This document shows, in pieces, positions 1 to 29,835 of a DNA stretch of 29,835 bases; within the stretch, counting starts at the first letter, position 1; every line of letters starts with the position of its first letter. This DNA comes from a virus. Taxonomy: Duplodnaviria; Caudoviricetes. Location of the stretch: positions 1 through 29,835 of IMG/VR virus record IMGVR_UViG_3300038393_001238; one strand, 5' to 3'. The notes below the pieces were generated by a model. That model did not search any database. It had not been told where the DNA came from and was given only the letters and a program-made list of their open reading frames with translations. A program made the position numbers and the translations under genes.

Positions 1-1
1 T

Positions 2-115
2 ATTGCGGTATATGGTCCAAACTGTGGACTGATTAGCCTAATAGATTCAACGTTTCACCTTGACGATACGCTCGTTGTGCCAAAGAGTATCATCTGCATC
101 AAATCCGATAGTTGA
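2..115 (+). CDS. 3' end of a low-GC hypothetical gene (partial)
   Basis: Frame 2 is open from the window edge to TGA 113-115 (IAVYGPNCGLISLIDSTFHLDDTLVVPKSIICIKSDS). It is more AT-rich than the rest of the window. Confidence 0.4.
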   Translation: MAVYGPNCGLISLIDSTFHLDDTLVVPKSIICIKSDS

Positions 116-162
116 GATCATCTCTTGCGCTCCACTTGCGCTGTTTTAAGCACGGAGATCCG

Positions 163-990
163 ATGGGCTACCATCCCGAAACACTCGCCTTTAGCTTCCC
201 ACCCTATGTGCACGGCCGCCGCATCACCCGCCCTGATGGAAGCGTCACGCGGCGCGGCCCATGGCTGGCTGAGGCTCTCTACGCGCTGAAGCCGTGGATC
301 GGCTTCGACATCTGGCACATCGATCCCGAGAAGCCGGGGACCGGCAACCGCACAGATGACAGTTGCGGCTGGTTCGACCGGACGCCGGGCGAGTACCGCG
401 ATGCGGTCACCTACGTCTGCAAGGACTCCACGACGCTTCACGATATCCGGCGCGCACTCCTCACCCGGGCTGTGGTCAAGAGCGAGTTCGGCCACGTCTA
501 TCCGCGAATGCTGTTGGGCGAGACGATGGCGGTCTGCGTTCTGGTGGCGCGAGAGCTTGAACTTCGCCGCTGGTGGAACGGTCAGGATGGAAATGGCGGG
601 GCGCATGCCTCGTTCTGGCTGCGGACGTTCACCCGCAAGCGGGACGTGACGGGCGACGCACTCGACCTGGCGCTGAACCCTCTCGACAACCTCTCGTCGG
701 AAGATGATCCAGAGCGCCTAGTCCGGCTGATCGCAGGAGCGCTAAACCGCCGCTACCGGCCCTGGTGGAAGCACCCCCGCTGGCATGTCCACCACTGGAA
801 GATCAACTTCGACCTCGTCCGCAACCTCCGTCGCATGTTCGAACGGTGCGTGACGTGCGGGCGGCCGATCGGCTTCGGCAAGAGCCCCTGCGTCGATCAT
901 CGCGGGATGCATCACAGCCACTGCGTCGAGCGGGGCGGCTGCGAGGTTGGTGCGGTTGTTGGCGACAGCCAAGGCCAGCCGGTTCACTAG
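163..990 (+). CDS. Phage hypothetical protein, Trp/His/Cys-rich, possible C-terminal Zn site
   Basis: ATG 163 is preceded by GGAG (154-157). Motifs DIWHIDP..DDSCGWF, RPWWKHPRWHVHHW, CVTCG..C..HHSHC. Confidence 0.8.
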   Translation: MGYHPETLAFSFPPYVHGRRITRPDGSVTRRGPWLAEALYALKPWIGFDIWHIDPEKPGTGNRTDDSCGWFDRTPGEYRDAVTYVCKDSTTLHDIRRALLTRAVVKSEFGHVYPRMLLGETMAVCVLVARELELRRWWNGQDGNGGAHASFWLRTFTRKRDVTGDALDLALNPLDNLSSEDDPERLVRLIAGALNRRYRPWWKHPRWHVHHWKINFDLVRNLRRMFERCVTCGRPIGFGKSPCVDHRGMHHSHCVERGGCEVGAVVGDSQGQPVH

Positions 991-1063
991 CCCCAACACC
1001 CCTGGCTATGAAGGAGGAACACATGGCATCCCGATCCCAGCCCGCAGCGAAGGGCCTTCTCCG

Positions 1064-1519
1064 ATGAGCGTCGTTGATTTCCCGCAAAGCCCGGCGCGTC
1101 CAGACCTTCTGGTCGGCCCCTTCGAGTATTGGAAGGTGGTGGTCGATGGGCGAGCCATTCCGCATCTCACCGGCTTCCACGACGGCGGCGGGATTGCGCT
1201 GGTGGTAGATGGAAGGTTCGCGGCGACCTTTCCGCCGGAACTGGCCCATCAAGCCGCGCGGCTGATCGCCAACGCCATGGCGGTCGCGGAAGGCTATCCG
1301 CACATGGGCGCCACTAGCAAAGAGCAGCCGTTCGCGCCGCAACCACGCGCTCCACCATCTCGCTCATCGGATCTTCTCCAGCGGCGGAACGCCGGCGCAG
1401 GTCGCGCCCACGAATTGATCACCGCCAGCTGCAGTACTGACTACATCATCAGCGAGACGTGGCAGGCCGTTATCGACGCCGCCCTCTCAACTCCAGACAG
1501 GATTGGGGGAAAAGGGTGA
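1064..1519 (+). CDS. Phage hypothetical protein, probably chimeric after about 1342
   Basis: ATG 1064 (MSVVDFPQ...) overlaps the TGA of a mini-ORF (1023-1067) that has a strong GGAGG SD. The stop overlaps the next start (GTGA). Confidence 0.7.
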   Translation: MSVVDFPQSPARPDLLVGPFEYWKVVVDGRAIPHLTGFHDGGGIALVVDGRFAATFPPELAHQAARLIANAMAVAEGYPHMGATSKEQPFAPQPRAPPSRSSDLLQRRNAGAGRAHELITASCSTDYIISETWQAVIDAALSTPDRIGGKG

Positions 1520-1797
1520 GCGAAACCATCGTCGCGGCAGCGCACCTCTACAACGACGCGCACGACCCGGACCCGCGTGCGCTGCCAGTGATCGTCAGCG
1601 CTCCGCCCCCGGCCCGTCACCACAATCTCTTCATCGCCTACAAGCGACTTGGAGCGCCCGATGAGAGCGGGTTTCTTACGTCCGCCGGCCGGTTCGTTGG
1701 CCGAGAAGAGGCCTGGCGCATTGCTACTTCCGCCGGACAGCCGTTGATTCCGCGCGCTGGGCAGGGGGGCTTGCTATTCTCCGAAGACCTTTGGTGA
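1516..1797 (+). CDS. Conserved phage hypothetical protein (GFLTSxGRFVxREEA...LFSEDLW type)
   Basis: GTG 1516 overlaps the upstream TGA. I recognise the motif pattern from many phage proteins of unknown function. Confidence 0.85.
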   Translation: MSETIVAAAHLYNDAHDPDPRALPVIVSAPPPARHHNLFIAYKRLGAPDESGFLTSAGRFVGREEAWRIATSAGQPLIPRAGQGGLLFSEDLW

Positions 1798-1801
1798 TCC
1801 C

Positions 1802-2074
1802 ATGGCCGCCGACAACCCCAGCATCTACCACGACGCCATGAACACCCGCCCGACCGACGCCAGCGATCGCCCTCGGAAGCTGGAACTCACCCTCCCCGCC
1901 CGAGAGTGGTCCGCTCTGGTCTACCTCCGCGACACCGAATTTCCGGGGCAGTCCTTGGAGCTCTTGGCTCGCAAGCTGGTTCAGGACGGGCTTATCGGAT
2001 GCGGGGTTCTGTCTCTACCGGAGGGGAATAGGGGGAAGGTGGCTGGGCGGAAACAGGTGAGGGACAACCCATGA
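1802..2074 (+). CDS. Small hypothetical protein, possibly ribbon-helix-helix DNA-binding
   Basis: RKLELTLP strand followed by two amphipathic helices. Alternative start ATG 1838. ATGA overlap with the next gene. Confidence 0.6.
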   Translation: MAADNPSIYHDAMNTRPTDASDRPRKLELTLPAREWSALVYLRDTEFPGQSLELLARKLVQDGLIGCGVLSLPEGNRGKVAGRKQVRDNP

Positions 2075-2370
2075 AACACACGATCATTCTGCAGCCGCCG
2101 CATGAGTGTGTCGGGCAGGCGTGGACGGAAGCGATTTCCATCCTGAACGTCGAAGCGGCGAAACTGCGGCTGAGCGCAGCGGAGGCGGTTCACGACGTAC
2201 GCACCGATCCTGCCGGCCAATACGGAGCCGCCGGGGCGCGGTACGACGAACTGATGGCGCGCGCGGGCCGGCTCGATGAGCTGGCGGACTATCTGCGCGT
2301 CTACCCGCATTTGCCGCGGGATAAGCGCACGCCTACAACCACCTCTCCGCCATCCTCCACACCGCTCTAG
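2071..2370 (+). CDS. Hypothetical protein, last plus-strand early gene
   Basis: ATGA coupling, GAGGGA SD, helical 99-aa ORF. Confidence 0.7.
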   Translation: MKHTIILQPPHECVGQAWTEAISILNVEAAKLRLSAAEAVHDVRTDPAGQYGAAGARYDELMARAGRLDELADYLRVYPHLPRDKRTPTTTSPPSSTPL

Positions 2371-2458
2371 CCGCTCCAACAACCCCAAGAGCGGCAAGGC
2401 CGAGCCAGAACGGGCCTCCGATCACGAAGCCGATGAGGAGGAGTCCGGCGGCGGTCAA
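2333..2458 (-). CDS. 41-aa hydrophobic membrane peptide after the spanins (not in ORF track)
   Basis: TTG 2458 overlaps the spanin TGA (TTGA), with GGGGG upstream. Translates as MTAAGLLLIGFVIGGPFWLGLAALGVVGAARAVWRMAERWL. Confidence 0.6.
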   Translation of the reverse strand: MTAAGLLLIGFVIGGPFWLGLAALGVVGAARAVWRMAERWL

Positions 2459-2991
2459 AACAGCCCCCAGCGCTTCTTGGGCTTGGCAGGCTTAGCCGCT
2501 AGCGCCGCGTACCAGGCGCGCCACTTGCCCGCTTCGTCGAGGCCGTTACGACCGGCGCTGAGGTTTCCGACGTCAAGCTCGAGGTGCTGTGAGAGCGCAA
2601 CTCCGGAAGCGGCCTCGTCAGATCCACCGGTGCCGGTGGCAGGGGCGGGCAGACCGAGGGCCGCGGCGTCATATGCCCGCACGAAGCCAGACCCAAGCAC
2701 GCAACGGCTATCAGCAGCTTTCGAGACATAGATGGGAATCCTCTTGATGATCGTCTCTTTGCGGACCTGGGTGGCGGCTTGGGCCTGGGCGAACTGATCC
2801 CGAAGGCCGGCGCTCATCTGCGCATCCGCCGCAGCCGTCACGGTGGCCTTGGCGACCGCTTCGGCCTCGCGCTGTGCATAGGCCTTGCGCACGCTCTCGG
2901 CCCCGGAGTGGCGGACGAGACCCAGGACCAGCACAAGGGCCGCAGCAATCCCCAGGAAGCGCCCCAGCGGCGAGAGCAGGAGGCCGAGCAC
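2455..2991 (-). CDS. Rz: Rz-like inner-membrane spanin
   Basis: GTG 2991 lies just after the upstream TAG. N-terminal TM, Ala/Gln coiled coil, IPIYV..ADSRC....GFVRAYDAAA motif. Downstream of the endolysin and contains a nested lipoprotein gene. Confidence 0.85.
   Translation of the reverse strand: MLGLLLSPLGRFLGIAAALVLVLGLVRHSGAESVRKAYAQREAEAVAKATVTAAADAQMSAGLRDQFAQAQAATQVRKETIIKRIPIYVSKAADSRCVLGSGFVRAYDAAALGLPAPATGTGGSDEAASGVALSQHLELDVGNLSAGRNGLDEAGKWRAWYAALAAKPAKPKKRWGLF
2499..2729 (-). CDS. Rz1: Rz1-like outer-membrane spanin lipoprotein, fully nested in Rz
   Basis: MSRKLLIAVACLGLASC is a signal peptide II with a LASC lipobox, followed by Pro-rich CPPLPPAPVDLTRPLP, in an alternate frame inside Rz. 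Confidence 0.8.
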   Translation of the reverse strand: MSRKLLIAVACLGLASCGHMTPRPSVCPPLPPAPVDLTRPLPELRSHSTSSLTSETSAPVVTASTKRASGAPGTRR

Positions 2992-2993
2992 CG

Positions 2994-3203
2994 CTAGCCG
3001 CCCTGCGACTGCTTTGCGGCTTCCATCGCCTTGGCGACTTCGCCCAGCACCCGTTGCTCCGAGGCCGAGACCACCTGTCCGAACGCCTCCAGATGGGCCT
3101 TGACCACATCCAGCGGGTCTTGCTGACGGACGGCCGGCTTGTAGTGCAGCCAAGCGAGGATTGCTCCGGCGCCTAGGATGACGCCCAGGAAGAAGTTGAT
3201 CAT
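2994..3203 (-). CDS. Small single-TM protein in lysis cassette (holin/antiholin candidate)
   Basis: ATGA overlap with the endolysin stop. N-terminal TM MINFFLGVILGAGAILAWLHY. Confidence 0.75.
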   Translation of the reverse strand: MINFFLGVILGAGAILAWLHYKPAVRQQDPLDVVKAHLEAFGQVVSASEQRVLGEVAKAMEAAKQSQGG

Positions 3204-3994
3204 AGCTCTTTGGCCTCTCGGTTCTTGAGGTATGCGAAGACGACGGTCGCCACGGCTAGAGCCGCCGCGATCATGCCCAGATGGCTCACGGTCGCCTGGA
3301 TCACGCTCGATGATCCGGCATAGGGCGCGATGGCGTCGGACACCTGGGACACGGCGTGCTTGGCCGGCTCGATCACCTGGGAGCCGGCGGTGACGCAGGC
3401 CGAGACGCAGCCGGTGATGAAGGTCTTGGACTTGGCCAGCGGCTTGCCGGCGTTGGGCGCCTGCGGGGTCTCAACGGCGCGGGTGTAGGAAGACGGCTCG
3501 CTGACCGGGATGGCGTTGGCGACCGCCGCTGCGCCCGCCACGTCAGCGGTATTCCACAGCGCCACTTCCGCGGCCCGCCGGTTGTGTAGGCCTGCGATCG
3601 TGACGAGCGCGCCGTTCACGCGGGCCTTGTCGAAGCGCATCATCTGGGCCGGCGCGTCATTGATCTGTCCGGCGTTGAGCACCTTCCAGATCGTCCACTT
3701 CGGATCGCAGCCCAGGTTGAAGACGAAGCTGACCAGGGCGGCATATTGGTGGTCGCTGAGCCGGTCGATGATCTCCGGCTTGACGGCTAGCGCCAGCCGG
3801 GTGGCCGCCTTGGTCGCGTCGGTGAACAGATAGGCGTCGGCCTGAGCCTGCGTGATCGTCAGGCCGGGATGGACTTCAGGTCCGGTGTGGCCAACACCGA
3901 CGGTCCAGACAGAGGCCGAGTCCCTATAGGCGACAAGCCTACAAGACTCTGCCTCTTTGAGGAATTCAACGGCAATTTCAGGTACTTTTCTCAT
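3200..3994 (-). CDS. Endolysin, GH24 (T4/P21-type) lysozyme with C-terminal hydrophobic extension
   Basis: E16-x8-D25-x5-T31 triad, WTVGVGHT, ALVSFVFNLG, GLHNRRAAEVALW. ATG 3994 follows GAGGA. Confidence 0.95.
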   Translation of the reverse strand: MRKVPEIAVEFLKEAESCRLVAYRDSASVWTVGVGHTGPEVHPGLTITQAQADAYLFTDATKAATRLALAVKPEIIDRLSDHQYAALVSFVFNLGCDPKWTIWKVLNAGQINDAPAQMMRFDKARVNGALVTIAGLHNRRAAEVALWNTADVAGAAAVANAIPVSEPSSYTRAVETPQAPNAGKPLAKSKTFITGCVSACVTAGSQVIEPAKHAVSQVSDAIAPYAGSSSVIQATVSHLGMIAAALAVATVVFAYLKNREAKEL

Positions 3995-4011
3995 GCGTCC
4001 TCGCGGCGTCA

Positions 4012-4026
4012 TGGTATGATGTTGTT
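4012..4026 (+). promoter_or_regulatory. Extended -10 promoter (TGG-TATGAT) for a leaderless HNH transcript
   Basis: TATGAT 4015-4020 preceded by TG, 6 nt before ATG 4027. No SD. Confidence 0.6.
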
Positions 4027-4695
4027 ATGGCGAAGAACCCGCGGCTTATAGATATGACCGGCATTACAGCCGGTGACTGGACCGTTATTGTTCAGGATGG
4101 AAACCAGCCTGGAGGCGGCGCTCTTTGGCGCTGCGTTTGCAGGTGCGGCACCGAGCGCCGGGTCCTTGGCGCAGACTTGCGAAACGGAAAATCCACGAAT
4201 TGTGGATGTCGGGGCGCCGCGCGATTGGCCAACCTCGCCGCAACCCATCGGGAAACGGGAACTCGCATTTACCGGATTTGGAAGAACATGCGGGGCCGGT
4301 GCCGGAACCCGCGTAATCCGCAATATCCGCGCTATGGCGGCCGTGGGATCTCTATCTGTCAAGAATGGAACGACTACCCCGCTTTTCGCGACTGGGCGCT
4401 GGCACACGGATATCGTGATGATCTTTCGATAGAGCGGGTGGACGTTAACGGGAACTATTGTCCCGCGAATTGCACCTGGGCCGATGCTTATACCCAGTCG
4501 CGCAATCGTCGCTTTGTTACGCGCCGTAGCGATGGCGTCCCATGGGTTACTATAGCCGCAGAGAACGGAATCACTGCGGCCAGGTATAACAACCGCGTTT
4601 ACGCGGGCTGGACCCGCGAGGCGGCAGCAAGTGAGCCGATTGGCACCCGCATTGCGCCAGCGCGACTCAGGAACGCAAAGGGCCGGTTCGCTTAA
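4027..4695 (+). CDS. Free-standing HNH-type homing endonuclease
   Basis: WRCVCRCG..STNCGC, RIWKNMRGRC, YGGRGISICQEW, LSIERVDVNGNYCPANCTWA. Antisense to the late operon and lower GC. Confidence 0.9.
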   Translation: MAKNPRLIDMTGITAGDWTVIVQDGNQPGGGALWRCVCRCGTERRVLGADLRNGKSTNCGCRGAARLANLAATHRETGTRIYRIWKNMRGRCRNPRNPQYPRYGGRGISICQEWNDYPAFRDWALAHGYRDDLSIERVDVNGNYCPANCTWADAYTQSRNRRFVTRRSDGVPWVTIAAENGITAARYNNRVYAGWTREAAASEPIGTRIAPARLRNAKGRFA

Positions 4696-4784
4696 ATCCG
4701 GTAGGCAGCCACCTTCGTGCTCTCGCTCATGACGACGGGCGTGACGCCGGCCTTGACGGTGATCGGGTTGGGCTGGTCGGTCAC
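4692..4784 (-). pseudogene. 30-codon remnant resembling a displaced endolysin N-terminus
   Basis: GTG 4784 overlaps the upstream TGA, with an AAAGGA SD. MTDQPNPITVKAGVTPVVMSESTKVAAYRI has the same ES-x4-AYR spacing as the endolysin's ESCRLVAYRD. Confidence 0.6.
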
Positions 4785-5215
4785 GGCTGGTCCTTTCCGA
4801 TGATGGTCGCGCCGGCGTCGGGCTCGGCCCCCGTGATCGGCGCGCCCGGGATCGGGATGCCGTGCCGCCGCAGCTCGTTCTTCAGGCTCTCGATGACCTG
4901 GGTGAGGTTGCGGATGTCGCCCTTGAGGCTGGCGCGCTCACCGGCCCAGGCCAGTTCGCGGCGGGTCGCCTCCTCCCGCAATGTCCGACACTCGGCCAGC
5001 AGGCTCGAACGCTCTTCCTGGAGGTCGGCCGTTAGCTTGGCGAAGCCGTCGTTGATGGCGTTCTGCACCGCGGCCTTGCCGAGCATGCGCTGGGCAAGCC
5101 AGAGGCCGAACGCGCCGAGCCCGGAGGTGATTGCGCCCCCGACCCAGCCCACCAGGCTGACGTGGCTCGGGTCCACACCGCCCACGTCTCCCGCCGCCAT
5201 TGCTATTGCCCGCAT
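4781..5215 (-). CDS. Holin-like protein (one TM plus coiled coil)
   Basis: VSLVGWVGGAITSGLGAFGLWLA TM, then heptad coiled coil. First gene of the lysis block. Start is 5215 or 5200. Confidence 0.7.
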   Translation of the reverse strand: MRAIAMAAGDVGGVDPSHVSLVGWVGGAITSGLGAFGLWLAQRMLGKAAVQNAINDGFAKLTADLQEERSSLLAECRTLREEATRRELAWAGERASLKGDIRNLTQVIESLKNELRRHGIPIPGAPITGAEPDAGATIIGKDQP

Positions 5216-5280
5216 CGAATAGGGGCCTTCAGATCGATCATGCTCGGGCTCCGGGTAAGCTGGGGCGCGCTTGGGGGGGG

Positions 5281-6153
5281 TTACGCGGCGTCGATGATGG
5301 CGGGCCAGGGGGCGAAGGGGGCGACCACATTGCCTGTCCGCGTCACGCCGGCCGTTGTGTAGATCGTGGTCTGCCACTTCGACCCGAGGCGGGTGCCGAC
5401 GCGGTTGCCGGTCACCTTGCCGGTGAGGTCGCCTTCTAGCCGGATGCCGTTCGGCGCGTCGGCCGTGTGCACCACGTTGTCTTCGATCACCGTCCCCTGC
5501 GCCGCCGGATAGCCGCTGATCAGGTTGACGAACACGCCTTGGGTCGCAGCGCCGGAGATGATGTTGCCACGCACGGTCACGCGCTGGTTGGGGACCTGGC
5601 CCACATAGCCCTGGATCCCGTCCACGTGCACGCCATCGGCGCCCGGCAGCGGCCCGGCCAGGGTGTTGTGCTCGATGGTCGTGTCCACGCAGGACCCGAA
5701 CCCGATCCCGTCGTCCTGCCAGCCCCAGATCAGGTTCTCGGTGACTAGGCCCCGGGTGACATTCCACAGGGTGACACCAACCTTCGGCCGGTCGAAGCGG
5801 CTGCGGATCAGGGTGACGTCGGTACTGTCGCGGATATCGATCCCGTTCAGGGAGCCGTTGCCGGCATAGGCGATGCCGTCCAGGGTCAGCTGCAGACAGT
5901 TGTAGATGGCCAGCCCAGGCCGCCCGATGGTGGGATCGGCGATGAAGTGGCCGCCCTTCCAGATGACGCCGGTCAAGGCCTTCAGCACCACGGCCCCGAT
6001 GTTGGCGGCAGAGGCGTCGACGGTGAGCGGCGTCGAGAAGCTGCGGGCCTGCAGCACGGCCAGGCCGAACTGTCCGGAGAGGTGCAGGACATCCCCCGGC
6101 TGGCACTGGGTGAAGACCGACGCGATGTCGGCCGAGGTGGCGTAGCGATCCAT
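5281..6153 (-). CDS. Right-handed parallel beta-helix (pectate-lyase-like) protein, putative depolymerase
   Basis: QPGDVLHLSG cap and repeated coils with Asn ladders (DGIGF..CVDTTIEHNT, HVDGIQ, VTVRGNII, TVIEDNVV). TAATG coupling to the upstream gene. Confidence 0.85.
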   Translation of the reverse strand: MDRYATSADIASVFTQCQPGDVLHLSGQFGLAVLQARSFSTPLTVDASAANIGAVVLKALTGVIWKGGHFIADPTIGRPGLAIYNCLQLTLDGIAYAGNGSLNGIDIRDSTDVTLIRSRFDRPKVGVTLWNVTRGLVTENLIWGWQDDGIGFGSCVDTTIEHNTLAGPLPGADGVHVDGIQGYVGQVPNQRVTVRGNIISGAATQGVFVNLISGYPAAQGTVIEDNVVHTADAPNGIRLEGDLTGKVTGNRVGTRLGSKWQTTIYTTAGVTRTGNVVAPFAPWPAIIDAA

Positions 6154-8243
6154 TAGGTGAGCCCCTTGATGCCGCGATAGGTGCCGAACACGAGCTGCGT
6201 CTGATTGAAGCCGCCGTTCAGGAAGTCGCCCATGCCGCCCTGGATGTCGTAGACGGGCGTCACGCCGTTGATGGCGGCCATGGGCGTGCGGGCCACCGGC
6301 GTGCCGTTGGTGTTCCAGATCGTGCGCGGGTTGAAGGTCGAGTTGACGCCGATGTCGCCATGGCCGCAGGCCAGCATCCCGAGCTTGCCGCGGAACTGGT
6401 TGCGGTTGGTGTCGCGGGCGTTGTTGAACTGCCAGGCGTAGGTCCAGAGGTTGGCGTCGCGCAGGGACAGGAAGCGCGGCGTCATCTTGCTGAACGCCAT
6501 GGTGGTCGAACCGGTCGTGCCGTTCAGCGTGCCGGAGTTGTCCCCCGCCCCGTTCTTATTGAAGATGTACTTGATGGTCGGAGTGGCCGGCGAAGCATCG
6601 ACCTGGAACGCGAACCAGGTGGCCTGCCCGGCCGCGAAGGCGACGACGTTCGGGCCGTTGAAGACGAACGAGCCGGCCGAGTTGACGCCGGTGAAGCGCA
6701 GGCTGGCATTGCCGGAGTTGATGTAGACCTGAAGCTTGGAATTGTCGCTGTGCGCCGCCTCCAGGTCGAGCAGGTACATGTTCTCGGTCATGTCCTGCGG
6801 CTGCAGCCAGCCGATGCCCCAGAACGTCGCCCCGTCCGAGAAGCCATTGTTCTCGCGGCCGACCAGGGAGAAGTCGGTGCGCGAGGTGAGCGGGCTCTCG
6901 CCGGAGTACGGCAGCGCCCAGAGCCGGGGAACGGTCTGCGTCGAGGGCTGGCCGATGCGGAAGTCCACCGGGCCGTGCTGCACGTGGCCGGAGGCGTCCG
7001 TGAGCTGGATGTCCAGCAGCATCTCGCCCTCGGTGAGAGAGCCGGTGCTGGACCGCGTGACGGTGATCGAGCCGGCGCCGTTGGTCGAGCCGTTGTCGGT
7101 GAGGGTCAGCTGCGTCACGGCGGCGTGGGTGGAGGCGTCCCACAGTGACAGGGTGGCCGGCGCACTGCCCACGTAGTAGATGGTCCCGACCGTCGTTCCG
7201 GCCGCGTCGTCCTGCTTGCAATAGAGTTCAGCCGGACACGGGACGGGCGCGCCCTGACCCTGGAAGGCCACGAGGATGTCGATCGCCACCTGCGCCCACA
7301 CCGCATAGCCCCAGCGCGACAAGTGCTTGGCGTCGAACAGGGAGGACGATGTGCCGCTCCAGGCGCCGGAGGCGTTCTTCCGCCAGATGCCGCCGCCGTT
7401 GAAGGGCGCGGCCACGTTCTGGATGATGTCGCCCTCGGCATAGCCGGCTGCGGGCGCCGCCGCCTCGATGCCGGCGCCCGTGTTCGTCGCCGTGTTGGTC
7501 CAGTTCCACGTGCTGGGCGGGTTGCTGCGGAAAAGGTCGGTGCTCTGCCCCTCGTACTCGATGGGCTTGCCCCAGAACTGGTTGAGGTTCGTAACCCCGA
7601 CCCCGCTCTGGCCCTGCTGCGCGCCGACGAACTGGATGTAGCGGCGGATGTCGAAGATATGGGCGCCGTAGGTCGCCTGCAGGCTCCGGTGCATGTAGCG
7701 CCAAGACGCCCACTGCTTCATGCCGGGGCCGGCATCGTCTTCGCCGTGAGCGTCGAAGTAGGTCCACCACTGCGAGGTTCCGCCGGTGAACGAGGGCAGG
7801 ATCGTCCCGGAGATCACTGTGGGGATGTTGACGTCCCACAGCCGCAGGTTCGGCTCGGTCTGAACGCCGGTGTTGTAGTCGTTGAGGCCGCCGGTGAAGA
7901 ACTGGTGGTTGTTCGCAAGGGGCGTCGCGCCCTGCCCCGTGATCTGTGTGGCGATCGGGCTGGTGTTGAGGCCCGTCCCGCCCGTCTGCACGGACATCCC
8001 CGACACTTCCTTGCGCAGGAAAGTCACGGTCGCGAGGCCGACCGCCTGGCCGGGCCAGGAATAGTCCGTGGGCGAGTTCTGCGTTCCGACGCCAACCACG
8101 GTGGAGTCGCCGGCCGTGGTGACGTTCTTGGCGATCGTCGGGCTCGAAGGGCGGGAGGTGGCCTGGAACGTCACCGGCGCCGCGCCAGACGCCGCGGGAC
8201 CGCCGAACGGCATCCCCAGCCCGATCCCAAGGCTCATTGCCAT
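6153..8243 (-). CDS. Virion fibre: N-terminal LGIGLG anchor, SGNH hydrolase, cadherin-like and LamG-like domains
   Basis: MSLGIGLGM start, SGNH blocks AGDS / GGLND / DAKHLSRWGY, GTTVGTI..LTDASG Ig-like segment, aromatic beta-sandwich C-terminus. Confidence 0.8.
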   Translation of the reverse strand: MAMSLGIGLGMPFGGPAASGAAPVTFQATSRPSSPTIAKNVTTAGDSTVVGVGTQNSPTDYSWPGQAVGLATVTFLRKEVSGMSVQTGGTGLNTSPIATQITGQGATPLANNHQFFTGGLNDYNTGVQTEPNLRLWDVNIPTVISGTILPSFTGGTSQWWTYFDAHGEDDAGPGMKQWASWRYMHRSLQATYGAHIFDIRRYIQFVGAQQGQSGVGVTNLNQFWGKPIEYEGQSTDLFRSNPPSTWNWTNTATNTGAGIEAAAPAAGYAEGDIIQNVAAPFNGGGIWRKNASGAWSGTSSSLFDAKHLSRWGYAVWAQVAIDILVAFQGQGAPVPCPAELYCKQDDAAGTTVGTIYYVGSAPATLSLWDASTHAAVTQLTLTDNGSTNGAGSITVTRSSTGSLTEGEMLLDIQLTDASGHVQHGPVDFRIGQPSTQTVPRLWALPYSGESPLTSRTDFSLVGRENNGFSDGATFWGIGWLQPQDMTENMYLLDLEAAHSDNSKLQVYINSGNASLRFTGVNSAGSFVFNGPNVVAFAAGQATWFAFQVDASPATPTIKYIFNKNGAGDNSGTLNGTTGSTTMAFSKMTPRFLSLRDANLWTYAWQFNNARDTNRNQFRGKLGMLACGHGDIGVNSTFNPRTIWNTNGTPVARTPMAAINGVTPVYDIQGGMGDFLNGGFNQTQLVFGTYRGIKGLT

Positions 8244-8281
8244 GCGGTGTACTCTCGATTGGATTGTGGTAGAGGTGGCGG

Positions 8282-8467
8282 GTGACGAAGCGCCCGCTGC
8301 GGACGACCTATCGCGTCGTTGGTCAAATCAAGCCGGAGCCCCAGCGGTGGGACCCGTTCTGGGGCCTGACACCGCTGGGTCGATTCATCGCCAGCGCAAT
8401 CACGGCGATTATTGGCTTCGGAATCTACGAAGCGGTGATTTGGGTGATGAACAAGCTCGTCAGTTAG
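8282..8467 (+). CDS. Antisense 61-aa membrane protein (moron)
   Basis: TM FIASAITAIIGFGIYEAVIWVM. Fills the gap between two late genes. TGG-TAGAGG lies 6 nt before the GTG. Confidence 0.7.
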   Translation: MTKRPLRTTYRVVGQIKPEPQRWDPFWGLTPLGRFIASAITAIIGFGIYEAVIWVMNKLVS

Positions 8468-10574
8468 CGCGACGCCGGCTCGGGGAGCTTCCGCCGATCA
8501 TCCCAGAAGCTGCGCCATATGGCAGTTTCGGCGCGCGTAGTGGCGCAGTCTCGATCGGCCGGATTGAGCGCAACTCTTGGATGGTCTGCTCGGGCGGTTG
8601 CATGAGAAGGCGACCGAGTTCATCGCGCACCTGCGGCGTCGTTCCCAAGGTGCGCCCCGTCTGGGCCAAATCGGCCACGGTGCGAACCGGATGCTTCATC
8701 GCCTGTGCGATCAAGCCGAGGGCGGATGGGCCGCCTTCCTGTTCCGCCGCGGCGTTGATGTACTCCATCGAGGGCGAACCGGCCCCAGGGATCATGCGCC
8801 CTCCCGTGGAGGCCAATTGCGCCTCCACTTGCAGGCGGCCCAGGAGCTGCGCGGCTGCGTCCGGTCCCAGCGCCGCAGCCAGCTTCCCCTGAACGTGCGG
8901 CAGGGTCAGTTGCCGCGGCGTTAGGCGTCCCTTCTGCAATTGGTCGCTGAGACGAGAGGCGATGCCCGCCTTCCACGCCTGCTGTTCAGGCTCACTAAGG
9001 CCTGCAAAAGTCTTGCTAAAGTCGGTGGCCGAGACGTTCGGATTGAGAAACGTCTTCTGGGCGCGCTCAAAGGCGCTTTGGAGCTGTAGATATTCTCCGG
9101 ACTTGTCGAGCGCGGCTCGGTAGCCAGGAACCGCGCCCTGAAAACCATGCGCCGGGTCGCCGGCGAGCGCCTTCGTAAGATCTGCGCCTGCCCGCATGGT
9201 GTCGGTGTTTGTGATCCCGACTTCCCCAGAGGCGACCACCTTGTTGCTGAGCGGGTCCCGCTGCACAAGAGCGTTGACCATCTTGCGCACCTTGTCCCAG
9301 GTTTGGGCGGTCGGATACGCCTCCATCGTCTTCGAGAGATCGGTCCCGAGCACGTAGTTCCCGGTGTCGGGGTCAATCGCGAACCCCATCGCGGTAGGGT
9401 CTTGGCCCGCGTTCAGTACGCTCTTTCCGGCTGCGTCGATGGCCTTTTTGATCACCGGCCGCTGCGCCAGCTTTGCCAAGTCGGGATTCCAGACAGGATC
9501 GGGACTGGAAAGCGCAGCGTCGAACAGCGGCCTCGCTTCGCCCTGCAGCCGGGTAGTCAAAGCCTCGATGTTGCCTGCCGCCTCCTCGGGGTGGATTCCC
9601 GCAACTTGTGCGAAGTCGCCCAGGATGCGTTGCGGCGCGTTGGCTGCGCGGGCGGCCAGAGTCGCCTCCAGCGCATCCGGTGTTGCCCCGCTGCGCCGTC
9701 CCAGCGCCCCGAGGCTCATCACGCCAGGGCGGCCCAGGGCCTCTGCCGTCGTAATGCCCTTTCCGAACTCATCCGCCCCCGCGAGGTTTGCAGGCGTCCA
9801 GCCGCGGGCCTTGATCATGTCGGCCATCTGGCCAAGGGCCGCTCCGGTATCAGATGGTCCGGGTGGCATGTCGGTCGGTGGCGGCGACATCGTGTTGCGA
9901 GCGCCCGTGATGGCGTCGCCAATTACGCCGGATACCTTGCGTGTCGCGGCTCCAACGCCCGCCGCCACAGGTGGAAGGAGGCCGCCCGTCACGGCGCCCG
10001 CCGCACCTCCATAGGCCGCGCCGGGCAGGCGGCGGCCAGGCCCTCCGCCCCCAGCGCCGTATGCCGCGCCGATCGCCCCCCCTGTCGTCGCGCCTCGCAG
10101 CATCGCCGCGGGGAGGCCCGGGGCCGCCGCGACGTAACCGCTGGCCGCCTTGTTGACCGGATTGGTCAGAGCCCCCATGAGCGACAGGGCAGTGTTGGCG
10201 ACAGGATGCGCCCCGCCATAGGACGCGCCTTCTTGGCGCGCCGCGTTTGTCACTGCCTGAAACGCATCCGAGGCGCCGAACGGCTTGGGCTCGCCCTTCA
10301 GGGTGTGCTCCAAGTTGTTCATGGCCGTGTCGACATAGCCCATTCCGCCCATCAGTTCGGGCGCGAAATTGAACGTCTTCCCGTTCAGAACCGACAGGAG
10401 TGGTCCGGCGCCCTCCATCTTCTCGCCGGCATATTTGGCGGCCTGTTGCTGCGGGACCGTCAGCGGCTTCGGCGCGCCATAGCTCTTCGCCATGACTGAT
10501 TTGATGGTGGCGTCGGGCGTTCCATCGGGAAACTGCGCGATTGATCCGTCCGGCGCTTGGATCTGGATCGTCAT
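8460..10574 (-). CDS. Internal virion/ejection (DNA transfer) protein
   Basis: APDG...FPDG N-terminus, Gly/Ala-rich hydrophobic segments, helical body. Third of three ejection-position genes. Confidence 0.8.
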   Translation of the reverse strand: MTIQIQAPDGSIAQFPDGTPDATIKSVMAKSYGAPKPLTVPQQQAAKYAGEKMEGAGPLLSVLNGKTFNFAPELMGGMGYVDTAMNNLEHTLKGEPKPFGASDAFQAVTNAARQEGASYGGAHPVANTALSLMGALTNPVNKAASGYVAAAPGLPAAMLRGATTGGAIGAAYGAGGGGPGRRLPGAAYGGAAGAVTGGLLPPVAAGVGAATRKVSGVIGDAITGARNTMSPPPTDMPPGPSDTGAALGQMADMIKARGWTPANLAGADEFGKGITTAEALGRPGVMSLGALGRRSGATPDALEATLAARAANAPQRILGDFAQVAGIHPEEAAGNIEALTTRLQGEARPLFDAALSSPDPVWNPDLAKLAQRPVIKKAIDAAGKSVLNAGQDPTAMGFAIDPDTGNYVLGTDLSKTMEAYPTAQTWDKVRKMVNALVQRDPLSNKVVASGEVGITNTDTMRAGADLTKALAGDPAHGFQGAVPGYRAALDKSGEYLQLQSAFERAQKTFLNPNVSATDFSKTFAGLSEPEQQAWKAGIASRLSDQLQKGRLTPRQLTLPHVQGKLAAALGPDAAAQLLGRLQVEAQLASTGGRMIPGAGSPSMEYINAAAEQEGGPSALGLIAQAMKHPVRTVADLAQTGRTLGTTPQVRDELGRLLMQPPEQTIQELRSIRPIETAPLRAPKLPYGAASGMIGGSSPSRRRAN

Positions 10575-12424
10575 TCAAGATTCCCCGTCTTGGGGTTGTA
10601 GACCCTCACCCGAGGGGCGGGCTTGGCGGCGGCGCGTTGCTGGGCGGACCACGCTTCATCGGCGCCGGTCAGAGACCCATTCTGCGCCAGATAATTGGAC
10701 ATGAAGTTCGCATAGGCGCGTTTCGTCGCCGCTTGCTTTTCGTACCCGCCGACGCTCGCATCATTCTGGTCCGGCAGGCTGCGCCGGTTTGGAACGGTCT
10801 TCAGGTTTTGAAAGATTTCCGCTTGGGTCAGCCGCTGACCGGGCGCGCGCAGCCCCGTCGCCATCTGCATGGACAGGTTGTCCATTGCTTGCGAGCCCGG
10901 CTGGAATGCCGAGCCGATGCCGGACGCGGGGTTGAGGGGCACGTCTCCCAGCAGAGGGATGTGGACCCTCACGGGATTGAACAGCGGCCCGGTGTAGGTC
11001 TTTTTGTTCAGCTCTTGGAACTGGTGAGCCTTGGTCACGACGTCTTCGGCGGACCGCGCGTCTTCCTGATAGGTCGCGACCTTCTTGGCGTCGTCCGGGT
11101 TGATGCCGTGGAAGCCGGGCGCTGCCGCTTGGCGGCCCTGAGGGACGGCGCGGCCATTCTCGACTTGGAAGATCGCGCCAAGCATGGCTTGACGGACCCT
11201 TGGATCTGCCAGGTTGACGGGAGTTCCTGGAGTAACGCCCAGCGCCTTAGCGACGGTTCCAGCATAGGCGGCGTTGCCAGGGTCCCAGCCCCACTTCGGG
11301 TCCGCAATGATCTGTTGGACGGTCTGAAGGCCGTGACGGGACTGTTTTGCGAGCAGGTTTTGCTCTGCGGCGGCGATGCCGGCTTCTGGCGTGGCGAACT
11401 GGGCGTAGTTGCCCCCATCCACCCCAACCTGTCCGCTCCATTGTCCGTTGCCGAGCGGGCGAAGGTTGCCGGGGTTGTTGTTTCGGATGCCGCGGGGCGT
11501 GTCGCCGCTGCCGCCGGCCAAGCCTAGCGCCTGCGCCTGCGTCATGGTCGTTGGGACGCCATTAACGTCCTTGGTCAAGAGATTGTAGGGCGCGCCTCCG
11601 CGAGCGGTGCCGGCCGCGGCGGCTTCCGCGGAAGGGCCAACATACGGTAGCTTGGCCGCTTCCTGAGCGCCCGTTTTGGCTGCCTCCGCCGCGCCGATCG
11701 CGCGAGCCGCGCCGCTTGGCAGTTCCCAGTCCACGATGCGCCCGCGGTTATCATAGACCGCCCGCGCGCCGGGAACCGGCGCAGAGGGGACATTCATCCC
11801 TTCATTGTCCGGATTGTTCAGGTCCACGATGGTGTTGTTGACGTTGGTCGGATTGCGGAAGTGGGCAGGAAGGCCGGCCATGCTCTTCTTGTTGTAGGGC
11901 GTACCATCCGGTCCAAGCGCCACGTCCGGCTGCTGCGCCTTCAGCGCATCGATACCGGGTCCGAGATCCACGCCCATCAGGTTCTTGCCCATGACGGCGA
12001 GATTGGCGAGGTTCGGGTTATCGAGCGTAAGGGCGCTATTAGCCGTCCTCACGGGCGGCTGGTATTGGTAGTTGGATGCCGTGTCCTGGGGTCCCTGAGG
12101 CGCCTGGCTGCCGAAAAGCCCAGGCGCGGCGGCTTTGATGCTCGGCGAAGGCTCCGCGGGACCAGGAGGCAGCGCGACCACGGGCGGCGGCCCGTCTTGA
12201 TATTGTGGCTGGTTCAGAGACTGAAGAAACTGCGCTTGACGCTGCATCTGCTGCTGGGCGGCCAGGAGCGCGCGCGTGTTGAGCACGGACGCGCCTTGGC
12301 CCCCACGAAGGGCCGAGCCCGTGTCGCTCAGCGTTGCCCCGAGCAGCATGAGGCGATCCTGCGGCGACAGGGCGCTCGGGTTGTACTTCCCAGCCAAGCC
12401 CGCAGAGCCGAACAAGCCCGCCAT
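10571..12424 (-). CDS. Ejection protein with internal lysozyme-like (RNNNPGN) domain
   Basis: RGIRNNNPGNLR...FATPEAGIAAA motif, Ala/Gln-rich, C-terminal RVYNPKTGNLE. Confidence 0.8.
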   Translation of the reverse strand: MAGLFGSAGLAGKYNPSALSPQDRLMLLGATLSDTGSALRGGQGASVLNTRALLAAQQQMQRQAQFLQSLNQPQYQDGPPPVVALPPGPAEPSPSIKAAAPGLFGSQAPQGPQDTASNYQYQPPVRTANSALTLDNPNLANLAVMGKNLMGVDLGPGIDALKAQQPDVALGPDGTPYNKKSMAGLPAHFRNPTNVNNTIVDLNNPDNEGMNVPSAPVPGARAVYDNRGRIVDWELPSGAARAIGAAEAAKTGAQEAAKLPYVGPSAEAAAAGTARGGAPYNLLTKDVNGVPTTMTQAQALGLAGGSGDTPRGIRNNNPGNLRPLGNGQWSGQVGVDGGNYAQFATPEAGIAAAEQNLLAKQSRHGLQTVQQIIADPKWGWDPGNAAYAGTVAKALGVTPGTPVNLADPRVRQAMLGAIFQVENGRAVPQGRQAAAPGFHGINPDDAKKVATYQEDARSAEDVVTKAHQFQELNKKTYTGPLFNPVRVHIPLLGDVPLNPASGIGSAFQPGSQAMDNLSMQMATGLRAPGQRLTQAEIFQNLKTVPNRRSLPDQNDASVGGYEKQAATKRAYANFMSNYLAQNGSLTGADEAWSAQQRAAAKPAPRVRVYNPKTGNLE

Positions 12425-12425
12425 G

Positions 12426-13613
12426 TCAGAGTTTCCCGTAATCGAGAGCGAGGTAGCCGCTCGGAAGCGTCACGACGGCTTCCGGCTTCACGCCAAGCAC
12501 TTCCTGCGCCATCAGGCCGACTTCCTGGGCCTTGCTCCACAGGTAGCGGTAGGCGTAGACGGCCAGGCCATCGGCGCGTTCGCCGAGCTTGACGATATCG
12601 CGCTTCAGGCGCCGGTCGGATAGCATCGCAAGGCTCCCCAAGCCGCCGGCTCCGGCGCCGAACCCTAGGCCCATGGCCCCAAGCCCCGACGCGAGTGAGC
12701 CGGCGCCCGACAGGAGGCCGCCGAACGTGCCCATCGGGTCGCTGGTCTTGGTCGTGCTCTGGCCGGTCTGCGTGCCGTTGGCCGTGCCGTCCTCCGTCTG
12801 GCCATGTACGAGGCCGAGCGGCAGACCGCTGAAGAGCGCCGCTTGCGTGCCGAGGAGCGACAGGGGCGCTTGCGCGCGGTTCTGCGCCAGCTGCTGCAGG
12901 ATCGCCCCGATGCCGCCTTGGCTGGCGATGTTGGCGCGCTGCTGATCGCCGTACTGCCCGGCGATGTTGGCCAGTTGCCCCGCCGCATTGAGCGTCCGGT
13001 CCGCCCCCTGTCCCATCAGCTGGGCGTTCATGTCGTTGGTGTTCTGCTGGCGGTTGGCGTCCTGCTGCGCCGCGCCCAGCGCCTGGCTGAAGCCGGCCGA
13101 GCGAAGGCCCGAGGTCAGGGACGCTCGCCCGCGGTCGATGGCGTCGTTCGAGAGCGCCGTCTGGATCGCGCCTCCGGAGCCGCCGAAAGTCGTGTCTCCA
13201 GCCAACGCGAGCTGGTTCTGCGCGCGGGTCTGACCGGCGCCGACGTTGTAGTCCGCGAGCGACGAGTTCACCACGTCGTTCATGTACGGGTCCATGTACG
13301 AGTTGATGTACCGGGATGCCCGCACAGCCGAGGTCTGCGGCGAGTTGGCCTGCGCCACGCCGCGCGTCAGGTCCGCCGCGGCGTCGTAGTTCCAGGGTGA
13401 GCCGGTGAGCCCGGCCGCGTTCTGCCCGGCCTGCTGCAGGTTGGTGTTCGGCCCGGCGACGAAGCTATAGGGGTCGGCGTTGGACAGGTTCATCACCTGC
13501 CCAGCCAAGCCCTGAAGCCCCTGATCGACGTACGCCGGGTTGTTCGGCGTTACCGTCTGATGCTGCGTCGTGTTGAACGTGCTGGAAGAGTTCGTGCTTT
13601 CTTTCTTGGACAT
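12426..13613 (-). CDS. Ejection/pilot protein with C-terminal Peptidase_S74 (intramolecular chaperone) domain
   Basis: Gln/Ala/Gly-rich body, then SDRRLKRDI..YRY..VGLMAQEV...P.AV...GYLALDYGKL. Confidence 0.85.
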   Translation of the reverse strand: MSKKESTNSSSTFNTTQHQTVTPNNPAYVDQGLQGLAGQVMNLSNADPYSFVAGPNTNLQQAGQNAAGLTGSPWNYDAAADLTRGVAQANSPQTSAVRASRYINSYMDPYMNDVVNSSLADYNVGAGQTRAQNQLALAGDTTFGGSGGAIQTALSNDAIDRGRASLTSGLRSAGFSQALGAAQQDANRQQNTNDMNAQLMGQGADRTLNAAGQLANIAGQYGDQQRANIASQGGIGAILQQLAQNRAQAPLSLLGTQAALFSGLPLGLVHGQTEDGTANGTQTGQSTTKTSDPMGTFGGLLSGAGSLASGLGAMGLGFGAGAGGLGSLAMLSDRRLKRDIVKLGERADGLAVYAYRYLWSKAQEVGLMAQEVLGVKPEAVVTLPSGYLALDYGKL

Positions 13614-13957
13614 CAGAGCACCTTCCAGACTTCATCACCGCGGCGTTCGCCGCCTATCGACTTGAACAATCTCGCCCATCCTGACCGGCCGCCGACCGTG
13701 GCGAACTCGGCCCCTTGTTGACGCCCCCAGGCCATGACGCCCGGAGCCAGTGAAAGCAGTTCCGAAAGGTCCCCGCCGCCGAGCCAGACATGCACGCGGG
13801 GCGGCCCGCTGATCAGCCGCGTGACCAAGGCCGCGCGCTCCCCCGGCCACAGCTGGGCGCGATTGGCGGAAAGATCCTCGATCAACTCGGCTTCGGTCGC
13901 GTCGGTGAGCGCTGCCACCAGCCAGGGCCGGCAACGGGCGTAGTCACTTCTTTCCAC
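13613..13957 (-). CDS. Small GNAT-like protein at the P22 gp14 position
   Basis: VHVWLGGGDL..AWGRQQGA..GGRSGWARL. Lies between the tail and ejection genes. Confidence 0.7.
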   Translation of the reverse strand: MERSDYARCRPWLVAALTDATEAELIEDLSANRAQLWPGERAALVTRLISGPPRVHVWLGGGDLSELLSLAPGVMAWGRQQGAEFATVGGRSGWARLFKSIGGERRGDEVWKVL

Positions 13958-15470
13958 GCAGTTTCACGTCGAAGGTGATCCGGCCGATCCGGGCGTATGA
14001 CGGCGCCGAATTGCCGGAGAACTTGATGCGGTAGAGCCGGCCCGTCGCCTTGAAGTCCTGCTTGTCCTGGCTCGGGGACATCGAATATGGCCCGAACACC
14101 GTCTCATCGCCCTGCGGATAGAGCCGGGTGGTGAGGGTCAGGCTCACCGGGCCAAGTTGGTCCGCCAGGTCCGGCCAGGCGCTCTTGGCGAGCACCGTGC
14201 GCTCTTCGTCGAGGAACAGGTCGGCCGTCTCGATGTACCACGAGAGCGCCCCGCCATCGGCGGAGTTGCCCTTCTCGTGCCAGTAGATCGCCCCGCCGTA
14301 GGTGACGCCGCAGGGATAGGTGCTCGGCCCGGCGTCCACCATGGCGGTGCGGGCCATGATGCCACCATACCACTCGCCCGCATCGGGGTTCTCGACGCAG
14401 ACGGCGAGGTAGCGGCTGTTCTCATAGCCGTCGCGCGCATCGGGATACTCCCAGCGCACCTCCGCGAACTCGGCGATCGTCGAGGCGACGATCTTGTCGC
14501 CCTGGCTGGCGGCCAAATTGACTGCGAAGTCTTCCCGCACCGGGCACGGAATGGCCTGGACGATGCCGCCGAGCGTGTAGCTGTGGAACTGCCGGTCGGG
14601 GCTGATCCAGTAGGCCGTGGAATCCAGCACGACGGCGGCGTTGGGGCCGATCAAGCCGCACTTGTCGCCGATCTTGTCGAAGCTCCAGACCTTGCCGATC
14701 TGGCCGTAGTAGGTTCCGAGCCACAGGCCGTGGTTCGTCCAGACGAGCCAGTTACGGCCCACCAGCCGCGCCGCGACGATGCGCCCGCCGCCGGGGAGGA
14801 CATACTCGCGAGCCGTAGAAGCGCTGCTTGACGTCGTTGTCCAGTTGGTCTCGTCCGCGATGCCGCTGTGGCGGATACAGAGCGGGTTGAACGCTCCCCC
14901 GACCTCCTGCGAACAGCCGAAGGCGAAGATTTGGCGCGTCGGGGCCACGCCGCAGAACGTCACCTTGGCCGGCGCATTGGTGAGCGCTGCGGCCGGGGTC
15001 GCGGTGTTGTTCTGCCACCAGAAGATGGTCTGATTGCGCGGGCTGGCGATCAGGGTTTGCCCGTAGGCCCCGCCGCTCCACGTCAGCGGGAAATAGTCGG
15101 TGACCGAGGGCGAGCCGAAGCCGCCGATGCCCCATGCCCCCGTGCCGAAGCCCGTCGACCCAGTCCCGTCGATCTGGCCCGCCGTGAAGCCTGACGACGG
15201 GGTGATGTCGTAGAGCATCCCGCCTTGGTAGAGCTGCAGAGCGCTATGCGTGCCGAAAGCGAGGTTCAGCGTGTCGGTGTTGTCGGTCCAGGGGAACACC
15301 CAGCGACAGACGCCCGTTAGAGCGGTGCTGATGACGCTTTCCCAGCCGCCGATGGTCTGCGCGCGACCGAGGCGGAAGCGGACGTTCGAGCCGCCGCCCC
15401 AGGCCGGCGCCGCGGCATAGGTGGTGTCGTCGGTGTTCAGGCCCGGAGGGACTTCGAGAGGTATTCGCAG
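13944..15470 (-). CDS. Tail nozzle/hub protein (P22 gp10 or tubular-protein-B-like), CTG start
   Basis: The frame extends 57 codons upstream of the track start to CTG-CGA-ATA-CCT-CTC (xRIPLEVPPG..NVRFR..IGGW). GGGAGGT SD 6 nt upstream. Beta-rich. Confidence 0.8.
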   Translation of the reverse strand: MRIPLEVPPGLNTDDTTYAAAPAWGGGSNVRFRLGRAQTIGGWESVISTALTGVCRWVFPWTDNTDTLNLAFGTHSALQLYQGGMLYDITPSSGFTAGQIDGTGSTGFGTGAWGIGGFGSPSVTDYFPLTWSGGAYGQTLIASPRNQTIFWWQNNTATPAAALTNAPAKVTFCGVAPTRQIFAFGCSQEVGGAFNPLCIRHSGIADETNWTTTSSSASTAREYVLPGGGRIVAARLVGRNWLVWTNHGLWLGTYYGQIGKVWSFDKIGDKCGLIGPNAAVVLDSTAYWISPDRQFHSYTLGGIVQAIPCPVREDFAVNLAASQGDKIVASTIAEFAEVRWEYPDARDGYENSRYLAVCVENPDAGEWYGGIMARTAMVDAGPSTYPCGVTYGGAIYWHEKGNSADGGALSWYIETADLFLDEERTVLAKSAWPDLADQLGPVSLTLTTRLYPQGDETVFGPYSMSPSQDKQDFKATGRLYRIKFSGNSAPSYARIGRITFDVKLRGKK

Positions 15471-15498
15471 TGACGTACCTCCCTGCTAGGGTGGGCGG
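15464..15498 (+). promoter_or_regulatory. Sigma70-type promoter for a leaderless antisense mini-gene
   Basis: TTCGCA (15464-15469), 17 nt, TAGGGT (15487-15492) with TG extension, then 6 nt to ATG 15499. Confidence 0.55.
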
Positions 15499-15666
15499 AT
15501 GGATGAGATTGTTGCGAAGGCTGCCGAGGCGATCTGCCGCTCGGACGGCAAAGACCCCGACGTAGAGCGCCAGAATGTGCTCATCGTTGCCGGGGACACC
15601 GAACCTGTGTGGACAGCATGCTTGAGGCGCGCCGAGGCGGCTATAGCAGCTGTCATGCCCCGATGA
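15499..15666 (+). CDS. Antisense 55-aa hypothetical protein (not in ORF track)
   Basis: MDEIVAKAAEAICRSDGKDPDVERQNVLIVAGDTEPVWTACLRRAEAAIAAVMPR fills the intergenic gap and has a promoter-like motif. Confidence 0.7.
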   Translation: MDEIVAKAAEAICRSDGKDPDVERQNVLIVAGDTEPVWTACLRRAEAAIAAVMPR

Positions 15667-16270
15667 AGTAAATCACCACCCGCCCATTTGAGGCGGACGC
15701 AGATGTCCCCGAGACGTTGTTTCCTGCGCTTCCGGCTCCGGCTGATAGCGCCCCACTACCAGACACGAAAGCGCTAGCGGAGGTCGCAACGCCACCCGCA
15801 GGCACTGCACCGTTGTTCCCGGTGACGCCCACGGCATCGGCGTTTAACTGATACCCGCCCCCCGCCGCTGCACCACCCCCCGCCCCGCCGCTGCCCCCAA
15901 GAGCCGCGCATTGGATTCGGTCTGGGTAGATTACGGTAGTAGTCCCTCCGGGATTTCCATTGCCGCTGCTAGCGCCCGCGCCGCCGGCGCCCACACTGCC
16001 AGAAATGACGCTGCCCTGCGCAACGGGGACCTTCCGATATACGAGGCCGCCAGATCCGCCCCCATCTTGACCGCTGCCGCTGGTTCCTTGCCCTGACCCC
16101 CCACCGCCCCAGATGAGCACTTCGAGCCATCCGCTACGATCGGCAGTGAAGGAGAATGCCCCAGGCGTCGTGCTGTCCTCTATCCGGTAGACGACAGGAT
16201 TTGGCGCGGAGCGCCGGCCGCTCATCGACTGACCGACTAGCCCGCGGAGAGCCTGCCCCGGAATGCTCAT
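15653..16270 (-). CDS. Glycine-rich tail/fibre protein
   Basis: TPGAFSF...LEVLIWGGGGSG...GGGSGG...VGAGG...GRVVIYF pattern typical of phage Gly-rich domains. Confidence 0.8.
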   Translation of the reverse strand: MSIPGQALRGLVGQSMSGRRSAPNPVVYRIEDSTTPGAFSFTADRSGWLEVLIWGGGGSGQGTSGSGQDGGGSGGLVYRKVPVAQGSVISGSVGAGGAGASSGNGNPGGTTTVIYPDRIQCAALGGSGGAGGGAAAGGGYQLNADAVGVTGNNGAVPAGGVATSASAFVSGSGALSAGAGSAGNNVSGTSASASNGRVVIYFIGA

Positions 16271-16692
16271 CAGTAGTCAGCCCACTCGGCGATGAAACCG
16301 ACCACCTTCGCCGACAGGCTGTGCGCGACGTAGATCCGCTCGTTGGCCTGCAGGATCATCGGGTTGCTGTCCGAATAGCCGAAATCCAGCGGCAGGGGCG
16401 CGTCCGTGCCCGACACGGTGTCGTTGGTGCTGGTCTGCGTCGCGAATAGGTACTTGCTCGCGCCGGATGTTCCGACGTCGCGATAGGCCTGCATGACCCC
16501 GACGGCGCCCGTGGATTCGTTCGGCAGGGCCGCGAGGCGCACCAGACGCCCGCCGTTGGGTCCCGCCGTCAGGAGAAGCGTCGTGTTCGTTGGCGTCGTC
16601 GTCGGCGGCCAGGTGTTCTGCTGCGTCGAGTGCAGAACAGCCGCGCTTTTCGGCGCCTGAGGCGTGACGATGCTGTTGGCGGTGACGGCCAT
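16270..16692 (-). CDS. Virion structural protein (beta-sandwich)
   Basis: TGATG coupling, GGAG SD, located in the tail block, ends ILQANERIYV..AEWADY. Confidence 0.8.
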   Translation of the reverse strand: MAVTANSIVTPQAPKSAAVLHSTQQNTWPPTTTPTNTTLLLTAGPNGGRLVRLAALPNESTGAVGVMQAYRDVGTSGASKYLFATQTSTNDTVSGTDAPLPLDFGYSDSNPMILQANERIYVAHSLSAKVVGFIAEWADY

Positions 16693-16703
16693 GCTTCAGG
16701 CTC

Positions 16704-17303
16704 CTAGAGAGCGACGGCCAGCGCCACTTGGACGCCGAGCACGCGGGTGTTGTAGTCGGAGAGGTCGGCGGTGGACGGCTGGCGCCAGAAGGACGAAATC
16801 CCGTCCGTGTAGACGTACTTGCCCGCGTTCCCGGTGACGCTCGGCAGGCTGCCCGTAGCCGCCAGTACCGCCGCGGCGATGTAGTCCTTCAGCCCCAGGC
16901 CGCCGAAGTAGGCGTCGTGGTTGATGTTCGTCCCGTCGCTCCAGACGCCCGCCTTGTCGCCCGCGTCGATGGTGACGGTGTTCCCGGCCCCGAGACTGAT
17001 CGTCAGAACCTTGTTCGTCGCGTTCCAGATCCAGTAGTGCTTGGAGACGGACGGGAGCGTGACGGTGGCGTTGGCCGAGAGCGCGCCGGTGAACTTCAGG
17101 AAGGCGCGCCGGGCCTCGTCGGCGCTGGTGTTGTCGTTCGAGGACTGCAGCGAGTAGTCGCCGGTGAGTGCGATGGCGACATAGCCGGCCACTGAATCGT
17201 CAATGCGGGAAAGAACATTGTCCAAGCGAGCACCCCAGGTGTTCACTTGCTCTCCCGTGTACATAAGTTCGAACCTTAGGTTCGACGAATATGAACTCGG
17301 CAA
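16704..17303 (-). CDS. Tail-associated structural protein (fibre base), TTG start
   Basis: MPSSYSSNLRFEL..TGE..NTWG N-terminus and AAGGGGAAG SD. Confidence 0.8.
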   Translation of the reverse strand: MPSSYSSNLRFELMYTGEQVNTWGARLDNVLSRIDDSVAGYVAIALTGDYSLQSSNDNTSADEARRAFLKFTGALSANATVTLPSVSKHYWIWNATNKVLTISLGAGNTVTIDAGDKAGVWSDGTNINHDAYFGGLGLKDYIAAAVLAATGSLPSVTGNAGKYVYTDGISSFWRQPSTADLSDYNTRVLGVQVALAVAL

Positions 17304-17321
17304 ATCCGCTTCCCCTTTTTA

Positions 17322-17355
17322 TTGGTTCTCAAGTCGTCGCATGCTACTGTTCGGC
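17322..17355 (+). promoter_or_regulatory. Promoter for a leaderless second HNH gene
   Basis: TTGGTT (17322-17327), 17 nt, TACTGT (17345-17350) with TG extension, then 5 nt to ATG 17356. Confidence 0.55.
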
Positions 17356-17835
17356 ATGATTGATTGGCAGCTTGCAATCGCTCTGGGCGACCGCTTCAGA
17401 GCTAAACTGGTCGAAGACCCGGTTTCCGGTTGTCTGAACTGGACCGGATGGACGAATGTCGAGGGCTACGGCCGGTTCGACATCGGAAGGTGGAAGCCGC
17501 TAGCGACGCACGTCGCCCTGGCCATTGCCGGTCGGCCGCGACCTTCCCCGAAGCATCTCGCCCTGCATGGGGATAGCTGCACTCCCAGGTGTTGCAACCC
17601 CGATCATCTCCGTTGGGGTAGCGGCAAAGAGAACGCCGATGACCGTGATCGCCTCGGCCGACGGAAGCGGGTCAAGCGAGGCGTGGGCCATCCGAACGCG
17701 AAACTGAATGACGAACTCGTGCGCTACATCCGGGCGTCTGACGCAACCCAACGCGCGCTTTCCGCCGAACTCGGCGTCAGCCCTCCGATTATCGCGAAGG
17801 TGCGCCGACGCGAACTATGGGCGCACGTGGTCTAG
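17356..17835 (+). CDS. Free-standing HNH homing endonuclease with C-terminal HTH
   Basis: SGCLNWTG..GYGRF, LALH..C..RCCNPDHL..G...EN..D, HPNAKL..VRYIR..QRALSAELGVS. Confidence 0.9.
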   Translation: MIDWQLAIALGDRFRAKLVEDPVSGCLNWTGWTNVEGYGRFDIGRWKPLATHVALAIAGRPRPSPKHLALHGDSCTPRCCNPDHLRWGSGKENADDRDRLGRRKRVKRGVGHPNAKLNDELVRYIRASDATQRALSAELGVSPPIIAKVRRRELWAHVV

Positions 17836-18068
17836 ATCGGCGCTCCGGTGTCTTGGCGGCGCCATACGGTCCCGTCCGAAGCCACGAGGATCTTCGTGTC
17901 GGTCACGTAGGCGACGCAGTTGATGTAGCTCGCGGCGGCCGGCAGATCGGCCTTCAGGCATGGATAGGCGGGCCTGGGGCTGTTGGGGCTCTCAAGCTCC
18001 AGCACCCGGCCCTCCAGTTCGTCCAGATAGGCCCCCAGCGGGGTGTCGATGACGGAGGGGCGCGGCAC
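17832..18068 (-). CDS. Small virion/tail protein
   Basis: The start overlaps the upstream TAG. Short coiled coil plus DLPAA..VAYVTD..SDGTVWRR. Confidence 0.75.
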   Translation of the reverse strand: MPRPSVIDTPLGAYLDELEGRVLELESPNSPRPAYPCLKADLPAAASYINCVAYVTDTKILVASDGTVWRRQDTGAPI

Positions 18069-18697
18069 TAGACGATGCCGCCGGCCGAGGGGCGCACGTT
18101 GATCGGCCCGCTGATCGCGTCCTTCGCGTCGCGCAGGTTGATGTCCTCGATCAGCGCGCCGAACTTGGCCCCGAACTGCTGGGCGGTGTCGTCGTCTTCC
18201 TTGTAGGTGTGCAGCGCCTCAAGCGAGCCGAACAGGTAAAGGTAAGGGTACTTGAGCAGGACCGCGTTCGCGTCGCTGTCCGCGCTCATCAGGGTCGCTT
18301 CCTTGTAGTATAGGAGCTTGCCGGTGGCCGACCCGGTGTAGAGCGGGCCGAAGTGCAGGCTCGTCCCCTCGTCGGCGACGTGGGTCGGATAGGTCTGGGA
18401 CGCGATCTCCGCGATGACGTCCTGCACGCCTTCGGGAGAGGTCGGCGTCAGCGAAAACCGCGGCGTCACATCCAGGTAGAGCCGGCGCATGGCCACATAG
18501 CCGGTCGGGACGGTCACGGTCTCGGCAGCGTTGAGCGCCAGGTCCGCCGTCGAGAGCATCACTCGCGCTCGAAGCCGGCGGTTGATCTCCTGATGCGCCC
18601 AATAGACGAAATCCGCGGCCAGGTCGGATGTTATGTCGGTGTAGGTGCTCCAGTTGGTGACGGAGGTGATCAGGCCGCCGTAGGTCGTCAGGCTCAC
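18068..18697 (-). CDS. Head-tail adaptor protein
   Basis: LTTYGGL...AHQEINRRLR..M, N.VL.KYPYLYLFGSL. Typical position after the capsid gene. Confidence 0.8.
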   Translation of the reverse strand: MSLTTYGGLITSVTNWSTYTDITSDLAADFVYWAHQEINRRLRARVMLSTADLALNAAETVTVPTGYVAMRRLYLDVTPRFSLTPTSPEGVQDVIAEIASQTYPTHVADEGTSLHFGPLYTGSATGKLLYYKEATLMSADSDANAVLLKYPYLYLFGSLEALHTYKEDDDTAQQFGAKFGALIEDINLRDAKDAISGPINVRPSAGGIV

Positions 18698-19035
18698 CGC
18701 ATCACCCCATTGCTCACGCCCAGGCGGCCTTCAGCGGTCCGCAGATGCGCCCATTCGTTGGAGTTCAGCTTGGCGGCCAGCTTGTCGGCGTTCTCAGGGT
18801 CCTCGAACCACCAGCCCTCTTCGTGCAGCCACTGCAGGCCGACGATGTAGGGGACACGGGCGACGCGCCTGATAGACCGGTCGGCGCTGTACCCGTCGTT
18901 GTGCGTGATCTCGGACTTGTTCTGCTCGATGATCGGGTCCGTGGGCGCAACCGCCTCAAACCGATGACCATTGCCGTCCTCGTGCATATACCAGTCGATG
19001 CCGCGCGAGGAGGTGAGCAGGAACCGGCGGCTCAT
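18694..19035 (-). CDS. Conserved phage protein after capsid
   Basis: DPIIEQNK...RRVARVP...W...KLNSNEWAHLRT. Coupled on both sides. Confidence 0.8.
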   Translation of the reverse strand: MSRRFLLTSSRGIDWYMHEDGNGHRFEAVAPTDPIIEQNKSEITHNDGYSADRSIRRVARVPYIVGLQWLHEEGWWFEDPENADKLAAKLNSNEWAHLRTAEGRLGVSNGVMR

Positions 19036-19358
19036 CAGGCGGCCTCGGGCGCCTTCGGCGGCTCGATCACCTTGGTGATCTCGACATAGCCGTCATCTTC
19101 CAGTTCCTGGGCGCGCTCGTGGCGCGTGGTGAACATCTCGCCACGCTCGAAGTAGACTTCGCCGATCCCGGCGACGTGCTCGCCCATGCTGACCTTGCCA
19201 TCGCCCTTGGGCAGCACGCGGCATTCGGCCAGCACCACCACTTCCGGCTCCTTGAGCTTGGCGGCGGCCTGGCGGGCGGCGCGCTTGCGCAGTTCCTGCT
19301 CGCGGGCGATCTGTTCGGCCGTCTGGGCGGCCATGGCGGTCTTGGAGATGGCGGGCAT
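19035..19358 (-). CDS. Hypothetical protein
   Basis: GAGGA SD, coupled stop, ERAQELEDDGYVEI motif. Confidence 0.75.
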   Translation of the reverse strand: MPAISKTAMAAQTAEQIAREQELRKRAARQAAAKLKEPEVVVLAECRVLPKGDGKVSMGEHVAGIGEVYFERGEMFTTRHERAQELEDDGYVEITKVIEPPKAPEAA

Positions 19359-19367
19359 AGAGTCCTC

Positions 19368-19401
19368 AAAGAAGCGGGGCCGCCCGCCTGAGAGCGGCCC
19401 C
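19368..19401 (-). terminator. Intrinsic terminator/attenuator after the capsid gene
   Basis: Minus strand GGGGCCGCTC-TCAGGC-GGGCGGCCCC followed by GCTTCTTT. Confidence 0.65.
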
Positions 19402-19428
19402 TAGTTGCACGTCGGGGAGGATCGACGC

Positions 19429-20388
19429 TTAGGTCAGGTCGGCGACGACGCCGTGAGCCTTCTCGTTCTTGCAGACCAGGGTCTTCTCCATGGTCAGCAG
19501 GAACTTCTCGTTGTCGCCGCTGGAGGCCAGTTCCTTCGACTTCACGCCGTCCAGGGTGCCGATGGCGACCATCTTGGGGTCGATCAGCACGCAATCGCGG
19601 GTGAGGGCGTAGGCATGCGGGATCAGGGTCAAAGTCCCGAAGTCCGACACGTACACGTCGGCGGCGCCGTAGATGGTCGCCATCGACTTGCCCGACACGT
19701 CAGTGCGGATGTCCGCGATGCCGGTGAACGCCGAGAACTGCTGCTTGTGGGTCGGCCCCATATAGGCCTGCGACGGCTTGCCGCCGTTGGAGAAGGCCGT
19801 GGACAGGACCGCCTTGACCAGTGCCTCGGTGAACGTCCGCTGCGTGCCGTTGCCGGCGGCGGCGGGGCCAGGCGAAGCCGAGAAGCCGCCAGACGTGCCA
19901 GTGGCGCCGCGGGAAACGTTGGACGACAGCCAGGCGAGGATGCCGCCGAGCTTGCGGGTCGTGGCGCCGGATTCAGCGACAGCGGCATAGTTGCCGATGG
20001 CGCGCATCTCCAGGTCACGGCGAAGCTCGATCCCCTTCAGGGTCTTCTGGCGAGCCAGTTCCGAGGCACGGCCAGCCTTGTCGACGATCTCCTGCGTACG
20101 CGACACGCCGCCGGACTTGGCGAGGATCTGCAGGGTATTGCCGACGCGGGTCGTCAGGTTGCCGGCGCCCAGGGTGTAGTCGTCGCCTTCCAGCTGGGCA
20201 TTGGTCGCCACGGCAGTCGCCAGGGTCTCCGTCTGCCACTCGTGATAGGTGTTCGTGCACTTCACGGAGCCGATGTTGGAGACGAACGGGGTCTCCTCCG
20301 GAGCGACGCGATAGATCACGTCTTCCAGGTCTTCGCGCACGCCGACGTTGGGCGTGGCGCCGGTGATGGTGTTGGTAGGAGCGGTCAT
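19429..20388 (-). CDS. Major capsid protein (DUF5309/SU10-like family)
   Basis: GVREDLEDVIYRVAPEETPF, HEWQT, RVGN..QI, ELRRDLE, YVSDFG. Follows the scaffold gene. Confidence 0.92.
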   Translation of the reverse strand: MTAPTNTITGATPNVGVREDLEDVIYRVAPEETPFVSNIGSVKCTNTYHEWQTETLATAVATNAQLEGDDYTLGAGNLTTRVGNTLQILAKSGGVSRTQEIVDKAGRASELARQKTLKGIELRRDLEMRAIGNYAAVAESGATTRKLGGILAWLSSNVSRGATGTSGGFSASPGPAAAGNGTQRTFTEALVKAVLSTAFSNGGKPSQAYMGPTHKQQFSAFTGIADIRTDVSGKSMATIYGAADVYVSDFGTLTLIPHAYALTRDCVLIDPKMVAIGTLDGVKSKELASSGDNEKFLLTMEKTLVCKNEKAHGVVADLT

Positions 20389-21377
20389 TGGATGATGCCT
20401 TGTCGGGCTAGGAGCAGGGCAATGGCGTCGTCGGTCGACTTCGTCTGGGCGAAGCGGTTCGCGATCTGCTGTGCCGTGCGCTGTTGGGAGGTCGCCCCTT
20501 GCGCCGCAGTCGGCTTGGTGACCGTCTTGGGCGGCGGGGCGGGCTTGGGTTTCGGAGCGGCTTGAAGCTTGGCCTGGGCTTCGTCCCAGCGCCGCGCCTT
20601 CTCCGCGATCAGCATCTCAGCGGCCGAAATGTGCTTCAGCGCCGCAGGCTCGATGCCTTGGGCGACGAGGTACTTCGTGACAGTCGTCCGGCGCTCGGCG
20701 CCCTTCTCAGGGTCAGCGAGGTCCGGTGCGATCTCAGCAAGCTTCTGGAACTCCGCCTTGACGTAGCCCTCGAAGGCCTGGGCCTCTGCCTGCTGCTTGG
20801 CTACGGCGAGCTGCTGCAGTTGGCCGAGTTCGGCTTCGTGCTGGGCCTTGGCGATCGACATCGCTTCGGCGCCATGCTGTTGGGCGTACGCGACCCAATC
20901 GGGGTTGTTGCCCCAACGGGCCTGGAAGGTCTCCAGGGCTTGCGGAAGAAAATCGGCCAGCTGTTGGGCTAGCTGGTTCACCTTCGCCACTTCGGTCTGA
21001 GCGGCCTTCACGTGTTCGGCGGCTTCAGCCTTCGCCTTGGCCGCCGCCTCCTCCCGCGGGCCTTCCTGCGACAGCACGACGGCTTGCAGATCGGCGGGGA
21101 GCTTGGCGAACGCGTCCTTGGCGTCCTTCGACCAGTACTTCGGCGGTTCGGCGGCCACGACGGGCTCCGGTTCCGCTTCGGTTTCTTCCGCCTCCGCCGG
21201 CTCTTCGGGCTCGGCTTCGGCTTCCTCGGGCGTCTGGTCTTCGCCCTGCGGTTCTGTGGTCTCCTCAGCCTCTACGGCGGGAGCGTCATCCTGCTCGACG
21301 GGTTCGGGCGGCAGTTGCGCGGCAATGGCCTGCTCAACAGTCAGCGCGCCGCTTTCCGGCGTTGCGGATTCGGACAT
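20385..21377 (-). CDS. Scaffolding protein
   Basis: Acidic N-terminus, PPKYWSK..K..FAKLP motif, coiled coil, Pro/Lys linker. Directly upstream of the capsid gene. Confidence 0.85.
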   Translation of the reverse strand: MSESATPESGALTVEQAIAAQLPPEPVEQDDAPAVEAEETTEPQGEDQTPEEAEAEPEEPAEAEETEAEPEPVVAAEPPKYWSKDAKDAFAKLPADLQAVVLSQEGPREEAAAKAKAEAAEHVKAAQTEVAKVNQLAQQLADFLPQALETFQARWGNNPDWVAYAQQHGAEAMSIAKAQHEAELGQLQQLAVAKQQAEAQAFEGYVKAEFQKLAEIAPDLADPEKGAERRTTVTKYLVAQGIEPAALKHISAAEMLIAEKARRWDEAQAKLQAAPKPKPAPPPKTVTKPTAAQGATSQQRTAQQIANRFAQTKSTDDAIALLLARQGIIQ

Positions 21378-21404
21378 CGATCACCTTGTGGGTGGTTTTC
21401 GGGA

Positions 21405-21683
21405 TCAGTTCGGCCGGGTGAAGCCGGCTTGCGAGATGGCGCTGCGAGCGCGAAGCTCGACGTCCGCCACCTGGCCATCTTGAACGACCATCAGCACCGC
21501 CTGGCGGACCGCCGCGAGGTTCTGGATGGCCTTGTGCAGGTTGAGCACCTTCGGCTCCTGGCCGACCGGCGTCTGGATCAGTTCACGCAGCAGTGCAGCC
21601 TCGACGGCATCGAACGCGCCGCCGATCTCGCGCCACTCGTGGGCCGCCCGCTGGGCGCGCTGGATGCGATCGTCTTCGTTCAT
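21405..21683 (-). CDS. Small helical head-module protein
   Basis: 92-aa ORF between portal and scaffold. Confidence 0.8.
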   Translation of the reverse strand: MNEDDRIQRAQRAAHEWREIGGAFDAVEAALLRELIQTPVGQEPKVLNLHKAIQNLAAVRQAVLMVVQDGQVADVELRARSAISQAGFTRPN

Positions 21684-21833
21684 CTAGTTCACCCGCCGCC
21701 ACGGGCCGCGCAAATCATCGCCTTGCAGCCGGATGCTGTACTTGAAGCACTTTCGGCCAAGCCCCCACTCCATGGGGAGTCGTTCGATTAAGCGCCCGGC
21801 ACGGAACAGAGCCCAGCACAAGACGATCCTCAC
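21684..21833 (-). CDS. 49-aa hypothetical protein (not in ORF track)
   Basis: GTG overlaps the portal TGA and its TAG abuts the next ATG. MRIVLCWALFRAGRLIERLPMEWGLGRKCFKYSIRLQGDDLRGPWRRVN. Confidence 0.6.
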   Translation of the reverse strand: MRIVLCWALFRAGRLIERLPMEWGLGRKCFKYSIRLQGDDLRGPWRRVN

Positions 21834-23989
21834 CCTGGCTCTCCACCGGGCTCAGGCGGCTTGGCCGACGCATCGACCTTCGCCATGCCCACCTGATGCT
21901 GCGAGTGCGCCTGCAACAGGCCAAGCTCGCGCTTCATCTCCAGTTCCGCGGCCAGCGTCTCGCGCTTCAGCTGCAGCTCCTGTTCGATCTGCCAGCGCCT
22001 GAGCGCACCCTCGGTCTGGATCTGTGCTAGCTTCTGCTCATGCTCGCGCTGCGCCTGCGCCTCGGCCGCCGCCATGGAATCCTGATGCTTCTGGGCCTGA
22101 AGGGCCGCGTCCGACTGCGCCTTTTGCTGCGCAAGGGCCGCATCGGCCTGAGCCTGCCCCTGACGTAGCTGCATGTCCGCCTGCACCTTCGCCATCTCAG
22201 GGTCCGGCTTAGGCGGTTGAGGCGGAGCCTGCGCCGGATCGCTCCAGTACAGGTCCGGATTCTTGCTCCCCGCCGCGCGTTCCCAGGCCCCCAGGGCATT
22301 GTGCACGTTGGTCGGGTCGATGAACGGCCCGTTCGCCCCGCCCTGCAGCTGCACGAGCGGCTGCATCAGGTTGAGGCGCTGGGTGGCGATCATCATGTCA
22401 TGCTCGCGACCGGCAGACCCGATGCCGACGTGCACCGTTAGCGCCTGGCGCTCGGGCCACTGCGACGGGTCGATGGCCTTCCACTGGTTTCCGAGCTTGG
22501 CTTGCGCCGGCGAATAGCTCTTGCCCTCCGGCGCGTCAGAGTAGCCCCGACGCAGCATATCGTGGACACCCAGGAACAGGTCCTTGACCCCGGTCTCAGC
22601 AAAGATGCGGGCGATCAGGCGGATGCGCTTCTGCGCCGCCATGATCAGTTGGATAGCTCCCTGCGCCGTGTCGTGCAGCGTGTCGGGGTTGAGGCCCTGG
22701 GCGTTGCGGACGATACCGGAGCGCTGCTCCGCCAGAGTGGAGGCAAACTCCATGGCGTTGAAGACATCGAAGCTCAGGGCGCCGGCAGATAGCGGCGTCA
22801 CCGCCATTTCGCCATTGCCCCGCACCGGCCGCCCCGGCTCGTTGGCCAGCAGGTCCGGAATCGTGAACTCGTTGGCCTTCGTCATATCGACGTAGTTGCG
22901 CTGGTTGAGCGCGAAGTAGCCGCTGTCCAGCAACATCCGCAGCAGCACCGTCTTGATGCGCTGCACCTCATAGAGCTTGTCGGCCACGCTCTCGCCGTAG
23001 AAGCGGTGCGGGACCATGTAGGGCGTCAGCGCCGCGAACGGCAGGGCGTCAATCTGCTCGCTATCGAGCATGACCGTCTCAAGCGCATTGGTGACGACGC
23101 GCCACAGTTCGGGCTGGCCGTCCCCGTCGCGGTCGATGCGGATGTAGTGCTCGCGTACCTCGACAACCCTGAGGTCATCGCCAGTGCCGTCTTGGCGCTG
23201 GTTGTTCTCGCCGGCCTCGTCACGCTCCTGCACGATGGTGTCGTTGCGGATGACGTAGGTCGGGAGCTCCCTCGCCTTCTCCGCGTCGATGCCGCGGGCG
23301 ATCAGATCCTGCACGCGAGGACGCGAGCGCATCGCGCAATAGGTCGCCGCCCGAAGGTTGATCGTGTCGAACGCAACCGTGAAGTCCTCGGGAGGAACCG
23401 CCTTGATGCAGACCTTGCCGGTGAGCGTCGTAGAGGTCAGCTTGACCGTCCCGTCGTCCTGCTCCTCGGCCTCCAGTTCCTGGCCCATCTGCTTGGCGAT
23501 GGCCTGCACCATGGGCGCGGCCTCAGCCTGCATCTCGGCGCGGGTCTCCGTCTTCTCCTCGTCCTCCCACCACCAATGGAAGATCCCGGTGCGGGTCAGC
23601 AGCGCGTCCTTGAAGGTGGTGTACAGCAGCTCGAACCCGTCGTTCTGCTCGAACACGACCCACTTGACGAAATCGCTCTCCTCCTGGGCGGCGTCCTCGT
23701 CATCCTGGCCCTGGGGCTGGAACGTGGCGACGTCATCGCCGCCGATGAACACCTCCAGCACGTCCGGCAGCACCGTCTCGATGGCGTCGGCGATGGTGGT
23801 GTCCACCGCCTTCGACCGGCCGTCCAGCGCCGGGACGTCGAACATGTCGCCCTTGGCGTAGCGCAGCGCACGCTCGCGCGTGGCCGTCAATTCGCCGGAG
23901 TCGGCCTCACCGAAGCCGATGGAACGCCGACGCTCTTCACGAACCAGCCTCAGCAGTTCGTCGTCGTCGTAGTTCGGCGCGTCGGTCAC
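21830..23989 (-). CDS. Portal protein (P22-like, long C-terminal barrel)
   Basis: GRSKAV..TIAD, FKDALL..TG, VPPEDF, PHRFYGES, ARIFAETGVK, Gln/Ala coiled-coil tail. Confidence 0.92.
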   Translation of the reverse strand: MTDAPNYDDDELLRLVREERRRSIGFGEADSGELTATRERALRYAKGDMFDVPALDGRSKAVDTTIADAIETVLPDVLEVFIGGDDVATFQPQGQDDEDAAQEESDFVKWVVFEQNDGFELLYTTFKDALLTRTGIFHWWWEDEEKTETRAEMQAEAAPMVQAIAKQMGQELEAEEQDDGTVKLTSTTLTGKVCIKAVPPEDFTVAFDTINLRAATYCAMRSRPRVQDLIARGIDAEKARELPTYVIRNDTIVQERDEAGENNQRQDGTGDDLRVVEVREHYIRIDRDGDGQPELWRVVTNALETVMLDSEQIDALPFAALTPYMVPHRFYGESVADKLYEVQRIKTVLLRMLLDSGYFALNQRNYVDMTKANEFTIPDLLANEPGRPVRGNGEMAVTPLSAGALSFDVFNAMEFASTLAEQRSGIVRNAQGLNPDTLHDTAQGAIQLIMAAQKRIRLIARIFAETGVKDLFLGVHDMLRRGYSDAPEGKSYSPAQAKLGNQWKAIDPSQWPERQALTVHVGIGSAGREHDMMIATQRLNLMQPLVQLQGGANGPFIDPTNVHNALGAWERAAGSKNPDLYWSDPAQAPPQPPKPDPEMAKVQADMQLRQGQAQADAALAQQKAQSDAALQAQKHQDSMAAAEAQAQREHEQKLAQIQTEGALRRWQIEQELQLKRETLAAELEMKRELGLLQAHSQHQVGMAKVDASAKPPEPGGEPG

Positions 23990-24231
23990 TAGATCGCCTT
24001 GGCGCCGCAGATGTTCGTCGCCGTGGTGGCGGTGGACATGATGCGGATGAAGCGGCCAGGGATGATCGCGCCGGCCGGGACCGCCTTGAATAGCACCGAG
24101 GAGCCGGCCACGGACTGCACGGTCACGTCACCGGTCACGCCGACGTAGAAGCCCACGTAATCGACGAAGGCCGTGTCGCTCGGGGTGTTCGCCTCCCACT
24201 GGGAGGGCGTGAAGTCGTTGCGGAAGGACAT
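23989..24231 (-). CDS. Head-spike base protein, RcGTA Rcc01079-like
   Basis: TPSD...FYVGVTGDVTV...G..V.FKAVPAG.IIP....RIMSTATTATNI matches that family's pattern. TGATG coupling to terL. Confidence 0.8.
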   Translation of the reverse strand: MSFRNDFTPSQWEANTPSDTAFVDYVGFYVGVTGDVTVQSVAGSSVLFKAVPAGAIIPGRFIRIMSTATTATNICGAKAI

Positions 24232-25523
24232 CAAACCACTCCGAAGTTCTGGATCTTGAGGCGATCCACGGTCTTGGTGACCGGGCGGCTAAGCGCCCCG
24301 TAGCGGAAGGCGTCGGCCGCATGGCTCGCCCAGTCGTGCAGCGGGCGCTCACGCCAGACCTGGCGCTTGCCGTCCCATTCCCGGCGGTATTGCTTCAGCG
24401 CCTCGATGCCGCGCTCACAGCGCTCCGCATCGAACCAGCACTTGGACAGCATCAGGCGGACAGCGTTGATGCCGTCCACGACCTCCTGCTGCGGAACGAT
24501 CTCCACATTGCGGACACCGAGCGCCGCCAGCGTCTCGACGCGGGAGACACCCGTCCCCAGTTCCCGCGCCGCAGCGTCATGCGGCAGGATGTGGCGTCCG
24601 TACCGGTAGTCCTTGGCGTCCAGGCGCTTGGCGATGGCCGGGAGACCCTCGCCGCTCACCTCCAGGTAATCGATGATGCGGCGCTCGGACGCGACGTCCT
24701 GGACGAACCAGATGGCCGTGGCATCGTCGATGCCCAGGTCCCACCACGTATCGACCTTGACCGTGGGCTCGATGGGCAGGCGGCAGATGCGTTTCTCAGC
24801 CTCGGCCTTCGCCATCTCCTTGGCGTAGTAGGCCCCCTCGATCGATGCCTCGAAGTCGCACTCGTATTCCCGCGAGTAGGCGCTTTCGTCCATGCTCGCC
24901 CTCGCGTCGGCCAGGTCGGCGTCGCTCAGCAGCCCTGTCTCGCTCGCCTTCAGAATCCACGTCTCCCAGTCGGGGTCGTGCCGAAGGCCGCGGTTGCGCA
25001 GGTTGTAGAACTCGTTCTTGCCGCGTGGCGTGCCGGCGAACGCGGCCCAGCCCTTGCGGTCGGAAAGCGCGGGGCGAATGACCTCGGTCCAGACGGACGG
25101 GTCCATGTCCCCGAACTCGTCGAGAATCGCCCCATCGTGGTAGAGGCCGCGCAGGGCGTTCGGGTTGTCCGCGCCGAACAGCCTGACACGCCCCCCGTTG
25201 GGCAAGTCCGCCCGCAGTTCGGCCTCGTTGAACGTCGTCCCAGGAATCGCCCCGGCGTAGTGCTTCAGGTAGTCCCAGGCGATGGCCTTCGACTGATTGA
25301 GGAACGGCGCGATGTACGAGAACCGCGGACTCGGAAGCGGACAGGTCAGCGCGCCCTTGATGCACTCGTTGATCAGCGCCACGGTCTTGCCGGCCCGGCG
25401 GTGCGCCACGTTGACCCGCCACCTGGCGCGGCTCTCGTGGAACGGAAGCCAAACCGAGCGGGGCCGATACGGGACTACGATCTCGACGGATCGGGCGTGG
25501 CTTCCGAATCCGTCTGCGCCCAT
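24231..25523 (-). CDS. terL: Terminase large subunit
   Basis: Walker A AHRRAGKT, Walker B ILDEFG, GTPRG coupling motif, nuclease WDLG and HDWASHAADAFRY. Confidence 0.97.
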   Translation of the reverse strand: MGADGFGSHARSVEIVVPYRPRSVWLPFHESRARWRVNVAHRRAGKTVALINECIKGALTCPLPSPRFSYIAPFLNQSKAIAWDYLKHYAGAIPGTTFNEAELRADLPNGGRVRLFGADNPNALRGLYHDGAILDEFGDMDPSVWTEVIRPALSDRKGWAAFAGTPRGKNEFYNLRNRGLRHDPDWETWILKASETGLLSDADLADARASMDESAYSREYECDFEASIEGAYYAKEMAKAEAEKRICRLPIEPTVKVDTWWDLGIDDATAIWFVQDVASERRIIDYLEVSGEGLPAIAKRLDAKDYRYGRHILPHDAAARELGTGVSRVETLAALGVRNVEIVPQQEVVDGINAVRLMLSKCWFDAERCERGIEALKQYRREWDGKRQVWRERPLHDWASHAADAFRYGALSRPVTKTVDRLKIQNFGVV

Positions 25524-25780
25524 CGGATCACCTGCTCGAAAGCCTTGTCGTCCTTGTTCCCCACATCGACAGTCGAAAGCCTGGGGTGGACGTAGGGCGC
25601 CGCGGCCTTGGCGGCATCGATGCGGACGTTCTGCTCTGCGTTGGCGTCACGAAGGATGCTGAGCAGGTAGTCCAGAGGGGTCAGGCCGCTCTCAATCGCC
25701 GCGTTGGCGATCTCTCGCGTCTTGACTGTGGCCGCCCCTTTCGGCCGTCCCGCGCCAGGCCTTACGCCGCCGCGAGCCAC
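25475..25780 (-). CDS. terS: Putative terminase small subunit
   Basis: RGG.RPGAGRPKG, TPLDYLL..LRD, RIDAAKAAAPYVHPRL. Overlaps the terL start. Confidence 0.75.
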   Translation of the reverse strand: MARGGVRPGAGRPKGAATVKTREIANAAIESGLTPLDYLLSILRDANAEQNVRIDAAKAAAPYVHPRLSTVDVGNKDDKAFEQVIRWAQTDSEATPDPSRS

Positions 25781-25815
25781 GTTTGATTTCCGCTGATAGT
25801 TTTCAAACGTGGCTC
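25774..25815. repeat. Perfect 13-bp inverted repeat covering the terS start codon
   Basis: GAGCCACGTTTGA (25774-25786) / TCAAACGTGGCTC (25803-25815), 16-nt loop. Confidence 0.85.
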
Positions 25816-25820
25816 TTCGG

Positions 25821-26339
25821 CTAGTAGATGTCGGCGATCGGGCCGAGATCGGCCGTAAAGGTCGAGGTCGTGATGGCCGTCGGCGTCCCGTAGGTCTCGC
25901 CCGTCTTCTTGCCGGCGATGAAGTTGCCGATCGGATGCGAGCGGAAGCGGGCGCCGGTGTTGTTGCACTGGATGCCGATAAAGTAGCGGGCGGGGCCAGG
26001 CAGCTGGACTGTCGCGGAGAACGCGAACGCCTGATAGGCCGCCGTACCGCTTTGGGCCGTGCTGGCGCTCTGGATGATGGGCGCGCCGTTGGCGTCGTAG
26101 AGGATCGCGGTGATGTTCCCGGCTACGGCCGAGCCGTTCAGCAGCTTCACGCCGGTGGCGAGGAAGTTGTGATCCACGTACACCTCTGCGATGTACGTCT
26201 CGGTCACGACGGGCGTGGTGTCGGTTCCCGTGGTCGTGGCGACCGGAGCTGCGCGACCGGAGTGGAAGACGCTCGATCCGAGCTTGGTCGGCAGGGCCGG
26301 GTTGATACCGCCCTTGTTGACTTGTCCAGCGGTTGCCAT
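25821..26339 (-). CDS. Thr/Ala/Gly-rich beta protein, probable virion decoration; first late gene
   Basis: AAGGAG SD, strongly GC3-biased codons, AILYDANG..VQLPG..RYFIG beta pattern. Confidence 0.8.
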   Translation of the reverse strand: MATAGQVNKGGINPALPTKLGSSVFHSGRAAPVATTTGTDTTPVVTETYIAEVYVDHNFLATGVKLLNGSAVAGNITAILYDANGAPIIQSASTAQSGTAAYQAFAFSATVQLPGPARYFIGIQCNNTGARFRSHPIGNFIAGKKTGETYGTPTAITTSTFTADLGPIADIY

Positions 26340-26592
26340 GGGTCAGGGCTCCTTTGGCCGAAACTGACGGGTGTTGGTTTGCAGGAAAGCCCGGAGCCGA
26401 CACAGCGGTAAGCGTCGCCTGTTGGCGCGGTGTGTGTTGTTGTTCGGTCGGGCTTGGGGTTCGCGCGGTTCAGGGTTTGGCCCCTGACTTGGCCCAATAT
26501 GCCGCAAAGGGTCCGCGCGATGCCGGATCGGCGCTTGCTACACTACGCCGAGAATTTCATTTCGGTAGTCTTGGCGCATCATGTGGTGTTCG
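26340..26592 (-). promoter_or_regulatory. Late promoter/structured leader region
   Basis: The only long non-coding gap. Lies between the Q-position gene and the late operon and holds several nested inverted repeats. Confidence 0.6.
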
Positions 26593-27366
26593 TCAAGCCC
26601 TCCGACGCAAGATCGTGACTTCGAACGGATGGCCGTGTTCCGAGCGCGGTTGGATCTCCTCGCCCTCCTCGGTCTCATAGCGCACGCCAGCTTCAGCACG
26701 ACCGTAGCGGCTGGAGACGAACGGAACCGGCGTGATCGTACCGATGTCCCTACGGGGGGTCCTGCGGGCCTTGCCGATCGCCTCCAGGCCGGTGAGCAGG
26801 GCAAGCTGCTTGCGCTTGTCCTGCGAGCCCAGCGCATGGTCGTTGGCGCGCTTCGGCATCCAGAAGGGCCATGAGCCCAGGACGCAGACCATGAACAGTT
26901 CCTCGCGCTCCCTGGACGTGAGGGCGGCGTTCATCAGGCGCCAGGCGGCCAGCGCTGCGGCTTCGGCGCGTTCGCGGTCCAGATCCTCCGGCCGGACGTT
27001 GAACACCTTGTCGAAGATCGCGACGATCTCCGCATCGCCCATGGTGGACCACGAGACCTTCAGGCTTTCCGAGGGCTCGACTTCGGCCAGCTTACTGAGC
27101 GCGAGCTGCGGCCCACACCCAGACGGCCCGTGCGCTCGGTTGAAGGTGGCGCGATAGGCCATGGCGTCGCGGTGCTGGCGCTCGCTCACCCAACCCTTCG
27201 AAAGGGCAAAGTCCAGCGGGTGTTCGCCGGCCGACGCATCCCCGATCGCACGCTTGGCGATGGTCGCCTCGTTGATGGTCTGCGGCTTCAGCTTGCCGGA
27301 CGGGTAGCGCTCCCCCTTCTTCCGCGGACGGCCAGCCTTGCTCGAACCCTTGCGCTTGCGGGCCAT
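26593..27366 (-). CDS. Late-gene regulator at Q position (DUF6456/GafZ-like)
   Basis: Basic GRPRKKGERYPSGKL start, EHPLDF..KGWVSERQH..A..Y motif, C-terminal helical domain. Last early gene before the leader. Confidence 0.6.
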   Translation of the reverse strand: MARKRKGSSKAGRPRKKGERYPSGKLKPQTINEATIAKRAIGDASAGEHPLDFALSKGWVSERQHRDAMAYRATFNRAHGPSGCGPQLALSKLAEVEPSESLKVSWSTMGDAEIVAIFDKVFNVRPEDLDRERAEAAALAAWRLMNAALTSREREELFMVCVLGSWPFWMPKRANDHALGSQDKRKQLALLTGLEAIGKARRTPRRDIGTITPVPFVSSRYGRAEAGVRYETEEGEEIQPRSEHGHPFEVTILRRRA

Positions 27367-27629
27367 TACGCCGCCCTTTCCGTGGTGAAGTCTTGCGCCT
27401 GGGCGTCAGCGTCCATGGCTTGGCGGGTGACATTCGGCGCGGTCTGCTCCAGCTGGGCCATGGCTCTGCAGATGGCAGGCCAGCGGACCAGAGCCCTGCG
27501 CAGGCTGTCGGCGCGGGTCGGCCGGTCGAGGCTCGGGCTGCTGGCGGCAAGCAGTTCCAGGTCGAAGCCGGTGAGGAGAAGCGCGACCTTGTGGGCCGCT
27601 TCGCCCATGGAGTCGGGTGCATGGGTCAT
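27366..27629 (-). CDS. Hypothetical protein
   Basis: ATGA overlap with the rep gene and TAATG overlap with the next gene. Confidence 0.75.
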   Translation of the reverse strand: MTHAPDSMGEAAHKVALLLTGFDLELLAASSPSLDRPTRADSLRRALVRWPAICRAMAQLEQTAPNVTRQAMDADAQAQDFTTERAA

Positions 27630-28300
27630 GCGGCGCGCTCCAGCACGGAAAGCCCGAGGGCCGCCAAGACGGACCTGGCGTCTCGGATGATCTTCGTTCC
27701 GGCATAGCGGGTGGCCGGGATCAAGGCCCGCTCGGGCACGTCCTGCCAGCCGCATGGATCGAGATACGAGCCGACCCAATCGGGGCCGAACTTGGCTAGG
27801 AAGGCGTCGCGAACTTCTTTTGGTCCCAAAAAATCATTCTTCGCTTCGGAAAGGGTAGAAGGCCTATTGGGGCCTTCTACCTTTCCTCTGCTCTCTGGCC
27901 TCTGAGTGGTAGGGGGGCTTGCACCTACCCTTGAAGGTGACGCTTTTTTCTTCGCTTTCTCAAGGGCTTCCAGTTTCGCCTTCCGACCCTCTATGGACCT
28001 CTTATCATCGTCGAGCATGCGCTTAGAGTAGATGACGCCTCCCCGCGTCTTGCGGGCCACGCGAGCATCGAGGAGTTCGACAAGCAAGGCTTGGACCTCC
28101 TCTTCGCTGGAGCCGACAAGACGGGCGAGGTCGGCACCGCTCACAGGCCGAGCGCCGATGATAAGGTGGCCGTAGGGTGTCGCTTCGTACATGATGGTGA
28201 TCATGTCGATCCAAAGCCCGCGAGCGGTCAGGCTGACCTTGCGCAGGGCTTGGTCGCCGCGCCAGTCGCGGGGGTAGAACTTCATCCAGGGCTTACTCAT
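27626..28300 (-). CDS. Phage replication initiator (O-like, YdaU/DUF1376-related N-terminus)
   Basis: PWMKFYPRDWRGD..LR..SL.ARGLWIDM...M, GVIYSKRM. AT-richer internal linker. Confidence 0.85.
   Translation of the reverse strand: MSKPWMKFYPRDWRGDQALRKVSLTARGLWIDMITIMYEATPYGHLIIGARPVSGADLARLVGSSEEEVQALLVELLDARVARKTRGGVIYSKRMLDDDKRSIEGRKAKLEALEKAKKKASPSRVGASPPTTQRPESRGKVEGPNRPSTLSEAKNDFLGPKEVRDAFLAKFGPDWVGSYLDPCGWQDVPERALIPATRYAGTKIIRDARSVLAALGLSVLERAA
27848..27886. repeat. Inverted repeat within rep gene, candidate origin element
   Basis: GGAAAGGGTAGAAGGCC-tattgg-GGCCTTCTACCTTTCC next to AT-rich CCAAAAAATCATT. Confidence 0.65.
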
Positions 28301-28826
28301 CGTCGCCCCGCGCCTGCGCGGCGATGCGCCGGTCATGGCGCTCGACAGCCTTGATGATGGTGGAATGGTCCCTACCACTCAGGAAGCGGCCGATCTGGCT
28401 GTAGCCATAGCCAATGGCCTTCAGGCGCCAGCAGGCCTGGTCTCGGGCCATGCTGTGGTGGCGACCTGGCGAGCCGCCGACGATGTCGTTGATGGACAGC
28501 CCGTAGAGCCCGGCGACGGAGCGCACGATGGCCTTGGCGCGATCGGTCAGCGGGAGCGCTCGTTGGCGCCGGCTCCTCTGCGCCAACTTCGGGACATAAG
28601 GATCGTTCGTCTCGATGATCGGGATGACCTCAGGGGCCTTGCGCACGGGCGGCACGTAGCAATAGGGCTTGATGTCGCTTTCGGGCCGGTTGAGCATTCG
28701 CGCGATGTTCGACGCGCTGACGCCGGACTTGGACCGGTTGCGGATGAAATCCACCTCGTAGGAGTCGAGGCCGCGGCGCGCCGTCGCGAAGTCGCCCGAC
28801 CGCGACACGAAGATCATTTCGCTCAT
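28293..28826 (-). CDS. HTH protein with DnaA domain IV-like C-terminus
   Basis: VAGLYGLSINDI...AR..A.W...YSQIGRFLSGRDHSTII. No AAA+ domain. Confidence 0.85.
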   Translation of the reverse strand: MSEMIFVSRSGDFATARRGLDSYEVDFIRNRSKSGVSASNIARMLNRPESDIKPYCYVPPVRKAPEVIPIIETNDPYVPKLAQRSRRQRALPLTDRAKAIVRSVAGLYGLSINDIVGGSPGRHHSMARDQACWRLKAIGYGYSQIGRFLSGRDHSTIIKAVERHDRRIAAQARGDDE

Positions 28827-29171
28827 TCAGGCCCCCAGGATCCGGAACTCGACGTGACCGGGCTTCGCCGGAGAGGCGAACTCGTATGACGGCAGGAACC
28901 GGGCGTCGTTCACGCCCAGAGCGTCGGCCACGCCGTCGAAGTACGGCTTCAGCCGGTTCGGGAAATTCGTCCGGTCGCCGCGCCGGTCAGGGGGCACGAA
29001 CCGCACGTGGATACGGATATCGCCCTCGGCTGGGATGCTCGTTGCGGCGGCCTTGGTCGCCAAGCGAGCCCATTCCCGATGCTTTGCGGTCGGGCCGCTC
29101 TTACTGCGCCAGTGACCCTTGGCGTGGCCGGACAAACTGGCGGGCGGGAATGGCAGGGTGATGCTGCTCAT
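28827..29171 (-). CDS. rusA: RusA-family Holliday junction resolvase
   Basis: ITLPFPP..LS, FVPPDRRGDRTN...LKPYFDGVADALGVNDARF. Confidence 0.85.
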   Translation of the reverse strand: MSSITLPFPPASLSGHAKGHWRSKSGPTAKHREWARLATKAAATSIPAEGDIRIHVRFVPPDRRGDRTNFPNRLKPYFDGVADALGVNDARFLPSYEFASPAKPGHVEFRILGA

Positions 29172-29344
29172 GCCCCGAGCCTCAGGGCGCGGTTGGTGGC
29201 CTCCACTGCGGCCTTGTGGGCCTCGTGCTGGCGTCGGGTGTCCTTGGCGCGGATGGCCTGGCGCAGGGCCGCGATGGCCTCATGGCGGTGCTTGGCGGCC
29301 TTGATCCGGTTGCGGATCGCCCAGCGATGAATAGCGCGGATCAT
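29168..29344 (-). CDS. 58-aa basic helical hypothetical protein (not in ORF track)
   Basis: GGGGGAGG SD, ATGA overlap with rusA. MIRAIHRWAIRNRIKAAKHRHEAIAALRQAIRAKDTRRQHEAHKAAVEATNRALRLGA. Confidence 0.75.
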   Translation of the reverse strand: MIRAIHRWAIRNRIKAAKHRHEAIAALRQAIRAKDTRRQHEAHKAAVEATNRALRLGA

Positions 29345-29430
29345 GCGCTCGCCTCCCCCAGATTGAACCCCCGACCCATTGCGGCTGGGTCGGATGCCGT
29401 CGTCATGGCCGCCAGAGCTTCTTGATCGTC

Positions 29431-29835
29431 TCAGCAGCCCACTCGGCCGCCGGAAGCGTTCCGGCCGTCATGAGGAACCCCAGAAGGGCCGGCGGCGCCG
29501 TCACCATCCACAGCAGAGCCAGGGCGACCGTCGCCAAACAGCGCAGCAATCCGCCTCCCGTGATCCGCATGGGATTTCCTCATCTCGATGAAATGTTGAT
29601 CGACGTGATGCCCGATAACTTCGCCCAAAATGGGCAATGCAACCGACCATCCGCCTGTTTTTATGATACCCTCCAGGGTCGTAAGTGAGGCGTTGCCAGC
29701 AACGGCCTCCCTCGCTCTGGGCAACGACAGGTCAAACGCCTTCGCCGCATGCTTGGCCGTATTGCTCGGCCAGCGACGCCGCAGGTAATCGGCCGTCGCG
29801 TCTCTCAAAGCCTTGTCAAGCGGAAGTTTGCCGGA
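29431..29835 (-). CDS. CII-position regulatory protein (5' partial)
   Basis: The frame is open to the window edge. HTH-like TAKHAAKAFDLSLPRAREAVAG. Lies upstream of the replication genes. Confidence 0.6.
   Translation of the reverse strand, partial: SGKLPLDKALRDATADYLRRRWPSNTAKHAAKAFDLSLPRAREAVAGNASLTTLEGIIKTGGWSVALPILGEVIGHHVDQHFIEMRKSHADHGRRIAALFGDGRPGSAVDGDGAAGPSGVPHDGRNASGGRVGC

Follow-up and report, generated by a model that had tools for sequence, protein, structure and literature searches.

An antisense HNH gene family in phage lysis cassettes probably homes by replacing the 5' ends of lysin genes

Mobile endonuclease genes that nick a target, co-convert its flanks and leave gene hybrids behind have precedents in T4-like phages and fungal mitochondria (PMC2988022 and PMC3630166, in the parts drawn on here). 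In the fungal gene-hybrid mORFs (Allomyces atp6; Glomus atp6, atp9, cox2 and nad3), as described in the sections of PMC3630166 used, an endonuclease gene lies inside coding sequence together with a foreign copy of a terminus, and the native terminus is stranded with no splicing involved. It is the C-terminus that is replaced in those genes, the nucleases are of the LAGLIDADG or GIY-YIG type, and several are in phase with the host gene. The free-standing seg and mob genes of T4-like phages (PMC2988022) are patchily distributed and co-convert a flanking gene, and segD runs antisense to its neighbours. They cut hundreds to thousands of bases from their own gene, and the parts of that review used here describe no duplicated terminus and present segD without a predicted promoter. 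The same parts cover genes in pieces (Aeh1 mobE in nrdA, T4 mobA in gene 60), where a free-standing HNH gene sits in a functionally critical part of a gene and both pieces are made and reassemble. Atypical HNH domains missed by Pfam and encoded near essential genes are found among the IPA-HNH and CapR-domain homing endonucleases of ICP1 (PMC10448857); the former carry an AP2 domain, and the portion of that paper used treats atypical phage HNHs without a lysin, antisense or start-codon layout. PacI, a dimeric restriction enzyme with a His-Me finger, uses a loop Tyr instead of the general-base His (PMC5714182 and PMC3384342, in the parts used). Engineered Cleave-and-Rescue drives, as far as their description was drawn on, offer a conceptual parallel. 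A search of the open-licence literature returned no description of an antisense HNH gene with a replaced start in phage lysins.

The locus analysed here resembles these systems in parts. As in the fungal mORFs, an endonuclease gene is associated with a duplicated terminus, but it is the N-terminus with the catalytic triad that appears to be replaced, the nuclease is an atypical antisense HNH and the host is a phage; membership among the fungal gene hybrids was rejected on the first two of these points. The seg and mob genes share its free-standing state, whereas the HNH cassette is inserted inside the 5' end of its target, leaves a stub and has its own predicted promoter. Genes in pieces were rejected as a class because comparison with 120 homologues shows a full-length downstream endolysin with the triad, the upstream piece being redundant. 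IPA-HNH membership was rejected since the HNH protein has no C-terminal AP2 domain (no Pfam match at E <= 1), and its Cys-rich domain recalls CapR by motif only.

The window, that is the whole stretch of DNA analysed, is a virus record of 29,835 bases whose genes include those for a capsid and portal of SU10 type, a terminase and a tail, alongside a lysis cassette on the minus strand. Eleven sequencing runs are listed with its sequence, all from soil or rhizosphere, and 9 of them cover at least half of it, three of these being possible sources of the record. A single named endolysin homologue suggests a Caulobacteraceae-like host. Along the minus strand, a 144-aa gene is followed by a 30-codon stub, the antisense HNH gene, a GH24 endolysin gene, a 69-aa gene and an Rz-like gene (Table 1). 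The layout and coordinates given in the preliminary description, including the overlaps at both ends of the stub, were borne out by the sequence and an open reading frame check: a GTGA overlap joins the stub start to the stop of the upstream gene, with the claimed Shine-Dalgarno sequence AAAGGA 6 nt upstream, and the TAA codons of the stub and the HNH gene share TTAA at 4692-4695. A holin role for the upstream gene is unproven, its sole basis being the match to phrog_2658. For the 69-aa gene, no family was found in Pfam and PHROGs at E 0.01. The sequence GACCAGCC is present twice on the minus strand at 4776-4794, at the end of the upstream gene (KDQP) and at the stub start (TDQP). Elsewhere, at 5281-8243, the beta-helix gene is 97% identical to viral contig L081 and the adjoining 696-aa gene just 54%, a mosaic tail region.

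Table 1 Features of the lysis cassette in the window
Feature	Position	Strand	Basis
Rz-like spanin	2455..2997	-	PHROGs Rz-like, E 1e-7
Embedded Rz1-like ORF inside Rz-like gene	2499-2729		Position and Cys motif
69-aa gene, hydrophobic N-terminus, candidate lysis gene	2994..3203	-	Open reading frame
Endolysin, GH24	3200..3994	-	PF00959, E 5e-31
Endolysin body, GH24, hydrophobic C-terminus, host-like G/C-ending codons	3200..3868	-	Pfam, codon composition
Endolysin replacement 5' end, codons 1-42, with E16/D25/T31 and A/T-rich third positions	3869..3994	-	Codon composition, alignment
GAGGA Shine-Dalgarno-like motif of replacement start, merely 3 nt ahead of ATG 3994	3998..4002	-	Sequence
TG-n-TATGAT, 6 nt upstream of HNH ATG, predicted extended -10 promoter	4012..4020	+	TAnnnT position counts
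Antisense atypical HNH endonuclease (predicted), 222 aa	4027..4695	+	phrog_374 HNH, E 2e-59
30-codon stub, probable composite relic	4692..4784	-	GTG start overlaps TGA of upstream gene; GC3 28/30
Stub codons 21-29 (E-x6-Y-R), lysozyme-like relic, its end abutting the expected position of the catalytic Asp	4698..4724	-	Shuffles, window ranks
Probable fork in the assembly graph after stub codon 25	4709..4710		Contig ends
Stub codons 1-18, like N-termini of Pam3-gp28-like holins	4731..4784	-	HMM of 17 such proteins
Upstream gene, 144 aa, one hydrophobic segment and likely coiled coil	4781..5215	-	phrog_2658 'hol-like chemotaxis', E 8.5e-10; 13 homologues

The HNH protein gave no Pfam match at E <= 1, and distant HNHs of less than 60% identity were all that GenBank phages and plasmids contained. 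About 100 close homologues (50-62% identity) share the start MAKNPRLID. At the canonical general-base His position, Arg occurred (as ER or DR) in 116 of 120 homologues, with four unmatched; as no His follows the Asp or Glu in those 116, a canonical His-dependent HNH was ruled out. Core residues R137, Y144, N148 and N160 were invariant in the alignment. The model of the full protein (pLDDT 91) consists of an N-terminal Cys-rich domain, a beta-beta-alpha-metal-like core and a helical C-terminal domain, while a single-domain model reached a pLDDT of 44. The best nuclease fold match was PacI over residues 76-184, a weak match (Z 4.4, rmsd 4.6, 90 residues, 17% identity). Foldseek with the model returned nothing at E <= 0.001, and a PDB sequence search with the HNH profile gave no matches. 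The absence of the general-base His and the invariance of Y144 recall PacI, and the HNH may use a PacI-like Tyr (Y144) in place of His, a putative residue equivalence read from that weak match. Nuclease activity is inferred from residue conservation together with the near-identical island described below for two relatives, L287 and L291. At 8 of 13 HNH loci (the window counted), the motif TAnnnT, mostly preceded by TG, stands 5-6 nt upstream of the HNH start, vs none of 24 window genes; a leaderless antisense mRNA with its own promoter is predicted from this. A sigma-70 scan identified no full promoter.

A compositional step was found within the endolysin gene. The reported count of 21 A/T-ending codons among the first 42, followed by a switch to G/C, agreed with our analysis: 21/42 A/T third positions vs 26/222 in the next codons (Fisher p 1e-7), with the best composition change point at codon 42, i.e. 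within the gene. The G/C-ending codons reported for the stub were likewise confirmed, A/T third positions numbering 2/30. The A/T-ending excess of the window endolysin (0.38) was reached by 0/99 distinct lysozymes at HNH-less loci, whose maximum was 0.215, and the highest value among 43 HNH-less lysozymes with a GC-rich body was 13 A/T-ending codons of 42. The mean excess over the first 42 codons was 0.19 at 13 HNH loci (the window in, L291 out) and 0.04 in the 99 controls (p 2e-6). It was positive at 9 of the 11 newly found HNH loci and close to zero at L285, L322, L335 and L336. Part of this 5' A/T richness could serve the overlapping HNH promoter.

E16, D25 and T31 of the endolysin were invariant across 41 aligned sequences. 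Relatives lacking the HNH gene had been predicted to start like the stub (MTDQPNP), which did not hold: 111 of the 120 homologues begin R-x-[IVLTP]-P and none MTD..PxPI, an MRxVP-type start being the norm. The replacement start is therefore not unusual, and by alignment the MRKVP-type start of the window endolysin appears ordinary for the family. Similarly, the proposed 'recoded' active-site exon stands as a replacement 5' end covering the triad, but is better described as a foreign, divergent copy than as recoded. The suggested uncoupling of the endolysin from the holin-like gene was upheld in so far as the endolysin has its own start and Shine-Dalgarno motif (GAGGA); coupling of the old endolysin to the gene at 4781-5215 was not supported, because a small gene intervenes at three homologous loci. 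No stable hairpin was predicted over the replacement Shine-Dalgarno motif (z +1.4). At its other end, the hydrophobic C-terminus of the endolysin (3200-3304, minus strand) scored 12.1 bits on a holin-like HMM, top of 1288 window 30-mers, and may stand in for a lost holin.

The preliminary description had read the 30-codon stub as the old catalytic N-terminus of the endolysin, matched through ES-x4-AYR. The stub was scored alone against N-terminal profiles, and its two ends behaved differently. The last nine residues were beaten by 6 of 10,000 shuffles against the lysozyme profile and ranked 4 of 50,108 six-frame windows, whereas the whole stub scored -20 bits over 21 columns, with an HMM E-value of 0.08; the ES-x4-AYR match thus holds weakly for the last nine residues, and the stub fits poorly as an entire lysozyme start. 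Over the 10 residues ahead of the stub Glu, a broad GH24 profile gave a neutral score (0.8 bits). Codons 1-18 fitted the starts of Pam3-gp28-like holins better than any lysozyme start tested, reaching 6.8 bits against an HMM of 17 such proteins (2/5000 shuffles, 4/5000 with Met fixed). The HMM of all 17 ranked the stub 3 of 1288 start-anchored 30-mers, and a subgroup picked after the likeness was noticed ranked it 1 of 1288. The likeness is one of the N-terminal M[TS]D..P-I-V..[TN]P, which scores modestly; the two membrane helices are missing from the stub, so that PF23987 cannot match. Small membrane proteins resembling the stub front (PF23987 Pam3-gp28-like, some below cut-off) precede lysozymes at L185, L196 and L303, and 9 of 16 residues were identical between the stub and the L303 protein. 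L192 (2590-3480) carries an in-frame fusion between a further holin-like gene of this small family and a GH24 lysozyme.

Searches for the upstream gene yielded one near-identical viral contig, ending at its codon 22, and a few distant loci; all three distinct loci with a homologue have a small gene between it and the lysin. Together with the holin-like codons 1-18, this makes the window stub probably a composite. We consider the chances evenly balanced that it joins a holin start to a lysozyme relic. A diverged lysozyme start is a lesser, though substantial, possibility, and a wholly holin origin is unlikely. An L340-type lysozyme origin of the whole stub (both start NPIT) scored weakly (321/5000 shuffles by HMM, 36/2000 pairwise). 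The claim of a stranded catalytic N-terminus is accordingly sustained weakly for codons 21-29 and put in question by the holin-like fit of codons 1-18. In a protein search of 1.84 billion representatives, the stub matched itself and one unaligned long protein and nothing else. No match above 0.76 was found in Atlas, nor any Pfam or PHROG family, and a DNA pattern search gave two unrelated matches.

Metagenome contigs were inspected for alternative alleles. No HNH-less allele of the window phage, and no joint skipping the HNH gene, was found in the eight of 11 runs examined (contigs, mostly 60-73% of each run). In run X6, a contig covering 3600-4739 at depth 11.3 and another covering 4710-4981 at depth 17.5 have exactly 30 nt (4710-4739) in common, and a contig of run X5 ends at 4710 as well, while run X4 passes unbroken. 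These contig ends point to a probable fork at 4709/4710, where a second allele would share the first 25 stub codons and not rejoin within 3600-4709. Such a fork probably puts a recent junction ahead of AAYR, which counts against the cassette reading of the window stub. In addition, a run X11 contig differs at seven bases in the upstream gene (4940-4961), and a related strain therefore exists.

To investigate the distribution of this arrangement, full-length HNH relatives with at least 40% identity were collected. A first motif identified six GTDB loci in five genomes, the viral locus L082 and seven further viral loci. Another motif, independent of the first, hit 28 viral sequences; 16 proved full length at >=40% identity, 11 of them new, and 10 of the 28 were not HNH. 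As a result, 24 distinct loci were compiled from the five GTDB genomes, L082, the seven viral loci and the 11 new ones. The set leaves out L281 (a second copy of L280), L326, L329, L333 and L338 (repeats), L343 (HNH identical to L336), L328 (N-terminal domain only) and L337 (36% identity, no lysin alongside). The HNH gene was antisense to and divergent from a lysin gene at 24 of 24 loci. The lysins comprised 22 of GH24 type (13 by Pfam, the rest by tblastn), one GH108 and one amidase. As controls, a lysozyme occurred near 1 of 79 more distant HNH loci, on the same strand, and none of 197 lysozyme loci carried the HNH. The 14 lysin-linked HNHs included in a quick tree formed one side of a branch, with a support of just 47. 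In Phenylobacterium sp. J367, a further HNH that is a more distant relative (G001:C1:38911-39531) lies 2.6 kb from the lysin-linked gene.

Stubs at these relatives were scored by comparing open starts within 130 nt of the HNH stop with lysozyme starts. A clear stranded lysozyme start was present at 13 of the 24 loci (L284, L285, L287, L289, L290, L291, L318, L321, L322, L334, L335, L336 and L340); the stub was ambiguous at one (L327), short and non-significant at three (L279, L282 and L286) and absent at seven. At 7 of the 13 clear-stub loci, bases at the Tyr codon seven positions after the Glu supply the HNH stop codon on the complementary strand, and the other clear stubs end anywhere from just before the Glu to the Asp. 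Stub lengths range from 0 to over 30 codons, with 0-3 codons at several loci, and coupling of the stub to the upstream gene was clear at L282, L284 and L287. A W-R-R-stop tail is common to the HNHs of L280, L282, L287, L291, L331 and L342, and its other strand reads as a lysozyme Tyr-Arg relic in most of them, so that an old junction seems to travel with the cassette. A longer ORF end was detected 3' of the HNH at L327 (3/1000 shuffles), which may be the start of another lysozyme type.

Two cases extend beyond GH24. The HNHs of L283 (GH108) and L284 (GH24) are 74% identical, and similar N-terminal extensions of both lysins overlap the HNH ATG; the two start codons overlap head to head (CATG) around 2500. 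At L322 (1401-2685), a GH24 lysozyme start is stranded before the HNH and the gene beyond encodes an Amidase_2 lysin, which is a whole-lysin replacement. As these loci show, the cassette can also come to rest at lysins of other families.

The extent of the mobile unit was read from L287 and L291. They agree at 847 of 853 positions (99.3%) in a block that opens at the Tyr seven residues after the catalytic Glu, takes in the HNH gene and closes three codons beyond the catalytic Thr, with 169/169 over the spacer and replacement start. The flanks matched less well: 70/98 (71%) in the stub, 277/331 (84%) in the holin gene and 287/332 (86%) in the lysozyme body. The 99% block is likely the mobile unit, made up of the HNH, the spacer with its Shine-Dalgarno sequence and a replacement 5' end with Glu-Asp-Thr; its exact ends rest on this one phage pair. 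At the family level, this block and the 24 consistent loci support the mobile unit that had been proposed from the window. The proposed absence of an intron or intein also agreed with the data, as the HNH is a separate antisense ORF, the region 3000-5500 has no Rfam match at E <= 1 and the downstream gene is complete with its own start. Outside any intron or intein, the HNH combines a nuclease domain with DNA-binding modules (predicted by the three-domain model), and it is patchy among related phages (0/197 lysozyme loci) with a co-converted flank (the L287/L291 island). A duplicated terminus with a foreign functional copy was seen at 13 of 24 loci, along with the A/T excess, and is weak for the window stub taken alone. 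By such sequence criteria, the cassette would be classed as a free-standing homing endonuclease that, set beside the cited parts of the fungal work, acts like the gene hybrids at the opposite end of the gene.

Taken together, the HNH family is probably a homing cassette that replaces the lysin 5' end with about 40 foreign codons, keeping the lysin whole without splicing. Besides the HNH gene and the leaderless promoter predicted for it, the cassette would carry a ribosome-binding site and, as a foreign copy, the first ~40 lysin codons with Glu-Asp-Thr. During co-infection, the nuclease would nick an HNH-less lysozyme gene inside the E-D-T coding stretch. Repair from the carrier would then draw on homology in the holin or stub on the left and in the lysin body on the right, with crossovers near the Tyr seven codons after the Glu and just beyond the Thr, respectively. 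This would strand the recipient's native start as a stub, the incoming divergent copy would be immune to cutting, and later deletions would shorten the stubs, leaving 0-3 codons at several loci. Being antisense, the nuclease gene would stay clear of the reading frame of the late lysis transcript and under its own promoter. In the window, the replacement would span codons 1-42 (3994-3869), and the stub was probably remodelled later, when the start of a small Pam3-gp28-like holin gene was joined to the last lysozyme-relic codons.

For the window itself, an ordinary intronless homing event or lysis-module swap would require the ORF to be wholly the broken front of a Pam3-gp28-like holin, ES..AYR to be chance and the A/T-rich 5' end to be a co-converted flank. 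The holin-like codons 1-18, the small genes that follow homologues of the upstream gene, the fork at 4709/4710 with no rejoining inside 3600-4709 and the normality of MRxVP starts all agree with it, and L322 shows that a whole lysin can change. However, the ORF ends Y-R exactly at E+7/E+8, as the stubs of relatives do, unmistakable lysozyme stubs exist in 13 of 24 relatives, and the composition step lies inside the endolysin rather than at its end, which leaves this explanation improbable. Domestication of the HNH family in the lysis module, as an antisense lysis timer or a nuclease useful at lysis held by selection rather than homing, would account for the strict positional fidelity (24/24), the conserved antisense promoter-like motif and the non-canonical active site. 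It is very improbable given that 197 lysozyme loci lack the HNH, that the 99% island of L287/L291 is sharp, that the junk stubs vary in length and that the HNH stands beside three unrelated lysin families. Joining of the stub and the downstream gene as exons or pieces, by splicing, ribosome bypass or protein assembly, is hardly credible: phage introns often contain HNH genes, and genes split like Aeh1 nrdA are known (PMC2988022, in the part used), but the HNH is antisense, stub lengths vary from 0 to over 30 codons, and a group I intron with an HNH ORF was rejected since no Rfam match at E <= 1 was found in 3000-5500 and joining to a complete gene with start and triad would duplicate the N-terminus.

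Returning to the homing cassette, its family represents a dedicated set of 24 loci with mapped ends rather than a one-off, and it points to a route by which a selfish nuclease enters an essential active-site motif without an intron or intein. It provides a testable cause for the shuffling of lysin N-termini and lysis cassettes, predicts, for a common phage family, a nuclease chemistry without His that is still uncharacterised, and cautions that short ORFs ahead of antisense HNH genes are relics overlooked by annotation. More tentatively, and at somewhat less than an even prospect, the clade may constitute a lysin-specific cleave-and-replace drive, in which a Tyr-based nuclease made from a leaderless antisense mRNA cuts the DNA encoding the Glu-x8-Asp-x5-Thr active site and recipient lysis cassettes are given foreign starts, signal-anchor helices or entire lysins of unrelated type (GH24, GH108, amidase). 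If true, such a drive would contribute to the mosaicism of lysis modules in proteobacterial phages, and the stubs would record the previous lysin of each phage.
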